Source: Candidatus Dormiibacterota bacterium
GTDB lineage: Bacteria; Chloroflexota; Dormibacteria; Aeolococcales; Aeolococcaceae
Assembly: GCA_963709585.1 (NCBI GenBank)
Contig: CAVPXI010000023.1
Coordinates: 197,310-261,309, forward strand
DNA: 64,000 nt
Reading direction: 5' to 3'
In this document: piece by piece, positions 1-64,000 of the stretch
Layout of the letters: every line of letters begins with the position of its first letter
Position numbering within the stretch: position 1 is the first letter of the stretch
Translations under genes and position numbers: made by a program
The notes under the pieces: model-generated
What the model was told of the DNA's origin: nothing
What the model saw: the letters and a program-made list of their open reading frames with translations, nothing else
Databases searched by the model: none

Positions 1-1
1 C

Positions 2-3000
2 TACGGCGGAGTGGTGGAGAAGTTCATCGGGGACGCCGTGATGGCCGTGTGGGGCGCGCCCGCTGCCCACGAAGACGATGCCGAGCGGGCCGTACGCGCT
101 GCGTTGGATCTGATCGAGGCGGTATCCGCGCTCGGTGGCGAGATCGGGGAGCTTGGGTTGCAGGCCCGGGCCGGGGTACTCACCGGCTCGGCCGCGGTCA
201 CGGTTGGCGCGGACACCCAGGGCATGGTCGCCGGCGACCTGGTCAACACTGCGTCGCGTATCCAAGCCGAGGCTAAGCCGGGCACGGTCCTCGTCGGCGA
301 CGCCACCCGAGGGGCGACTGAAGCGGCCGTGGTGTACGAGGACACCGGCGAGCATTCGCTCAGAGGGAAGGCTGAGCCGATACGCCTGTGGCGAGCGCGT
401 CGTGTCGTGGCCATGCGTGGTGGCGCGCAGAAATCTGAGGGGCTCGAGGCGCCGTTCGTGGGTCGCGACCGCGAGCTGCGCCTCATCAAGGATCTCTTCC
501 ACGCCAGTGCGGAACAACACAAAGCCCACCTCGTCTCCGTTGTGGGAATCGCGGGGATCGGCAAGTCGCGGCTCTGCTGGGAGTTCTTCAAGTACATCGA
601 CGGCATCGCTGAAGGAGTCTTTACGCATCGTGGCCGCTGCCTCGCCTACGGCGAGGGCGTGACGTATTGGGCACTGGCGGAGATGGTCCGGATGCGCGCA
701 CGAATCACAGAGGCAGAGGACCCCGCCTCTGCGCTTGCGAAGCTGCAAGCCTGCGTTGCCGAGTTTGTGCCCGATCCAGATGAGCGGCGCTGGGTGGAGC
801 CGCGGTTGGCTCAACTCCTGGCTCTCGAGGAGCGCGCTCCCCAGGAACGCGAAGACCTCTTCAGCGCCTGGCGACTTTTCTTCGAACGACTCGCTGACAG
901 GGAGCCGACGGTGCTGGTATTCGAGGACATGCAGTGGGCGGACACCTCGCTGCTCGAGTTCATCGAATACCTGCTGGAGTGGTCCCGTAACCACGCGCTC
1001 TTCGTGGTGACCGCTGCTCGGCCGGAGCTGGTCGATCGGCACCCGACCTGGGGAGCGGGCAAGCGCAACTTCACCGCGGTCTTCCTCGAGCCTCTCGCGG
1101 CGACCGCGATGGAACAGCTGCTCGACGGGCTGGTGCCTGGATTGCCCGACGAGCTCCGGGAGCAGATCCTGCAACGGGCGGAAGGGGTCCCTCTGTACGC
1201 AGTGGAAACGGTGCGCATGCTGCTCGATCGCGGCCTGCTCGAGCGCGCCGGAAGCGTGTATCGGCTGACGGGGGCCGTCGAGGACCTGGAGGTACCCCAA
1301 ACGCACGGAACTCATTGCAGCTCGCCTTGACGGACTGCGTCCGGAGGCGCGGCGGGTGCTCCAGGACGCGGCTGTTCTCGGCAAGACCTTCACGTTGAAC
1401 TCGTTGGCCGCCGTGACTGGGCTGCCGCCGGTGGACCTCCAGGCGATGCTCACCGAGCTGGTGCGCAAGGAGGTGCTCTCAGTGCAGGCGGATCCACGCT
1501 CGCCGGAGCGGGGCCAATACGGGTTCCTGCAGGACCTGGTCAAACGGGTGGCCTACGAGACGCTCTCCAAGCGGGATCGGAAAGAAAGGCATCTCGCCGT
1601 GGCTGCCTGGTACGAGAACTCCTGGGGCGGCGAGGAGAGCGACGTCGTCGAGGTGGTCGCTGCGCACTACCTCGAGGCGTACAACCTCGCTCCGCAGGAT
1701 CCCGATGCCGACCGGGTGAAGGACCGCGCCGCGGACGTGCTCTTCCAAGCTGGCGAGCGCGCAGCGTCCCTGGCTGCAAACTCGGAGGCAGAGCGCTACT
1801 TCGAGCAAGCAGCCCGCCTGGTGCCGGACTCGGCACGGCAGGCCGAGATGCACGAACGCGCTGGTCAGATGGCGGCGCGCTCAGGCCGCAACGCGGTTGC
1901 CATCTCGCACCTGGAACGAGCCATCACGCTGTACGAGAGCGAGAACCTGCCCCACCCGGCGGCACGCGCGCTGTCTCGTTTGGGTCTGGTGGAGGCCGTG
2001 AGCGGGCAGTTGGACCGATCGGTGCAGCGGATGGAGCGCGCGTTCGCGGTTCTGGCCAACGACCCGCCGGATGAGGATCTTGCCACGCTCGCGGTCCGGC
2101 TCGGATCGGTGCTGTATTTCAATGGCGATACCGATACCGCGAGCAAGCGTATCGAGGCCGCGCTCGACATCGCCGAGAAGCTGGGGTTACCCGAGGTCCT
2201 CTCCCAAGCCTTGAACGTTAAGGCCATTCTCGCTATGCAACGCCGGCACGGCGAGGAGGCGATGGCTCTCTTCGCTCATGCGTTGAAGCTTGGGCTGGAC
2301 AATGACCTGCCCACAGCCACGATTCGCGCTCATTTCAATCTCGCAGACCTGCTGTGCCAGCGGGACCGCTACGTTGAGGCCCTCGATCATTATCGCAGCG
2401 CGCTTGCCCTGTCGAGGAAGATCGGAGACAGATCATTCGAGCGCGGCACGATCTGCGACCTTGCGCTGAACCTCGTACGAGTGGGCGAATGGGATGAGGC
2501 CGCCGAATTTGCCGCAACCATCGCCGAAGAGGACATGCGCAGCGCGCCGACGGACGTCATCTCGCTACTTGTTGTCGGTGAGATGTACGCCGATCGGGGC
2601 CAGATTGTGGAGGTCGAGAACCTTCTGTCCTGGACCGCGCAACTTGCGTCGTCAGATGATTGGCAGGCGCGCACTTCTTTCGTCTCAGGTCGCGCGTGCC
2701 TCCTGCGTGCCCAGGGCAGATACCGCGAGGCGCTCGCGGAGGCCGAGGAGGCGATCAAGGTGGCTGTCGAATTCGGCGGGGTGGGACATCAGGCCGTCAA
2801 GGCCGGATTTCGGACGGCGTGCAACTCTGCGTTCGCCCTGGGCGACACAGCAAAGATGGATGAACTCCTCGCCTTCGTCGACCGTCTTGGTCCAGGCGAA
2901 CGGCCACCGTATCTGCATGCTCAAGCGACGCGGTTTCACGCCCGACTAGGCGACACGGAAGCCATTGAACCGTCGTTCATCGAGGCCGAGGAGAGCTTCG

Positions 3001-3191
3001 CTGAGCTGGGGATGCCTTTTTGGCTCGCGGTAGTTCGATTTGAGCACGCGGAATGGCTCTCGACAAATGGCAGGCAGGCTGAGGCCACCCCGATGATGAC
3101 CCTTGCGACGCAAGAGTTCGAGCGCCTTGAGGCGCGCCCGTGGCTCGACCGCGCGAGGCAATCAGCCCCTGGGGCGGTCACGGTTTCTTGA
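2..3191 (+). CDS. Class III adenylate/guanylate cyclase - STAND (AAA_16) ATPase - TPR protein, copy 1 (5' truncated by window; 1-nt frameshift ~1305)
   Basis: Cyclase motifs YGGVVEKFIGDAVMAVWG and GDLVNTASR; Walker A GIAGIGKSRL; Walker B VFEDMQWAD. ORFs 11..1330 and 1356..3191 join (EVPQT/LIAARLDGL), colinear with the paralog at 6053. Helical TPR-like C-terminus. Confidence 0.9.
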
Positions 3192-3251
3192 TTGCCGGCT
3201 GTCATGCGTTCCCCTTCGGGAGAGCCGCCAATACTGACTGGCGGCGGCGGC

Positions 3252-5027
3252 TCACTCCGCGGTGGGCTGACCGAACGCCAGCGAGGCCGACGGATGTGTC
3301 CGCGCCAGCCGCGCCTGTGCCCTGCCCAGCGCTGAGGGTGACAGGGAGGCGACGGTCATCGCTTCGACAAAGTCGGATCCGTTGATACGGTAGAGCGTGC
3401 AGGGCGCAATCGCTTTCACAGTCGCCGTGCGCGGACGGTGCCCGAGCAGACCGATCTCACCGAAGTAGTTGGGTGGTCCCAACACGCCGAGCGTATGTTC
3501 CGCGCCGGCCTCGCCGGCCGCGAGCACCTCGACCTCGCCGGCTGTGAGCACGAAGAAGTCATCGGCCTCGGCGCCCTCGCGAATCAGCACCGCGCCAGCT
3601 TCGACCGTCTCCTCGACTGCTGATCTCGCCAGGCGCTCCAATGCCGCTCGGGTCGCGCCGGCGAAGATGTCGAGGCTCTGCAGGGCCGTGACACGTGGCT
3701 CGATCGCGGCCAGTTCGCGCTGCGCTCTTGTGTCGAGTGCCCGGATCCATGGATACGCAGCAACACTCAACGCCGGAATCGCCAATCCCATGATCAAGAG
3801 CGTCGTGTTCAGCCCGAGGCTGCCGAGGAGGATGGGCATGAGCAATGCGCCCAGCGAGATTGCCGCCAGCACGAGGGCGAAGAAAACCCCGAAGACTCGC
3901 GCGACGACGTCCGGACTCACGAGCCGCTGCAATGCCGTGATCGCCAGCACGTCGACGATGATCGTCCCCCCACCTCGGACCACCTCCAGGAGAAATGCGA
4001 TCCATGGTGAATGCACGATCGTCAGGAGCGCAGTTGGCAGGCAAAACACCGCCATCCCGATGACGATGATCGCTCCGAGGCGACGGGCAGCGGCGATGCG
4101 ATTCATGAATCCTGCCATCACGATGCCGCCGACGCCGAGCGCCGCGAGCAGGTATCCGTAGCCGGTGCTGCCGGTGCCGAGCTGGTCCTTGCTCACCACG
4201 ACGAAGAGCACCGTGTCAGTCCCGTACACGAAGCTCGCGAGGATGCTGAAACCGGCGAGCAGGGTCACGCTGGGGGACGAAACGAAGGCGCGCATCCCGG
4301 CCGCCATCTGCTTGAGTGGCCCGACCGCCCCGCCCTCGGTGATGTCCGACGGACGGCTGCGTATGCGCATGCGGCTCACCACCAGCGCGGAGAACCCGAA
4401 GGTGGCCGCATTGATGGCGAACACCACGGCCGGCGGACTGAACAGCAGCAACACGCCCGCGATTGCCGGGCCGACGATGATGGAGAGGTTCTCCACGGCA
4501 GACTGCGCGCTGTTGGCGGCGGCGAGATGTTCCTCCCCGACGACTGCTGGAGTGGTCGCGCGTGCCGCTGGGTCGTATGAGGACGTGCTCACCGACGTCA
4601 GAGCGGCAACCGCAATCGCGAGGAGGACGGGCCCATTCAGCGCCGCAACCACGGCCAGAGCCGTCTGGAAGCAGAGCGCGAGCGTATCGAGAGTCACCAT
4701 GAGACGCACGCGTTCCATGCGGTCAGCGACCAGCCCACCGATGGGACTGGTGACGAGTGCGGTGAGAAAGCGCGTCATTGAGGCCGCGGCAACCCACGCA
4801 GGGGAGTGGGTGGCGTTGAAGACGAACACGACCAGGGCGACGTTGTATGCCCACGATCCGCTCATCGAGATGGTGAGCCCGCTGAAGAGTAGGCGGTAGT
4901 CGCGGTTGGCGAACAGCGAGCGATACCCAACTCGCGGTGTCCTCTCGCCGAGCGTGCGTCCGGTGAGCCGCGCAACCACACGGCGCCTGATCGAGGGCGG
5001 CTTCGGCTCCGTGGCGAGTTCCGTCAT
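3252..5027 (-). CDS. MFS transporter fused to a C-terminal cyclic-nucleotide-binding domain
   Basis: About 12 hydrophobic segments, MFS motif A GGLVADRMERVR; C-terminal LIREGAEADDFFVLTAGEVEV and phosphate-binding cassette FGEIGLLGHRPRTATVKA. Confidence 0.9.
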   Translation of the reverse strand: MTELATEPKPPSIRRRVVARLTGRTLGERTPRVGYRSLFANRDYRLLFSGLTISMSGSWAYNVALVVFVFNATHSPAWVAAASMTRFLTALVTSPIGGLVADRMERVRLMVTLDTLALCFQTALAVVAALNGPVLLAIAVAALTSVSTSSYDPAARATTPAVVGEEHLAAANSAQSAVENLSIIVGPAIAGVLLLFSPPAVVFAINAATFGFSALVVSRMRIRSRPSDITEGGAVGPLKQMAAGMRAFVSSPSVTLLAGFSILASFVYGTDTVLFVVVSKDQLGTGSTGYGYLLAALGVGGIVMAGFMNRIAAARRLGAIIVIGMAVFCLPTALLTIVHSPWIAFLLEVVRGGGTIIVDVLAITALQRLVSPDVVARVFGVFFALVLAAISLGALLMPILLGSLGLNTTLLIMGLAIPALSVAAYPWIRALDTRAQRELAAIEPRVTALQSLDIFAGATRAALERLARSAVEETVEAGAVLIREGAEADDFFVLTAGEVEVLAAGEAGAEHTLGVLGPPNYFGEIGLLGHRPRTATVKAIAPCTLYRINGSDFVEAMTVASLSPSALGRAQARLARTHPSASLAFGQPTAE

Positions 5028-5110
5028 CGGATGTCGCCGGGCTCCTTGATACCACCGATGGCGGTGCGATTCACCCGCGGAAGCGTACTCGCCGCGATAC
5101 TGTCCGCACC

Positions 5111-5998
5111 ATGCGGTTGCGTCTCTGCGGTACGCGAGGGTCCACGCCGGCGCCTGGCATCGATTTCGCCCGTTATGGTGGCCAGACGTCGTGCGTGGCT
5201 GTCATCACGGATGACGGTGAGTGCCGGCTCATCCTCGACGCAGGCACCGGCCTGCGCCGACTGCCGGCCGCGTTGCACGGCAAGCCGTTCACAGGCAGCA
5301 TGCTGCTCACCCATCTGCACTGGGACCATACGCATGGGTTGCCCTTCTGCCCCTCGGTCGACAACCCGGACGCGCACACAACGCTGTACATCCCGGAGCA
5401 GCCGGGTGGTGACGCCGAGGAGATCCTTGCCCGGGCGATGTCGCCACCGCATTTCCCCATACGCCCTCGCGAGATGCGCGGATCCTGGGAGTTCAAGCAT
5501 CTCGCGCCCGGCGAACATCGCATCGAGGGCTTCGATGTCCTCGCGCTGGAGATTCCACACAAAGGGGGGCGAACGTTCGGATACCGGGTTTCTGACGGTC
5601 GGAGTGCCTTCGCCTACATGCCGGACCACGCGCCGGCCTCGCTCGGTCCCGGGCCTGAGCAGTTCGGGCCGTATCACGAGACGGCAGTGCGCTTGACGCT
5701 AGGCGTCGACATGCTACTGCACGATTCGCAATATACGAGCGAAGAATTCCCCGCGCGGGCGCATTTCGGCCACTCCAGCATCGATTACGCCGTGGGGCTT
5801 GCCGTACACGCTGGAGCGCGGCGCTTGGTGCTCTTCCATCACGACCCCTGGCGATCGGACGAGCAACTCGATAGCATCGTCACCCGCTGGTCCGACGCCT
5901 CGCTGCCGGTCACTGCGGCGATCGAGTGGGACATTCTTGACGTCGGCGTTGCCTCCGATGCGCGGCCCCGAGAGGCGCCTGACCGGTCGTCGGCATAA
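5111..5998 (+). CDS. MBL-fold metallo-hydrolase, RNase Z/ElaC-like branch (putative phosphodiesterase)
   Basis: N-terminal CGTRGSTPAPG, LILDAGTG, THLHWDHTHG (HxHxDH), HDSQY, FGHSS, LFHHDP. Confidence 0.85.
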   Translation: MRLRLCGTRGSTPAPGIDFARYGGQTSCVAVITDDGECRLILDAGTGLRRLPAALHGKPFTGSMLLTHLHWDHTHGLPFCPSVDNPDAHTTLYIPEQPGGDAEEILARAMSPPHFPIRPREMRGSWEFKHLAPGEHRIEGFDVLALEIPHKGGRTFGYRVSDGRSAFAYMPDHAPASLGPGPEQFGPYHETAVRLTLGVDMLLHDSQYTSEEFPARAHFGHSSIDYAVGLAVHAGARRLVLFHHDPWRSDEQLDSIVTRWSDASLPVTAAIEWDILDVGVASDARPREAPDRSSA

Positions 5999-6052
5999 GG
6001 CGGGGATCGCCCTGGTTGAGTGCAGCCCGCTGAGAAACGTACCCTTGGCGGC

Positions 6053-9000
6053 GTGATCTGCCCGGCCTGTGGCGCTGAGAATCGGCCCGGCATGCGCTTC
6101 TGCGGCCAGTGCGGGGGCTCGCTGGCGATCCTCTGTCGAGGGTGCGGAGCAACCAACGACGCCAATCAGCTGTTTTGCGGCCAGTGTGGGGCGAAGCTCG
6201 CAGCGGATCCGGCTGCGAGCAATCCATCGCTGAACACACCCGCGACGAGCAGCCGTCCAGCGGGCGAGCCGTCGCGGCCGGCCTCGGAGCGGCGTCACAT
6301 CACCGTGCTCTTCGCGGACCTGGTCGGCTTCACATCGCTGTCAGAGCAACGCGATGCGGAGGATGTCCGCGAGCTGTTGAGTGACTACTTCGCACTGGCG
6401 CGAACGGTCATCGGTCGCTACGGCGGGCGTATCGAGAAGTTCATCGGCGATGCGGTGATGGCCGTGTGGGGCGTCCCGGCCATCCAGGAGAACGACGCAG
6501 AGCGTGCGGTACGAGCAGCCCTCGAGCTCGTGGACGAGGTATCCGCATTCGGTGAGCGGGCGGGGATACCCGGGCTCCGCGCCCGGGCAGGCGTACTCAC
6601 CGGCGAAGCTGCGGTCAACCTCGACGCCGACGACGAGGCCATGGTCGCGGGCGACCTCGTCAACACCGCGAGCAGAGTGCAGTCGGTTGCCGAGCCGGGC
6701 ATCGTCTTTGTCGGCGACAGCACTCGGAGCGCGAGCGAGGCCGCCATCGAGTATGTGGACGCGGGGAGCCATCAGCTCAAGGGCAAACCTGACCCGATGC
6801 GACTCTGGCGCGCGGCTCGGGTGATCGCGGGGGCGGGTGGGGCGCTGCGTCCCACCGGTCTCGAGCCGCCCTTTGTTGGGCGGGAGCGAGAGCTGCGGCT
6901 GCTCAAAGAGTTCCTCCACGCCACGTCAGCGGAGGGTAGGGCACGGCTGCTCTCGGTGGTTGGCCTCGCAGGGGTGGGCAAGTCAAGGCTGGCCTGGGAG
7001 TTTTTCAAGTACATCGACGGGCTCACCGAGACCATCTGGTATCAACGCGGCCGGTGCCTGGCCTACGGCGAAGGTGTGGCGTTCTGGGCGCTGACCGAGA
7101 TGGTCCGGATGAGAACCGGGATTGTGGAGAACGAGCCGCCGGACACGGCGAAACAGAAATTGCGTCTGAGCGTCGAGGAGTTCATTCACGACGAGGAGGA
7201 GCGCGCCTGGGTGGAGCCACGTGTGGCCCATCTTCTCGGGCTCGAGGAGCGCGCCGGCGCCGACCCCCGGGATCTGTACGCGGCCTGGCGGGTCTTCTTT
7301 GAGCGTATGGCGGCGCAGCACACGACGCTGCTCATCTTCGAGGACCTGCAGTGGGCGGACAGCGGACTCCTCGACTTCATCGAGTACCTGCTCGAATGGT
7401 CGCGCAGTTCGCCGATCATGGTGGTCGCCCTCGCTCGTCCCGAACTCGGTGAACGGCGTCCGGGGTGGGGTACCGGCAAGCGAGGCCTCACGTCGCTCTT
7501 TCTCGAACCACTATCGCCTGATGCGATGGGGCAGCTGCTCACAGGCCTGGTGCCAGGTCTGCCTCAGGATCTGCGCGCGCTCATCCTCGATCGGGCCGCC
7601 GGCGTCCCCCTGTATGCGGTTGAGACAGTGCGTATGCTCATCGACCGGGGGCTGCTCGTCGAGGATGGCGGCACGTACCGCGCCAAGGGGTCGTTGGAGG
7701 CGCTCGAGGTTCCTGAGAGCCTCCATGCGCTGATCGCAGCGCGCCACGACAGCCTCGCGCCGAGTGAGCGATCGTTGTTGCAGGACGCGGCGGTCCTGGG
7801 CAAGTCGTTCACCGTCGCCGCGCTCAGCGCGGTGACCAACATCCCGGAATCCGACGTCGAGGCGGTGCTCACCTCGCTGGTTGGCAAGGACCTGCTCGCG
7901 ATACAGGCGGACCCGCGCTCGCCCGAGCGCGGCCAGTACGTCTTCGTCCAGGACCTGATCCGCAGCGTCGCCCATGGGACGCTGGCGCGGCGCGAGCGCA
8001 AGTTGCGTCACCTGTCGGCGGCGACGTACCTGGCCGGCTCCCGGATTGACGAGGAGGAGATTGCCGAGGTCGTCGCGGCCCATCTCGTCGAGGCGTACGA
8101 CGCCGAACCCGCTGCAGCCGACGCTCCAGAGATTCGCGATCGGGCGCGGCTTGCGCTCGTGCGCGCCGCGGAGCACGCAGACTCGCTCGGCGGCGCTGCG
8201 TCGGCTCAGCGCTATTACGAGCATGCGCTCGAGCTCAGCGGCGATGATGAGACGCGAGCCGACCTCAATCAGAAGGCTGGACTAGCTGCCCGGTTGCAGG
8301 GCCACGGAACGCAGGCGAGAGCGCATTTCGAAACGGCGCAGGATCTGTACGCCGCGACAGGGCGGCCGCTTGGCCGGGCGACGGCGCTCAGCGAGCTCGG
8401 TAAGTGCGACTACGACGATGGCAACCTCGTCGGCGCGTTACAACGCTCGCAGGACGCGCTGGCCGCCATCCCCGAGAGCGGGACCGGTGCAGAGCATCAG
8501 GCGACGCTGGCGTACATCGAGGCAAGGCTCGCGAGGTTCATGTACTTCAGCAGCGATTACGTCTCGGCCCTCCCATACGTCGAGCACGCGCTGCAGGTTG
8601 CCGAGACCGAAGGCTTGTTGGATGTGTTCTGTCTGGCCCTCGATACCAAGGGCGCAATTCTCGCTGCGCGCGGACGTCGCGCCGAGGCTGACGTGCTCAT
8701 CCGCGGGGCACTCGCCGTCGCACTCGAACACGATCTCACCGAGCGCGCCTGCTCGTCGTGCGCCAATCTGGCCTCGACCCTCGAGGAGGAAGACCGGATC
8801 GAGCCTGCACTCGAGATGTACGAGCAGGCCGAGGTGCTCATGCAGCGGCTGGGAGATCGTCCTAATGCTGTCGGCGCCAGGCTGAACCGCGTCCAGGGGC
8901 TTCTCGAGCTCGGCCGATGGGATGAGGTAGAGGCGATGTTCGCCGATTATCTCGAGGCCGACGCTGATGAGCTCGGATCTCGCCTGTGGCCGGGCGCGGT

Positions 9001-9650
9001 CGCGGCCAACGCCACTTGGCTGTTCGTTTACCGCGGCGACGCAGCAGCCGGGCGCCGCCTGGTCGAGCAAAGCGCGCCCCTGGTCGCACATTCGCAGCTG
9101 GAGATCCGCGCCCAGCATGATGCCGCTCGCGCCGCGGTCGCGAACGCCGACGGTGATCACGTCCTGGCGCTTGCGACGGCGGAGTCAACGCTTCGAGCCT
9201 GTATCGATGAGTCCTTCCCGGTGGGGATGAGGTTAGCTCTCATCGAGGCGGTGGAGGCGGCCTTCTTGCTCGGCCAGGCTTCCAAGGTCGTGGAGTTGCT
9301 GCAGCTGGTGCGAGACAACTTTCGGCCCGGACGCCAGCCGTCGGTTGACGCGCATATTCTCCGATGGGAGGCGCGCATGGCAGCCGCGCTCGATGACAAT
9401 GACCGGGCCGGCGGCAAGTTCACCGCCGCGATCGACAAGCTTCGCCCGGTTGCAGCGTCCTTTCTGGCTTGCGGTAACCCGCTGCGAACTTGGAGAGTGG
9501 TTGGTTGCTCAGGGTCGCCAAGCAGACGCCCAGGAGCAGTTGGCCTCTGCTCGCGCAACGTTCGAGCAGCTGCGTGCAATCCCCTGGGTGCAACGAGCGC
9601 GCATCGCGGGGCAGCGGGTGGGGACAGAACCGGCGAGTCTGGCTCAATAG
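6053..9650 (+). CDS. Double zinc ribbon - class III cyclase - STAND ATPase - TPR protein, copy 2 (1-nt frameshift ~9438)
   Basis: GTG start MICPACG; four CxxCG knuckles; TVLFADLVGFT, EKFIGDAVM, GDLVNTASR; GLAGVGKSRL; IFEDLQWAD. The C-terminus continues in the alternate frame (FARLQRPFWLAVTRCELGEWL, stop 9650), matching the end of copy 1. Confidence 0.9.
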
Positions 9651-9655
9651 CACGA

Positions 9656-10432
9656 TCACGCCGCCTTGATCGCGTAGCCGATGTACGAAACGCGCAGGTC
9701 CCTGGTCACGACGAAACGCGCTCGCTGACCCAGCTCTCCATATGAGATCCGACCTCTGCGGGCCTGCAGAAGCATGCGGATCAGCTGAGGTGGTTTCACA
9801 CCGGGGGCGATGCCGGTCATGTCGCGGCCCTCGAGGCCGTGGCGGCGGAGTATCCCGCTGAGCTCATCCGGGGTGATGAACTGCTCCCAGGCATGGAGGT
9901 TGGGTGGCATCAACCGCGTGAGACGCCAATCCTGGAAGAGCGTGATCATCACCAACTTGCTCGTGCGCGTCCGGTTGATGGTGTCGAACAGGTAGACACC
10001 GCCGGGCCGGAGCACGCGAGCGGTTTCGCTGATGACCGCGTCGAGGTCATCGACGTGCTCGAGCACGTCAACGCAGCAGGCGATGTCCACGCTCGCCCCG
10101 TCGAGCGGAAGATGCTCCCCTGATCCTACGCGATAGTCGATGTGCAGGCCGGCCGCTGCAGCGTGCGAACGCGCCGTGGCGAGCGACGCGGCGGACGGAT
10201 CAACCCCGATGACCTGTGCGCCGAGCCGAGCGAGCTCCTCGGCAAACAGGCCGCCACCACAGCCGATGTCCACCACGGTCTTACCGCTTGGGTCCACGCC
10301 GCGATCGCGAAGCACTCGGGTGAAATAGCCGAGCCTTGCCGGGTTGATCGCAGTCCGGATTGCGTTCAAGGGCTGGTGTTCGTCCCACCAGATGTCGCCG
10401 GACCGGTTGTAGATCTCGTTGTCCACCGGCAT
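9656..10432 (-). CDS. UbiG-like class I SAM-dependent O-methyltransferase
   Basis: MPVDNEIY..WWD, INPARLGY, VDIGCGGG SAM motif, DVLEHV, LRPGG, TINRT. Start placed at ATG 10432 within the longer ORF. Confidence 0.85.
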   Translation of the reverse strand: MPVDNEIYNRSGDIWWDEHQPLNAIRTAINPARLGYFTRVLRDRGVDPSGKTVVDIGCGGGLFAEELARLGAQVIGVDPSAASLATARSHAAAAGLHIDYRVGSGEHLPLDGASVDIACCVDVLEHVDDLDAVISETARVLRPGGVYLFDTINRTRTSKLVMITLFQDWRLTRLMPPNLHAWEQFITPDELSGILRRHGLEGRDMTGIAPGVKPPQLIRMLLQARRGRISYGELGQRARFVVTRDLRVSYIGYAIKAA

Positions 10433-10446
10433 GGTGTGGGGGCTGC

Positions 10447-11145
10447 CTACCGCAGCGGCTCGACAACGGACAGATCGTGGGCGAGGACGATGCGTCGCGG
10501 GTCGAACTGCAACATCCGATCCATCCAGGCGCAATGCGGTGGAATCTCCGCGTCGTCGCTGTCTCGGTGCGCCACTGCAGCGCGCAAGTCGGCGGCGAAC
10601 TCGGTCGCGGTATCGTGCGCTTGACCCGCGAGGACGACGGTGCCGTCGTCGCAACGCACGACAACCGACTGATGCCCCGGCGTGTGTCCTGGCGTCGGGA
10701 GGATCCACAACCCTGGCAGGAGCTCGAGTTCGCCGTCGATGACCTGGTAGTCGGCGTCAGCGAAGTCGACCGCCTCGGAGATGGTGTACCCGGGTTCACG
10801 CGCGCTCGCCAGCTCCGTCGCTTGCACGACGATGGGACGCCCGGCGAACGCCGGATTACCGCCGCAGTGGTCGAAATGCAGGTGACAGTTGATGATCCAG
10901 CGCACGTCCTCCACTGCCGACCCCACACCGCGCAGCGCCTCTGCGAGGGGTCGCCGCCGCGGACGGTAGTGCGCCTCGGTTTCAGCGTCGGCGACGCCGA
11001 GGCCGGTATCGAACAGAACGAACCCAGCGGGATGGGCGATCAGGTAGCCGAGGAGGGATTCCACGCGCGTTTCGCCGGTCAGGGTTTCCGACGCCGGCCG
11101 GATGAAGTACCCGAAGTCGACCCGCCGGATCTCGTCGATGATCAC
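10447..11145 (-). CDS. N-acyl homoserine lactonase-like MBL-fold hydrolase
   Basis: VLFDTG, CHLHFDHCGGN, PTPGHTPGHQS, C-terminal AHD. Confidence 0.8.
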   Translation of the reverse strand: MIIDEIRRVDFGYFIRPASETLTGETRVESLLGYLIAHPAGFVLFDTGLGVADAETEAHYRPRRRPLAEALRGVGSAVEDVRWIINCHLHFDHCGGNPAFAGRPIVVQATELASAREPGYTISEAVDFADADYQVIDGELELLPGLWILPTPGHTPGHQSVVVRCDDGTVVLAGQAHDTATEFAADLRAAVAHRDSDDAEIPPHCAWMDRMLQFDPRRIVLAHDLSVVEPLR

Positions 11146-11158
11146 AGTGGTGTCGGGG

Positions 11159-11659
11159 TCACGTCTCCCTGCTCGGAATCTGCTTGCTCTCCACGAGGAA
11201 CGCTTCGAGGTGGGTGACCACGAAGCGGTGGTCCTCGATTTGGGGCAGCCCTGACACCGCCACCGTGCCGATGCACCCGCTGGCTCCGAGCATCACCGGA
11301 AATGCACCGCCGTGGGCGGCGAACATGCTGACGTCCAGGCGAGAGTCGGTATCGAAGTCGCGGCCGTCGGCGCGGAATGTGCAGCCGACGAAATACGACG
11401 AGTGACCGTAACGCTCGGCGACGGCTGCCTTGCGCGAGAGCCACACGTCGTTGTCCGCCGAGGACCCTGGCAGAGCGGCGTGGAACAGACACTGGCCGTT
11501 GCGCCGGATCGCGATTGCGACCGGCAGGCGCGCCTCCCGCGCCGCGGCGCGCAGGCGTGACCCGAGCTCCCACGCGACGTCGTGGTCGAAGCGCGTAAAG
11601 ACCAGGCGCTCTTCTTCCGCCAGCAGCGCGGCCAGCTGTTCGGCGGCGGCTTCGTTCAC
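11159..11659 (-). CDS. Heme-degrading domain (GlcG/HbpS-like, UPF0303) protein
   Basis: EEERLVFTRFD..AWELG, NDVWLSRK..V.R.GHSS, HGGAFPV, VAVSGLPQ.EDH. Confidence 0.8.
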   Translation of the reverse strand: MNEAAAEQLAALLAEEERLVFTRFDHDVAWELGSRLRAAAREARLPVAIAIRRNGQCLFHAALPGSSADNDVWLSRKAAVAERYGHSSYFVGCTFRADGRDFDTDSRLDVSMFAAHGGAFPVMLGASGCIGTVAVSGLPQIEDHRFVVTHLEAFLVESKQIPSRET

Positions 11660-12687
11660 GGAGCGGGCACCGGCACGACGGCGCCGGTGGTGGCGCTGGA
11701 CCTGGCTGCCTCGAGCAGGGTTGCGGTGGCGACGGCATCACGCGCATTCACGGGTGGCGGGTTGCTGCCGCGAACCGCTCCCGCGAAGGCCGGGTAGAAC
11801 CGATCCCATCGACCACGCTCGGTGGCGTATGGCCCGGCCGCCGTCCCCCGGTACAGGGTGCCGTGGCTCTCGGGTGGCTCAACGCCCCACCCCGCGCCGA
11901 GGGACGCGGGAGTCTCACCGGCGATCAGATCGTTCTCCTGGGTGTCGGCGGGTCCGAGCACGTAGGTCGCCTCGGTGCCCGTGACCCTGTAGCGCGGGCC
12001 AGGCGCGAATTGGCTCCAGCTTCCCGACAGGTGGGACTGGGCGCCACTCGCATGGGTCACGGCGATGAACACGTCGTCGTCGAGGCCGGAGTCGCGAATC
12101 CGCCACTCCGCGTAAACGCTCACCGCCGGGCCGAGCAACACCAGGGCCTGGTCCGCGAGATGGCTGCCGAAGTCGCGCAAGGTGCCACCACCGGATTTGC
12201 CTGGCCCTCGCTGCGGTGCGTAGCGTTCGAAGCGTGACTCGAAACGGGTGACCATCCCGAGCTCGCCATCGTCGACGAGTTTCCGAACGGTGAGGAAGTC
12301 CGAATCCCAGCGCCGGTTCTGGTACGGACTCAGGAGGAGCCCGCGCTGCTCGGCGAGATCGACCGTGTGCCGCGCAGCCTCGGGATCGAGCGCGAACGGT
12401 TTGTCGCACACGACCGCCAGACCCAGCTGTAGGGCCTGCTCGGTGAGGCTGGAATGGGTTTCCGCCGGCGTCGAGATGGCCACCGCTTCGACGCCGGCAT
12501 CGACGAGCGCGGCGAGCGACGCGAAGGTCCGCGTGCCGGGCAGCTCACGGGCAACCAGCGCCTGGCGCTCGGAAGAGGAGGTCATGACCCCGACCAGATC
12601 GCACTCGGGCGCCGACGCGATCAGCGGGGCGTGGAAGTAGCGGCCGCCGAACCCATAGCCGACCAGGCCGAACCGTACCGGGGTCAT
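11656..12687 (-). CDS. Gfo/Idh/MocA family oxidoreductase (YdgJ/IolW-like)
   Basis: GLVGYGFGG..FHAP, CDKPF, YQNRRWDSDF, DFGSHLAD. Confidence 0.9.
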   Translation of the reverse strand: MTPVRFGLVGYGFGGRYFHAPLIASAPECDLVGVMTSSSERQALVARELPGTRTFASLAALVDAGVEAVAISTPAETHSSLTEQALQLGLAVVCDKPFALDPEAARHTVDLAEQRGLLLSPYQNRRWDSDFLTVRKLVDDGELGMVTRFESRFERYAPQRGPGKSGGGTLRDFGSHLADQALVLLGPAVSVYAEWRIRDSGLDDDVFIAVTHASGAQSHLSGSWSQFAPGPRYRVTGTEATYVLGPADTQENDLIAGETPASLGAGWGVEPPESHGTLYRGTAAGPYATERGRWDRFYPAFAGAVRGSNPPPVNARDAVATATLLEAARSSATTGAVVPVPAP

Positions 12688-12736
12688 GACCTACCTCGCG
12701 GGTCGCGCCCGGAGGCGATGGTGTCGCGGTCGCCGG

Positions 12737-13744
12737 TCATCGCTCACTCGGATAGACCACGCCCAGCGCGGCTCGCGCGCCGTCGAGGATCTCGAGGATG
12801 GCGATCGTGTCGGCATGCGGTATCAGCGGGCTCTCCATGAGCCCGGCGCGGAGGCAGCGGTCGACCTCCTCGATCTCGGGTCCGTAGCCGTGACCCCGTC
12901 CGGCCAGCGGGTCGTCAAAGTGAGTTTCGCCCGCGTCGCTGTGGACGATCATCCCGCCGGGACGGTAGGCCACCGGGAGGAACGAGATCCAGCCTTCGCT
13001 GCCGAGGATGGCTGCCTCGTTGGGGGCATGGATGGATGCCGACGCCCAGAGTTGCGCGCCCGGGCGGCCGCCGTACAGCCACTCCATGGCGACAGTGTCA
13101 TCGGATCCGGTCGGTGACAGGGTGCCGATGGTCCGGACCTCGTCCGGACGACCGAGGAAGAGGTACGCGAAGGTGGCGGGGTAGACCCCGAGGTCGAGGA
13201 GGGCGCCGCCCCCGTTCTCGACGTCGTAGAGCCGGTGGGTGGGGTCGAACGCGAGTCCGAGTCCGAACTCGTTGCGCAGACCGCGGACCGCACCGATGAC
13301 CCCGTCGGCGATCAACTGCTGGGCCTGGCGGATCAGCGGGTTGGCGCGAGTCCACATGGCCTCCATCGCGAACACACCGGCCTTGGTCGCGGCTGTGAAG
13401 ACCTCGCGCGTGTCGGCGGCGTTCAGACACACGGGCTTTTCGATGAGGACGGCCTTGCCGGCTTCGATCGCCAGGAGCGCGTGCGCACGGTGGTGGGGGT
13501 GTGTGGTGGTCACGTAGACGACATCGATCTCGTCATCGTTCACCAGAGCGCTGTAATCGCCGTAACTTCGCGCAGCGCCGTGGCGGTCGGCGAACCGCGC
13601 GGCGCGGTCTGCATCTCGCGCGGCCACGGCGGCGACGACGTTGCCGTCGGTCAGGTTGATATCGCCGCTGACGATGTCCGCGATATAGCCGGCGCCGAGG
13701 ATGCCCCAGCGAATCGGTCGGCCGTCGGCGATTGGGAGTGGCAT
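12737..13744 (-). CDS. Gfo/Idh/MocA family oxidoreductase (aldose/D-xylose dehydrogenase-like)
   Basis: IRWGILGAGYIA, LIEKP, MEAMWTR, GGGALLDLGVY. Confidence 0.88.
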   Translation of the reverse strand: MPLPIADGRPIRWGILGAGYIADIVSGDINLTDGNVVAAVAARDADRAARFADRHGAARSYGDYSALVNDDEIDVVYVTTTHPHHRAHALLAIEAGKAVLIEKPVCLNAADTREVFTAATKAGVFAMEAMWTRANPLIRQAQQLIADGVIGAVRGLRNEFGLGLAFDPTHRLYDVENGGGALLDLGVYPATFAYLFLGRPDEVRTIGTLSPTGSDDTVAMEWLYGGRPGAQLWASASIHAPNEAAILGSEGWISFLPVAYRPGGMIVHSDAGETHFDDPLAGRGHGYGPEIEEVDRCLRAGLMESPLIPHADTIAILEILDGARAALGVVYPSER

Positions 13745-13762
13745 TGGTGATCAGTCCCTCTG

Positions 13763-15487
13763 TCAGTGGGATTCGCGAGAAACTCTGTCGCCTGTGGACC
13801 CGACCAGGAAGTCGAGGTCCGCACCGGTGTTGGCCTGCTGGACGGTCTCGACGTAGAGCCGCTCCCAGCCGCGTATGGGTTTCGCGTAGGCGTCGACGGT
13901 GGCCTGGTTTGGTGTCCGCGCCGCCAGCTCGGCCGCGGGAATGTCGATGTCGATCCGTCGTCCCGGGACGTCGAGGATCACAAAGTCGCCGGTGCGAACG
14001 AGCCCGAGCGGACCCCCGGCGGCGGCTTCGGGCGACACATGGAGCACCACCGTGCCATACGCAGTTCCGCTCATCCGGCCGTCACAGATGCGAACCATAT
14101 CGCGCACGCCCTGGCGCAGGAGTTTGGCCGGCAGCGGCAGGTTCGCCACCTCGGGCATGCCGGGATAGCCCTTCGGGCCGCACCCACGGAGGATCAGAAC
14201 CGAGTTGGCGTCGACGTCCAGGTCCGGGTCGTCGATGCGAGCGTGCATGTCCTCGATCGAGTCGAAGACGAGGGCCCGTCCGCGGTGCTGCAACAGGTGG
14301 CCGGACGCCGCCGCAGGCTTGATCACCGCGCCGCCCGGGGCCAGGTTGCCGTAGAGGACGGCAATGCCCGCGTGCTGCTGCAGCGCCTCCGAGCGGGTGT
14401 GGATGACCTCGTGATCCCAGATCGCGGCACCGGCGAGATGTTCGACGAGCGGTGTGCCGGTGACAGTGAGTGCGGTGGGATCGAGCAGGTCCCTCACCTC
14501 ACTCAACACGGCATGCAGACCGCCGGCGCGGAAGAAGTCCTCCATCAGGAAACGGCCTGCCGGCTGCAGATCCACGAGCAGCGGAACCTGGGAACCGGTG
14601 AGGTCGAAGTCGTCCTGGGTGAGTTCGATGCCCAGGCGTGCGGCGATGGCGAGCAGGTGGACAACCGCGTTGGTCGAGCCCCCGATCGCGGCCAGCGCGA
14701 CGATCGCGTTGAGGAACGAGCCGCGAGTCAGCAGCGCAGATGGCGTTCGATGGGCCGCGACCATCTCGACCGCAAGCCTGCCGGTGTCATGGGCGCTCTG
14801 GAGCAGCCGGCTGTCGGGAGCAGGCGTCCCGGCCACACCGGGCAACACCATCCCGAGTGCCTCGGCGACCAGCGCCATCGTCGAGGCGGTGCCCATGGTG
14901 TTGCAGTGGCCGCGGCTGCGAATCATCGACGACTCCGACTGGAGGAACTCGGCCTCGGACAGGGTCCCGGCGCGAACCTCCTCCGACAGGCGCCACACGT
15001 CGGTGCCACACCCCAGCGCCTGGCCGTGGAATGTACCGGTCAGCATCGGGCCGCCGGGAATCACCACGGCGGGAAGGTCGACCGAGGCTGCCGCCATCAG
15101 CAACGCCGGGATGGTCTTGTCGCAGCCGCCGAGCAGGACCACCCCGTCGATCGGGTTGGCGCGGAGCATCTCCTCGGTCGCCATCGCGGCCATGTTTCGC
15201 CAGAGCATGGCCGTCGGGCGGACCAGGGTCTCGCCGAGAGAGATCACCGGCAGGTTCAGCGGAATGCCGCCGGCTTCATAGACGCCCTGTTTGACGCTCT
15301 CGGCAACCTCGTTGAGGTGCGCGTTGCAGGGAGTCAGGTCGGAGGCGGTGTTGGCGATGGCGATATGCGGACGGCCGTCGAAGGCGTGGGCAGGGAGACC
15401 GCGACGCATCCACGCCCGATGGATGTACGCGTTGCGATCGGTCCCCCCGTACCACTGCGCGCTTCGTTGCCGCACCACGCTCACCAC
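13763..15487 (-). CDS. IlvD/Edd family sugar-acid dehydratase (L-arabinonate dehydratase-like)
   Basis: SDLTPCNAH, LGGCDKT, GHCNTMGTASTM, GGSTNA, GPKGYPGMPEV, DGRMSGTAYG. Confidence 0.92.
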   Translation of the reverse strand: MVSVVRQRSAQWYGGTDRNAYIHRAWMRRGLPAHAFDGRPHIAIANTASDLTPCNAHLNEVAESVKQGVYEAGGIPLNLPVISLGETLVRPTAMLWRNMAAMATEEMLRANPIDGVVLLGGCDKTIPALLMAAASVDLPAVVIPGGPMLTGTFHGQALGCGTDVWRLSEEVRAGTLSEAEFLQSESSMIRSRGHCNTMGTASTMALVAEALGMVLPGVAGTPAPDSRLLQSAHDTGRLAVEMVAAHRTPSALLTRGSFLNAIVALAAIGGSTNAVVHLLAIAARLGIELTQDDFDLTGSQVPLLVDLQPAGRFLMEDFFRAGGLHAVLSEVRDLLDPTALTVTGTPLVEHLAGAAIWDHEVIHTRSEALQQHAGIAVLYGNLAPGGAVIKPAAASGHLLQHRGRALVFDSIEDMHARIDDPDLDVDANSVLILRGCGPKGYPGMPEVANLPLPAKLLRQGVRDMVRICDGRMSGTAYGTVVLHVSPEAAAGGPLGLVRTGDFVILDVPGRRIDIDIPAAELAARTPNQATVDAYAKPIRGWERLYVETVQQANTGADLDFLVGSTGDRVSRESH

Positions 15488-15575
15488 CTTTGCAATCCCG
15501 GACGAGGCTCCATAGCGAGGCTCTATATTGTCGAGCGCTGATGGCAGTGCGTCGCCGCCGCTTCGCCGTCACCTC

Positions 15576-16502
15576 GTGAAGCGGTTTCACGCAGTTCCCG
15601 CCTCCGAGGAGCGCTACGGCCTCGCCGAGGGTCCGTACTGGGACGGCGACCGAAAGCGGGTGCTCTGGGTCGACATCAACGCCGGAGACGTGCACACCGC
15701 AACCCTCTCCGCGCAGCGTGTGATCCACGAGACGGCGCTGCACCTCCCCGAGACGGTCGGCGCGGTGGTGAGCTCGAGACAGGGTGAGCTCCTGGTCGCG
15801 GGAGCACGACGCCTGTACTACGTGTCTCCCGAGGGTGCCGTCAGCCCCGGCCCGAGCATCCTCCCCGAGCACGTCGACAGCAGGCTGAACGACGGCGGGT
15901 GCGATCCGGCCGGACGATTTCTGGTGGGCAGCCTTGCCCTCGACGACCGGGCGTACGCGGAGGTCCTGGTCCGGGTGGAAGCGGACGGCCGGCTCGTGGT
16001 GCTCGACGAGGATCTCGGCATGTCAAACGGCCTCGCGTTTTCGCGTCACGGCGACCAGCTCTACAGCGTCGACACCACGCCCGGCATCGTGTGGGTCCGC
16101 GACTACGACTCCGCCGACTGGAGCCGCCGGTCGGCGTCGCGAATTCCTGCGTCTGGAGGGCGACCAACCCGACGGCCTCTGCGTGGACGGTGAGGGAAAC
16201 CTCTGGATCGCCATGTGGGGACTTGGGCAGGTGCGCTGCTACTCCCCATCGGGCGCCCACCGTGCGGTCGTCGACGTGGCCGCGCCGAATACGACCAGCG
16301 CCGCCTTCGTTGGAGCGTCCCTTGACACGCTCCTGATCACCACCGCGTCGGAGCAACTCTCGGACGCGCAGCGCGCGCGATATCCCGACTCCGGCCGGTT
16401 GTTCACCGCCAGAGTCGGCGTGAGCGGGCTGCCCGTGCACCGCTGGGCGGGCTCCAGGGGCGTGCCATCTCCGGCCTCACACTCAAGGCGAACACCGCAT
16501 GA
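15576..16502 (+). CDS. SMP-30/gluconolactonase family sugar lactonase (frameshift ~16116; 3' end uncertain)
   Basis: LAEGPYWD, RLNDGGCDPAGR, SNGLAFS; continues in the alternate frame as PDGLCVDGEGNLWIAMWG..LLITTA. No in-frame stop before the next gene, so a second indel is likely. Confidence 0.8.
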
Positions 16503-17551
16503 GGGCGTTCGTTGTCACGGCGCCGCACGAAGGTGCCGTCCAGGAGGTTCCCAACCCGATCGCCGGCCCTGGACAGGTCGTCGTCGACATATCCCGAGCC
16601 GGGGTCTGCGGCACCGACGTCGAGTTCTGGACCGGCGAGATGGCCTACCTACACCAGGGACACGCCCGATACCCGCTTCGGCCCGGGCACGAGTGGTGCG
16701 GCGTGGTCTCGGCGCTCGGTGCCGGGGTGGACGCAACCTGGCTGGGTCGGCGGGTGACGGGCGACACCATGCTCGGCTGCGGGCACTGTGATCGCTGCAG
16801 TTCCGGTCATCACAACGTTTGCGAGGAGCGCGTCGAGATCGGCATCCGGCGGTGGCTTCCCCGGCGCCCTGGCCGAGCAGCTGGCGGTGCCGGCAACCGC
16901 GTTGCTGGCGTTGCCGGACAGCGTGGACGATGCCGCCGGCGCGATGGTCGAGCCTGGCGGCAACGCGCTCCGTTCGGTCCGGGCGGCCGCACTCTCGGCA
17001 GGCGACCGTGCGCTGGTGCTCGGCACCGGGACGATGGGGCTTCTCGCCGCCGAGTTCGCCCGCGCCGGGGGCGTGGACGTTCATCTCATGGGCCGATCGC
17101 CGGATGGCCTCAACTTCGCCCAGGCCCTTGGTTTCGCCGGAGTTCTGGCGGCGCGCCGATCTACCGCGGCTGCGCTGGGACGCGGTCATCGACGCCACCA
17201 ACGCAGCCGAACTCCCGGCACTCGCGCTCGATCTGGTGGAGCCCGGGCAAGCGGGTCGTCTACCTTGGACTCTCCGGCACCCCCAGCCTCGTCGACACCC
17301 GCACGATCGCGCTCAAGGACGTCACCGCGGTGGGAATCCTTGCCGCGTCTCAGGGTCTCGCCGGGACGATCGAGCACTACGCCGCCGGCACGGTCGACCC
17401 GAGACCGCTCGTCGCTGCCACGGTCGGGCTCCACCGGGTTGGTGACGTGCTGGCCGGATGGCGACCCCGCACGGGATCTGGGGGACCGAAGCTCCACATC
17501 GACCCACGACTGCAAGACGACACCACATGGAGAGTGCACGCACATGAATGA
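16499..17551 (+). CDS. Zinc-dependent alcohol/polyol dehydrogenase (MDR family; three apparent indels at ~16848, ~17143, ~17245)
   Basis: GVCGTD, PGHEWCG, CGHCDRC..C, then GALAEQ, VEPG, VLGTGTMG, DAVIDAT across successive frames. Confidence 0.8.
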   Translation: MRAFVVTAPHEGAVQEVPNPIAGPGQVVVDISRAGVCGTDVEFWTGEMAYLHQGHARYPLRPGHEWCGVVSALGAGVDATWLGRRVTGDTMLGCGHCDRCSSGHHNVCEERVEIGIRRWLPRRPGRAAGGAGNRVAGVAGQRGRCRRRDGRAWRQRAPFGPGGRTLGRRPCAGARHRDDGASRRRVRPRRGRGRSSHGPIAGWPQLRPGPWFRRSSGGAPIYRGCAGTRSSTPPTQPNSRHSRSIWWSPGKRVVYLGLSGTPSLVDTRTIALKDVTAVGILAASQGLAGTIEHYAAGTVDPRPLVAATVGLHRVGDVLAGWRPRTGSGGPKLHIDPRLQDDTTWRVHAHE

Positions 17552-18290
17552 CTTCGACGGACTGGTCGCGGTGATCACCGGTGGCGCAAGCGGCATCGGA
17601 GCCGCCACCGCAACCCATCTCCTCGGGCGCGGCGCCACCGTGGCGGTCCTTGATCGCGTGTACCCGGCAGTCACGCGCGCGGCGGTGCTGGAGGTCCCGT
17701 GCGACGTCGCAGACCCCGACTCCACGCGCACCGCCGTCGACACCGTGGCCAGCGCACTCGGATCGATCGACATTCTGGTCAACAACGCGGGGATCGGAGC
17801 GACCGGCGACGTGACTCAGAACGAGGATGACGAGTGGCATCGCGTGTTGAGCGTCAACGTCATCGGCATCGCCCGCGTCACCCGCGCTGCGCTGCCGTAT
17901 CTGCGCCGGTCGAGCAATGCAGCGATCGTCAACACCTGCTCCGTGGTCGCCGACGTCGGCGTCCCCCAGCGCGCGCTGTACTCGGCGAGCAAGGGGGCGG
18001 TGCGGTCGTTGACCCTCGCGATGGCCGCGGACTTTGTCACCGAGGGCATCCGAGTCAACGCCGTCACTCCGGGAACCGCAGACACCCCATGGGTGCGACG
18101 GCTGCTCGACCAGGCGTCCGACGCGGATGCGGCCGCCGCCGCCCTGCGCGCGCGCCAGCCGATGGGCCGCCTGGTCACCGCCGACGAGGTCGCGTTCGCC
18201 ATCGCCTACCTGGCCAGCCCACTGTCGGGGTCGACCACCGGCACGATGCTCGCGGTCGACGGTGGCATGGCCGGCATACGCGTGGGGTAG
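17544..18290 (+). CDS. SDR family oxidoreductase (2-keto-3-deoxy sugar-acid dehydrogenase-like)
   Basis: ATG 17544 MNDFDGLVAVITGGASGIG; NNAG; YSASKG; IRVNAVTPG. Confidence 0.9.
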   Translation: MNDFDGLVAVITGGASGIGAATATHLLGRGATVAVLDRVYPAVTRAAVLEVPCDVADPDSTRTAVDTVASALGSIDILVNNAGIGATGDVTQNEDDEWHRVLSVNVIGIARVTRAALPYLRRSSNAAIVNTCSVVADVGVPQRALYSASKGAVRSLTLAMAADFVTEGIRVNAVTPGTADTPWVRRLLDQASDADAAAAALRARQPMGRLVTADEVAFAIAYLASPLSGSTTGTMLAVDGGMAGIRVG

Positions 18291-18307
18291 CGTCGCGTCT
18301 CGAGCGT

Positions 18308-19794
18308 TCAGATGCCGGTCCGGTGGGTCCAATCTCCCGCGAGCATCGTGGCCGCGACCGGCATGGTTCGCAGGGCGCTCGGTTCAGCGCTGAACGGGTC
18401 GCCGTCGAGCACCATGATGTCGGCAGGGTCGCCGGCGCGGAGCGTCGCGTCACCGCGTCCCGGGGGCATCGACGCGGCGAGCGCCTCGGCGACGGTGATC
18501 TCCTGCTCGGGATGCCAGCGAGCACGCTCATCTCGGGTGCGGTGAACAGCGGCGCCGACGGCCAACCACGGGTCAAGCGGCGCAACCGGCGCGTCGGAGC
18601 CGAAGACGAGGACCGCGCCGGCATCGAGGAGCGAGCGGAGCGGGAACGCGCGCCGCGAGCGTTCGGCCCAGTAGCGGTCAGCGACGTCTCGATCGTCGAG
18701 AGCATGCTCGGGTTGGACGCTCGCGATCACTCCCAACTGCGCGAAGCGGCCCAGGTCCGCGTCGTCGAGCAATTGCGCGTGCTCGATGCTGCCGCGCGCA
18801 CCGGTTTGCGCGAACGCTTGCAACGCGATGGCGTTGGCACGATCCCCGATGGCGTGGATCGCGCATTCGAAGCCGGCGTCCCTGGCGCGCAGCATGAGTC
18901 GCGAAAGCTCGCGTGCCGTTACGAGGAGAACGCCATTCTCCTCGGCAGCGCCGCGGACGCGGGATACGCGTCGTAACAGAACGCGGTGCGTGTGTTCAGC
19001 GAGCCGTCGGTGATGATCTTCAGAGGCCCAGCGATGAGCAGCCCGCCGGTGCCGCCGATGACGGCCCCGGTGTGCAGGTGTTGCGCAATGGCGTCGTCGA
19101 GTTGCTCCGGCCACACGGCGCTGGCGACGCGCAGCGATCGATTGCCCTCCGTCATCCGGCGCCGCCACGCCTCGAGCGACCACGGCTTCTCCATGTCCAC
19201 GATGCCGACAACGCCTCGAGCAGCCGCGGCCCGCGACGCGGCGTGGCACCACGCATCGGCGACCTCATCGGCAACCATCCCGACCTGACCGATGACCCCC
19301 ATCGCCGCGTCCTCGCGCAGCAGCCCGGTCGTGTGGCCCGCGTGTCCGAACCGGCGGAGCGCGGCAGTGCTGAGCCACGCGCTGTGCAGATCGGCACTGA
19401 TGAGCACCACCGGCAGCTCGCCGCACATCTCGTCCAGCACCTCGCGATGCGGCGCATCCGGCCAGAGCGCATCGCGAAATCCGTATCCGACCACGGGCAT
19501 GTCGAGATCCTGTTGGGAGCTGGCGATGTGGGTCGCAAGCAAGCGCGCCGCTGCGGCCGCTGTGTCGACACCGGAAAGATCGAGACGCGCCCTGATCTGC
19601 GCCCACTGGTCGAAGTGCACATGGCGGTCCCAGAGCCCGGGCAGCAGAAACCGGCCATCGACATCGACCACCTCTGCCGTCTGCGCTCGGCCCTCGATGT
19701 CGCCGATTTCAGCCACATGCCCGTCGGCAACCAGGACGTCCTGGGGTGGCGCTTGCGGCGCGAGGCGCGCCTGACGGAACAGAACGGTCGTCAA
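18308..19794 (-). CDS. Amidohydrolase 3 (YtcJ-like) metal-dependent hydrolase (frameshift ~18962)
   Basis: LLPGLWDRHVH, DLHSAWLS, KIITDGSLNTRTA; then IHAIGDRA, IEHAQ, SVQP, FGSDAPV. TTG start estimated. Confidence 0.82.
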
Positions 19795-19839
19795 TGCGAC
19801 GGCACCACGACGCGTGCACAGCGTGGTCCACTGTGACCG

Positions 19840-20865
19840 ATGCACGGATTGGCGACCGCTATGGTCATCGGGATTTCGGTCATCGCACTCGTCGCCACGT
19901 TAGCGGCGAGCGAGTTCCTCGTGCGCGGCGTCGGGCGTCTGGCTCGCAACCTCGGCCTGCTCGGTGGCGTCGTCGGTTTGATCGTAGCCCTCGGCGCGGA
20001 TTCGCCGGAGATCTCGTCGTCGGTCTCCGCCGTCGCCAATGGGTCGGCTGCAACCGGGGCGGGCATCGTCTTCGGCTCGAACGTGTTCAACATCGCCGTG
20101 CTCCTCGGTGGGGCAGCGCTCGCCGCGGGGTCGGTGAGGATCCCGCCTGCAGCGCTGGCGATCGACGCGGGCGTCGCGATCCTGGTGACACTGGCGATCG
20201 GTTTGGTCGTGCTCGGCGCGCTACCTGTAGTGGTCGGCCTGTTCCTGATGCTCGTCGTGTTCGTCCCGTACGTCGTCTTTCTGATCCTGCGCACGTCGAC
20301 CATCGCGCGGCTGCCGCTTGACAACCGGCTGAAAGCCCTGCTCGTCAGTGCGTCGCGTGAAGCAGGCGTTGAGGGAATCGAACTCGAGACCGAGCTCGAG
20401 GAGCGGAGCCAAAGCGCCCCGGCGCGCAGCTGGCGCCCGGTCGTGCTGATGGCACCAGCTTTGCTGGTCATCGTGGTCGGGTCGCTGCTCATGGTGCAGG
20501 GTGCCGTCACGCTCGGAGAGCGCTGGGGCGTCGCCAGCGTGCTGGTTGGTGTGGTTGCGCTGGCCGCGGCGACAAGTCTTCCGAATGCGTATGCGGCAAT
20601 TCGACTGGGGCGGGATGGCCGCGGCGCAGCCGTTGTCAGCGCGACCTTCAACAGCAACACGTTGAACTTGATCGCCGGCATCGCGGTGCCGATCATTCTC
20701 TTTCCGGCGCTGCGGGGCTCGGTCCCGGCAGGCTACATGGTATGGCTGGTCGGCACGAGCGTGCTCGCGCTCATCCTGCTTGCAGCCGGTCTCAACCGTC
20801 GCGGCGCAGCTCTGCTTCTCCTGGTCTACGCTGGATTTGTCGCATACGCCGTGCTCACGGCCTAG
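19840..20865 (+). CDS. Cation/Ca2+ antiporter (CaCA, YrbG-like) membrane protein
   Basis: Two alpha-repeat-like segments, ALGADSPEISSS..GSNVFNI and AAATSLPNAYAA..NSNTLNL; about 10 TM segments. Confidence 0.8.
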   Translation: MHGLATAMVIGISVIALVATLAASEFLVRGVGRLARNLGLLGGVVGLIVALGADSPEISSSVSAVANGSAATGAGIVFGSNVFNIAVLLGGAALAAGSVRIPPAALAIDAGVAILVTLAIGLVVLGALPVVVGLFLMLVVFVPYVVFLILRTSTIARLPLDNRLKALLVSASREAGVEGIELETELEERSQSAPARSWRPVVLMAPALLVIVVGSLLMVQGAVTLGERWGVASVLVGVVALAAATSLPNAYAAIRLGRDGRGAAVVSATFNSNTLNLIAGIAVPIILFPALRGSVPAGYMVWLVGTSVLALILLAAGLNRRGAALLLLVYAGFVAYAVLTA

Positions 20866-22181
20866 GCGCGGTACCTCCAGAACTGCGGGAGCACCGCGCT
20901 CAATACCGCAGTACCGACCACGCACAGAATGCCGCCGCTCACGACCGACGCGCGCACACCGGCAAGCGATCCGACGATTCCCGACTCGAGGTTGCCCATC
21001 GCCGGCCCTGACGTGTAGCTGATCATCTCGATACCCGCAAGGCGTCCGCGCATCGCGTCCGGGATCGTCTGGTTCCAGAGCGTGGTCCGAAACAGCCCGC
21101 TGATCATGTCGGCCGCACCGGCGGCGACAAGCGCCAGCAGCGCCACCCAGAGCGACGGCGCGAACCCAAACGCCACGATCGCGACGCCCCAACTCGCTGC
21201 GGCGAAAGCGATCGCACGTCCGTGGTGGCGGACGGACCGCGTCCAACCGCTGGTGACCGTCGCGAGCAGCGAGCCGACTGAGGGCGCCGTGTACAGCAAT
21301 CCGAGGGCCGCCGGTCCGCCGAGCCCCGACGCGATCTGCGGGAAGAGCGCCATCGGCATGCCAAAGAACATCGCATTGATGTCGACCAGGTACGAGCCGA
21401 GCAGATCCTGGCGGCCGGCCGCGTAGCGCAGGCCGGCGAGCGCTGCTCGAAGACTTACTCCCTCGGCGTCGGGCGCGGGCGGCACGGCACGCATGAGCGT
21501 CAGCGCCACCGTGGCCACGAGAAACGTTGCCACGTCAACCCCATAGGTCACCGGCAGCCCGATGGTTGCGATGAGAATGCCGGCAACCGGTGGGCCGAGC
21601 ACCTGGCCAAGGTTGCCCCGGAGCGATTCGAGCGCGGCCGCGGCGGTCAGCTTGTCACGGGGGACGATTCGGGGCACGAGGGCGTCCAGCGAGGGCCGCT
21701 CCAACGCGTCGACCCCGGCTGCGGCAACGACAACGACGAACAGCACCCAGAGCTGTGGTCGGGGCAGCGCCGCATTGACGACGAGGACGATGACGATGCC
21801 GCAGGCGCTGATCTGGGTGATGCGCACCATGCGCCGCCGATCGACCGTGTCGGCAAGCGCCCCTCCGACGAAGGACATCAGGAGTATCGGGGCCAACTCG
21901 GCGAGGCTGACCAAGCCGACCACGAGTGATGAGCGTGTGAGCTCATACGCCTGGAACGGTATCGCGACGTAGGTGATCATGCTGCCCGCGAAGGAAACGC
22001 CCTGGCCGATGAAGAGCAGCCGGAATTCTCTCGACTCACGAAGCGGCGTGACATCGATCGCGAGCGATGTGACGTGCCGCCGCACGGCCGATCGCCGCGT
22101 GCGGGCGGTCTCGCTCGCCGGCCGAGACTCCATCTGCGGATCCGGCGTCGCGCGCGTGTGCGGCGGTGGCTCCTCGGACAC
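20862..22181 (-). CDS. MFS transporter (EntS-like)
   Basis: DVTPLRESREFRLLF, GGALADTVDRRR, TIPDAMRGRLAG; 12 TM segments; start approximate. Confidence 0.85.
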   Translation of the reverse strand: MSEEPPPHTRATPDPQMESRPASETARTRRSAVRRHVTSLAIDVTPLRESREFRLLFIGQGVSFAGSMITYVAIPFQAYELTRSSLVVGLVSLAELAPILLMSFVGGALADTVDRRRMVRITQISACGIVIVLVVNAALPRPQLWVLFVVVVAAAGVDALERPSLDALVPRIVPRDKLTAAAALESLRGNLGQVLGPPVAGILIATIGLPVTYGVDVATFLVATVALTLMRAVPPAPDAEGVSLRAALAGLRYAAGRQDLLGSYLVDINAMFFGMPMALFPQIASGLGGPAALGLLYTAPSVGSLLATVTSGWTRSVRHHGRAIAFAAASWGVAIVAFGFAPSLWVALLALVAAGAADMISGLFRTTLWNQTIPDAMRGRLAGIEMISYTSGPAMGNLESGIVGSLAGVRASVVSGGILCVVGTAVLSAVLPQFWRYRA

Positions 22182-22450
22182 CGTGCAACTCTGCGACTTA
22201 ACGGCCGCCTGTGGCTCTGATGAGCAAAGCAAGCCTCGAAACTTGACCATTCCAGTCTGGATTTGCTACCGTCGGTGGCGATGGGCGCCCCGGTTTACGG
22301 ATTGACGCGCTGCCTGTGGCTCGACGACGGCTGTTGCGGCTCCGCCATCTGTAGTCGCTGATCAGCGACCCGCCGTCACGTCCGCTCACGAGGGTGCGAC
22401 CCGTGGACATCAATGCCACTCATCAACCGTCGTTCAAATGAGGTTATGTC

Positions 22451-22996
22451 ATGTCTGTCACCGATGAATTGGTAAAGAACAACGAGCAGTACGCCGCCAG
22501 TTTTGACAAGGGCAGCGCACCGCTTCCGCCCGCGCTTGGGGTTGCGGTCGTCGCGTGCATGGATGCGCGACTGCATGTCAGCGCGATCCTCGGTCTCGAG
22601 ATCGGCGACGCACACATCATCCGCAACGCCGGTGGGGTCGTGACCGATGACGCCATCCGTTCGCTGGTGATCTCACAGCGACTGCTCGGAACCAGGGAGA
22701 TCATCCTCATCCACCACAGCGACTGCGGGATGGTCACCTTCACGGACGATGCTGTGAAGGCGCAGATCAAGGAGGACACCGGGATCCGCCCGCCCTTCGC
22801 GCTCGAGGCGTTCCCTGACGTCGCCGACGACGTCCGACAGTCGATCGCTCGCATCAAGGCGAGCCCATTCATCCCGAACCGCGAGAGCGTCCGCGGATTC
22901 GTGTATGACGTCACCACCGGCCGGTTGGGTGAGATCGAACCCGACCGCGAGCTGACCGGCGCGTCGTCCGCAGTCGCCGACGGGGTTGCTCGATAA
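22451..22996 (+). CDS. Beta-class carbonic anhydrase (clade D)
   Basis: ACMDARL, IRNAGG, HHSDCGM zinc ligands; SD GAGGT upstream. Confidence 0.92.
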   Translation: MSVTDELVKNNEQYAASFDKGSAPLPPALGVAVVACMDARLHVSAILGLEIGDAHIIRNAGGVVTDDAIRSLVISQRLLGTREIILIHHSDCGMVTFTDDAVKAQIKEDTGIRPPFALEAFPDVADDVRQSIARIKASPFIPNRESVRGFVYDVTTGRLGEIEPDRELTGASSAVADGVAR

Positions 22997-23245
22997 GCTC
23001 GCGAAACCACTGCAATCAAGCCCTTGCCCTGCGCCTGCGCGGGGCAGGGGGCTGCAGCGGGTTTGTTCGCAACCGTACGCAGCCGACGGTTCCAGAGTTG
23101 TCGTGCCTCGTCCACACGACACGCCGTGACCACCCGACTGAGGACGTGACACAACGGTCACACGCACCGGCCGCAGCGGACAAGTTCGCTCCTCAATCTC
23201 GGGCAAGCGACGTGCGCCACGCGCACAAACTAGGTACCACCAAAG

Positions 23246-23306
23246 TTGCGCACAGGCATGTGCCTTACTGCACAAACAAAGTGCGCAGTTGTCCACATTG
23301 TGCACA
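23246..23306 (+). promoter_or_regulatory. Cluster of DnaA-box-like 9-mers
   Basis: TTGTCCACA (23289-23297) directly followed by TTGTGCACA (23298-23306); TTGCGCACA (23246-23254). Confidence 0.45.
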
Positions 23307-23362
23307 GGGTTGTGCGTCTCAAACGCGTCGCGCTCCGCGTGCAGCAGTATGCAACGTGATGG

Positions 23363-23393
23363 TTGACAGGGGGTCATGGGCGCGGCGTACACT
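23363..23393 (+). promoter_or_regulatory. Sigma70-type promoter with a 19-bp spacer
   Basis: TTGACA (23363-23368) - N19 - TACACT (23388-23393), upstream of SD GGAGG at 23408. Confidence 0.55.
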
Positions 23394-23420
23394 CAGTCAG
23401 TGACATCGGAGGCGGGCGGG

Positions 23421-23717
23421 TTGAGGCATTCAGAGCGAGCCATCATGCCGCGCAGAATCTGCGCACGGGTGGGATGCGACGAGCCGGTGCACAAGCCGAC
23501 GGCGAAGTACTGCAGCATCAAGTGCTGCTCGATCGATCCCGCGCGTCACGAGCGGTTGCGCAACCAGGCACGCCGCGCGTCCGCACGTCCGATCCCGATG
23601 CTGCGTCAACTCCGGTTCGAGTTCCAGGCCACAGGCTTCGACCCCGAGGCGCAACTGACCGTGCTGTGTCAGTCACGCGAGGACGTCCCCTCGGGCATGT
23701 CCCGCCTCACCGGCTGA
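23421..23717 (+). CDS. Small Cys-rich hypothetical protein (putative zinc finger)
   Basis: GGAGG 8 nt before TTG 23421 (alternative ATG 23445); CARVGC..YCSIKCC; has its own promoter. Confidence 0.6.
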   Translation: MRHSERAIMPRRICARVGCDEPVHKPTAKYCSIKCCSIDPARHERLRNQARRASARPIPMLRQLRFEFQATGFDPEAQLTVLCQSREDVPSGMSRLTG

Positions 23718-23773
23718 CGCACACACCCAGATCACCGAGCGCCGTCGGGTGGACTGCGTAGAATCGGCGTCGC

Positions 23774-25594
23774 ATGCCAGACGAGATCGTCGACGACGCC
23801 GCTGAGGCTGGCGCACCACTTCCAGCGCCTGCCGAGCCCACTCTCGAGATCCTTCGCCATAGCGCCGCCCACCTGATGGCGGCCGCGGTGGTCGATTTGT
23901 TTCCCGGCGCCCAGTACGACGTCGGGCCTGCGATCGAAGACGGCTTCTTCTACAACTTCCGCCTCCCCGGTGGACAGCACTTCGTGGACGACGACCTCCA
24001 GCGGATCGAGTCACGCATGAACGTTCTCTCCGGCAGGAAGATCGCGTTCGTGCAGGAGGAGGTGCCGCGTTCGCAGGCGGTCGAGATGTTCACCGCCATG
24101 CACCAGGACTTCAAGGTGGACATCGTCAACCGGCTGCCCGACGATGTCGCCACGGTCAGCATCTACCGGACCGGCGAGTTCGTCGACCTGTGCCGTGGCC
24201 CGCACGTTCCTGACACCGGGTGGCTCGCGGCTGTGCATGTGCTCCGCATCGCCGGCGTGTACTGGCGCGGCGACGCGCGCAACGAGCAGCTGCAACGCGT
24301 ATACGGCACGGCGTGGTTCACGAGGGACGAGCTCGATGCGTACATGCACCGTCTCGAGGAGGCCCGCAAACGCGACCACCGGCGGCTCGGCGCCGAGCTC
24401 GACCTGTTCTCGTTCCCGGACGAGATCGGCTCGGGGCTGCCGGTGTTCCATCCCAATGGCGGGCTCGTGCGCAAGCTCATGGAGGACTACTCACGCCAGC
24501 GCCACGAGGAAGCCGGCTACTCCTTCGTGAACACCCCGCACATCACCAAGGAGGACCTCTTCAAGGTCTCCGGGCACCTCGAGTGGTTCGCCGAAGGGAT
24601 GTTCCCACCCATGGAGCTCGACGAGGGCACGAAGTACTACCTCAAGCCGATGAACTGCCCGATGCACATCCTCATCTATCAGAGCCGGATGCGCTCGTAC
24701 CGCGAATTGCCCTTGCGGCTCTTCGAATTCGGCAGTGTCTATCGCTACGAGAAGTCGGGCGTGATCCATGGGCTCACCCGGGTGCGCGGGCTCACCATGG
24801 ACGACGCGCACATCTTCTGTTCGCGCGAGCAGATGATGGACGAGCTCATCTCCCTGCTCGACTTCACTCTGGGGCTGCTTCGCGATTTCGGGCTCACCGA
24901 CTTCTACCTCGAGCTCTCGACCCGACCCGAGCACAAGGCGGTCGGCACGGTGGAGGAGTGGGACGTCGCAACTGGCGCCCTCCGCCTCGCCGCCGAGGGT
25001 CGCAACCTCGAGCTCGTGCTCGACGAGGGTGGCGGCGCGTTCTACGGGCCTAAGATCTCGGTGCAGGCGCGGGACGCAATCGGACGGACGTGGCAGATGT
25101 CGACGATTCAGGTCGACTTCCAGTTCCCGCAGCGATTCGACTTGCACTTCGTCGATGACAGCGGCGCCGAGCAGCAGCCGATCATGATCCACCGCGCGCT
25201 GTTCGGCTCCATCGAACGCTTCTTCGGGATTCTGCTCGAACATTACGCCGGCCATTTCCCGCTCTGGCTCGCCCCGGTGCAGTGTGCGATCGTCCCGGTC
25301 CAGGACGACAGTGACGAGGTGATGGCATACATCCGCAGTCTCGCCGCGGCCATGCGCGACCGGGGCTTGCGCGCGTCGATCGACGAACGTCATGGCGAAC
25401 GTATGCAGGCGCGCGTGCGTGATGCGGAACTCAAGCGTATTCCCTACGTGGTGGTCATCGGCAAGCGCGACGTTGAGCGCGGTGACGGCGTGATTCGTGT
25501 CCGGGACGTGCGCCGCAACGCGCAGGAGGATGTCTCGACGGGCGCGCTCATCGATCGTCTGGCCGCCGAGGTGAGCGAGCGGCGTCCCGAGTGA
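23774..25594 (+). CDS. thrS: Threonine--tRNA ligase (no N-terminal TGS domain)
   Basis: RHSAAHL, DLCRGPH, RDHRRLG, KPMNCP, FYGPK, IHRALFGSIERF. Confidence 0.97.
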   Translation: MPDEIVDDAAEAGAPLPAPAEPTLEILRHSAAHLMAAAVVDLFPGAQYDVGPAIEDGFFYNFRLPGGQHFVDDDLQRIESRMNVLSGRKIAFVQEEVPRSQAVEMFTAMHQDFKVDIVNRLPDDVATVSIYRTGEFVDLCRGPHVPDTGWLAAVHVLRIAGVYWRGDARNEQLQRVYGTAWFTRDELDAYMHRLEEARKRDHRRLGAELDLFSFPDEIGSGLPVFHPNGGLVRKLMEDYSRQRHEEAGYSFVNTPHITKEDLFKVSGHLEWFAEGMFPPMELDEGTKYYLKPMNCPMHILIYQSRMRSYRELPLRLFEFGSVYRYEKSGVIHGLTRVRGLTMDDAHIFCSREQMMDELISLLDFTLGLLRDFGLTDFYLELSTRPEHKAVGTVEEWDVATGALRLAAEGRNLELVLDEGGGAFYGPKISVQARDAIGRTWQMSTIQVDFQFPQRFDLHFVDDSGAEQQPIMIHRALFGSIERFFGILLEHYAGHFPLWLAPVQCAIVPVQDDSDEVMAYIRSLAAAMRDRGLRASIDERHGERMQARVRDAELKRIPYVVVIGKRDVERGDGVIRVRDVRRNAQEDVSTGALIDRLAAEVSERRPE

Positions 25595-26187
25595 GACGGG
25601 TCCGGCCCCGCAGCGCGCAGGAAACTCTCTCTACCCGCGCGCCACTTCGCGGCGAGGCCAAGCTGCGCGCCGCGCTCACCGGATTCGACGTGCGCGTCGC
25701 CGGGAGGGTCTGCCTCGACCTCGGCGCGGCGGCCGGTGGCTTCACTCGGGTCCTGCTCGAGGCGGGCGCGTCGCGCGTGTACGCGGTCGACGCGGGGTTC
25801 GGTCAGCTGCTCGGATCGCTCCGCCAGGATCCGCGCGTCGTGAACCTCGAGGCTACCAACGTGGCCGCCCTCGACACTCGCCTTGTTCCCGATCCGATCG
25901 AGGTGGTCGCCATCGACGTCTCGTACCTTGCACTGGCTGCCGCGGTCGTCCAGCTCGATCGCATCACGATCGCATCAGACGCGGACCTGATCGGCCTCGT
26001 CAAGCCGATGTTCGAGCTCCGACTGGCGACAGCTCCGTCCGACCCGCTGATCGTCGACGCCGCGACCGAGCGTGCCTCGGCGGGCATCGTCGCAGCCGGT
26101 TGGGAGGTCATGAGCGCCATGCCATCGCCGGTGCTCGGTGGGCGTGGGGCAGTCGAGGCCCTGGTGCACGCCCGGAGATCACGATGA
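25591..26187 (+). CDS. TlyA-like RNA methyltransferase, FtsJ domain only (no S4 domain)
   Basis: RGEAKL..AL, LDLGAAAGGFT, AVDAGFGQL, DVSYL, LVKPMFE. Confidence 0.75.
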   Translation: MRRVRPRSAQETLSTRAPLRGEAKLRAALTGFDVRVAGRVCLDLGAAAGGFTRVLLEAGASRVYAVDAGFGQLLGSLRQDPRVVNLEATNVAALDTRLVPDPIEVVAIDVSYLALAAAVVQLDRITIASDADLIGLVKPMFELRLATAPSDPLIVDAATERASAGIVAAGWEVMSAMPSPVLGGRGAVEALVHARRSR

Positions 26188-26218
26188 CCTCGCGGCAGGT
26201 TTGGGGGCTCCGCGCGCG

Positions 26219-26352
26219 TGTTATATTCAGCGGCCGACGCCCATGGTTGGGCGCCGCAAAGCAGGACCGCCAGGTACGGCCCTCACCTTCCGGGCTTGCC
26301 TTGAAGGTCCAGCACCCGAACCCTGGATAGCGGAACCGCTGTCCAGTTTTTT
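26219..26352 (+). promoter_or_regulatory. infC promoter and leader (L20-leader-like attenuator)
   Basis: Extended -10 TGTTATATT (26219-26227); AAAGCAGG..CTCACC segment; terminator just before the infC SD. Confidence 0.55.
26323..26352 (+). terminator. Intrinsic terminator (attenuator) upstream of infC
   Basis: CTGGATAGCG-GAAC-CGCTGTCCAG followed by TTTTTT. Confidence 0.75.
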
Positions 26353-26375
26353 ATATCCACAAGGAGGCCGCGCCG

Positions 26376-27029
26376 ATCGCATTCCGAGAGCTCAGGGTCA
26401 ACGACCAGATTCGCATCCCCACGGTCCGGCTGTTTGACGACACCACCGGCGAACAGCTGGGAATCGTGACCATCGAACGAGCGCGAGAGCTCGCCGCCCA
26501 ACGTGAACTCGACCTGGTCGAGGTGGCACCTCAGGCCCAACCGCCGGTGTGCCGCCTCATGGACTACGGGCGCTTCAAGTTCGAAGCCCTGAAGAAGGAG
26601 AAGGAAAGCCGCAAAGAGCACAACACCATCAACGTCAAGGAGATGAAGCTGCGTCCGAAGATCTCGGAGCACGACTTCCAGACCAAGTTCGGGTCGGTTC
26701 GTCACTTCCTCCACGACGGCGACAAGGTCAAGCTCACGATCATGTTTCGTGGGCGCGAGATGGTGCACCAGGAGTACGGGCGCAAGCTGCTCGACCGGAT
26801 GGCCGAGGAACTGAAAGAGGTGGCGATCATCGAGCGGACACCGCTGGTGGAGGGCCGCAACATGATCATGATCATGAGCCCGCTCAACAAGAAGCACGCC
26901 AAGGGCGACCAGCACACCAATGACCGGCGTCCGACACAGGAAATCGAGGTGAGCGTCACCGTTCCGGAGGAAGAGCAGGTCGCCGAATCAGGGAGTAACA
27001 ACGTCGATGCCAAAGATACGAACCCATAA
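26376..27029 (+). CDS. infC: Translation initiation factor IF-3 (ATC start)
   Basis: AAGGAGG (26361-26367) 8 nt before in-frame ATC 26376; ELRVNDQIR..VRL, LDLVEV, DYGRFKFE, KEMKLRPKI. Confidence 0.95.
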   Translation: MAFRELRVNDQIRIPTVRLFDDTTGEQLGIVTIERARELAAQRELDLVEVAPQAQPPVCRLMDYGRFKFEALKKEKESRKEHNTINVKEMKLRPKISEHDFQTKFGSVRHFLHDGDKVKLTIMFRGREMVHQEYGRKLLDRMAEELKEVAIIERTPLVEGRNMIMIMSPLNKKHAKGDQHTNDRRPTQEIEVSVTVPEEEQVAESGSNNVDAKDTNP

Positions 27030-27204
27030 GGGAACCGCCAAGCGGCTGCGCGTCACCTCGACCGGAAAGGTGATGCGGCGCAAGGCGTTTCGCTCGCACC
27101 TGCTCGAGCACAAGAGCGCCAAGCGCAAGCGCGCGTACCGGATGCAACACGAGGTGTCCTCGTCGGACCGCCGCAAGGTGATCCGGCTTGCACCCTACCT
27201 TTAG
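27007..27204 (+). CDS. rpmI: 50S ribosomal protein L35
   Basis: MPKIRTHKGTAKR..HLLEHKS. Confidence 0.97.
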   Translation: MPKIRTHKGTAKRLRVTSTGKVMRRKAFRSHLLEHKSAKRKRAYRMQHEVSSSDRRKVIRLAPYL

Positions 27205-27213
27205 GAGAGCGAT

Positions 27214-27576
27214 ATGGCCAGAGTGAAGCGTGGGGTGACGGCCAAGGCTCGCCACCGGAAGATCCTCGAGATGGCCGAGGGCATGCAGGGAGCTCGTCAC
27301 CGGCTGTACAAGAACGCCAACGAGGCGGTCATGCATTCGCTCGCCTACGCGTACCGCGACCGCAAGCAGCGGAAAGGTGACATGCGCGGTCTGTGGATCG
27401 CGCGCATCAACGCGGCAGCGCGGCAGAACGGCCTTGCGTACAACCAGTTCATGCACGGCCTCAAGGAGGCCGGCGTCGAGGTGAATCGCAAGATGCTCGC
27501 CGATATCGCAGTCAAGGATTCGGGCTCGTTTCAGCAGCTCGTCGAAGTCGCCCGGGGCGCCCTCACCAAGGCGTGA
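27214..27576 (+). CDS. rplT: 50S ribosomal protein L20
   Basis: [29 protein letters not shown]. Confidence 0.97.
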
Positions 27577-28631
27577 CCGCCGACCTCCACAGCGTGGCGG
27601 CGGAAGCCCTCGAGGCAGTCGCCGCCGCGCCGGACCTCGCCGCGCTCGACGCGGTGCGGACCAGGTATCTCGGTCGGGGTGACGGTGTCCTGACCTCGTT
27701 TCGGCGTGGCCTCGGCAAAATCCCCGACGCGGACGGGCGCCGCCAGATGGGGCAGATGGTCAACGAGCTGGTCCAGCGGGTCGGTGATGCCCTCGACGAA
27801 CGCCAGCGCGCCATCGAACGCGCCGCGCGAGCGCAGAGCCTGGAGATGGAGACGCTCGATCTGACCCGGCCCGCGCCGCGATTGCGTCGCGGCCGCCTGA
27901 GCCCGGTGACGCTCGCCGCCCGCGAGATGCGGCGGATCTTCGCCCAGCTCGGCTTCGAGAGCATCGAGGGCCCCGAGGTTGAATACGACCGCTACAACTT
28001 CACGCTGGTCAACCAGCCCCCCGGACACCCCGCTCGCGATTCGCAGGACACGTTCTACATCGATGACTCGCGGCTGCTTCGCACTCACACCTCGCCGGTG
28101 CAGATCCGCAGCATGCTCATCCGAGGTGCGCCGCAGCGGGTGATCGTCCCCGGCAAGACGTATCGCCGCGATCACGACGCCACGCACATGCCGATGTTTC
28201 ACCAGGTCGAGGGGCTCTGCGTCGACGAGGGAATCGCGGTGAGCGACCTCAAGGGGACCCTCGAGTACTTCGCGCGATCGTTCTTCGGCACGGGCTCCGC
28301 CCTGCAGTGGCGCCCCCACCACTTCCCGTTCACCGAGCCGTCGCTGGAGCTGGAGCTCGCATGCGTCGTGTGCGGCGGATCCGGCTGCAACGTGTGCAAA
28401 TACAGCGGTTGGCTCGAGCTCCTCGGCAGCGGCATGGTCCATCCCCAGGTGCTGCGCAACGGTGGGGTCGACCCCGAGCGCTACTCGGGTTTCGCCTTCG
28501 GAATGGGCATCGAGCGGGCCGCCATGCTGGCGTGGGGCATCCCCGACATGCGCCTCCTCTACGACAGCGATGTCCGTTTCCTGGTCCCCGAGACGGTGAT
28601 CGACACCCCGGCCGAACGGGCGTCACAGTGA
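27573..28631 (+). CDS. pheS: Phenylalanine--tRNA ligase alpha subunit
   Basis: GTG overlapping the rplT stop; [38 protein letters not shown]. Confidence 0.96.
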
Positions 28632-31116
28632 AGTTCTCGCTGCGCTGGTTGCGCGACTACGCAATCCTCGATGCGCCCGTTGCGGCGATCGTCAAGGCGC
28701 TGGTCGACACCGGCACCGAGGTCGGGGCGGTCGAGCCCGGCGGAGAGGGGCTCGTGGTCGCGCGGATCACCTCGGTCGCGCCGGTTCCCGGCTCATCCCA
28801 CCTGCAATTCGCGGACCTCGACCTCGGCGGCAAGGTGCCCGCATCGCTGGCGCCGTTCGTCGTGGTGCCCGGGACGGTCCGGGTGCTGACCGGGGCGCCG
28901 AACGTCAAGGCCGGCGACCTCGTGCCCTACGCGCCCCCGGGGACGCGCCCACCCGCCATGGACGAACGCCTCGGCGTCAAGAGCATCCGTGGCCACAAGT
29001 CACCGGGGATGCTCTGCTCGGCGATCGAGCTCGGGGTGGGGGAGGACGCCGACGGCATCCTGATCCTCGATGACGGGAGACCGGGACAGCCGCTGGGCGA
29101 GGTCCTGGCCCTTGACACGGTCCTCGATCTCGACGTGACCACCAACCGGCCGGACTGCCTGTGCCACTTGGGCATCGCCCGCGAGCTGGCGGCAGCACTC
29201 GGAGAAGCGCTCAACGAGCCCCCGGCATCGATACCCGAGGACCTCCTGTCGGCCACGTCGGCGGAGTTGCGCGCCCGGGTCCAGATCGATGACGCGCAGG
29301 CCTGCCCGCGCTTCGCTGCCCGGGTGATCGAGGGCGTGGTCGTAGGCCCGTCGCCGGGATGGCTGCGCCAGCGGCTCCGCGCCGTCGGACTGCGGCCGAT
29401 CAACAACGTGGTCGACATCACCAACTTCGTGCTCCACGAGCTCGGCCAGCCACTCCACGCCTTCGATCTCGATCGATTTGTCGAAGCGGGCGGTGGCAGG
29501 ATCGGGGAGATCGTCGTCCGACGAGCGAAGCCGGGTGAGCACGTCGTCGATCTCATGGGCACGGACCGCGGGCTCTCCTCCGAGGACATCGTTGTCTGCT
29601 CCGGCCAGGTGCCCGCGAGCATCGCCGGGATCATCGGTGGCAGCTCGACAGCGGTGACCGACTCCACCAGGGCGGTGCTGCTCGAGGCGGCGACCTGGGA
29701 TGGGCCGACCATCCGGGCAACCTCAAAGCGGCTCGGGCTCCGCACCGACGCCTCGACGCTCTTCGAGAAGGGATTGAGCGACCGCCTCCCGCCGGTGGCG
29801 CTCGATCGTGCGGCGAGCCTGATCGCCGAGCTGTCGGGAGGCCACGTCCTCGGCGGCGCAATCGACCAGTGGCCGCGTCCGCTCCCCGAGCTGGGCCCGA
29901 TCGCGTTGACGGCGCGCGCCGCCGGCCACCTCCTCGGTATCGCCATCGACGCGACCGAGATCGCCACGACGCTCGCGCAACTCGGCTTCGCGGTCGAGCA
30001 GGACGGCGCCGCGCTCACGGTCATGCCCCCGTACTTCCGCCGCGACGTGTCCCTGCCGGAGGACCTCGTCGAGGAGGTGGGCAGGATGATCGGGTACTCC
30101 CGGGTGCCGAGCACGCTCCCGGGACGTCGCGTCGCGGTCACCAGCACCGCGCCGCCGCCGCCGCTCGAGGACGCGGTCCGTGACGTGTGCGTCGGCGCGG
30201 GCTTCGATGAGGCGATCACCTTTGCCTTCGTCGGCCCGCTCGAAGCCACGACGTTGCCGGGCCTCGGGCGCGGACGGACACCCATCCCACTGCGCAATCC
30301 GCTCAGCGACGAGTGGAGCGTCATGCGCACCTCCCAGCTTCCCCGGCTCTGCGCCGCGCTCGCCGCCAACGTCAACCGCGGCAGCGGCGATGTGATGCTC
30401 TTCGAGCTTGGCCGAGCGTTCTGGGAAGGCGAGCGAGTGGGGCTGGCGCCGGGCTCGACGCCCGATAACGCCGACCTCGCACTCCCGGCGCTGCCGCTCG
30501 AGCCGCTGCTGGTGAGCGTCGCGGTGCACGTCGCCAGCGGCTCCGCTGAGGACGCCGCCCGCGAGGTTCGACGGGTCCAGTCCGTCTTCGACCGCATCAC
30601 CGACGACCTCGCCGGCGCCACGCTCCGCGCCGAGCCCTCCGAGGAAGCGGGGCTCCACCCGGGAGAAGCGCGGCACTGTGCCTCGGCGGTGACACGGTCG
30701 GCATCCTGGGGGAACTCTCCTTCGAGACCGCCGCCGCGTTCGAGATCCGGGGACGCGTCGCGGTCGGAGAGCTGCGCGTCGACGTGATCGCTCCCTCGCC
30801 GCCGCGAAGGGTCCGGTACGCACCGCCACCTCGATTTCCCGCCATCGTGCAGGACCTCGCGGTCACGGTCGCCACCGACCGGCGCGCCGGCGACGCCATG
30901 GACGCCATCCGGGACACCCACGAGCCCTTGCTCGAGAACGCGGAGCTGTACGACGAGTACCGCGGCGGCAGCCTTGGCGAGGACAGGAAGGGTTGGACGT
31001 TCCGGCTGACGTTCCGGGCGCCCGACCGAACCCTCACCGGGGACGAGGCGCAGCGCGCTCAGGACGCAATCGCGACCGCCCTGGCTCAGCGTTGCGATGC
31101 GGAGATTCGCCGGTAG
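28628..31116 (+). CDS. pheT: Phenylalanine--tRNA ligase beta subunit (1-nt deletion ~30662)
   Basis: MKFSLRWL, TTNRPDCL, PINNVVDITN, EDLVEEVGR; LHPG continues in the alternate frame as RSAAL..GILGEL..RFPAIVQDLA..DRTLT. Confidence 0.94.
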
Positions 31117-31757
31117 CCGGGCCACCACGCGAGTGGTTCGCGCGCCCGACCGAGGAGGTCGCCCGCGACCTGGTCGGTTGCGCGCTCGTGGTTGATGTGG
31201 AGACGTCGGGCGGCGTGATCGCGCGGATCGTCGAGACCGAGGCGTATCTCGGCACCGGCGACCCTGCCTCACACGCGTTCCGTGGCCCCACTGCCCGGTC
31301 GAGCGTGATGTTCGGCCCGGCCGCTCATCTCTACGTGTACTTCACGTACGGCATGCACCACTGCGCGAACGTGGTCACGGAGCGGGACGGTGTCGCCGGC
31401 GCGGTGCTCCTCCGTGCCGCCGCTGTGGAGGAGGGCCTTTCGACGGTGGCGGGTCGACGCGGCGGCGGCGTGACCGGCGCTGCGCTGCTCCGCGGGCCGG
31501 GCAACCTCTGCCGCGGTCTGGGCATCACTCGAGCCGACGACGGCATCGACCTGCTCGACCCCGCATCGCGGATCCACATCGATCAGCGCCCGGGGACACC
31601 TCCGATTGCCATCGGCACGCGAGTCGGGCTGCGGCAGGCCGCCGACCGCCTGCTGCGGTTCAGTTGGCTCGGCGACCCGGCGGTCTCGCGCCCCGTGCCG
31701 CGCGACTCCGGCGAGCCACCCGCCGTGACCACGCAAAAAGGAAAGGGGCCGGACTGA
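31092..31757 (+). CDS. mpg: DNA-3-methyladenine glycosylase (MPG/AAG)
   Basis: FARPTEEVARDLVG, IVETEAY, YVYFTYGMH, AVLLRA, GPGNLC; start approximate. Confidence 0.92.
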   Translation: MRCGDSPVAGPPREWFARPTEEVARDLVGCALVVDVETSGGVIARIVETEAYLGTGDPASHAFRGPTARSSVMFGPAAHLYVYFTYGMHHCANVVTERDGVAGAVLLRAAAVEEGLSTVAGRRGGGVTGAALLRGPGNLCRGLGITRADDGIDLLDPASRIHIDQRPGTPPIAIGTRVGLRQAADRLLRFSWLGDPAVSRPVPRDSGEPPAVTTQKGKGPD

Positions 31758-31768
31758 GCCGGCCCCTT
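31735..31768 (-). terminator. Intrinsic terminator for a minus-strand transcript (may be bidirectional)
   Basis: Minus strand GGGGCCGG-CTCAGT-CCGGCCCC then TTTCCTTTTT. Confidence 0.75.
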
Positions 31769-31985
31769 GATTGAATTCACCGTAGTTGATACGGCAGCCC
31801 GGTAAAAATTCCCGGGCCTCATATGGCACCGCTACCGGTGCCAGGTTCGGAAACGCCCGGTACGAACTCCTCGCCCGCACAACGCGCACTCACCCAAATC
31901 CGGGCCGTCCCGTGGGACGCCGATTGCCCAGCGACCTCGACGGGGGCGTCATGGTCGTGCGGTGCGGGGGCCCGTCAGCCGGGCC

Positions 31986-32036
31986 TCAACCCTCCGCTCG
32001 GCCGTGCCGAAAACGCTGCCAGACGGTTCTCAACAT
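31986..32036 (-). CDS. Candidate 16-aa peptide MLRTVWQRFRHGRAEG
   Basis: SD GGAGGT (32052-32047) 10 nt before ATG 32036; TGA at 31988-31986. Confidence 0.35.
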   Translation of the reverse strand: MLRTVWQRFRHGRAEG

Positions 32037-32140
32037 TGGTACGACTACCTCCGTCTGATTGCCGATACTACCCTCAACCATAGACCTGTCGGCCGCTGAC
32101 GGCAAGGAGCGCGAGGCCTAGACTGGGTTCCGAGCTGCGC

Positions 32141-32160
32141 TAGAATCGGAACACCTGTTC
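32141..32160 (+). promoter_or_regulatory. -10 element plus LexA (Cheo) box for yebC-ruvCAB
   Basis: TAGAAT (32141-32146) followed by perfect GAAC-ACCT-GTTC (32149-32160). Confidence 0.75.
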
Positions 32161-32174
32161 GTCTCGGAGGATCC

Positions 32175-32933
32175 ATGTCCGGTCACAGCAAATGGGCTGG
32201 CATCAAGCACAAAAAGGCGATCGTCGATGCTCGTCGCGGCCAGGTGTTCACCAAGGTCACGCGCGAGCTGACCGTTGCCGCCCGCGAGGGCGGCCCTGAC
32301 GTCGAGGGCAATTTCCGGCTGCGCCTGGCGATGCAGAAGGCACGCGAGGTGAACATGCCCGCCGACAACATCGAACGGGCGGTCCAGCGCGGCGCCGGCG
32401 GCAAGGACGGCGCGCAGCTCGAGGAGGTCCGCTACGAAGGCTATGGCCCCCACGGCGTCGCGGTGATGGTCGACACGCTCACCGACAATCGGAACCGCAC
32501 GGTCGCGGGGATCCGCAACGCGTTCACCCGCTCCGGTGGCACGCTCGGCGAGGCCAACAGCGTCGCCTGGATGTTCAATCAACAGGGCGTGATCCGCATC
32601 GAGGCGGGCAAACGCGATCCCGAGGAGCTCGCCCTCGAACTGCTCGATGTCGTCGATGTCGGGGACGACGGCGACGTCGGCGTCGAAGGCGACGAGGTGG
32701 TCGTGACCGTCGCGCCGTCTCGATTCGAGGAGGTCCGGCGCGCGCTCGAGGAGCATGACTACCCGGTCAACTCGGCAGAGGTGACCATGAACCCCACCAC
32801 CTCGGTGGCGCTCGACGCGTCACAGGCTCGCCAGGTCATCCGTCTGCTCGACGGGCTCGAGGAGCACGACGACGTCCAGCAGGTGTATGCCAACGCCGAG
32901 ATACCGGACGACGTCCTTGACGCTGTCGGCTGA
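32175..32933 (+). CDS. yebC: YebC/PmpR family protein
   Basis: MSGHSKWAGIKHKK, YEGYGPHGVA, TDNRNRT, DDVQQVYAN. Confidence 0.96.
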   Translation: MSGHSKWAGIKHKKAIVDARRGQVFTKVTRELTVAAREGGPDVEGNFRLRLAMQKAREVNMPADNIERAVQRGAGGKDGAQLEEVRYEGYGPHGVAVMVDTLTDNRNRTVAGIRNAFTRSGGTLGEANSVAWMFNQQGVIRIEAGKRDPEELALELLDVVDVGDDGDVGVEGDEVVVTVAPSRFEEVRRALEEHDYPVNSAEVTMNPTTSVALDASQARQVIRLLDGLEEHDDVQQVYANAEIPDDVLDAVG

Positions 32934-32954
32934 TCACCGCATCCGCAGACGCGG

Positions 32955-33521
32955 ATGAGAGTGCTCGGGATCGACCCCGGTCTGGCGCGCACCGGCGTGG
33001 CTGTCGTCGATGGCGCACCAGGGCACCTCGTACTCCTGCACGCGGCGTGCATCGAGACGGTGCCGCAGACCAGTGAAGCGATGCGGCTCGCGATCCTCTT
33101 CGACCTGGTGGTGGAGGCGTGCACGTCGCTGCGACCCGAGGTCGCCGCGGTGGAGGAGCTGTTCTTCTCGACCAACCGACGAACCGCGATGCGCGTCAGC
33201 GAAGCGCGCGGCGTCGTCCTCTGCGCGCTCGCTCGCGAAGGCGTCGCCATCGCCGAGTACACACCGACGCAGGTGAAAGAGGCGGTGTGCGGGTATGGCG
33301 CGGCGCGCAAGCCCCAGGTGGCGCGCATGGTCGCCAATCTCCTTGGCGTGCCTGACATTCCCGGACATGACGACGTTGCCGACGCCTGCGCGGTTGCGGT
33401 GTGCCACCATCATCGCGGGCGCCTCGGGGACCTGACGTCTCGCTCGCGACTCCACCGAGAGAGCGCCCTCGACGTTGCGGTGACCCGTGCGCGCACCGCA
33501 CTGCTGCGCAGCGCTCCATGA
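32955..33521 (+). CDS. ruvC: Crossover junction endodeoxyribonuclease RuvC
   Basis: MRVLGIDPG, VEELFF, EARGV, DDVADA. Confidence 0.96.
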   Translation: MRVLGIDPGLARTGVAVVDGAPGHLVLLHAACIETVPQTSEAMRLAILFDLVVEACTSLRPEVAAVEELFFSTNRRTAMRVSEARGVVLCALAREGVAIAEYTPTQVKEAVCGYGAARKPQVARMVANLLGVPDIPGHDDVADACAVAVCHHHRGRLGDLTSRSRLHRESALDVAVTRARTALLRSAP

Positions 33522-34132
33522 TCGCGCTCCTCCGCGGCGCACTCGTGCAGGTGGGGGACGACCACGTCGTCGTCGACACCGGCGGAGTCGGCTACGAGGT
33601 GTTCTGCCATCTGCGCACCATTGCGACGCTGCACACGGCGCGCGATGCCGAGGTGACCCTGCACGTGCACACCAGCGTCAGCGCGGACGCGATTCGCCTC
33701 TACGGCTTCGTCACCCACGACGAGCTGCAACTCTTCCGCCTGCTCATCGGCGTCGAGCGCATCGGCCCGAAAGCAGCGCTCGGGATCCTTGGACGGGCGG
33801 AGCTTCCGACCCTGGTCCGCGCCATCGCCGAGGGCGACATCGCGCTGGTGGCGACCGTCCCGGGCATCGGACGCAAGACCGCCGAACGCGTGATCCTCGA
33901 GTTGCGCGACAAGGTCGGCTCGCTCGAGCCACCGGGGACGCATCATCCCGCGGCAACGAGCGAGAACGAGGCGGTCGCGGCGGCGATCGCCGGGCTGATC
34001 GGTCTCGGGTTCCGCGAGGCCGAAGCGCGCACCGCGGTCGCTGCGATCGCCATCGACGCCGACGGCCACGATGTTGCCGACCTGGTGGGCGCGGCGCTGC
34101 GCCAGCTCGACACCGCGGGTGCCGGTCGATGA
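33518..34132 (+). CDS. ruvA: Holliday junction branch migration protein RuvA
   Basis: MIALLRG, GGVGYEV, LYGF, IGPKAAL, PGIGRKTAERVILEL. Confidence 0.96.
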   Translation: MIALLRGALVQVGDDHVVVDTGGVGYEVFCHLRTIATLHTARDAEVTLHVHTSVSADAIRLYGFVTHDELQLFRLLIGVERIGPKAALGILGRAELPTLVRAIAEGDIALVATVPGIGRKTAERVILELRDKVGSLEPPGTHHPAATSENEAVAAAIAGLIGLGFREAEARTAVAAIAIDADGHDVADLVGAALRQLDTAGAGR

Positions 34133-35175
34133 CCGACGAGCGCGTGGTCAGCCCTGACGAGCTCGAGGCTGAGCGGGTCGCCGATACCGCGCTCCGGCCG
34201 CGCACGCTCGACGACTTCGTCGGCCAGGCGGCTATCAAGAACCAGGTCCGCATTCTCGTCGAGGCGGCCCGGCAGCGTGGTGACGCGCTCGACCACGTGC
34301 TCCTGTACGGACCGCCGGGGCTCGGCAAGACGACCCTCGCGCAGATCATCGCCGTCGAGATGGGGGTCAACATCCGCCTGACCAGCGGACCGGCGCTCGA
34401 GCACCAGGGGATGCTGGCGTCGATCCTGACGAGCCTCGAGGAACGCGATGTCTTCTTCATCGACGAGGTGCACCGCCTCAATCGTGCGGTCGAGGAGGCG
34501 CTCTATCCGGCGATGGAGGACCTCGCGTTCGACTTTGTCGCGGGCAAGGGAGCGGGCGCGCAAACGCTCCGGCTCACGCTCAACCGCTTCACGGTGATCG
34601 CCGCCACGACGCGAGCAGGCGCGCTCGGCGCACCGCTTCGCGATCGTTTCGGGGTCACGTTCCGCCTCGACTTCTACGACACCGACGATCTCGTCGCCAT
34701 CGCCAATCGATCCGCGCGCCTGCTCGGCATCGATCTCGACCCCGAGGGTGCGGCGATGATCGCCAGGCGAGCTCGCGGGACCCCGCGCATCGTCAACCGG
34801 CTGCTGCGCCGCGCCCGTGACTACGCGCAGGTTCGTGCCGCCGGCCGCATCGACATCGCCGTCGCCACCGCGGCGCTCGACGTCCTCGGCGTCGATTCGA
34901 TCGGGCTCGACGAGCTCGACCGTCGCGTGCTCGGCGTGCTCTGCGGGACGCTCGGCGGCCATGCGGTCGGTGTCCAGACAATCGCGGTGAGCGTCCAGGA
35001 GGACCCGGACACCATCGAAGACGTCGTCGAACCCTTCCTCATCCGTCGCGGATTGCTGGCTCGAACCCTGCGCGGCCGCCTTGCCACCGCCGCCGCATAC
35101 CAGCATCTCGGTCTATCCGTCCCGGCCGGCGCCCCCGGGGCGGCGGAGGCGCAGGCCGCGCTCTTCGAGCGTTGA
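34129..35175 (+). CDS. ruvB: Holliday junction DNA helicase RuvB
   Basis: LRPRTLDDFVGQ, GPPGLGKTTLA, FIDEVHRL, RGTPRI. Confidence 0.97.
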   Translation: MTDERVVSPDELEAERVADTALRPRTLDDFVGQAAIKNQVRILVEAARQRGDALDHVLLYGPPGLGKTTLAQIIAVEMGVNIRLTSGPALEHQGMLASILTSLEERDVFFIDEVHRLNRAVEEALYPAMEDLAFDFVAGKGAGAQTLRLTLNRFTVIAATTRAGALGAPLRDRFGVTFRLDFYDTDDLVAIANRSARLLGIDLDPEGAAMIARRARGTPRIVNRLLRRARDYAQVRAAGRIDIAVATAALDVLGVDSIGLDELDRRVLGVLCGTLGGHAVGVQTIAVSVQEDPDTIEDVVEPFLIRRGLLARTLRGRLATAAAYQHLGLSVPAGAPGAAEAQAALFER

Positions 35176-36207
35176 GGTCCGCCGACTTCGATTACCCGCT
35201 CCCAGCGGAGCGGATCGCGCAGGAGCCCCTCACGGAGCGCGACGCGTCGCGCCTGTTGCACGTCCTGCCCGGTGGCGACGGCCTCGAGGACCGCTCGTTC
35301 CGCGAGCTGCCGGCGCTGCTCCGACCGGGGGACCTCCTGGTCGTCAACGACACCAGGGTCCGGCGGGCGCGCCTCCACGGTCTCGATGAGGGTGGGCGCG
35401 ACGTCGAGCTCCTCATCCTGGCCCGCGAGGACAGCGGCGAGTACCAGTGCCTGGCTCGGCCGGCGCGCCTCGCCACCCCGGGCGCCGTGGTTCACATCGG
35501 CGCCGATCTCAGCGCCACGGTGGTCGCGGTGTCATCCGTGCATCGAGGTGGACGTAGCGTCATCTTCGACGCCGCGGACCCCGACGCCGCCATCGAGCGT
35601 GCCGGCGTCGCCCCGCTGCCCCCCTACATTCACAGGGAGCTGCGCGACCCCGAGCGGTATCAGACCACCTACGCAACCGGCGCCCCCGAACTCGGCTGCC
35701 GCCCCGACCGCAGGGCTGCACTTCACCGCAGCGATGATCCGGCGGCTGCGCGATGCGGACATCGGCTGGGCGACGCTGCGCCTCGATGTCGGGCTGGCGA
35801 CGTTTGCTCCAATCCGCACCGACCGTGTCGAGGACCACCCCATGCACGCCGAGCGATACGTGCTCCCGACCGCCACCGTGGCGGCGATCGAGGAGACGCA
35901 GCGCAGCGGTGGGCGCGTCGTCGCGGTCGGGACCACCGTCGTCCGTGTGCTCGAGACCTGCGCGCGCGACGCCGGGAGGCTGCGCGCGGGAGCCGGTTCC
36001 ACCAGCCTTTTCATCCATCCGGGTCATCGCTTTCGGGCGGTCGACGGTCTGCTGACCAACTTTCATCAGCCACGTTCGTCGCTGCTCGTGCTGCTCGCCG
36101 CATTCATCGGTGACGAGCGCTGGCGAGGCGCCTACGCGCACGCGATCAGCGCGGGATATCGGTTCCTCTCCCTTGGTGACTGCATGCTCTGCTGGCGCTC
36201 GCAGTGA
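35172..36207 (+). CDS. queA: S-adenosylmethionine:tRNA ribosyltransferase-isomerase (frameshift ~35686)
   Basis: FDYPLP..IAQEP, VNDTRV, PLPPYI, YQT; then SAAAPTAGLHFT, VGTTVVR, TNFHQP, YRFLSLGD. Confidence 0.93.
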
Positions 36208-37316
36208 CGCCCGCATTCGCGCTCGCTGCCGTCGACGGCAGCGCACGCACCGGAACGCTGACGACGGCGCACGGCCCGGTCCGTACTCCCGCGTTCATGC
36301 CGGTCGGGACCCATGCCACGGTGAAGGCGCTGCACCCTGACGAGGTGCGTGCCGCGGGCACCGACATCCTGCTCTGCAATGCGTATCACCTGGCGCTGCG
36401 ACCGGGGATCGACCTCATCGAGCGGGCCGGCGGGCTGCATGCCTTCATGGGCTGGGACCACCCGATCCTCACCGACAGCGGCGGCTATCAGCTGGTGAGC
36501 CTGGTCGAGGTCGCGGCGGTCGACGACGACGGCGCCACGTTCGTTTCGCCGTATGACGGCTCGCGGCTGCGGGTGACCCCGGAGGAGGCGGTGCGCAACC
36601 AGGCGAGGCTCGGCGCCGACGTGCTCATGTGCCTCGATCACCCGGTTGCGCATGGCACCGCGGCGGCCACGGCGCGGGAGGCGACCGAGCGCACCCACCG
36701 CTGGGCCGAGCGCTGCCGGGCGGCGCACCCCGGCGATGGACGCCTGCTCTTCGGCATCGCCCAGGGAGGGTTCGACGCCGGGGACCGGCGCGAGTCGGCG
36801 CGGTTCGTGTCCGGGCTCGGCTTCGACGGCGTGGCGATCGGTGGTCTCTCGGTCGGGGAGCCCCTCGAGACCATGCTCGCCATGACTGAGGCGAGCCTCG
36901 CCGAGCTTGCCGCCGACAGCGCCCGCTATTTCATGGGGCTGGGCACGGATTCCGAGCTTCTCGCCGCGATCGCGCTCGGCGTGGACATGTTCGACTGCGT
37001 GATGCCGACCCGGCTGGCGCGCAACGGCAGCGCGCTGACGCTGGACGGTCGCCTCTCCCTGCGCAACGCCGCGGCTCGGGACGAGTTCGGTCCCATCGAC
37101 CCCGAATGCCCGTGCGCAGCGTGCACGGGATTCTCGCGCGCATACCTCCGCCACCTCTTCCAGTCAGGCGAGATCCTCGCCCACCGCCTCGTGAGCCTCC
37201 ACAACATCACCCACCTGGCGCGACTGATGGATGGGGCCCGCGTGGCGATCCGGGATGGCCGGTTCGCCGCGTTCCGGGCGGACCGGGATGGCCGGCTCCG
37301 CTCGGTGCCCCGGTAG
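36204..37316 (+). CDS. tgt: tRNA-guanine transglycosylase
   Basis: TPAFMPVGT, TDSGGYQ, GIAQGG, FDCVMPTR, CPCAAC..H. Confidence 0.96.
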   Translation: MTPAFALAAVDGSARTGTLTTAHGPVRTPAFMPVGTHATVKALHPDEVRAAGTDILLCNAYHLALRPGIDLIERAGGLHAFMGWDHPILTDSGGYQLVSLVEVAAVDDDGATFVSPYDGSRLRVTPEEAVRNQARLGADVLMCLDHPVAHGTAAATAREATERTHRWAERCRAAHPGDGRLLFGIAQGGFDAGDRRESARFVSGLGFDGVAIGGLSVGEPLETMLAMTEASLAELAADSARYFMGLGTDSELLAAIALGVDMFDCVMPTRLARNGSALTLDGRLSLRNAAARDEFGPIDPECPCAACTGFSRAYLRHLFQSGEILAHRLVSLHNITHLARLMDGARVAIRDGRFAAFRADRDGRLRSVPR

Positions 37317-37328
37317 ACTGGACGACCG

Positions 37329-39797
37329 GTGTTCAGGATCACGCGTTTCCGCCTGGCCGTTGTCCTCCTGGTGGTGGTCGGCGCCTTCTTCATCGACGGC
37401 TACAGCTTGATCTACCGCTACCTGGTGGTCCACCAGCCACTCGGCCAGACGCTGACCTCCGTGCCCACGTTCCTCGGGCGCCAGCTGTACATCCACAAAG
37501 GGCTGGATCTCCAGGGCGGCACCGAGCTGACCATCGAGATCTGTCACGGGCTCGACAATCCCAACATCGACTGCCGCAACGGACCTCCCAATGGAGCCAC
37601 CCTCGCCCAGGCGCAGCAAGCCACGATCCCGATCCTCGACCTCCGCGTCAACTCGCTCGGCGTCTCCGAGGCAAGCGTCCAGGCTCAGGGCGACGACCAG
37701 ATCCTGGTGCAGCTGCCCGGGGTCGGCCTCAAGCAGGCCGTGGACACCATCGGCACCACCTCGAGGCTGTACTTCGCAACGCCCGTCGCTGGTGCGGCCA
37801 CCAATCCTCCGAGCGCGGCGCTCATCAAGGACCAGCAGGGGCATTACGACCCCGCTCAGTTCGGCAGCACGTTCTTCTATCCGACCGGATACCACTGGCA
37901 GATCGACAACAAGCTCGACGCGACCGATGTCAACTCCGCGACGGTGGGCACCAACTCGACCACCGGCCAGATCACCGTGGACATCAACTTCAACTCGGCG
38001 GGCGCGACTGAGTGGGCCAAGATCACCACCGCCGCAAACACCGTCTATCAGTCGAACCCAACCAGCCCGCTCGCGCAGATCGCGATCTTCCTCGACAACG
38101 ACGTGCTCACCGCGCCGGCCGTCACCGGCGGGGGCCAGAGCAACATGACCCAGATCACCGGCGGGTTCACCTCGGATTCGGCGACCACGCTCGCCAACCT
38201 GATCAGCGCCGGAGCGCTGCCCGCCGAGATCACCACGGTGGCCAGCACGACGGTCAGCGCGACGCTCGGCCAGCAGTCGGTGACCCTCTCCCTGGTCGCG
38301 GGTGGGATCGGCCTCCTGATCGTCGTGATCTTCATGATCGGCTACTACCGGTTCCCGGGACTGCTCGCCACCGTCGCCCTCTTTGTCTACGCGGCGATCG
38401 TGCTGGCGCTCTTCAAGCTGATCCCCGTGACACTGTCGCTCGCGGGGCTCGCCGGCTTCGTCCTTAGCGTCGGTATGGCGGTCGACGCCAACGTGCTTAT
38501 CTTCGAGCGCACCCGCGACGAGTTACGCCATGGGCGAAGCGTGCCACTGGCGGTGGAGACCGGCTTCCGGCGGGCATTTCCCGCCATTCGTGACAGCAAC
38601 ATCTCGACGCTGATCACGTGCGCGATCCTCGCGTTCTTCGGTACCGACGTGATCCGTGGGTTCGCAATCACCCTCGCAATCGGCGTCATCGTGTCGTTCT
38701 TCACCGCGATCACGATCACCCGCTCACTGTTCGCCTGGGTGCTGAACTGGCGGATTGGGCGCGACCCGCGCCTCTACACCGAGATCCACGAGGAGTTCGC
38801 CGAGCATCCGCCACGGGGGCGCTTCGACATCGTCAAGAATCGCAACTGGTACTTTTCCGGATCGCTCGCGGTCATCATCCCCGGCATCCTCGCGATCCTG
38901 TTCTGGGGCTTCAACCTCGGCATCGACTTCAAGGGCGGCAACGTCATCGACGTCGGCCTTGCGAAGGCGGCGACCCAGGCGCAGGTGGCCGCTGTCATGG
39001 ACAGGGACTTCGCCAGTCTGCGCCCGCAGGTGCAGGCGGAGGGGACGACGGGCAATCAGGCCAGCCACTTCGCCATCTCCACGCTGCCGTCGGACAGCGC
39101 GCAGCTGGTGCAGATCGAGAACACGCTGAGCAGCAACTTCGGGATAGCCATCAACAGCACCACGCATCAGCAGGACATCAGCGTTCAGCAGGTCGGGCCT
39201 ACGATCGCCGCGAGCCTCGTCACCGGCGCGATCATCATGATCTTCGTTTCCGCCGGAGCCATTGCGGTCTACCTCGCCTTCGCCTTCCGACGGCAGCGAG
39301 CGATCTCGCCGTGGCGGTTCAGCGCGTGCGCATTCTTCAAGCTGCTCCACGACGTGTTCGTGCTCGCCGGGATCTGGGCGATCCTCGGGCACTTCTCCAA
39401 CTTAGGACAGGTCAACTCGCTCTTTGTCACCGCCGTGCTTACCTCGGTGGCGTTCTCCATCCACGACACCATCGTTGTGTTCGACCGGGTGCGCGAGAAC
39501 CTGCGCGTCGGACCGCGCTTGACCTTCGACCAGGTGATCAACCTCTCGACGGTGCAGACCATGACGCGCTCACTGAACACGTCGCTCACCGTCGTGTTCG
39601 TGCTCCTGTCGCTGGTCATCTTCGGCGGCGACTCGATCCGCGGCTTCGTCCTCGCGCTCCTGATCGGCATCGTCACGGGCACCTACAGCTCGATCTTCAA
39701 CGCCAGCACGCTGCTCGTCGCCTGGGAGAAAGCTCGCGGTTCCCGGAGCGTGGCACCACCCGCCGGCAGGAGACGGGTCGCTCCGCGGACGGCGTAG
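37329..39797 (+). CDS. secDF: Fused protein translocase subunit SecDF
   Basis: GLDLQGG, LGVSE, GALP, VGMAVDANVLIFER (SecD); GIDFKGG, VGPTI, HDTIVVFDRVRE, GTYSSIF (SecF). Confidence 0.95.
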   Translation: MFRITRFRLAVVLLVVVGAFFIDGYSLIYRYLVVHQPLGQTLTSVPTFLGRQLYIHKGLDLQGGTELTIEICHGLDNPNIDCRNGPPNGATLAQAQQATIPILDLRVNSLGVSEASVQAQGDDQILVQLPGVGLKQAVDTIGTTSRLYFATPVAGAATNPPSAALIKDQQGHYDPAQFGSTFFYPTGYHWQIDNKLDATDVNSATVGTNSTTGQITVDINFNSAGATEWAKITTAANTVYQSNPTSPLAQIAIFLDNDVLTAPAVTGGGQSNMTQITGGFTSDSATTLANLISAGALPAEITTVASTTVSATLGQQSVTLSLVAGGIGLLIVVIFMIGYYRFPGLLATVALFVYAAIVLALFKLIPVTLSLAGLAGFVLSVGMAVDANVLIFERTRDELRHGRSVPLAVETGFRRAFPAIRDSNISTLITCAILAFFGTDVIRGFAITLAIGVIVSFFTAITITRSLFAWVLNWRIGRDPRLYTEIHEEFAEHPPRGRFDIVKNRNWYFSGSLAVIIPGILAILFWGFNLGIDFKGGNVIDVGLAKAATQAQVAAVMDRDFASLRPQVQAEGTTGNQASHFAISTLPSDSAQLVQIENTLSSNFGIAINSTTHQQDISVQQVGPTIAASLVTGAIIMIFVSAGAIAVYLAFAFRRQRAISPWRFSACAFFKLLHDVFVLAGIWAILGHFSNLGQVNSLFVTAVLTSVAFSIHDTIVVFDRVRENLRVGPRLTFDQVINLSTVQTMTRSLNTSLTVVFVLLSLVIFGGDSIRGFVLALLIGIVTGTYSSIFNASTLLVAWEKARGSRSVAPPAGRRRVAPRTA

Positions 39798-39823
39798 GGC
39801 TCACCCGCCGCAGGGCACGACAT

Positions 39824-40294
39824 ATGAACACCGACGACGTCTCCGGCATCGCCTGTCTGCTGCGCCCGTCCTTCGCCCATCTGGGCATCGACCTCGTCGA
39901 CGTGCAGTGGTCGGGCCACGGGCGCGGCGCGGTGCTGCGCCTGGTCATCGACCGCGCCGGCGGCGGCGTCACCCTCGACGACTGCGAGCGCGCATCGAAC
40001 ACGGCCTCGGCCGTGCTCGACGTCAACGATCCGATCGACCACCCCTACCGCCTCGAGGTCAGCTCACCCGGCGCGGAGCGGCCGATTCGCCGCGCCGATG
40101 AGTGGACCGCCGCGGTGGGTCGTCGCGTCAACGCCCGGCTGCGCGACGGTGACTCGGAATTGGTGCTCGAAGGCAAGCTCGTCTCGGTCTCGGGAGGCGA
40201 GGCAGAGATCGAGGTTCGCGATCGCAGGACGACCCGGGCCGTCGCGTTCGCGATCGACGCGGTGGTGGCGGCCAGGATCGTCGTCGCCATCTGA
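39824..40294 (+). CDS. rimP: Ribosome maturation factor RimP
   Basis: LRLVIDR..GVTLDDC, YRLEVSSPGAERP. Confidence 0.93.
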   Translation: MNTDDVSGIACLLRPSFAHLGIDLVDVQWSGHGRGAVLRLVIDRAGGGVTLDDCERASNTASAVLDVNDPIDHPYRLEVSSPGAERPIRRADEWTAAVGRRVNARLRDGDSELVLEGKLVSVSGGEAEIEVRDRRTTRAVAFAIDAVVAARIVVAI

Positions 40295-41313
40295 TGGCCG
40301 CTCCGGCTGTGACCCTGAGCGCGCTCCGTGACCTCGCGGCCGCGACCCCGCTCAGCGAGGCCGACATCACCAGCGCAGTGGAGCAGGGGGTCGCAACCGC
40401 GTACCGCCGCGTCGTCGAGGACGATCCCCACGTGCGCGCCCGGGTGAACCTCGAGACCGGGACGTTTGTCGTCTACCGCGTTGGCGAGGACGGCGCCGAG
40501 CAGTCACTCGAGGTTGATGTACCGGATTTCCCAAGGCAGGCGGCTGCGGCCGCGCGAACCGCGGTCGCCGAGCGCCTGGCCAGCGTCGAGCAGCGCCGGA
40601 TCCTCGGCGAGGGGTCGAGCCAGCGGGGCGTGCTCCGCGACGCGATCGTCGAGCGACGAATGGGAGCGATCTGGTACGTCGACGCCGCCGGAGTGCCGGG
40701 GATGCTGCCCCCCGAGGAACAGATCCCGGGTGAACGGCTCGCGATCAGGGATCACATCAAGGTGGTCATCGTCGAGGGCCGCCGCAAGGGACCCGACGCC
40801 GTTGTGGTGGTGTCTCGATCCCACCCGCAGCTCGTCCAGCGGCTCATGGAGCAGGAGGTGCCGGAGCTGCAGAGCGGCCAGGTCGTGATCCGAGCGATCG
40901 CCCGCGACCCCGGGCGCCGCACCAAGGTTGCGGTCGACGCACCCGAGGGCGACGTCGATCCCCAGGGGGCGTGCATCGGCCGGAACGGGGTGCGCCAGCG
41001 GGCGGTCACGTCCGAGCTCGGTGATGAGCAGGTGCAGATCGTGGCCTGGTCTGCCGACCCGGCAACGTTCGTCATGAACTCGCTGATCCCCGCCGCGACC
41101 CGGGGCGTCGAGCTCGACCTCGAGTCGCGGACTGCGCACATCTCGGTTGCGTCGGACCAGCTCTCGCTGGCAATCGGGCGGGGTGGCGAGAACGCCCGCC
41201 TCGCGGCGCGGCTGACCGGATGGCGCATCGACATCCGCGGAGACGAGCAGCAGGAGGACGAGCCGCAGAAAGACGCGCCTCGGGAAGACGAGCCGGGCGA
41301 CGGACTGACCTGA
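40294..41313 (+). CDS. nusA: Transcription termination factor NusA
   Basis: SRSHP, EVPE, ARDPGRRTKVAV, GACIG, SLAIGRGGENARLAARLTGWRIDI. Confidence 0.93.
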   Translation: MAAPAVTLSALRDLAAATPLSEADITSAVEQGVATAYRRVVEDDPHVRARVNLETGTFVVYRVGEDGAEQSLEVDVPDFPRQAAAAARTAVAERLASVEQRRILGEGSSQRGVLRDAIVERRMGAIWYVDAAGVPGMLPPEEQIPGERLAIRDHIKVVIVEGRRKGPDAVVVVSRSHPQLVQRLMEQEVPELQSGQVVIRAIARDPGRRTKVAVDAPEGDVDPQGACIGRNGVRQRAVTSELGDEQVQIVAWSADPATFVMNSLIPAATRGVELDLESRTAHISVASDQLSLAIGRGGENARLAARLTGWRIDIRGDEQQEDEPQKDAPREDEPGDGLT

Positions 41314-41604
41314 TTGACCGGTTCGACGCCGCTCCGGACGTGTGCCGGCTGCAGGAAGGTACGTCCCAAGTATGAGTTGATCCGGCTGGCAGTCCTGGTT
41401 TCCTCCGGTCGGGTTACTCTTGACCCGTCTGGCCGCTCTCCCGGTCGGGGCGCGTATCTCTGCCGGGAAACGGGTATCACCTGTCTGCGCCAGTCACGGC
41501 GGCACCGATCCCTGGCGCGCTCGCTGCGGGTCGGGGATGATGTAATCGACGAGCCCACCCTCGCCGCAGCGCTGGGGGAGCTTGTCACGGAGGAATCGAC
41601 ATAG
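41314..41604 (+). CDS. ylxR: YlxR/RnpM family RNA-binding protein
   Basis: [21 protein letters not shown]. Confidence 0.9.
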
Positions 41605-43400
41605 CAACGGTCAAGAAAGTCACCCTGCCGGCAGGTCTCACGGTCGCTGAGCTCGCCGATCGCCTCGAGGTGTCGGGTCCCCAGCTGATCAAGTACCTGA
41701 TGAGCAATGGCGTCATGGCCGCGCTCAACCAGACGGTCGACTTCGACACCGCCGCCCTTGCCGCCGACAACTTCGGGTTCGAGGCGGAATCCGAGGAATC
41801 GGTCGCGGAGCAGGCCAGGGGCACTTCGCCTCCCGGAGGCCGGCGCAAGCACCCCTTGATCGATCTCTCGAATGCCGCTCCGGGGACGCTGGTCACCCGG
41901 CCGCCGATCGTGGCGGTGCTCGGCCACGTCGACCATGGCAAGACATCGCTCCTCGATGCCATCCGCAAGACCAAGGTTGCCGCCGGCGAGGCGGGCGGAA
42001 TCACCCAGGTGATCAGCGCATACCAAGTCGAGCGCAACGGCCGCCTGATCACGTTCATCGACACCCCGGGCCATGAGGCGTTCACGGCGATGCGCGCCCG
42101 CGGAGCGGACGTGACCGACGTGGCGATTCTGGTCGTCGCCGCCGATGACGGGGTCATGCCGCAGACCGAGGAGGCCATCCAGCACATCCACGCCGCGGAT
42201 GTACCCATCGTCGTGGCGATGAACAAGATGGACAAGGAAGGTGTGAACCCCGATCGCGCGCTCCAGCAACTCGCCGAGCGCGGCGTCGTTGCCGAGCAGC
42301 CGTATGGCGGCGATGTGCCGGTCGTGAGGACGAGCGCCAGGACCGGGGAAGGCATCGACGATCTGCTGGAAAGCGTGCTGACCGTCTCTGACATCCTCGT
42401 CGAGCCGAAGGCAGATCCGAGCGGCCGTGCCGCGGGGACGGTCATCGACTCGTACCTGGAGCGCGGTCGCGGGGCTATTGCGACGCTGGTGGTCCAGAAC
42501 GGCACACTTCGGGTCGGCGACAACCTCGTCGCAGGCTCTGCATTCGGCAAGGTGCGCTCGCTGGTCGACGACACCGGCAAGCGCATCAAGGAAGCCGGGC
42601 CCAGCACGCCCGTCGTGGTCACCGGGCTCTCAGACGTCTTGATGGCCGGAGAGATCTTCGAGGTGGTCGAGACCGAGCGCGGCGCCCGGGTCAAGGCCGA
42701 GCAGCGCGGCTTCGACGAGAAGCAACGCCTGGCGCAGCCGGTGCGCCGGATCACGCTCGCCGACCTCGCGCAGAACGTCTCGGACGGCGAGATGAAGTCG
42801 CTCAACCTCGTCCTCAAGGCGGAAGCCAACGGCTCGCTCGAAGCCCTGCGCAGCCAGGTGGCCAAGATCGAAGACCCGACGGTCAAGATCAAGGTCGTCG
42901 GCGAAGGGGTCGGCGCTGTGAGTGAGTCCGACGTCAACCTGGCGGCGGTCACCGACGCCATCGTCATCGGGTTCAACGTCCGTCCCGACGATCACGCCCG
43001 CGCCGCCGCCGAGGAGCAGGGCGTCGATGTCCGCTTCTACGACGTCGTCTACCAGGTTACCGACGACATCGAGAAGGCGGTCAAGGGTCTGTATCAGCCG
43101 ACCATGATCGAGGTGACCCAGGGCCGCGCCGAGGTGCGCCGCGTCTACCAGGTCGACGGCAAGCCGGCGATCGCCGGTGCGCACGTGCTCGACGGCAGGA
43201 TCACGAGGAACGCGACGTGCCGCGTGCTGCGCGATTCCAAGGAGATCGCCCAGAGCCGCATCGAGGCGCTCAAGCGGTTCAAGGACGACGTCCGCGAGGT
43301 GACCCATGGGTACGACTGCGGCATCACCCTCGCCGACTTCAGCGATTTCCGCGAGGGCGACATCCTCGAAGCCTTCACGATGGAGCAGCAGAACGCATGA
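41601..43400 (+). CDS. infB: Translation initiation factor IF-2 (short form; probable ATA start)
   Basis: [28 protein letters not shown]. The IF2_N motif TVAELA..IKYLM begins upstream of the first canonical start; GGAGG 7 nt before in-frame ATA 41601. Confidence 0.95.
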
Positions 43401-43795
43401 CGCTTCGCTCCGGCGCTCGCAGCCCACGCCGCGAGCGAGTGGGCGAGCAGCTTCGCGAGGAGATCTCGGCCATGATGCTGACCGAGATAAAGGATCCGAG
43501 GGTCCGTTTCGCCTCGATCTCGCGAGTCCGGGTGAGCCCGGATCTGCGTGAGGCATGGCTCGCCGTCAGCGCGCTCGGGAATGATGCCGAACGCCGGAAT
43601 GTCGTCGAGGCCCTCGAACACGCCGAGGGGTACCTTCGTGCTCAACTGGGCAGACGGCTCGAGAACCTGCGGAGCATTCCCCGGCTCCATTTCGAGCTCG
43701 ACAAGTCGATCGCCTACAGCGTGAGGGTGAGCACGCTGCTGAGAGACCTCGCCGGCGAACTTCCCGCCGAGGCAGCCGTGGAGGTTCCCGAGTGA
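43397..43795 (+). CDS. rbfA: Ribosome-binding factor A
   Basis: RERVGEQLREEIS, IKDPR, VSPDL, PRLHFELD. Confidence 0.94.
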   Translation: MTLRSGARSPRRERVGEQLREEISAMMLTEIKDPRVRFASISRVRVSPDLREAWLAVSALGNDAERRNVVEALEHAEGYLRAQLGRRLENLRSIPRLHFELDKSIAYSVRVSTLLRDLAGELPAEAAVEVPE

Positions 43796-44793
43796 CTGTT
43801 GCAGCAGCCGCCGCCTGGCCCCGTCTCCAGGATGTCGTCGATCCGATCCGCAAGATCATCGAGGGCACCGATCAGATCACCTGCCTGGCGCACAAGGACG
43901 CCGACGCTGACAGCCTGGGCTCCGCACTTGGGTTCGCGCTCGCGCTTCGCGCCATGGGGCGCAGGGTTCGCGTCGTCGTCCCCGAGCCGCTCCCGCGACT
44001 GCTCGAGCATCTCCCAGGATTCGAGACGGTCGAGACGGGCGGGGCGCCCCTCGGCCAGACCGTCTTCACATTCGACTGCGCCACGCTGGGACGGTTTGGT
44101 GAGCGGCGCGTCGAAGTGGAGCGCGCCGGCACCGTCGTCAACATCGACCACCACCTCAGCAACACCGGGTTCGGCACGATCAATCTCGTCGACGGGTCGG
44201 CGAGCGCGACCGGCCAGGTGATCCACCGCCTGCTCCGCGAGCTCGGCGCTCCGATCAGCCCCGCGGTGGCGACCAACCTCTACGCGGCGCTCTTCACCGA
44301 CACCGGCGGGTTTCGGCACGAGAACACCACCGAAGCGGCTCTCCGTCTCGCGGCCGCGCTCGTCGCCGCGGGAGCCGACCCCGGCTGGGTTGCGCTCAAG
44401 AGCTACAAGTCACGCACCCTCGCGCAGGTGCGCCTCGAAGGCCTTGCCATCGCTCAGATGCGTTCCGAGATGGACGGCCGGCTGCTCTGGTCCGAGGTGA
44501 CCCTGCCCATGCTCGAGCAGGCGGGAGCCGACCTGCAGGACTCCGAGGGCATCATCGACGCGCTCCAGAGCATCGCCTCCATGGAGATCGCGATTCTCTT
44601 CAAGGAGATCTCGGCAGACCGCAGCAAGATCAGCGTGCGCACCCGCGATCCCATCGACGCGACCGACGTCTGCACCCCGTTCGGAGGTGGAGGCCACCGA
44701 CGCGCCGCCGGCGCCGAGTTCCGGGATCCCCTCGCGGTCGCGGAGCGGAAGGTGCTCGAGGTGGCTCGCCGGTTGATCGATCCAGCGCGGTGA
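43792..44793 (+). CDS. nrnA: DHH/DHHA1 phosphoesterase (NrnA-like oligoribonuclease)
   Basis: HKDADADSLGS, IDHH, TDTGGF, GGGGHRRAAG. Confidence 0.9.
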   Translation: MTVAAAAAWPRLQDVVDPIRKIIEGTDQITCLAHKDADADSLGSALGFALALRAMGRRVRVVVPEPLPRLLEHLPGFETVETGGAPLGQTVFTFDCATLGRFGERRVEVERAGTVVNIDHHLSNTGFGTINLVDGSASATGQVIHRLLRELGAPISPAVATNLYAALFTDTGGFRHENTTEAALRLAAALVAAGADPGWVALKSYKSRTLAQVRLEGLAIAQMRSEMDGRLLWSEVTLPMLEQAGADLQDSEGIIDALQSIASMEIAILFKEISADRSKISVRTRDPIDATDVCTPFGGGGHRRAAGAEFRDPLAVAERKVLEVARRLIDPAR

Positions 44794-45731
44794 CCGGCGT
44801 CGCCGTGCCCGGAGCCGGCCCACGCCCGGGGTCGGCGGCCGCGCGCCGAGGAGGCGTGCTCCCCCTCGACAAGCCCGCCGGGATCACATCGTTCGACGCC
44901 ATCCGCCAGGTTCGACGCATCCTCGGCGAGCGACGAGTCGGCCATGCGGGGACGCTCGATCCCACCGCGACCGGTCTGCTCCCGATCTGCGTCGGCCGCA
45001 GCACCCGCTTCGTCGACTATTTCCACGCCCAGCCCAAGACCTATCACTGCGTGGTTCGTCTCGGCGAGCGAAGTGACACGGGCGACACCGAGGGCGTGAT
45101 CGTCGCCGGCGCCGACGCCAGCGCGATCACCGCCGAGCAGATTCGCGCCGAGCTCGCACGGTTCATCGGCGAGATCGAGCAGATTCCACCGATGCATTCG
45201 GCGGTCAGGCACGAGGGGCGGCACCTCTACGAGCTCGCCCGAGCGGGCGAGGAGGTGATCAGGGAGCCACGACGAGTGACCATCCACTCGGCCGAGCTGG
45301 TCGACTTCCGGCCGGGTGCCCGAGCGGAGGCAGAGATCGTGGTTGTCAGCGGCAAGGGCGCGTACATGCGCGTGCTCGCCTCCGACCTCGGCGATTCGCT
45401 CGGCACCGGCGGACTCCTCGGCTGGCTCTCCCGGACGAGCTACGGCACGCTCGGGCTCGCTGCGTCAATCACGCTCGACCATCTCTCCGCAATGGACGAT
45501 CCGTGGCTGGCTCTCCTGCCTCCCGATGTTGCGGTCGCGCATCTGCCCCTCGTCAATCTCGGACCGGCGCAGGTGCTCCAGGTCCGGCGCGGCCAGTCGG
45601 TGTGGTTGCCCCGATCGATCCTGCCCGACGTTGCCGGAGAGTGCCGGATGCACGATCCCACCGGCGAGCTGATCGGTATCGGAGAGCTCAACGGCGGCCT
45701 GCTCCGGCCGACCAAGGTGCTGGCCGGCTGA
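44790..45731 (+). CDS. truB: tRNA pseudouridine(55) synthase
   Basis: DKPAGITS, GHAGTLDP, QIPPMHSA, KGAYMR. Confidence 0.95.
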   Translation: MTGVAVPGAGPRPGSAAARRGGVLPLDKPAGITSFDAIRQVRRILGERRVGHAGTLDPTATGLLPICVGRSTRFVDYFHAQPKTYHCVVRLGERSDTGDTEGVIVAGADASAITAEQIRAELARFIGEIEQIPPMHSAVRHEGRHLYELARAGEEVIREPRRVTIHSAELVDFRPGARAEAEIVVVSGKGAYMRVLASDLGDSLGTGGLLGWLSRTSYGTLGLAASITLDHLSAMDDPWLALLPPDVAVAHLPLVNLGPAQVLQVRRGQSVWLPRSILPDVAGECRMHDPTGELIGIGELNGGLLRPTKVLAG

Positions 45732-45738
45732 CGACCCG

Positions 45739-46677
45739 ATGGAGTTGCTCCATGAGTTCCCCGCGGCGGAGGCGGGCGGCCCAGGGTCGGTGGTGACGAT
45801 CGGCAGCTTCGACGGCGTCCACATCGGCCATCAACGTCTGCTCAGGCGCGTCCGCACTGCGGCCGCCGGCGGCGCTATGACCGCCGTCGCGGTCACCTTC
45901 GACCCGCATCCCCGTTGTGTCGTCGATCCGTCGGGCTGCCCTCCACTGCTCTGCAGTCTCGACGACCGCATCGAGCTGCTCGCAGGATGCGGTGCCGAAC
46001 GAGTGGTGGTCATCCCGTTCACCCAGGAGTTGAGCACCTGGAGCGCGGATCGCTTCGCGGCAACGCTCACCGAGAGTCTGGGGATGCGCCGGCTCATCGT
46101 CGGGCCGGGTTTCGCCCTGGGCCGCGGGCGCGAGGGTAATCTCGAATTTCTGGGACGTCTGGGTGCCCGGCGCGGCTTCAAGGTCACCACCGTGGCACCG
46201 TCGAGACGAGGCGGCCGGGCGGTGTCGTCGAGGCGGATTCGCAAGTCGATCGCCACCGGCCGCTTCTCCGAGGCGATCGCGATGCTCGGCCGCGCCTACG
46301 TGCTCGAAGGGGTGATCGAACGCGGAGAGGGTCGCGGCGCCGGACTCGGCGTCCCCACCGCCAACCTCGGAGTTGACGGGACACGCTGCATCCCCGCGCC
46401 GGGCGTCTACGCCGGCTGGCTGCACGTCGGTGATGGCTGGCGTGCCGCTGCGACCGGGATCGGCACCCGGCCCACGTTTGGAGCGGGGTCGGTCACGGTC
46501 GAGGCGCACGTGCTCGACTTCGAGGGCGACCTCTATGGGCGACACGCGCGGCTCGCACTGGCGCGGCGGATTCGATCCGAGCGCGCGTTCAGCACGGTCG
46601 CGGCGCTCACAGCGGCAATGGCTCGCGACATCGCGCACACCCGCGAGATCGTGCGGCGACTCCCACCCCCGTCGTGA
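45739..46677 (+). CDS. ribF: Bifunctional riboflavin kinase/FAD synthetase
   Basis: [36 protein letters not shown]. Confidence 0.95.
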
Positions 46678-46744
46678 TCGCCGCGAGTCGCGAGTCGCAA
46701 GGCCGCCGATCGATGATCTCCTGTTAGACTTGCGGCGAACAATC

Positions 46745-47011
46745 GTGCCAATCGTCAGATCCAAATCCGAGATCATCGCGGAGCATCGGCGCCACGAAAC
46801 GGACACCGGCTCCACCGAGGTCCAGGTTGCAGTGCTGAGTGAACGCATCACGTCGCTCACCGAACACCTTCGCGATCACCCCAAAGACCACGCGTCGCGC
46901 CGCGGGTTGCTCAAGCTCGTCGGCCAGCGCCGCCGGTTGCTCGACTATCTGTCGGGAACTGACGTCGAGCGCTATCGCGCACTGATCGGGCGCCTCGGCC
47001 TGCGTCGATAG
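46745..47011 (+). CDS. rpsO: 30S ribosomal protein S15
   Basis: [30 protein letters not shown]; GTG start. Confidence 0.96.
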
Positions 47012-47098
47012 TGTCAGGCGCGACCATTCATCAGACCCAAGCAACACACACCATCAACCGACCCGGAGCCGGCACCTTCCGGCGACGTCGCACTCACA

Positions 47099-47188
47099 GG
47101 TGAGACGTTGGGGTCCGTGTATCAGGAAGCGGTACCGCAGCTGCAGCGCGAGCCGCAAGCCCTGATGCTCAGTCCCCAACACCTCACC
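47099..47188 (+). promoter_or_regulatory. Long imperfect stem-loop in the pnp 5' leader
   Basis: Nested inverted repeats GGTGAG/CTCACC, GTTGGGG/CCCCAAC, ATCAGG/CCTGAT. Confidence 0.6.
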
Positions 47189-47246
47189 GCTGTCGAGCGC
47201 GGCGAAGCGGAGCGCTTCCGGCGCGGGTCACCACCAGGAGACACGC

Positions 47247-49397
47247 GTGGCAATCCCCGACAATCTCAAGAAAACATTTGAAACGGACTTCTGCGGCAAG
47301 CGACTGATCGTCGAAACCGGGTACATCGCCGAGCAGGCGAACGGCGCGGTGATGCTCCGCCTCGGCGACACCGCATTGCTCGTCACCGCGGTCGCATCGA
47401 AGGGGCCGCGGGAGGGCATCGACTTCTTCCCGCTCACCTGCGACTACGAGGAGAAGCTCTACGCAGTCGGGCGCATCCCCGGGTCGTTCCCTCGTCGTGA
47501 AGGCAGGCCGAGTGAAGCCGCCACGATCACGAGCCGGATGATCGACCGCCCGATGCGGCCGCTCTTCCCCAAGGACTTCCGCAACGACGTGCAGATCGTC
47601 GCGACGGTGCTGAGCAGCGACCAGGAGCAGGATCCGGCGACGCTCGCAGTCACCGGCGCGTCGTGCGCGCTGCAGATCAGCGGAATTCCGCATGGCGGGC
47701 CGGTCGCATGCGTCCGCGTCGGCATGCTCGACGGGCAGCTGCTGCTCAATCCCACCCTCACCCAGATCAACGAATCCGCGCTCGACCTGATCGTCGCGGG
47801 CACATGGGACGCAATCGTCATGGTCGAGGCGGGGGCGCATCAGATCTCCGAGCAGGTGATGCTGCAGGCGTTGCGTATGGCGCACGACGAGATCCGCAAG
47901 CTCGTGGAGTTCCAGCGCGGCATGCACGACTCGATCGGCAAGCCGACGATGAGCTACCCCTCGCAGAAGGTCTCGCCGGACATCACCGCGGCCGTGCATG
48001 AGCACGTCGCATCGCGCGTCGGCAGCGCCGCGCGCAACCCCGACAAGGCCTCGCGCGAAGCAGCCATCGATCAGCTCCAGGCGGAGACGGTCTCCGCACT
48101 CGAGGAGCGCTTTCCCGAAGGTCGGTCCGACATCGGCAAGGCGTACGAGTCCGAGGTCAAGAAAGCCGTTCGTGCCGCGATTCTCGAGGAGGGCATCCGT
48201 CCGGACGGACGCCGTACCGACGAGATCCGGCCCATCTGGGCCGAGGTGGGCGTGCTGCCGCGCACGCACGGCTCCGCGCTCTTCACCCGTGGACAGACGC
48301 AGGCGCTGTCGGTCGTGACCATCGGTTCTGGTCAGGATCAGCAGAAAATCGACGGCCTGGGCCTCGAGAACTTCAAGCGGTTCATGCACCAGTACAACTT
48401 CCCGCCGTACTCGGTGGGGGAGGCGCGGCCGCTGCGCTCACCGGGCCGCCGCGAGATCGGCCACGGCGCCCTCGCCGAGCGTGCAGTGCACAACGTGATG
48501 CCCGAGGAGGAGAAGTTCCCCTACGTGGTGCGCATCGTCACCGAGATCCTCTCAAGCAACGGCTCGACATCGATGGCATCGGTGTGCGGCTCGTGCCTTG
48601 CGCTCATGGACGCCGGCGTGCCGCTTGTGGCGCCGGTCGCGGGCATCGCCATGGGCCTGATCACCGACGAGGGTGCTGAACACGCCGCGATCCTCAGCGA
48701 CATCCAGGGGATGGAGGACGCGCTCGGTGACATGGACTTCAAGGTCGCGGGCTCAGAGACGGGCATCACCGCGATGCAGATGGACTGCAAGATCAAAGGT
48801 CTCAGCTGGGACCTGATGGAGCGGGCGCTCGAGCAGGCTCGCGTTGGCCGCCTCCACATCCTCGGCAAGATGTCCGAGGCGCTCGCCGCTCCGCGACCCG
48901 AGCTGAGCCCATGGGCGCCTCGCATCGAGGTCATCAACATCAACCCTGACAAGATCCGCGACGTCATCGGCCCGGGCGGCAAGATGATCCGCAAGATCGT
49001 CGAGGAGACCGGTGCGCAGATCGACGTCGAGGACGACGGCCGCGTGTTCATCGCGTCGGCCAATGCCGCATCGCGCGAGCAGGCGATGGCGATGATCCAC
49101 GACCTGACCGACGATATCGAGATCGGGCGGATCTACAAGGGCAAGGTGTCGCGCCTGATGGGCTTCGGGGCCTTCGTCGAGATCATGCCCAAGAAAGAAG
49201 GTCTGGTCCGGATCGGGCAGCTCGCCGAACACCACGTCGACAAGGTCGAGGACGTGGTCAACATCGGCGACGAGATCATGGTCAAGGTGATCGAGGTCGA
49301 CGACCGGGGACGGGTCAACCTCTCGAGGCGAGAAGCGATCCGCGAGCTCTCGAAGCAGCAGGAAGCCGGTGGCAACGGCGCCGGCGGGCCCGCTTAG
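47247..49397 (+). CDS. pnp: Polyribonucleotide nucleotidyltransferase
   Basis: [47 protein letters not shown]; KH and S1 domains. Confidence 0.97.
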
Positions 49398-50463
49398 ACC
49401 GCGGGGGAATTCCCCCGGGCCGGCCGTCGCCGTCGTGGGTGCGACCGGCGCTGCCGGGGGCACGCTCGTGCGCATCCTCGGCGAGCGGTCGTTTCCGGCG
49501 TCGGCGTTGGTCTTGTACGCAAGCTCGCGCAGCGCGGGCCGGCACGTGTCCACCTACCTGGGCGACCTCGAGGTGCGCGAGCTCTCCGGGGATGCGCTCC
49601 GCGGAGCGGACATCGTCTTCTTCGCCGCGGGCGCCGCGACGTCGCGCCGTCATGCTCCGGCGGTCGCGGAGTCCGGCGGGATCGCTGTCGACAAGTCGAG
49701 CGCGTTCCGAATGGATCCTGCCGTGCCGCTGGTTGTTCCCGAGGTGAACCCCGGGGCGCTCGAAATGCATCGGGGGATTGTCGCCAACCCCAACTGTGTG
49801 GCGATCCCCATGAGCATCGTGCTCGCGCCTTTGCAACGCGCCTACGGACTGCGCCACGTGACCGCCGCGACGTACCAGGCCGCCACCGGAGCCGGCCTCG
49901 GCCTGGCCGATGAGCTCGCCGCCCAGACCCGCGATGACGCCGCGGGCACCAGCCCGACCGCGCGTGTCTACCCGTACGTGCTCCACGGCAACGTGGTGCC
50001 CGGAGGCTGGGCCATGCAGGGCGCGGACACCGAGGAAGAGGTCAAGGTCATCGCCGAGACGCGCCGCGTCCTCGACGCACCCGAGCTGCGTATGAGCGTT
50101 ACCACCGTGCGCGTCCCGGTGACGGTCGGGCACAGCGTCGCGGTGTGGATCGAGCTCGATGTGCCGGCGGACCCTGACGATGTGCGCGCGCTGCTGCGTT
50201 CCGCGCCGGGGATCGTGGTCGTCGACGATCCTGAGACGCAGCGGTATCCGATGCCCCGAGCGGTCGCCGGCAGCGACGACGTCCAGGTGGGGCGCATACG
50301 CCGCGATGCCGGGCGCGAGAACGGGATCGCACTCTTCTTCAGCGCCGACAACCTGCGCAAGGGAGCCGCGACCAATGCCGTACAGGTTGCCGAGTTGCTC
50401 CTGGTTCGCACCGCTGCAGGCACGGCTCCGGATCGCTCGGGCATGCCCCGCGTGGTGCACTAA
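49369..50463 (+). CDS. asd: Aspartate-semialdehyde dehydrogenase
   Basis: VVGATG, SSAFRM, VVPEVN, ANPNC, VRVPV..GHS, DNLRKGAA.NAVQ. Confidence 0.93.
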   Translation: MATAPAGPLRPRGNSPGPAVAVVGATGAAGGTLVRILGERSFPASALVLYASSRSAGRHVSTYLGDLEVRELSGDALRGADIVFFAAGAATSRRHAPAVAESGGIAVDKSSAFRMDPAVPLVVPEVNPGALEMHRGIVANPNCVAIPMSIVLAPLQRAYGLRHVTAATYQAATGAGLGLADELAAQTRDDAAGTSPTARVYPYVLHGNVVPGGWAMQGADTEEEVKVIAETRRVLDAPELRMSVTTVRVPVTVGHSVAVWIELDVPADPDDVRALLRSAPGIVVVDDPETQRYPMPRAVAGSDDVQVGRIRRDAGRENGIALFFSADNLRKGAATNAVQVAELLLVRTAAGTAPDRSGMPRVVH

Positions 50464-50473
50464 ACTCCGCCAA

Positions 50474-51131
50474 ATGGTGGCGACGACCGAAGAGGTCCTC
50501 GAGCTCCACGGCCGGGTTCGCGCGTGCACCGCGTGCCCCTTGCACCTCACCCGCATCCAGGCCGTTCCCGGGTACGGCCCGGCTACCGCGCGCGTGATGG
50601 CGGTCGGCGAGGCTCCCGGCGAGAACGAGGACCGTGAGGGCAAACCCTTCGTCGGCGCGGCGGGCAGGCTGCTCACCAGCCTGCTCGAAGTCGGCCGGGC
50701 TCGACCGTCGCGACATCTACATCACCAACATCGTGAAGTGCCGTCCGCCCCGGAACCGCGATCCCGAACCCGCAGAGGTCGAGGCATGCAGCCACTATCT
50801 CGATGAGCAGATCGAGATGCTCCAGCCCGACGTGATCCTCCTGCTCGGCCGTCACGCCCTGACCCGACTGCTGCCCGGCGCCGGGGGCATCTCGCGCCTG
50901 CACGGCGAACGCGTTCGCCACGACGACCGCGTCTTCGTCCCCCTGTATCACCCGGCGGCCGCGCTCTACAACGCCGGGCTCAAGGATACCCTCGACGCCG
51001 ACATGCGGCGAGTGCGCGGCTATCTCGCCGACGCTGAGGCGGCGCGAGCCCGGCGCGCCGGCGGGGCCTCGGCGTCCGAGCTGCGCGAGGTCGCGGCTGC
51101 CTCCGGCGGTGACCAGATGGACCTCTTTTGA
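50474..51131 (+). CDS. Family 4 uracil-DNA glycosylase (frameshift ~50689)
   Basis: CTACPL, VGEAPG, PFVGAAG; then YITNIVKCRPP.NRDP, YHPAA. Confidence 0.92.
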
Positions 51132-52795
51132 TCGACGCGCCGAGCTCAGCGCAGCTCACGCTGATCCCGCTCGGGGGGCTCGGCGAGATCGGCCGCAACA
51201 TGCTCGCACTCAGCTGCGGCGACGACATCGTGGTGATCGACACCGGCCTCATGTTCCCGGAGCAGGAGATGCTCGGTGTCGACCTGGTGATTCCGGACAT
51301 CGCCTGGCTTCAGGACCGCGTCGCGAACATCCGCGGAATCGTCCTGACACACGGGCATGAGGACCACATCGGCGCGCTGCCGTACGTCCTGCCGCGCCTG
51401 CCCGTGCCCGTCTACGGCACGGCGCTGACGCTCGGTTTTCTGCGCAACAAGCTGCGCGAGCACGGGCTGATCGAAACCACCGAGCTGCATACGGTCCGCC
51501 CCGGGGACATGCGCAGCCTCGGGTGCTTCGACGTGGAATGGGTGCACGCGACCCACTCCATCCCGGATGCGTGCGCGCTGGTGGTGCGCACGCCGGCGGG
51601 TGTGATCATCCACTCGGGCGACTTCAAGATCGACAGCACCCCGGTGCAGGGACAGCCCCCCGACCTGGCACGGCTGGCGCGGATCGGCGACGAGGGCGTG
51701 CTGCTGCTGCTCAGCGACAGCACCAACGCGGAACAGGAAGGAACAACCCCGAGCGAGCGGACCGTCGGGGAGGGGCTCGCGCCCATCTTCGCCGCGGCCC
51801 AGGGCCGGATCCTGATGGCGACGTTCGCGTCCAACATCTCGCGATTGCAGCAGGCGATCAACGCGGCGCAGGCCTGCGGTCGGCGCTGTTTCATCGTCGG
51901 ACGCTCGATGCTCAAGAACATCAAGGTCGCCGAGGAGCTCGGCTACCTGCACGTGCCACCAGGCATGTTCGTCAACCCAAAGGAGCACGAGCGCCTTCCC
52001 GACAACGAGCTCGCCATTCTGTGCACCGGCGCACAGGGCGAGCCACTCTCGGCGCTGGTGCGCATCGCGGCCGGCGAGCACCGCATGGTGAGCCTGCGCG
52101 AGGCCGACACCGTGGTCATCAGCGCAAACCCCATTCCAGGCAATGAGGAATCGGTACATCGGACGATCAACAACCTCTACCGGCAAGGGGCCCGCGTCTT
52201 CAACTCCTCACGCCACGGGGTCCACGCATCGGGGCACGCAAGCCGCGAGGAGCTCAAGCTCCTGCTCACACTCACACGACCGCGCTATTTCATCCCGGTG
52301 CACGGCGAGTACCGACACCTCGCGCTCCATGCCGCGCTCGCGCGATCGGTCGGCATCCCCGCGGAGCGAGTGCTCGCCATCGACAACGGCACCGTCGTCG
52401 CTTTCGATGAGCACGGCGCTCGCGCCACCGGTGAGCGAGTGCGCACGGGATACGTCTACGTCGACGGGCTCAGCATCGAAGAGGCGGGCGACGTCGTCTT
52501 CCGCGATCGCCAGCAGCTCGCGCAGGACGGGGTGATCCTGGTGGTCCTGACCGTCGAACGTTCCAGCGGTGGAGTGGTGGCGGGACCGGACCTCGTGTCC
52601 CGGGGCTTCGTCGCCGACGATGCCGACGCGCTGTTCGACGAGGCGCGCGAGCATGTCCTGTCGCTGGTGTCGCGGCTCACTCCGGACGCCGGATACACGG
52701 CGTGGCAGGGGGCGATCCACGAGGGGCTTTCTCGATTCCTTTACAAGAAAACCAAGCGGAGGCCGCTGATCCTGCCCCTGGTCACCGAGGTCTGA
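51128..52795 (+). CDS. rnj: Ribonuclease J
   Basis: PLGGLGEIGRN, THGHEDHIG, HSIPD, GDFK, HASGH, PVHGE. Confidence 0.96.
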   Translation: MIDAPSSAQLTLIPLGGLGEIGRNMLALSCGDDIVVIDTGLMFPEQEMLGVDLVIPDIAWLQDRVANIRGIVLTHGHEDHIGALPYVLPRLPVPVYGTALTLGFLRNKLREHGLIETTELHTVRPGDMRSLGCFDVEWVHATHSIPDACALVVRTPAGVIIHSGDFKIDSTPVQGQPPDLARLARIGDEGVLLLLSDSTNAEQEGTTPSERTVGEGLAPIFAAAQGRILMATFASNISRLQQAINAAQACGRRCFIVGRSMLKNIKVAEELGYLHVPPGMFVNPKEHERLPDNELAILCTGAQGEPLSALVRIAAGEHRMVSLREADTVVISANPIPGNEESVHRTINNLYRQGARVFNSSRHGVHASGHASREELKLLLTLTRPRYFIPVHGEYRHLALHAALARSVGIPAERVLAIDNGTVVAFDEHGARATGERVRTGYVYVDGLSIEEAGDVVFRDRQQLAQDGVILVVLTVERSSGGVVAGPDLVSRGFVADDADALFDEAREHVLSLVSRLTPDAGYTAWQGAIHEGLSRFLYKKTKRRPLILPLVTEV

Positions 52796-53024
52796 TCTCG
52801 GTCAGACGGGTACGTCGACGCACCGCTCCCACACGGAAGATGCCGGCACAACAACAGTCACCGCGACAACACATCCGTGTAGTATAGGCACGGATGTTCG
52901 AGGTCATCTCCCAGCCACCGGCACGCGACTCCGCATTTGCGGCGGTCGATTTGCTGATAGCATCGGGCCCGATCCAGGGGCCTCGGTAGCCCGTCTTCCA
53001 CGCGTTCCACATCGAGTTCACGAC

Positions 53025-55344
53025 ATGGCTCGCTCCGCCCCAACCCGGCCCAAGCGCAAGCGCACGCCATCACGGCGTCCAGCGGCGCGCGCACGCTCGC
53101 GCGCCCCGTCCAGGTCGCGGTCTCCCTTGCTCCACCGCGACCTGCGCCGTGAGCTGACCGGCATCGGGGCGATCGGCGCGGGCGTGATCCTCGCCGCGGT
53201 GCTGGTCCTTCCCGGCGGTGGGGCGGTCGCCGGGCCGGTACACGACGGGCTCTTCGGCGCCTTCGGGATCGGCGCCTGGATCGGCGTTGCCGGGCTCGTG
53301 CTCACCGGCGCACGTCTGTGCATGACACCCGAGTGGCGAGCGGGCACGCTTGCGGCGCTCGGCAGCGCCGTCGCCATGGTCGCGCTCCTCGGATTGATCG
53401 GGATGATCAGGCCTGCCAACGCGGGTGCGCTGGGTCGCTGGATCGGCTCGGGCGTCGAGCGCGTGCTCGGTGGCGCCGGGGCGGGCGCCGCGCTCGTGGT
53501 CATCGCTGTCCTGGGAGTCATCCTGGCCACCGACCTCCGCACCGGCACGGTGATCCGTGCACTCGGCCGGTGGTTCGCCGCCGAAGGCGAGGGGCTGCGC
53601 CGCGATCGAGCGGCGAGGGCGTCCGCGGCACGCGCCCGCGGGTTCTCTTCGCAGGCGTCCGAGCCGTCCACCGAGCTGACCGGGGTGCCGATGTTGCTGC
53701 CGTTCGACCCGCCCAAGGTGACCGCGCCGCCGCTGACCGCCTTCCTCGACCCCGAGGAGCCGCAGGCCACCGGCGAGGACCTCGGCGAACACGGCTTCAC
53801 CCGCGAGTTCGAGGGCGTGCGCGCCACCCCTGGCGACGCGCAGGTGCCGCTGATCGGGCCGGTTCCGGAGGTCGGCCTCGGTCACGCCGTGATGATCAGC
53901 GACGAGCCGGAGAAGGTCTGGGTGCTGCCGACCGCCGAGCTGCTCGACACCATCACCGGCAAGCGTGAACGCCTGGCCGCTGAGGTTCGTGCCACAGGTG
54001 ACAAGATCGTGAGCACTCTGCAGTCGTTCGGAATCGAAACCCGCATCGTCGGGGCCAACAGCGGGCCGACGGTCACGCAGTACGAGTTGCAGCCGGCGGT
54101 CGGCGTGCCGGTGCGCCGCATCCTCGGGTATCAAACCGACCTCGCGCTTGCGCTGGCCGCGCCGATCCGGATCCAGCCTTTCATCCCAGGCAAATCGGCG
54201 ATCGGCATCGAAGTGCCCAACAAGGCGGCGCAGCTGGTGAGCCTCAAGGAGACGATCGAAGTCGCCGGCGTTCACCGACAGGCGCCACAAGCTGAGCGTC
54301 GCCCTCGGCGCCGATGTGAGTGGACACCCGGTGATCGGCGATCTCACGCGCATGCCCCACCTGCTCATCGCCGGTGCGACCGGCAGCGGCAAGTCGGTGT
54401 GCATCAACGCGGTGCTCGGGGGCTTCCTGCTGCAGGCGACGCCCGCGCAGCTCAAGATGATCCTCATCGACCCGAAGCGGGTCGAGCTGTCGAACTTTGC
54501 CGACCTGCCCCATCTTCTCGTCCCGGTCGTCGTCGAGCCCGAGGCGGCGGTCGCGTCGCTGCGCTGGGCGGTGAAGGAGATGGAGGAGCGATACAAGCTC
54601 TTCGCATCCCACGCCGCGCGAAACATCGTCGCGTTCAACGAGAAGGCTCCCGGCCTCGGCGTCGCACCCTTGCCCTACATCGTCATCGTGATCGACGAGC
54701 TCGCCGACCTGATGATGGTTGCGGCGGGGGAGATCGAGGATTTGATCTGCCGGATCGCGCAGCTTGCGCGCGCGGTGGGGCTCCATCTCATCGTTGCGAC
54801 CCAGCGTCCGTCGGCGGACATCATCACCGGCCTGATCAAGGCGAACATCCCGAGCCGGGTCGCATTCGCGGTTTCGAGCGGCGTGGATTCGCGTGTAATC
54901 CTCGACGAGATGGGAGCGGAGAAATTGCTCGGCCGCGGCGACATGCTGTATCTGCCGATCGACGAGGGCAAGCCTCGGCGGCTGCAGGGCGCGTTCGTCA
55001 GCGATCGCGAGCTCGACACGCTCATCGGCCACTGGAAGCTGCAGGGGAAGCCCGACTACCAGGAGGAGATCTTCACCGTCGAAGCCACGGTGTCGTGGGC
55101 GCGCGACGCGTCCAAGCGCGATCCGCTCTTTGCCAAGGCCGCGCACACGGTTGCCGCCGAAGGCCGGGCGGCCGCGTCCCTCCTCCAGCGCAAGCTCAGC
55201 GTGGGGTACACGCGGGCTGCGCGCCTCATCGACCAGCTCGCCGAGCATGGGGTTGTCGGACCGTTCGAAGGCAGCAAGTCGCGCGACGTCCTCATGGACG
55301 TCTTTCAGGTCGACGAGCTGCTCGCAGACCTGGGCGACGAGTAA
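53025..55344 (+). CDS. ftsK: DNA translocase FtsK/SpoIIIE (frameshift ~54259)
   Basis: N-terminal TMs, GPTVTQYE, GIEVPN; then PHLLIAGATGSGKS, IDELADLM, ATQRPS, and gamma domain LQRKLSVGYTRAAR. Confidence 0.94.
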
Positions 55345-55419
55345 GCGGGCGACGGTCACCCCGCTGCCAGGGCGTCGCTCGGCGCTGCGCCGGCTCGCGT
55401 GTCGCTATCCTCATCGTGC

Positions 55420-55911
55420 ATGCCCCAGGACCACAGCTTCGACGTCGTCAGCGAATTCGACCGCCAGGAGCTGGTGAACGCCGTCGACCAGGCGCGACGC
55501 GAAATCACCACCAGGTATGACTTCAAGGGAATCAACGTCGAGATCACCCTCGAGGACGAGACCATCACCCTGCTCACCGGCACCGACGCGCAGCTCAAGT
55601 CGATCATCGACGTCCTGCAGAGCAAGGCGCACCGACGCGGCATCGATCTCAAGGTGCTGGATCCGCAGAAGCCGGAGCCGGCGGCGAAGGGCAACGTGCG
55701 TCAGGTGGTCAAGCTCCGAAAGGGCATCGGCGAGGAGCTGGCGCGGGACCTGACCAAGAGGATCCGCGGCGTGCATCCGAAGGCGCAGGTCCGAACCCAG
55801 GGCGACCAGCTTCGGGTGTCGAGCAAAGACAAGGATGAGCTGCAGGCGGTGATCCAGCAGCTGCGCGATCTCGACGTCGACGTTCCCCTGCAGTTCACCA
55901 ACTACCGGTGA
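55420..55911 (+). CDS. yajQ: YajQ family nucleotide-binding protein
   Basis: SFDVVS, NAVDQA, RYDFKG, QGDQLRV, LQFTNYR. Confidence 0.94.
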   Translation: MPQDHSFDVVSEFDRQELVNAVDQARREITTRYDFKGINVEITLEDETITLLTGTDAQLKSIIDVLQSKAHRRGIDLKVLDPQKPEPAAKGNVRQVVKLRKGIGEELARDLTKRIRGVHPKAQVRTQGDQLRVSSKDKDELQAVIQQLRDLDVDVPLQFTNYR

Positions 55912-55964
55912 CGAGGCGCAGCCTGGACTGCGTCGCGCTCGTCATCGGCGGTGCCGGCTGACAC

Positions 55965-56531
55965 ATGGACGATGCGACCACGCCGCATCCCGATGACGAC
56001 GACCGGCTCCCGATGCTCGAGACGGCGTTCCCCGAGGCCGTGTCGCTCGGGCGAGCGCTCACCGAAGCGGGGATGACCATCGCCGTCGCCGAATCGTCCA
56101 CCGGCGGCCTGCTCGGGGCGGCGCTGACCGCGGTCGCCGGGTCGTCCGCGTACGTCCGCGGCGGGGTGATCGCCTACGCGGACGACGTCAAGGCCGAGCA
56201 TCTCGGTGTGGGCCGGCACCTGCTCTGGACCCACGGCGCGGTCAGCCCCGAGGTCGCCGGCGCGATGGCTTCCGGGGTGCGCCTGCGATTCAAGGCGAGT
56301 CTCGGCGTCGGCATCACCGGGGTCGCCGGACCCGACGCCAGCGAGCGCAAGCCCGCCGAACTCGTGTTCGTCGCCGTCGCCGATCCCACGACGGTTCGGG
56401 TGATCCATCTCGACGATGACCACGGGCGCGAGTTGAACCGTGCCCACGCGGTCCAGGCGGCGCTCCGTCTCTGCGCCGAGGTGATTCGCACTGCAGCCGG
56501 CGGTGGTCCAGTTCGGCCTGGAGGCTCGTGA
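55965..56531 (+). CDS. CinA C-terminal domain protein (NMN deamidase PncC-like)
   Basis: AVAESSTGG, GSSAY..GG..AY..K, GAVS, ITGVAGP. Confidence 0.9.
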   Translation: MDDATTPHPDDDDRLPMLETAFPEAVSLGRALTEAGMTIAVAESSTGGLLGAALTAVAGSSAYVRGGVIAYADDVKAEHLGVGRHLLWTHGAVSPEVAGAMASGVRLRFKASLGVGITGVAGPDASERKPAELVFVAVADPTTVRVIHLDDDHGRELNRAHAVQAALRLCAEVIRTAAGGGPVRPGGS

Positions 56532-56600
56532 GCGCGGTGACCTGGGTGCCGTCCGAGCACTCTCAACTTCGGGCTTGTCACGTCCTCGTGAAGGTTGTAC

Positions 56601-56614
56601 AGTACAAATGTTCG
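56601..56614 (+). promoter_or_regulatory. LexA-box variant upstream of recA
   Basis: AGTAC-AAAT-GTTCG, one mismatch to GAAC-N4-GTTC. Confidence 0.55.
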
Positions 56615-56711
56615 CCCCACCCGGTGAGCCCGGACGCATCGCCCGTCGCGACGCCCCTACGGCATCCCAGCCACGTCTCCAACAACTTCCACTATCCCTT
56701 GGAGTACAGCT

Positions 56712-56740
56712 TTGACGAACACACTAGCAAGTCGTACCAT
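56712..56740 (+). promoter_or_regulatory. recA sigma70-type promoter
   Basis: TTGACG - 17 bp - TACCAT. Confidence 0.65.
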
Positions 56741-56813
56741 CGATACTGTCGAGCCGGTCGTAGAAGTGAGCGGGCGGCGTGCTCGAGCGCCCCGTGACGA
56801 GAGGAGTGAGCCG

Positions 56814-57869
<1,056 letters not shown>

Positions 57870-57888
57870 CGCGGCGCTGGGAGCGACG

Positions 57889-58371
57889 GTGCGCTCATTC
57901 GCTCCAGCAGTGGAGCCCGAGAGTGCGGACGCTGCGGAGGATGCCGCTTTGCGCATCCTCCGTGGTGCCGGCCAGTCGGCGGCATCGCTGCAGCGAAAGC
58001 TGGAGCGACGCGGGTACACCGCCGACGCTGCCGGCGCCGCGGTGCTCCGCTGTGCTGCGTCCGGGTTCGTGGATGACGCGGCCATGGCCGCGTCAGTGGC
58101 CGCTCGGCATCGCCGCGCCGGCCACGGTCGCGCTCGTGTCGCCGCCGATCTTCGCGCGAAGGGCGTCGCCGCCGAGCTCATCAGCGAAGCACTCGACGGC
58201 CAGGACGACACCGAGGAAGCCGCTGCGCTGGCGGTCGCCCAGCAGCTCTGGGAGCGCACGGGGACAGCGGGGCCGCTCGATCGGCGGGCGCGGATGCGCG
58301 TCGCCGGCGCGCTCCAACGCCGGGGCTTCTCGTCGTCGCTGGTCGCCCGCGTGCTGCGTGGACTGACCTGA
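57889..58371 (+). CDS. recX: Regulatory protein RecX
   Basis: ALRIL, LQRKLERRG, GFVDD, LRAKGV, LQRRGF; directly after recA. Confidence 0.88.
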   Translation: MRSFAPAVEPESADAAEDAALRILRGAGQSAASLQRKLERRGYTADAAGAAVLRCAASGFVDDAAMAASVAARHRRAGHGRARVAADLRAKGVAAELISEALDGQDDTEEAAALAVAQQLWERTGTAGPLDRRARMRVAGALQRRGFSSSLVARVLRGLT

Positions 58372-58388
58372 CTGTCAGAACTCCCTCG

Positions 58389-59360
58389 ATGGAGTACACG
58401 CATCTCGGTCGTTCCGGTCTGTCGGTCAGCCGCCTATGCCTCGGGACGATGAACTTCGGTCCCGAGACCGATGAGACCACGTCCCACCAGATCATGGATG
58501 CCGCACTCGAGGCGGGTCTCAACTTCTTCGACACTGCCAATGTCTACGGCTGGAAGAAGGGCGAGGGGATCACCGAGCAGATCGTCGGGAGATGGTTCGC
58601 ACAGGGTGGTGGACGCCGCGAGAAGGTGGTTATCGCGACCAAGCTCTACGGGTCGATGAGCGACTGGCCGAATGACACATTCCTCTCTGCCCGGAACATC
58701 CGGAATGCGTGCGACGCCTCGCTCCGGCGGCTACAGACCGATCACATCGATCTTTATCAGATGCACCACATTGACCGGAGCACGCCGTTCGACGAGATCT
58801 GGCAGGCGATGGAGGTGCTGGTGCAGCAGGGCAAGGTGCTCTACGTCGGCTCGTCGAACTTTGCGGGCTGGACAATCGCTCAGGCGCAGGAGGCGGCACG
58901 AGCTCGCCACTTCCTCGGACTCGTCAGCGAGCAGTGCCTCTACAACCTCGTCGAGCGACACGTCGAGGAAGAGGTGATACCGGCGGCGCTGCACTACGGT
59001 GTCGGCATCATCCCCTGGAGCCCGTTGATGCGCGGACTGCTCGGCGGCATCCTGGCGAAGCAGCGCGACACCGGCCGGTCGGCATCGGAGACCACGCAAA
59101 GCCTCCTCGTCAGGCACCACGAGAAGATCGAGCGCTACGAAGCGTTGTGCGCACTGCTCGGCGAGCATCCTTCGGCCGTCGGGCTCGCATGGCTGCTCCG
59201 GCGGCCTGGGGTCACCGGGCCGATCGTCGGTCCGCGGACCACCGAGCAGTTCCAGAGCAACCTGCACGCGCTCGACGTTCACCTCGACGACGCGGCGCTG
59301 GAACAGCTGGAGGCGATCTTTCCCGGTCCGGGGCCGGCTCCCGAAGTCTGGGCCTGGTAG
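58389..59360 (+). CDS. Aldo/keto reductase
   Basis: LGRSGLSVSRLCLGTM, FDTANVY, ATK, LQTDHIDLYQMH, WSPL. Confidence 0.93.
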   Translation: MEYTHLGRSGLSVSRLCLGTMNFGPETDETTSHQIMDAALEAGLNFFDTANVYGWKKGEGITEQIVGRWFAQGGGRREKVVIATKLYGSMSDWPNDTFLSARNIRNACDASLRRLQTDHIDLYQMHHIDRSTPFDEIWQAMEVLVQQGKVLYVGSSNFAGWTIAQAQEAARARHFLGLVSEQCLYNLVERHVEEEVIPAALHYGVGIIPWSPLMRGLLGGILAKQRDTGRSASETTQSLLVRHHEKIERYEALCALLGEHPSAVGLAWLLRRPGVTGPIVGPRTTEQFQSNLHALDVHLDDAALEQLEAIFPGPGPAPEVWAW

Positions 59361-59369
59361 CGACCAGGG

Positions 59370-60656
59370 TCAGGCGCCGGCGACCGACGTGTTGGTTCGC
59401 TCGAAGCGGACCACCGGTCCGAGCGTGAAAAAGGTCGCTGTCGCAAGCAGCACCCCGAGGATGACGAGGCCGTCGATGCCGAGCAGGTGCGCGGCAAAGC
59501 CGCCGATGACCGCACCGAGCGCGCCGCCCCCGGCCAAAGCCACCGTATAGAAGGACATGAGCGCCGATCGATCCGCGCTCAGGCTCTCGGAGCAGTCGGC
59601 AAGGTAGGTCACCGCGGCGGGACCGAAGCCGGCAAGCCAGACGATGCCGAGGACGAGGAACGGCGCGATCAGGAGCATGCCGAGGAACGGCAGGTGGTTG
59701 ATGGCGAGCAGCGCGATCATCGTCAGCCAGGCCCCGGGCACCGCTCTGCGCATCACGACTGCCGGACCGAGACGGGTCACGAAGGGCGTCCAGAGCAGGA
59801 TGCCGATCAGGAAGACGGCGATCCAGGCGATCAGGAACAGGCCGATGACGCGCACGTCGAAGTGATGCATCAGCGACTGGGACGCCACCGCTTGATGGCG
59901 AAGCAGCGAGGGCAGATTGGCGACAAAGGCGCCGATGAGCGCGAACGACATGATCCATGCGGGGAGGAACGTGCGCATCGGTCCCGGACCGACTGCGGCC
60001 TGGAAGACGACGCGCAACGAGTGCACCGGGAGGGGAGGGACGCGTGGGACGAAAACGAGGCAGACGATTGCCGCGCAGGCGTACAACCCCGCGAGCAGCA
60101 CGAACGCCCCGCGGTGCAGGCCGAAGTACGCGGCCGAGCCCAGCCCAAACCCGCCCGCATACCCGATGAGCGTCGACGCCTCGAACGCACCGCTGGCGCC
60201 GGCGCGGCGGCGACGATCGCCGGACGTTGCGGCGGCGACCGTGCCCAAAGCGACCGGGACGAATGCGGCCGCACCCAGGCCCTCGAGCAGGCGTGCCCCG
60301 CCAAGCTCCGCTGGACGCACACCAAGCGCGACCAGCAACACCGCCACGACGCAGATGACCGGACCCGCCACCAGGAAGCGGCGCCGGCCGAACCGATCCG
60401 CGTAGCGCGCCAGGATCGGCGCGAACACCATCTCGGTCAGAGCTTGAGCCGCACCCACCAGACCGATGTCGATTCCGCTGGGTCTCCCGTGGGCCAGGTC
60501 GCTGAGCCGGAACTGGACGGCGACCCCAACTCCCACCGCCCCGACTCGAAGCAGACCACTGGCAACGAGCAGCGCTCCAATCGCTCGCGAGGCCGTGTGG
60601 CGCAGCTCGTCGTCGCCGGGTGCCTCGAGCACGCCGGCAACCTGCTGGTCGGTCAC
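59370..60656 (-). CDS. MFS transporter
   Basis: GTG 60656 MTDQQV; ARYADRFGRRR motif A; about 12 TM segments. Only the C-terminal part of the 1035-aa ORF is coding. Confidence 0.82.
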   Translation of the reverse strand: MTDQQVAGVLEAPGDDELRHTASRAIGALLVASGLLRVGAVGVGVAVQFRLSDLAHGRPSGIDIGLVGAAQALTEMVFAPILARYADRFGRRRFLVAGPVICVVAVLLVALGVRPAELGGARLLEGLGAAAFVPVALGTVAAATSGDRRRRAGASGAFEASTLIGYAGGFGLGSAAYFGLHRGAFVLLAGLYACAAIVCLVFVPRVPPLPVHSLRVVFQAAVGPGPMRTFLPAWIMSFALIGAFVANLPSLLRHQAVASQSLMHHFDVRVIGLFLIAWIAVFLIGILLWTPFVTRLGPAVVMRRAVPGAWLTMIALLAINHLPFLGMLLIAPFLVLGIVWLAGFGPAAVTYLADCSESLSADRSALMSFYTVALAGGGALGAVIGGFAAHLLGIDGLVILGVLLATATFFTLGPVVRFERTNTSVAGA

Positions 60657-60869
60657 GCCTCTAGGGTATCCCGCCACGTGACATTGATCGAAACATGCGA
60701 GCAACCCCTTTGGCTCGTACAATGGGATTGTCTGACGTCGTGAACGACCGGCCACCGCGGGCCGGCCCCGACTGGATCTCGAGACGCTGTGGGTCTCGCC
60801 CCGGTCCCCTTCCCGTCGTGAGGCATTCCAAGCAGGGCGCATCGCGCCCGACCTCCGAGGTTCCATCCC

Positions 60870-62411
60870 ATCGGCATCGAGATCCTCGCCCTGGCAGGGC
60901 TGGTGATTGTTGCGGCCGCGTTTGCGGCTGCAGCGGTTGTCTACGCGCGCAGAACCGTGGCGCAAAGCCGGGTCACGCACGACGCGGACGCTGAACGCCG
61001 TCTCGAACAGGTCCGGGCGATCGAGCAGGAAGCAAAATCGGTGCTGCTCGCCGCAAAGGAGGAGGCCGCACGCCGCAGGGACGAGGCCGAAGCGGAGGTT
61101 CGTGAGCGCCGGGCGGAGATCGCCCGGCTCGAGCAGCGGACCAACCAGCGCGAGGAGGGGCTCGAGCGCCGGCTCCGCGAGCTGGACTTCAACGAGCAAC
61201 GGCTGACCCGTCGCGATGCGGAGCTCGAGACCCTCCGCCAGACCGTCGAGGACGAGCGCAGCCTGATCACCAGGGAGCTCGAGCGGGTCGCCGCGCTCTC
61301 TGAGCAGGAGGCGCGGGTCGAGGTGGTGCGGAGCGTCGAGGGCGAGTTGGTTCCCGAGATCGCCGAACGGATCCGCGAGGCCGAGGTCCAGGTCCGTGAG
61401 GAGGCGGCCGAGCGCAGCCGCGAGATTCTCATCGCGGCGATGCAGCGCCAGGCGTCCGAGCAGAGCGGCGAGGCGTCGGTCACGGTCGTCCACCTCCCCT
61501 CGGACGAGCTCAAGGGCCGGATCATCGGGCGGGAAGGACGCAACATCCGCGCGCTCGAGGCCGCGACCGGCGTCGACGTCATCGTCGATGACACACCCGA
61601 GGCGATCGTGCTCAGCTCCTTCGACCCGGTGCGCCGCGAGGTCGCCCGGGCCACCCTCGAACGCCTCTTCAGCGACGGCCGCATCCATCCCGCGCGCATC
61701 GAGGAGATGGTCGTCAAGGCTCGCAACGAGCTCGCCCAGCAGATCAAGCACGAGGGCGAGCAGGCCTGCCAGGACATCGGGCTCACCAACGTCCATCCCG
61801 AGCTTGCCCGGTTGCTCGGCACGCTGCGTTACCGCAGCTCCTACGGCCACAACGTGCTCTCGCACAGCCAGGACACCGCCGCGCTCGCCGGGATGATCGC
61901 CGCGGAGATCGGGTTCGACGAGCAGATTGCCAAGGAGGCGGCGCTCTTCCACGACATCGGCAAGGCCGTCGAACACGACGTGGACGGCCCCCACGCGATC
62001 ATCGGTGGCGAGATCCTGGCGCGCCTCGGCCGTCCTGCCGCGGTCGTCCAGGCGGTACGCTCGCATCACTACGACGAGGAGCCGCGCTCGCCGGCCGCGG
62101 CCATCCTGATGACCGCCGACGCCATCAGCGCGGCACGACCGGGGGCGCGCCGGGAGTTGCTCGCCTCGACGATCAAGCGGCTCGAACGCATCGAGGCGAT
62201 CTCCAATGAGTTCCGCGGCGTCGAGCGCAGCTTTGCCGTGCTCGCCGGGAAGGAGCTTCGAGTTCTCGTCAAACCGGACGAGATCAGCGATGACGAGGCA
62301 CAGATCATGGCCCGCCAGATCGCCAAACGCCTCCATGGCGAGGGCAGCTACAGCGGCCGGGTCAAGGTGGTCGTCCTTCGCGAAACCCGCAGCGTGGAGT
62401 ACGCGAAGTAA
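60870..62411 (+). CDS. rny: Ribonuclease Y (probable ATC start; first canonical start GTG 60903)
   Basis: N-terminal TM, coiled coil, KH KGRIIGREGRNIR, HD domain HDIGKA, DAISAARPGAR. Confidence 0.95.
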   Translation: MGIEILALAGLVIVAAAFAAAAVVYARRTVAQSRVTHDADAERRLEQVRAIEQEAKSVLLAAKEEAARRRDEAEAEVRERRAEIARLEQRTNQREEGLERRLRELDFNEQRLTRRDAELETLRQTVEDERSLITRELERVAALSEQEARVEVVRSVEGELVPEIAERIREAEVQVREEAAERSREILIAAMQRQASEQSGEASVTVVHLPSDELKGRIIGREGRNIRALEAATGVDVIVDDTPEAIVLSSFDPVRREVARATLERLFSDGRIHPARIEEMVVKARNELAQQIKHEGEQACQDIGLTNVHPELARLLGTLRYRSSYGHNVLSHSQDTAALAGMIAAEIGFDEQIAKEAALFHDIGKAVEHDVDGPHAIIGGEILARLGRPAAVVQAVRSHHYDEEPRSPAAAILMTADAISAARPGARRELLASTIKRLERIEAISNEFRGVERSFAVLAGKELRVLVKPDEISDDEAQIMARQIAKRLHGEGSYSGRVKVVVLRETRSVEYAK

Positions 62412-62526
62412 CGATTGCATCGCGCCCGCCGGTGCTCGGCGCAGCGAGAGGCGACAATCGCGGCCGATAATGACCACGTCCTACTCATCGCCGCCCTCAC
62501 ATCCCGCTCCCGGGGTGACACCTCCA

Positions 62527-62787
62527 ATGGAAATCCTCAAAGTCTCAGCAACAAGCAAACCGGTCGCCGTCGCCGGCGCGATCGCCGGTGTGGTGCGCAC
62601 CCAAAAGCGGGTCGAGGTCCAGGCGATCGGCGCCGGGGCGATCAACCAGGCGGTCAAGGCGATCGCGATCTCGCGTGGCTACGTCGCGCCCGGCGGCCTT
62701 GACCTCGTGTGCATCCCCTCGTTCATCGACATCTCCATCGACGGCGAGGAGCGCACCGGAATCCGTCTGGTCGTGGAGGTTCGCTAG
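62527..62787 (+). CDS. spoVS: Stage V sporulation protein S (SpoVS, Alba-like fold)
   Basis: 86 aa MEILKVS..VAGAIAG..QAIGAGAINQAVKAIAI.RG..P.F..I.I.GEERT. Confidence 0.93.
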   Translation: MEILKVSATSKPVAVAGAIAGVVRTQKRVEVQAIGAGAINQAVKAIAISRGYVAPGGLDLVCIPSFIDISIDGEERTGIRLVVEVR

Positions 62788-62839
62788 CTCCCGATCGGGG
62801 CGCCCGATGGGTGCCGGGACACACTGCTAGGCTTCGACG

Positions 62840-64000
62840 ATGGCCATGTCGGTGCCGATCCTCAGTGACTCCGCTCGCGGTTTCAGGCCGCTCCCCCTGA
62901 TCGCGCGAGCGCCGCGCCGCGAGCCCCAGGTGCCGGTGCTCGGGAGAGCGCCGCGCGTGCACCTCTGGCACATCGGCTGTCAGATGAACGATGCCGACCG
63001 GGAGGAGTTGGCAGGCCAGCTCGCCGATATCGGCTGCATCCCCGAAACCGCCCTCGACGACTCCGACATCGCCGTGCTGATCACCTGCACGGTGCGCGCC
63101 AACGCCGAGCAGAAGGTCTTCGGGAAATTCCGCGAGCTGATTCCCTGGAAGCGCGCCCGTCCTGGACGGGCGATCGCGCTCACCGGATGCATGGCGGTCG
63201 AGCATGGCGAAGCCCTGCTCGGGCGGCTCCCCGAGGTCGACTATGTCTTCGACGTGCGCGAGCCCGACGGGTTCCTCGCCAAGCTCCAGGCACTCCATGC
63301 CCCGAACCTCGACGGACCGGTGATCGTGCCGGCCTCGGATCGGCTGAGCGCCTACGTTGCGGTCATGGGTGGCTGCAACGAGATGTGCACGTACTGCATC
63401 GTCCCATTCGTTCGCGGCCGCGAGCTCAGCCGCCCCCTGCCCGAGGTGGTGGAGCACGTCGAGCGCCTGGTGGCGCAGGGCGTGCGCGAGGTCACCCTGC
63501 TGGGACAGAACGTGAACTCGTATCACGACCAGCCGCGTCAGGCCCGTTTGCCCGAGCTCCTCGCGGCGGTCGACGCCGTGCCCGGGCTCTGGCGGCTGCG
63601 CTTTCTCACGTCCCATCCGCGCAACGCCGTCCCCGAGCTGTTCGCGGCGATGCGCGACCTTCCCACGGTCTGCGAGCAGCTCCACCTGCCGGTTCAGGCA
63701 GGCGACGACAACCTGCTCCGGCGGATGCGCCGCCTGTACAGCGTCGATGAGTACCGGGCGAAGATCGAGGCCGCAATCGACACAGTCGGGCCGCGTCTCG
63801 CGCTCAGCACCGATATCATCGTCGGGTTCTGCGGTGAGACCGACGCGGAGTTTGCCGGCACCGAATCGCTGATGCGCGAGCTGCGTTTCGACACCGTGCA
63901 CCTCGCCGCCTACTCGGTCCGCCCCGGGACCGCCGCGGCCCGTCGCGAGGACGACGTTCCGCTCCAGGAGAAGAAGGCCCGGCTCAACCATCTCCTCGGC
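62840..64000 (+). CDS. miaB: tRNA methylthiotransferase MiaB (3' truncated by window)
   Basis: GCQMN, TCTVR.NAEQK, TGCMA, GCNEMCTYCIVP (radical SAM), LLGQNVNSY, TSHP, HLPVQ. Missing from the ORF track because it runs off the end. Confidence 0.93.
   Translation, partial: MAMSVPILSDSARGFRPLPLIARAPRREPQVPVLGRAPRVHLWHIGCQMNDADREELAGQLADIGCIPETALDDSDIAVLITCTVRANAEQKVFGKFRELIPWKRARPGRAIALTGCMAVEHGEALLGRLPEVDYVFDVREPDGFLAKLQALHAPNLDGPVIVPASDRLSAYVAVMGGCNEMCTYCIVPFVRGRELSRPLPEVVEHVERLVAQGVREVTLLGQNVNSYHDQPRQARLPELLAAVDAVPGLWRLRFLTSHPRNAVPELFAAMRDLPTVCEQLHLPVQAGDDNLLRRMRRLYSVDEYRAKIEAAIDTVGPRLALSTDIIVGFCGETDAEFAGTESLMRELRFDTVHLAAYSVRPGTAAARREDDVPLQEKKARLNHLLG

Follow-up and report, generated by a model that had tools for sequence, protein, structure and literature searches.

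A predicted cyclic-nucleotide signalling module of a Dormibacterota bacterium joins STAND cyclases, an MFS transporter with a cNMP-binding domain and an MBL-fold hydrolase

The closest described relatives of the cyclases reported here are the mycobacterial proteins Rv0386, Rv1358 and Rv2488c and the family TIGR03903 ('TOMM system kinase/cyclase fusion protein'), in which an AAA_16/STAND NTPase and helical repeats likewise come after a class III cyclase domain. The three mycobacterial proteins are multidomain cyclases with an ATPase and a TPR/HTH part; in Rv0386 the substrate-specifying residues are Gln and Asn. A membrane transport domain combined with a C-terminal cNMP-binding domain is found in the tetrameric K+ channels MloK1 and SthK, and in Pycsar a class III-like cyclase adjoins a protein joining a cNMP-binding domain and a membrane part or TIR domain. 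On the side of messenger degradation, PF12706 and the motif [T/S]HxHxDH define the atypical class-II cNMP phosphodiesterases as PMC9293780 describes them; Rv1339, C. glutamicum CpdA, B. subtilis YhfI and phage Apyc1 have this metallo-β-lactamase (MBL) fold and a length of ~250–300 aa (PMC9293780). MFS transporters with fused C-terminal regulatory domains are a class catalogued by Willson et al. 2019, according to PMC10710835, and the statements of this 2023 review on MFS-CNBD fusions name them as a catalogued class only, without a reported experiment.

Here we describe a locus of a soil bacterium of the Dormibacterota in which two cyclases, a transporter with a cNMP-binding tail and a probable cyclic-nucleotide-degrading enzyme adjoin one another. 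It occupies positions 1–9650 of the window (the whole stretch of DNA analysed, 64,000 nt) and has the following features:

1..3191, plus strand: cyc1, zinc ribbon-class III cyclase-AAA_16 (STAND) NTPase-TPR protein (from Pfam; upstream start and zinc ribbon from the translation)
3252..5027, minus strand: MFS_3/DHA3-like transporter with C-terminal cNMP-binding domain (P0001, 591 aa; from Pfam, hydropathy and motif)
3417..3464, minus strand: phosphate-binding cassette FGEIGLLGHRPRTATV of the cNMP-binding domain, residues 522–537 (read from the sequence)
5028..5110, no strand: divergent intergenic region, 83 bp (from the sequence)
5111..5998, plus strand: PF12706 MBL-fold hydrolase (P0002, 295 aa), probable cNMP phosphodiesterase (from Pfam, conservation, model and gene context)
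6020..9650, plus strand: cyc2, double zinc ribbon, class III cyclase, AAA_16 NTPase and TPR (from Pfam, reading frames and orthologues)

All four genes were found where an initial annotation had put them, and the gap of 83 bp that it gave for the divergent MFS/MBL pair corresponds to 5028–5110. What is directly seen are the domain architectures, residues for catalysis and ligand binding that are intact, and a recurrent linkage that includes one gene fusion. We regard it as probable (roughly 0.65) that the locus is a chromosomal cyclic-nucleotide signalling module of a Dormibacterota bacterium, composed of STAND cyclases, an MFS-cNMP effector and a hydrolase acting as eraser.

The gene cyc1 is a single gene whose TTG start codon precedes the window by ~350 nt. 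The part outside the window encodes a double zinc ribbon at the N terminus, as read from the translation alone. Within the window, the part at 2–1330 contains the Guanylate_cyc (~20–379) and AAA_16 (~452–985) domains, and the TPR part (TPR_12) extends over 1356–3191. In cyc2, a double zinc ribbon (DZR, 6059–6190) precedes the class III cyclase domain (6287–6790) and the AAA_16 NTPase (6869–7426), the latter with a Walker A motif GLAGVGKS (6962–6985) and a Walker B motif LLIFEDLQWAD (7328–7360). Profile scores for cyc1 and cyc2, respectively, were 80.9 (over the whole domain) and 78.4 bits for PF00211 Guanylate_cyc (cut-off 21.9), 90.3 and 76.6 bits for AAA_16 (Pfam cut-off 32.6), and 89.7 and 34.4 bits for TPR_12 (Pfam cut-off 30.1); the scores for TPR_MalT (43.6 and 32.4 bits) lay under the Pfam cut-off of 45. 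Profiles, catalytic residues and Walker motifs thus identify class III cyclases joined to a STAND NTPase-TPR part. The two proteins are paralogous, as had been proposed, with 60% identity over the zinc ribbon-cyclase-NTPase region and 37% over the TPR part. The profile of TIGR03903 aligned with cyc2 at profile positions 264–971 (E = 4e-63), with a score of 213.7 bits, under its cut-off of 705.75. Unlike the Rv0386-type and TIGR03903 proteins, cyc1 and cyc2 are without a LuxR HTH or kinase and have the N-terminal double zinc ribbon instead.

Both reading frames are interrupted in the assembly, by a net change of −2 at ~1301–1309 in cyc1 and by +1 at ~9439 in cyc2. Because of the latter, the printed ORF continues to 9745 in the wrong frame; the true stop is at 9650, the end that the first reading had already assigned. 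Orthologues in four genomes (G002, G012, G009 and G021) are in frame. Logan contigs are in frame at 1301–1309 in 3/3 covering public runs, and at 9439, without the extra base, in 4/4. Since the contigs of public runs read both places in frame, the frameshifts are consensus errors, and in the population neither cyclase gene is disrupted.

The metal-binding Asp residues of cyc2 are D100 and D144, and N215 and R219 are its transition-state residues. The same four residues are present in cyc1 and in seven close paralogues, and alignments with solved cyclases agree; the complete catalytic pattern in both proteins is D-K-D-M-N-R. Substrate choice in this class depends on a residue pair, with Lys plus Asp or Thr selecting ATP and Glu plus Cys, Ser or Gly selecting GTP. 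In cyc2 the pair is Lys140 and Met208, and the Lys/Met of cyc1 and cyc2 also differs from the Gln/Asn of Rv0386. Among 89 related cyclase domains, 76 have Lys at the first position and 49 have Met at the second. As Lys occupies the purine-specifying position, the product is most likely cAMP, although the second position has an unusual Met, which fits neither the adenylyl Lys-Asp/Thr nor the guanylyl pattern.

P0001 was recognized by the Pfam profiles MFS_1 (98 bits) and MFS_3 (97.7 bits). Its MFS core (~3873–4889) contains a motif A-like sequence, GLVADRMERVR (4704–4736, residues 98–108), and the hydrophobic segments between residues ~60 and 430 are of the 12-TM type, by a count from hydropathy only; together, profile, motif and segments place the protein among MFS_3/DHA3-like transporters. 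Membership in a named subfamily (TIGR00900, EntS, Tet(V) or Mef) was not detected, the scores being 163.1 against 319.6 for TIGR00900 and 96.4 against 324 for EntS. The tail, at 3357–3611, scored 77.2 bits with PF00027 cNMP_binding (cut-off 27.5) and has the Gly-Glu and Arg-Thr/Ser-Ala elements of the cassette. This cassette, which had been described as intact, is near-invariant in the family: among 62 MFS-cNMP family members, G523, G526, R533 and A535 do not vary at all, and each of F522, E524, T534 and V537 is retained by at least 90%. The domain aligns with regulatory subunits of PKA, cassette included (E = 3e-20), and, among PDB sequences, with MloK1 and SthK (E ~1e-9). In contrast to these channels, P0001, as a major facilitator superfamily protein, is a secondary carrier, and its gating would therefore have to act on the alternating-access cycle. 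With 933 clusters at 50% identity that reach E = 1e-30, the MFS-cNMP family is large; it is found chiefly in Actinomycetota, Dormibacterota and Chloroflexota. A conserved block GAGTACGCTTCCGCGGGTGAATC (5068–5090, minus strand) precedes the MFS gene; it is present in 13/13 orthologous intergenic regions of 84–224 nt and is unique in the genome at up to three mismatches. No sigma-70-like consensus was found in the 83-bp intergenic region.

P0002 scored 65.4 bits with Lactamase_B_2 (PF12706; cut-off 27). The HxHxDH motif that had been assigned to it reads THLHWDH (5309–5329, residues 67–73), and ten residues (H68, H70, D72, H73, H150, D172, H173, H243, H244 and D245), the metal ligands included, are invariant in 30 MBL homologues. 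A Foldseek search with the structure model (pLDDT 87.4) returned RNase Z/ELAC1, YhfI, PhnP and Apyc1 as fold neighbours; RNase Z/ELAC1 ranked first, YhfI (6kns_D) ranked 4 (E = 4.1e-12, TM 0.78 on target), and Apyc1 ranked 49–50, with PhnP-type enzymes close. P0002 therefore combines PF12706, the [T/S]HxHxDH motif and a YhfI-like fold, as in atypical class-II phosphodiesterases. At the sequence level, it reached 32.6 against 400 bits for NCBIfam NF041851 ('cyclic nucleotide-degrading phosphodiesterase'), and among solved structures it matched neither YhfI nor Apyc1 at E up to 1, only RNase Z/ELAC1 (E ~1e-4). PF23023 (Apyc1) matched 0/30 family members in a profile scan and is listed for 5/120 homologues in a precomputed annotation. 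By sequence, P0002 thus belongs to a subfamily distinct from YhfI and Apyc1, and it shares fold, motif and size with Rv1339 and CpdA as these are described (PMC9293780). A second PF12706 protein of the same genome, unlike P0002, does match YhfI/Apyc1 by sequence; P0002 and this protein are barely related to each other (pairwise E = 0.003). Ribonuclease Z was rejected as an equivalog-level assignment: P0002 scored 44.9 against 292.95 with TIGR02651, and only its C-terminal 60 residues align.

To what extent the gene context bears on function was seen in a sample of 80 metagenome loci chosen by the hydrolase alone (52–90% identical to P0002). A cNMP-binding domain was present in 53 of these loci and lay within 3 kb in 47, against a background of 1.2%. 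In 26 loci the cNMP-binding gene was directly upstream on the same strand, for example with a gap of 11 nt (L147). Within 3 kb of the MBL gene there were 1.91 cNMP-binding domains per 10 kb, and beyond 5 kb there were 0.37. A cyclase was found within 5 kb in 34/80 loci, and where both flanks were at least 3 kb long, 13/15 loci contained a cyclase or cNMP-binding domain. At least five different gene orders occur at loci of this family. Because cNMP-binding genes recur beside it in loci sampled by the hydrolase, P0002 probably acts as a cNMP phosphodiesterase and represents a distinct PF12706 subfamily, and the part of eraser given to it by the initial annotation is supported by this context and by its signature motif.

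Possibly, P0002 is instead another phosphodiesterase of the RNase Z/PhnP branch, placed incidentally beside the MFS gene, whose substrates would be RNA 3′ ends or 2′,3′-cyclic or ribosyl cyclic phosphates. We consider this unlikely. The best sequence and fold matches, the high rank of PhnP-family enzymes, the missed NCBIfam phosphodiesterase cut-off, the JGI names of homologues ('phosphoribosyl 1,2-cyclic phosphodiesterase' or 'ribonuclease BN') and MBL copies unlinked to the module in four genus genomes would all speak for it. The proximity of cNMP-binding genes far above background, the low TIGR02651 score and the fact that the P0002 family has only one copy in the genome argue against it.

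The link between cyclase and transporter was assessed at 49 species-representative loci that were well flanked, with 5 kb or more on either side of the MFS-cNMP gene. A cyclase domain lay within 5 kb in 33 of them, among these (i) 24/25 in near relatives, (ii) 3/5 in distant Dormibacterota, and (iii) 5/18 in Actinomycetota, where 13/18 had none at this distance and 8/18 had one within 10 kb. As only 5.2% of the bacterium's own genome is within 5 kb of a cyclase domain, the linkage is enriched more than tenfold over background, and the grouping of the four genes exceeds chance expectation, although related genomes are not independent samples in these counts. A cyclase is beside the MFS-cNMP gene in 15/17 genus loci and 4/10 sister-family loci, and the adjacency changed at least six times on the MFS tree. 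The flanking paralogues differ between genomes (57–82% identity to cyc2, one to three copies); the association therefore outlasts their turnover. In one natural chain, P0365 (1176 aa), CHASE2, cyclase, MFS and cNMP-binding domains are fused; its 90% cluster has two members, on seven contigs. The MBL gene is less constant: 13/49 well-flanked loci have it no more than 3 kb from the MFS gene, and the family was detected in only 10/41 relatives. Four of the ten genus genomes carrying it (G014, G004, G019 and G022) have it unlinked, with no cyclase or cNMP-binding match within ~9 kb. The co-occurrence on which the first reading had staked its case thus does recur, and comparison rather than biochemistry supports a likely functional link among the four genes; fusion and proximity speak in particular for the link from writer to effector.

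These data also bear on whether the module is "self-contained", as had been claimed, and here they fall short of the claim: the genome has 19 cyclase-domain and 12–14 cNMP-binding matches in a profile search, and MBL linkage is variable. With so many matches, a diffusible messenger need not act locally. The neighbourhood could then be part of a cAMP regulon without dedicated coupling, in which transporter and hydrolase answer the whole-cell pool of a global messenger rather than cyc1 and cyc2, and the proximity of the genes would result from tandem duplication within the cyclase-STAND family and from a drifting together of cNMP genes. The cyclase paralogues that flank the MFS gene in tandem, one to three in number and changing in identity, the unlinked MBL orthologues, and the observation that only 4/19 cyclase matches lie within 5 kb of a cNMP-binding match (coordinates compared by hand) would agree with this. 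It has perhaps one chance in a handful of being right, as P0365 holds writer and effector in one chain, Actinomycetota show the linkage again, in different gene orders and with different types of cyclase, and the enrichment is considerable.

An anti-phage system of Pycsar/Avs logic, the other option raised initially, is very improbable. The STAND-TPR part would sense a phage protein, the cyclase would make a cNMP alarm, the cNMP-bound MFS protein would leak so that membrane potential collapses and infection is aborted, and the MBL would set the threshold and keep the background low; if true, this chain of events, to which we give hardly any credence, would constitute a so far undescribed type of defence architecture. 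Avs-type STAND sensors have the same order of effector domain, NTPase and TPR, PADLOC Pycsar models match the cyclase (PycC, E = 5e-19) and cNMP-binding (PycTIR, E = 2e-10) domains, the module is absent from 5/24 genus genomes, and a DUF222 gene, with an HNH-like motif read from the translation, is directly upstream. Against this, the PADLOC matches are domain-level only and equally found on Crp regulators and other cNMP proteins, 0/5 MBLs tested gave a match, and neither system-level model matches nor a location among defence or mobile genes were found. The surroundings are core housekeeping genes (NadE, KsgA, ThrRS, PheST, RuvB, SecDF, IF-2, PNPase and RecA), which leaves a defence role without support; the transporter retains MFS motif A within a large, vertically spread family; and ~13 cyclase-STAND paralogues per genome as well as Lys at the purine-specifying position are unlike Pycsar. 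The module further differs from Pycsar in that its cyclase forms part of a STAND switch, a full MFS carrier serves as effector, and a hydrolase of its own is present.

The signalling module we favour might operate as follows. The writers cyc1 and cyc2 would be STAND switches whose diverged C-terminal TPR sensors bind a ligand; the AAA_16 NTPase would then drive oligomerization, allowing the N-terminal class III cyclase domains to form active homodimers. The messenger would bind the C-terminal domain of the MFS_3 exporter, presumably on the cytoplasmic side given the usual MFS topology, and alter the transport rate allosterically. The PF12706 hydrolase, encoded on the strand of cyc2, 21 nt ahead of it, and probably co-transcribed with it, would hydrolyse the messenger and reset the system. 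Every biochemical step of this scheme, and the degree of insulation from the cell's cNMP pool, we infer. There is also a slight chance that the carrier exports the cyclic nucleotide itself, opened by cNMP as a self-gated overflow valve beside the hydrolase.

That no MFS carrier regulated in this way has been characterised, as the initial annotation stated, agrees with the 2023 review, in whose remarks on MFS-CNBD fusions these are catalogued and none is characterised; the linkage to cyclase and MBL genes and the cyclase-MFS-cNMP fusion go beyond those remarks (PMC10710835). That the same partners recur in unrelated bacteria suggests a transporter under the direct control of a second messenger. 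Transcription factors, an acetyltransferase and ion channels make up most of the bacterial cAMP effectors studied so far. Three predictions, all testable by standard assays, arise: (i) if the carrier is switched directly by a cyclic nucleotide, transport would join the fast, post-translational outputs of the messenger; (ii) a widespread PF12706 subfamily emerges from the comparison as a candidate for a new cNMP phosphodiesterase; and (iii) orphan cyclase-STAND-TPR proteins, many of them in soil bacteria, would gain a concrete candidate downstream partner.

The window (C23:197310-261309; G+C content about 66%) comes from a metagenome-assembled genome of 3.5 Mb (24 contigs, 88.8% complete), and the closest protein relatives were labelled Candidatus Dormiibacterota by their sources. 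All four genes that the initial annotation had placed in a local cyclic nucleotide (cNMP) circuit were borne out by Pfam. They are arranged as follows, with their neighbours on either side:

Upstream of cyc1: NadE, RsmI/TatD, KsgA, another MFS carrier, a methyltransferase and a DUF222 gene
1-3191, plus strand: cyc1, whose open reading frame starts with a TTG some 350 nt before the window
3252-5027, minus strand: MFS-cNMP gene, product P0001 (591 aa), with Pfam MFS_1/MFS_3 at residues ~39-424 and cNMP_binding at 473-557
83 bp: divergent gap between the MFS-cNMP gene and the hydrolase gene
5111-5998, plus strand: PF12706 hydrolase of the MBL fold, P0002 (295 aa), with THLHWDH
6020-9650, plus strand: cyc2, with DZR, cyclase, AAA_16 and TPR (Pfam)
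Downstream, near: a methyltransferase and two Gfo/Idh/MocA oxidoreductases
Downstream, after the oxidoreductases: ThrRS, PheST, RuvB, Tgt, SecDF, NusA, IF-2, PNPase, RNase J, FtsK and RecA

The N-terminal double zinc ribbon of cyc1, upstream of the window, was seen in translation alone. cyc2 begins 21 nt past the hydrolase gene on the same strand. The two paralogues are 60% identical over the zinc ribbon, cyclase and NTPase parts and 37% identical over the TPR part, a pattern that would be expected if they had a common output and different sensing. P0001 contains GLVADRMERVR, which resembles motif A, and has hydrophobic segments only within residues ~60-430.

As assembled, cyc1 contains a frame break at ~1301-1309 (net -2), and cyc2 loses its frame at ~9439 (+1), the open reading frame continuing to 9745. 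Logan contigs from public sequencing runs differed at both places, with +G, +CT and -1 changes at 1301-1309 in all three covering runs and -1 at 9439 in 4/4 runs (two studies); one run behind this check may be the source sample. As the contigs of the covering runs are in frame, we rejected the frameshifts as marks of pseudogenes. Orthologous cyclase genes are in frame in four relatives (G002, G012, G009, G021), and the rpoB, rpoC and uvrA controls are intact but other genes are split, which together argues for scattered indel errors in the assembly. Probable frame errors were seen in (i) NadE (L218:393-2184), split into overlapping CN_hydrolase and NAD_synthase reading frames; (ii) a second uvrA paralogue (G000:C21:134381-137156, own genome), which spans two frames; and (iii) an Amidohydro_3 match at 18308-19730 of the window, which covers profile positions 227-469 only. 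Both cyclase genes were treated as intact, with predicted products of ~1180 (cyc1) and ~1209 aa (cyc2). Elsewhere in the assembly, the same cyclase-STAND copy occurs with equal scores on opposite strands of two short contigs (C2:11131-12922 and C10:32124-33904), probably a single locus assembled twice. Furthermore, rpoB terminates at the end of contig C15 and rpoC begins at the end of C16; contigs C15 and C16 probably abut or overlap there, because each end holds a short piece of the partner gene.

The association of MFS-cNMP genes with cyclases was found to be recurrent. Of the 24 other genomes of the genus, 19 carry an orthologue, as do at least 13 of the 16 sister-family genomes, a tally that takes in three unpublished genomes (G027, G032, G036). 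The orthologue is flanked by between one and three cyclase-STAND genes at 15/17 genus loci and 4/10 sister-family loci, the flanking paralogue not always being the same one. From a six-sequence alignment of the MFS-cNMP family, 80 species-representative loci were collected, some of whose genomes overlap the genus and sister-family set; 49 were flanked by ≥5 kb in either direction. A cyclase domain lay within 5 kb of the MFS-cNMP gene in 33 of these 49; by the same HMMs, 5.2% of the sequence is that near to a cyclase domain in the own genome, which holds 19 cyclase-domain matches, 12-14 cNMP-binding matches and just one copy of the hydrolase family. Among well-flanked loci, the proportion was 24/25 for Dormibacterota at ≥70% identity, 3/5 for more distant Dormibacterota, 1/1 for labelled Chloroflexi, and 5/18 for Actinomycetota (8/18 within 10 kb). 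A quick maximum-likelihood tree built from 66 MFS-cNMP proteins requires at least six changes of cyclase adjacency and at least five of hydrolase adjacency, with 13 and 16 rows, respectively, unscored owing to short flanks.

In the same tree, the MFS-cNMP proteins of one actinomycetotal clade (Streptosporangiaceae and others) join the sister-family Dormibacterota rather than other Actinomycetota (SH-aLRT 90, not starred). Several of them have an adjoining cyclase and MBL gene; the grouping hints that the gene or module was passed between phyla. At two loci, L074:11776-14078 and L090:2155-4389, the MFS-cNMP gene is adjoined by genes for a Crp-family regulator, a GAF protein and an S8 subtilase. 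As this trio occurs in one Dormibacteria and one Streptosporangiaceae genome, the module may be larger in some lineages. At another locus (L165:18663-20534), a pyridoxal-dependent decarboxylase has a cNMP-binding domain fused to its C terminus; an MBL, a cyclase-STAND and an MFS-cNMP gene lie in its neighbourhood.

Cyclase and carrier were also found in a single chain. P0365 (1176 aa) has the architecture CHASE2-cyclase-MFS_1-cNMP_binding with an intact cassette; it was one of the 150 best representatives from an exhaustive search that gave 52,700 matches at E ≤0.001 and 933 at 1e-30. Its cluster has two members on seven contigs. A word-based search for further long or fused relatives of P0001 returned none, which is weak evidence.

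For the hydrolase, sequence searches reached RNase Z/ELAC1 alone, and weakly, and the NCBIfam model 'cyclic nucleotide-degrading phosphodiesterase' scored 32.6 bits (cut-off 400). The predicted structure is confident (pLDDT 87.4) and matches RNase Z/ELAC1, YhfI (rank 4), PhnP-type enzymes and Apyc1 (rank 49-50), as well as a Brucella MBL protein crystallised with AMP or GMP. Atypical class-II phosphodiesterases (Rv1339, CpdA, YhfI) are defined in an excerpt of PMC9293780 by PF12706 plus [T/S]HxHxDH, and P0002 falls within this definition as worded there. The nearer relative of YhfI and Apyc1 is the genome's other PF12706 protein (C6:196080-196817), which is barely similar to P0002; P0002 thus represents a subfamily of its own, one that is common among Actinomycetota.

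In 80 metagenome loci collected by the hydrolase alone, a cNMP-binding domain was present in 53, within 3 kb in 47 (background: 1.2% of the own genome is that near to a cNMP-binding match), and immediately upstream on the same strand in 26. A cyclase lay within 5 kb in 34, and a full MFS-cNMP gene was found in 12. Where both flanks reached at least 3 kb, 13 of 15 loci had a cNMP-binding gene or a cyclase, and two (L142, L205) had neither. Match density around the hydrolase dropped at least fivefold past 5 kb. The gene order of the window recurs in L136 and L137; in L147 and L155 a REC-cyclase is divergent from a pair of cNMP-protein and MBL genes, in L157 and L164 an MFS-cNMP gene followed by the MBL gene faces a STAND-cyclase, and still other orders exist. 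This gene context is the strongest argument that the hydrolase would act in cNMP signalling. Two findings speak against a tight module. The family is sparse, with members detected in just 10 of the 41 relatives and in none of the 16 sister-family genomes. In four genomes (G014, G004, G019, G022) the orthologue is at a different place, and its surroundings to ~9 kb contain no cyclase or cNMP-binding match. Next to the MBL gene, two unrelated loci (L147:10865-13825 and L090:11526-14312) encode AAA_16-(TPR)-LuxR HTH regulators, by their domains putative STAND switches with a DNA-binding output in place of the cyclase.

Active and binding sites appear preserved throughout. Alignments with solved cyclases placed D-K-D-M-N-R at the six catalytic positions of cyc1, cyc2 and seven close paralogues of the genome. 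The Lys position, which we take to be the site setting GTP versus ATP, is Glu in chain 2w01 and Lys in 6fht; the Met position is Thr in CyaB (3r5g). Our best guess for the product is cAMP. The cassette FGEIGLLGHRPRTATV of P0001 aligns with its counterparts in PKA regulatory subunits (E 3e-20) and is nearly invariant across 62 relatives of 30-49% identity. All metal-ligand His/Asp residues of P0002 are kept among 30 homologues.

Upstream of the MFS-cNMP start, a 23-nt block, GAGTACGCTTCCGCGGGTGAATC (5068-5090, minus strand), is kept in 13/13 orthologous MFS/MBL intergenic regions of 84-224 nt and occurs once in the genome at ≤3 mismatches; it may serve as an operator or be part of a promoter. 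Another kept block, GATACTGTCCGCAC, lies directly against the start codon of the MBL gene. Scanning 3100-6100 gave no sigma-70-like promoter and two terminator-like sites, both inside genes and within chance expectation. Inspection of the 83-bp gap by eye gave a single candidate for a Crp-type palindrome, GTGCGATTCAC, rejected on wrong spacing.

A defence role had also been considered in the initial annotation. PADLOC did report Pycsar cyclase and PycTIR model matches, but at shared-domain level only; the same matches occur on Crp regulators, and the five hydrolases tested had none. The genes around the module are core housekeeping genes. We therefore regard this role as very improbable.

Two further regions are described here. 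A 1035-aa reading frame at 59370-62477 (minus strand) has MFS_1 at residues 666-961 as its sole Pfam match, its N-terminal 660 residues having none. A second cNMP island (G000:C6:224000-236000, L219) comprises a Crp-type regulator (cNMP_binding and HTH_Crp_2), a DZR-cyclase-AAA_16 gene broken into two overlapping reading frames, and, divergent from the cyclase, a 141-aa stand-alone cNMP-binding protein.

Beyond the domain architecture, the steps of a signalling mechanism can be inferred as follows: (i) a ligand would bind the TPR part of the cyclase-STAND protein; (ii) the NTPase would drive assembly; (iii) cyclase homodimers would arise and produce cAMP or another cNMP; (iv) this messenger would fill the tail of the MFS-cNMP protein and alter export; and (v) the hydrolase would remove it. 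The carrier's substrate is left without a name; P0001 stayed under the cut-off of each transporter model considered (TIGR00900, EntS, Tet(V), Mef).

In Mycobacterium tuberculosis, Rv3239c and Rv3728 probably also combine an MFS portion with a cNMP-binding domain. One paper lists both only as MFS efflux pumps. Fusions of this kind are a catalogued class, for which an excerpt of PMC10710835 reports no experiment. In agreement with the earlier statement that no characterised MFS carrier is known to be regulated in this way, our literature search returned no paper describing such a carrier or this module. Each part of the module is of a known kind; what is added here is the recurrent linkage of three families, the fusion protein, and the attribution of a role in cNMP signalling to a PF12706 subfamily.

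What the first reader, a model, noticed from the sequence alone, without database searches (positions are those of the whole stretch)
41585..41672. infB appears to start at ATA, so both IF2 and IF3 have non-canonical starts
Seen: after an in-frame stop at 41538 there is no ATG/GTG/TTG until 41670. The conserved IF2_N sequence ([21 protein letters not shown]) begins upstream of that. GGAGG (41589-41593) lies 7 nt before in-frame ATA 41601. That ATA overlaps the ylxR stop (ATAG), so an ATG-to-ATA read error would remove the ylxR stop. Established: IF3 represses initiation at AUU/AUC/AUA codons, and the IF2:IF3 balance governs leaderless translation. Inference: IF3 controls IF2 synthesis, a feedback loop I do not know to be described.
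Basis: partly seen in the sequence, partly recalled or inferred. Interest (0 to 1): 0.7.

Follow-up and report, generated by a model that had tools for sequence, protein, structure and literature searches.

The report
IF2 gene starts at ATA codon
In this uncultured soil bacterium and most of its class, the gene for translation initiation factor IF2 begins with a rare ATA or ATC codon instead of ATG, which probably ties IF2 production to the state of the initiation machinery itself.

Summary
infB can only encode its conserved N-terminus if it starts at ATA 41601. GGAGG lies 7 nt upstream and an in-frame TGA lies 21 codons upstream. The first canonical codon, GTG 41670, would cut the IF2_N domain.

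Among 40 distinct junction sequences from the same genus, ATA is invariant, while the GTG is present in only 24. The 22 codons between them vary almost only at third positions, so they are translated.

The organism is a Candidatus Dormibacteria MAG. An ATA or ATC start with a Shine-Dalgarno is found in 77 of 98 distinct class-level junctions, covering four of the five families sampled. The other 21 have ATG: one nested f1 subclade and family f4. All 29 families sampled from other classes of the phylum have canonical options.

infC starts at ATC 26376, and a genome scan finds no general use of ATH starts.

Control of IF2 synthesis by IF3 is plausible but untested. E. coli in-vitro data show AUA to be only weakly IF3-sensitive but strongly ppGpp-sensitive.

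I found no paper describing this. A few NCBI records already annotate the ATA/ATC start automatically. I class it as a new member of a known kind.

The parts
40294..41313 (+). nusA, first gene of the nusA-ylxR-infB cluster
   Evidence: ORF of 339 aa. Pfam finds KH_5, NusA_N and KH_NusA_C. The synteny is kept across the class.
41314..41604 (+). ylxR (DUF448), TTG start; its stop TAG 41602-41604 overlaps the infB start as ATAG
   Evidence: ORF of 96 aa. Pfam YlxR matches residues 8-78. The stop ends at +4 relative to the ATA in all same-genus loci.
41538..41540 (+). TGA in the infB frame that closes the frame upstream
   Evidence: An upstream in-frame TGA with no canonical start before codon 1 is present in 40 of 40 distinct genus junctions.
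41589..41593 (+). Shine-Dalgarno GGAGG, 7 nt upstream of the ATA, lying inside the 3' end of ylxR
   Evidence: GGAGG at 7 nt is present in 40 of 40 distinct genus junctions. The SD-spacer variants are listed. The region is unpaired in the centroid fold.
41601..41603 (+). ATA, proposed initiation codon of infB
   Evidence: Invariant in 40 of 40 junctions. The homologous codon is ATA or ATC in families f1, f2, f3 and f5. ATA is otherwise unused as an Ile codon in infB, nusA and infC (ATC 57, ATT 3, ATA 0).
41601..43400 (+). infB coding sequence, 599 codons plus stop (a short IF2)
   Evidence: Pfam finds IF2_N, GTP_EFTU, EF-G_D2, IF-2 and GTP_EFTU_D2. Codons 2-23 vary at codon positions 1/2/3 in 0/1/11 of 22 sites each.
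41670..41672 (+). GTG, first canonical codon in frame. Public gene callers pick it, but it is not the real start
   Evidence: It is GTG in only 24 of 40 genus junctions (GTC 14, GTT 1, GTA 1). No SD precedes it. It lies inside IF2_N. Public calls of 559-576 aa begin here or later.
26361..26367 (+). Shine-Dalgarno AAGGAGG of infC
26376..27029 (+). infC (IF3) with ATC start
   Evidence: IF3_C match at E 1.5e-35; start analysis. The homologous codon is non-canonical in 50 of 50 class loci (ATC 32, ATA 3, ATT 1, ACG 14).

Best explanation
infB of this Candidatus Dormibacteria genome is translated from the non-canonical codon ATA at 41601. A strong Shine-Dalgarno (GGAGG, 7-nt spacer) positions the 30S subunit, and the ordinary initiator tRNA (anticodon CAU) reads AUA with a third-position mismatch. 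This gives a 599-residue IF2 whose IF2_N domain is complete. These points are shown by sequence and comparison. The ATA/ATC start is an old, selected trait of the class, present in four of the five families sampled. It is specific to the initiation-factor genes infB and infC rather than a general habit of the genome. What follows is inferred. A strong SD paired with a weak start codon is the architecture of genes whose translation depends on the state of the initiation machinery, so IF2 output is probably throttled by IF3 proofreading and/or by ppGpp and nutrient state. In this genus the ATAG overlap with the ylxR stop probably adds termination-reinitiation coupling.
For: Frame and domain: the frame is closed by TGA 41538, there is no canonical codon before GTG 41670, and IF2_N spans residues 10-61 from the ATA.

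Genus level, 40 distinct junctions from 66 loci:
- ATA is present in 40 of 40 and GGAGG at 7 nt in 40 of 40. The GTG equivalent is present in only 24 of 40.
- Variable sites in codons 2-23 fall at codon positions 1/2/3 in 0/1/11 of 22 sites each. The 120 nt upstream instead follow the ylxR frame, at 6/8/19 of 40.

Class level, 98 distinct junctions:
- 77 have ATA or ATC preceded by an SD 4-10 nt upstream, in four stop geometries: ATAG overlap, ylxR stop 13 nt downstream, ylxR stop just before the SD, and about 60 nt of intergenic spacer.
- The subclade that lost ATH (GTC at codon 1) gained ATG at codon 4. It is nested among ATA/ATC lineages.

Outside the class, 8 of 8 families inspected show ATG+SD, and 21 of 21 further families have a canonical codon upstream of the conserved segment.

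Specificity: in a scan for GGAGG, 5-9 nt, then ATH, with no nearby canonical start, only infB, infC and one dubious ORF remain. A relaxed scan shows no ATH excess.

Other support:
- The initiator tRNA has a normal CAT anticodon.
- The initiation region is unusually unstructured (z +1.84; 198 of 200 shuffles fold at least as well).
- NCBI record P0025 equals the translation of L073 from its ATA, with M at residue 1.
- Precedents: IF3 represses the sigR GTC start and infC uses ATC in Streptomyces (PMC5472188 passages). AUA and AUU mRNAs are the ones most inhibited by ppGpp (PMC5499595 section 22).
Against: - There is no protein-level or ribosome-level evidence; the organisms are uncultured.
- In 10 ATH-type loci outside the window's genus, codon 4 is GTG and overlaps the ylxR stop as GTGA (L075, L077, L114-L121). 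Those lineages therefore have a canonical alternative.
- 9 loci have ATG at codon 4 and family f4 has ATG in 12 of 12, so ATH is not obligatory in the class.
- The SD lies inside ylxR, where it reads as Glu-Glu codons, so part of its conservation within the genus could come from ylxR.
- In E. coli extracts an AUA mRNA with an optimised initiation region reached 0.95 of the AUG level. It lost at most 20-25% at a 10-fold IF3 excess, whereas AUU lost more than 60% (PMC5499595 sections 20-21). The IF3 part of the inference may therefore be weak for ATA. AUC was not tested there.
- The genome-wide scans have low power: only 104 canonical starts pass the same GGAGG filter, and the relaxed filter excluded infB itself.
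Confidence: 0.8

Rival explanations
1. Translation of infB in this genus depends mainly on termination-reinitiation. Ribosomes finishing ylxR at UAG 41602-41604 restart on the overlapping AUA, so the weak codon is tolerated because the ribosome is already in place. On this view it is not used as a regulatory sensor.
For: The ATAG overlap is present in all same-genus loci and in L072, L073, L115 and L123. Sister lineages show the classical ATGA overlap at codon 4. Re-initiation is helped by an upstream SD and by IF2 and lowered by excess IF3 in E. coli (PMC2268962 passages).
Against: ATH+SD is equally conserved where no overlap exists. In f2 the ylxR stop lies before the SD, in f3 there is about 60 nt of spacer, and in f5 the SD follows the stop directly. 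The optimal 7-nt SD spacing and the open structure also fit de novo initiation. The two modes are not exclusive.
Confidence: 0.3
2. The ATH start serves only to set a low, fixed level of IF2 relative to the co-transcribed nusA and ylxR, with no conditional control.
For: Non-canonical starts generally lower yield; examples are listed in PMC5499595 section 23. The genes sit in one tightly packed cluster with no promoter-like or convincing terminator-like site between them.
Against: A low set-point could be reached with a weak SD. Instead a strong, optimally spaced SD is kept together with the weak codon across four families, the same architecture as infC here and as sigR. GGAGG-type SDs are uncommon in this genome's filtered starts (104).
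Confidence: 0.2
3. The real start is the first canonical codon GTG 41670, as public gene callers assume. The upstream homology would then be an untranslated relic, or GTG would give a second, shorter isoform.
For: All public protein calls at 87% identity or more begin at this GTG or later. Tandem IF2 isoforms are known in E. coli and B. subtilis (PMC1805508 passage).
Against: GTG is present in only 24 of 40 genus junctions; it is GTC, GTT or GTA in the rest. No SD precedes it and it cuts IF2_N. Codons 2-23 show third-position variation of 0/1/11.
Confidence: 0.03
4. The ATA is a sequencing or assembly error for ATG. Alternatively, IF2 is made as a YlxR-IF2 fusion by frameshifting, or another near-cognate codon (ATC 41595, ACG 41607, CTG 41625) is the start.
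For: ATA differs from ATG by one base. ylxR and infB overlap in different frames.
Against: ATA is present in 40 of 40 distinct junctions from many independent assemblies, and no difference is listed there in contigs of 4 studies. In f5 and in genus g7 the ylxR stop is in frame with, and directly precedes, the SD or ATC, which excludes a general fusion. ATC 41595 is 1 nt from the SD. The ACG and CTG positions vary synonymously among relatives.
Confidence: 0.02

Closest known systems
infC (IF3) AUU/AUC/AUA start and translational autoregulation by IF3
   Same: It combines a non-canonical AUH start codon, a good Shine-Dalgarno, phylogenetic conservation and a translation initiation factor gene. 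infC of this very genome has ATC. The mechanism is described in passages of PMC5472188 and PMC2830850.
   Different: Here the gene is infB, so any IF3 effect would be cross-regulation (IF3 acting on IF2), not autoregulation. The codon in this genus is ATA, which in E. coli extracts was much less IF3-sensitive than AUU. The trait is confined to one class, whereas the infC trait is widespread.
Streptomyces sigR GTC start repressed by IF3 (PMC5472188)
   Same: A strong conserved RBS is paired with a non-canonical start, the feature is clade-specific, gene callers misannotate it, and IF3 was shown to repress a gene other than infC.
   Different: The codon class differs (GTC) and the product is a sigma factor. 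That case is experimentally proven; this one is not.
Deinococcus dnaA (ATC) and rpsL (CTG) non-canonical starts found by N-terminal proteomics (PMC2830850)
   Same: These are clade-restricted non-canonical starts on core housekeeping genes, detected because the conserved N-terminus lies upstream of any canonical codon.
   Different: Different genes are involved; infB is not mentioned in that paper (0 occurrences of infB, IF-2 or IF2). That case has protein-level proof.
Overlapping stop/start translational coupling (ATGA type) and re-initiation (PMC2268962)
   Same: There is a four-base overlap of the upstream stop and the downstream start (ATAG here, ATGA in the sister subclade) with an SD inside the upstream gene.
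   Different: The restart codon is non-canonical, and the ATH start persists in families with no overlap.
Tandem IF2 isoforms from in-frame internal starts in E. coli and B. subtilis
   Same: The same gene is involved, and a second in-frame candidate start (GTG 41670) lies downstream.
   Different: The internal GTG is not conserved (24 of 40) and has no SD, so no evidence for isoforms was found here.

Membership tests
Bacterial IF2 (infB) | GTPase G domain plus the IF-2 domain and C-terminal beta-barrels | tested here: met
   GTP_EFTU 6.9e-40, IF-2 PF11987 4.5e-36, EF-G_D2 1.7e-25, GTP_EFTU_D2 9.1e-09.
Bacterial IF2 (infB) | IF2_N domain, and the nusA-ylxR-infB gene order | tested here: met
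   IF2_N matches residues 10-61 over the full profile. nusA and ylxR lie directly upstream here and across the class.
Genes with an IF3-discriminated non-canonical (AUH) start, infC type | No canonical codon can encode the conserved N-terminus | tested here: met
   In-frame TGA 41538; first canonical codon at residue 24, inside IF2_N; the upstream codons are under coding selection.
Genes with an IF3-discriminated non-canonical (AUH) start, infC type | AUH codon at functional distance from a Shine-Dalgarno, conserved among relatives | tested here: met
   GGAGG at 7 nt in 40 of 40 genus junctions. ATH+SD in 77 of 98 distinct class junctions.
Genes with an IF3-discriminated non-canonical (AUH) start, infC type | Translation repressed by IF3, and relieved by changing the start to AUG | not testable with these tools
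   This needs reporters, toeprinting or IF3 titration. Published E. coli in-vitro data suggest only weak IF3 sensitivity for AUA.
Stop/start-overlap translational coupling | The upstream stop overlaps the downstream start | tested here: met
   ATAG at 41601-41604. The ylxR stop ends at +4 in all same-genus loci.
Stop/start-overlap translational coupling | The overlap accompanies the ATH start throughout the clade | tested here: not met
   In f2 the stop lies before the SD, in f3 about 60 nt upstream, and in many f1 and f5 loci 13 nt downstream.
Tandem IF2 isoforms (internal in-frame start) | A conserved internal canonical start with its own SD | tested here: not met
   The GTG 41670 equivalent is present in 24 of 40 junctions, and no SD motif lies upstream.

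The most novel reading that the evidence does not exclude
In Dormibacteria the synthesis of IF2 is wired to the state of the initiation apparatus through its AUH start. Free IF3, and/or ppGpp acting on IF2, throttles infB translation, which would give an IF3-to-IF2 (or starvation-to-IF2) homeostat that co-regulates infB with the AUH-started infC. Lineages that lost the AUH codon kept a handicapped initiation mode instead: ATG 15 nt or more from the SD in an ATGA overlap with ylxR, or ATG with little or no SD in family f4. This suggests that the selected trait is conditional initiation of infB rather than the codon itself.
Probability: 0.35. Interest if true: 0.75.

Novelty: new member of a known kind. 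Interest (0 to 1): 0.55.

Why it matters
IF2 is the factor that brings initiator tRNA to the ribosome. In the organisms studied so far its gene uses canonical starts, and only infC is the textbook initiation-factor gene with a non-canonical start.

A whole class of abundant, uncultured soil bacteria starts infB at AUA or AUC, beside an AUH- or ACG-started infC and a TTG-started infA. This points to a clade-specific way of balancing initiation factors, possibly linked to slow growth or dormancy.

There is also a practical consequence. In the window's genus, every one of the 18 listed public predictions at 87% identity or more that I examined is truncated by 23 or more residues and lacks part of IF2_N. 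Alignments, structure models and domain statistics for this clade are therefore biased.

The case also gives a natural series of variants (ATA, ATC, ATG at codon 4, and ATG without an SD) for testing how start-codon identity shapes factor stoichiometry.

Tried and rejected
- **Earlier notes of this scan:** nothing by place, words or sequence.
- **ATH starts as a genome-wide habit:** rejected. The strict scan leaves only infB, infC and one dubious ORF, and the relaxed scan shows no excess over control codons. The relaxed filter (GC3 at least 0.75 over the short upstream segment) also excluded infB itself, so its power is low.
- **infA (IF1) also starting non-canonically:** rejected. A conserved TTG (GTG in two loci) starts a roughly 35-residue basic extension. 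It carries an SD at 4-12 nt in the 15 f1 loci, but no SD motif was found in the 15 f3 loci.
- **Extra N-terminal segment of about 70 aa in f3, f4 and f5 as a second IF2_N domain:** not supported. Pfam finds one IF2_N stretch and only sub-threshold HTH-like hits in the extension.
- **Polarity of the trait (is the f4 ATG ancestral or derived?):** unresolved. The tree finished only as a quick search, and the order of the five families is an open polytomy.
- **Own promoter or leaderless infB in f4:** I saw a -10-like hexamer by eye, but the consensus scan found no promoter-like site.
- **Promoter or terminator inside the nusA-ylxR-infB cluster of the window:** 0 promoter-like sites, and 2 terminator-like sites against 1.3 expected.
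- **Laid runs:** these are assembled contigs, not reads, so they give no transcript ends or expression level. The RNA-library contigs that bridge ylxR and infB (X15 record 11, X16 record 19) are only a weak hint of co-transcription.
- **A 2026 preprint on IF2 terminal extensions:** it holds none of the terms start codon, non-canonical, IF3, Chloroflex or Dormibacter.
- **Not checked:** the five other ATH candidates were not compared with Pfam.
Full report
**1. What is in the window**

The region carries three tightly packed genes: nusA (40294-41313), ylxR (41314-41604, TTG start) and infB.

In the infB frame a TGA sits at 41538-41540, and no ATG, GTG or TTG follows until GTG 41670. GGAGG occupies 41589-41593. 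After a 7-nt spacer comes in-frame ATA 41601-41603, which overlaps the ylxR stop TAG 41602-41604 as ATAG.

Translated from the ATA, the protein has 599 residues. Pfam places IF2_N on residues 10-61 over the whole profile (1-53 of 53, E 5.1e-11). The usual G domain, IF-2 domain and barrels follow. A start at the GTG (residue 24) would remove the first part of IF2_N.

**2. It is not an error, and the upstream codons are translated**

Titles of related public contigs name Candidatus Dormibacterota/Dormibacteria MAGs.

From 66 same-genus loci I obtained 40 distinct 270-nt junction segments. Among these 40:
- Codon 1 is ATA in 40 of 40.
- GGAGG lies 7 nt upstream in 40 of 40.
- An in-frame TGA lies upstream with no canonical codon in between in 40 of 40.
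- The GTG 41670 equivalent is GTG in only 24 (GTC 14, GTT 1, GTA 1), so it behaves as an ordinary valine codon.

In codons 2-23, sites with a minor allele count of at least 2 fall at codon positions 1/2/3 in 0/1/11 of 22 sites each. That is the signature of a translated frame. The 120 nt upstream of the ATA instead follow the ylxR frame, at 6/8/19 of 40.

Inside infB, nusA and infC the Ile codons are ATC 57, ATT 3 and ATA 0, so the ATA is not a routine Ile codon.

Contigs of four runs from four studies (two DNA, two RNA libraries) show no listed difference between 41584 and 41659. Forty differences are listed and 50 more were not shown.

The 110-nt region around the start folds less stably than shuffled versions: -31.8 against a mean of -38.3 kcal/mol, z +1.84, with 198 of 200 shuffles folding at least as well. 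The SD and ATA are unpaired in the centroid structure, as expected for a working initiation region.

**3. Distribution**

The genome collection treats the group as a class inside a large phylum. At phylum level I searched 401 genomes and 398 had an infB match.

After removing identical junctions, 98 distinct class-level junctions remain:

| Group | Start at the homologous position | Count |
|---|---|---|
| Window's genus | ATA + SD | 40 |
| Other loci of family f1 or near it | ATA + SD | 5 (L072, L073, L074, L115, L123) |
| Other loci of family f1 or near it | ATC + SD | 12 (L075, L077, L113, L114, L116-L121, L124, L125) |
| Other loci of family f1 or near it | GTC at codon 1, ATG at codon 4 | 9 (L076, L078-L081, L083, L087, L088, L097) |
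| Family f2 | ATC + GGAGG | 7 of 7 |
| Families f3 and f5 | ATA or ATC + SD | 13 of 13 |
| Family f4 | ATG | 12 of 12 |

Families f3 and f5 carry an extra N-terminal segment of about 70 residues. They again begin with ATA (5) or ATC (8) plus an SD, close behind an in-frame stop in 12 of 13. Their first canonical codon lies inside conserved sequence or far downstream. Family f4 mostly lacks an SD before its ATG. In total 77 of 98 junctions have ATH and 21 have ATG.

Outside the class, 8 of 8 families inspected by eye have ATG with an SD. A further 21 of 21 families have a canonical codon upstream of the conserved segment, one of them at a contig edge.

A quick maximum-likelihood tree of 49 IF2 cores recovers the class (support 100) and each family. 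It leaves the order of the families open, so I cannot say whether the f4 ATG is ancestral. It does place the ATG-at-codon-4 group inside f1, among ATA and ATC lineages, so that state is derived.

Loci from unpublished genomes are included in these counts: G027 (L024), G311 (L113) and G213 (L117). Removing them changes no conclusion.

**4. Geometry relative to ylxR**

- ATA-type loci have the ATAG overlap.
- Most ATC-type f1 loci end ylxR at a TGA formed with codon 4 (GTGA).
- The ATG-type has the classical ATGA overlap at codon 4.
- In f2 the ylxR TGA directly precedes the SD.
- In f3 about 60 nt separate the two genes.
- In f5 either the SD follows the stop directly or the stop lies 13 nt inside infB.

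The SD+ATH pair therefore survives changes of frame and context, which argues that it serves infB itself.

One caveat applies. Ten ATH-type loci outside the window's genus carry GTG at codon 4 in a GTGA overlap, and gene callers choose it. In those lineages a canonical alternative cannot be excluded. In the window's genus codon 4 is GTC or GTA, so no such alternative exists there.

**5. Specificity and the other factors**

infC of the window starts at ATC 26376, with AAGGAGG and an 8-nt spacer; the next canonical codon is 30 codons on. Across 50 class loci the homologous infC codon is ATC 32, ATA 3, ATT 1 and, in all 14 f3 loci, ACG.

infA uses a conserved TTG (GTG in two loci). It is preceded by an SD in the 15 f1 loci but not in the 15 f3 loci, and it encodes a basic extension of about 35 residues. 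None of the three factor genes therefore starts with ATG here.

A strict genome scan looked for GGAGG, then 5-9 nt, then ATH, with no canonical codon upstream in the open frame and none within 12 codons downstream. It leaves only infB, infC and one arginine-rich ORF that looks like a wrong frame. The same filter passes 104 canonical starts. A relaxed scan shows no excess of ATH over control codons, but its filter also dropped infB, so it is weak.

The initiator tRNA has the ordinary CAT anticodon.

**6. Mechanism**

Shown by sequence and comparison: the start codon, its SD, its conservation and its specificity.

Inferred: what the weak codon does.
- IF3 is known to repress non-canonical starts. 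This underlies infC autoregulation and the control of Streptomyces sigR, which pairs a strong RBS with a GTC start (PMC5472188, passages).
- Excess IF3 also lowers re-initiation, less so when an SD is present (PMC2268962, passages).
- Against a simple IF3 loop for ATA: in E. coli extracts an AUA mRNA with an optimised initiation region reached 0.95 of the AUG level. It lost nothing in rich-medium extracts and 20-25% in minimal-medium extracts at a 10-fold IF3 excess, whereas AUU lost more than 60% (PMC5499595 sections 20-21).
- In the same study AUA and AUU mRNAs were the most strongly inhibited by ppGpp and by nutrient limitation (section 22 and abstract).

I therefore rate conditional control by the state of the initiation machinery (IF3 and/or ppGpp) as the most likely function. 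Termination-reinitiation at ATAG probably contributes in this genus. A fixed low set-point is the plainest rival.

**7. Known or new**

Five full-text searches found no paper describing a non-canonical start of infB, nor any paper on start codons in Dormibacteria. The terms are listed, and one search returned 0 papers.

The closest published cases are infC, sigR (GTC), and Deinococcus dnaA (ATC) and rpsL (CTG) (PMC2830850 passages).

Public protein predictions split in two:
- All 18 listed proteins at 87% identity or more, the window's genus, begin at the GTG equivalent or later (491-576 aa).
- Four NCBI records from other genera (P0023, P0025, P0044, P0101) begin M-A-T and then V, I or L. P0025 equals the translation of locus L073 from its ATA, apart from M at residue 1.

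So an automatic pipeline has already placed the start on ATA or ATC in a few records, apparently without comment in the literature.

**8. Verdict**

This is a real and well-conserved feature: a new member of the known kind "gene with a conserved non-canonical start codon". It is notable because the gene is infB and because the trait spans most of a class. The proposed IF3-to-IF2 feedback is reasonable but unproven, and for ATA it may be weaker than a ppGpp or nutrient effect.

Noticed in passing
L175-L188 (infC loci of family f3): In all 14 f3 loci the codon homologous to the ATC start of infC is ACG. AAGGAGG lies about 8 nt upstream and an in-frame TGA two codons upstream. The first canonical codon lies 16-43 codons downstream, inside the conserved N-terminus. 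infC there may start at ACG.
   Followed up: partly
G000:C7:458532-458834 (minus strand; loci L209, L243) and L242-L271: infA (IF1) carries a conserved Arg/Pro-rich N-terminal extension of about 35 residues that starts at TTG (GTG in two loci). The TTG has an SD 4-12 nt upstream in the 15 f1 loci, but no SD motif was found in the 15 f3 loci. Coding conservation continues upstream of the internal ATG that a short gene model would pick.
   Followed up: partly
L139-L150 (infB loci of family f4): infB starts with ATG, mostly with no Shine-Dalgarno. Several loci have a -10-like hexamer (CATAAT) about 12 nt upstream, seen by eye, which hints at a very short leader. The consensus promoter scan of L143 found nothing.
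   Followed up: partly
L126-L138, L139-L150: IF2 of families f3, f4 and f5 has an extra N-terminal segment of about 65-70 residues that the window's family lacks. Pfam gives only sub-threshold helix-turn-helix-like hits there, and a single IF2_N further in.
   Followed up: partly
window 41670 and public proteins P0003-P0020, P0022, P0024: Public gene predictions for this genus start IF2 at the GTG equivalent or at later ATG codons (491-576 aa). They are therefore truncated by at least 23 residues.
   Followed up: yes
L115 versus L122 (same genus g12): Two species of one genus differ in start type. One has ATA at codon 1 with GTG at codon 4. The other has GTC at codon 1 with ATG at codon 4 in an ATGA overlap. 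This looks like a recent start-codon switch.
   Followed up: partly
G000 whole genome: ARAGORN finds 49 tRNAs, including tRNA-SeC and three CAT-anticodon tRNAs, but no tRNA-Ile(GAT). This is probably because rRNA operon spacers are not assembled in this 89%-complete genome.
   Followed up: no
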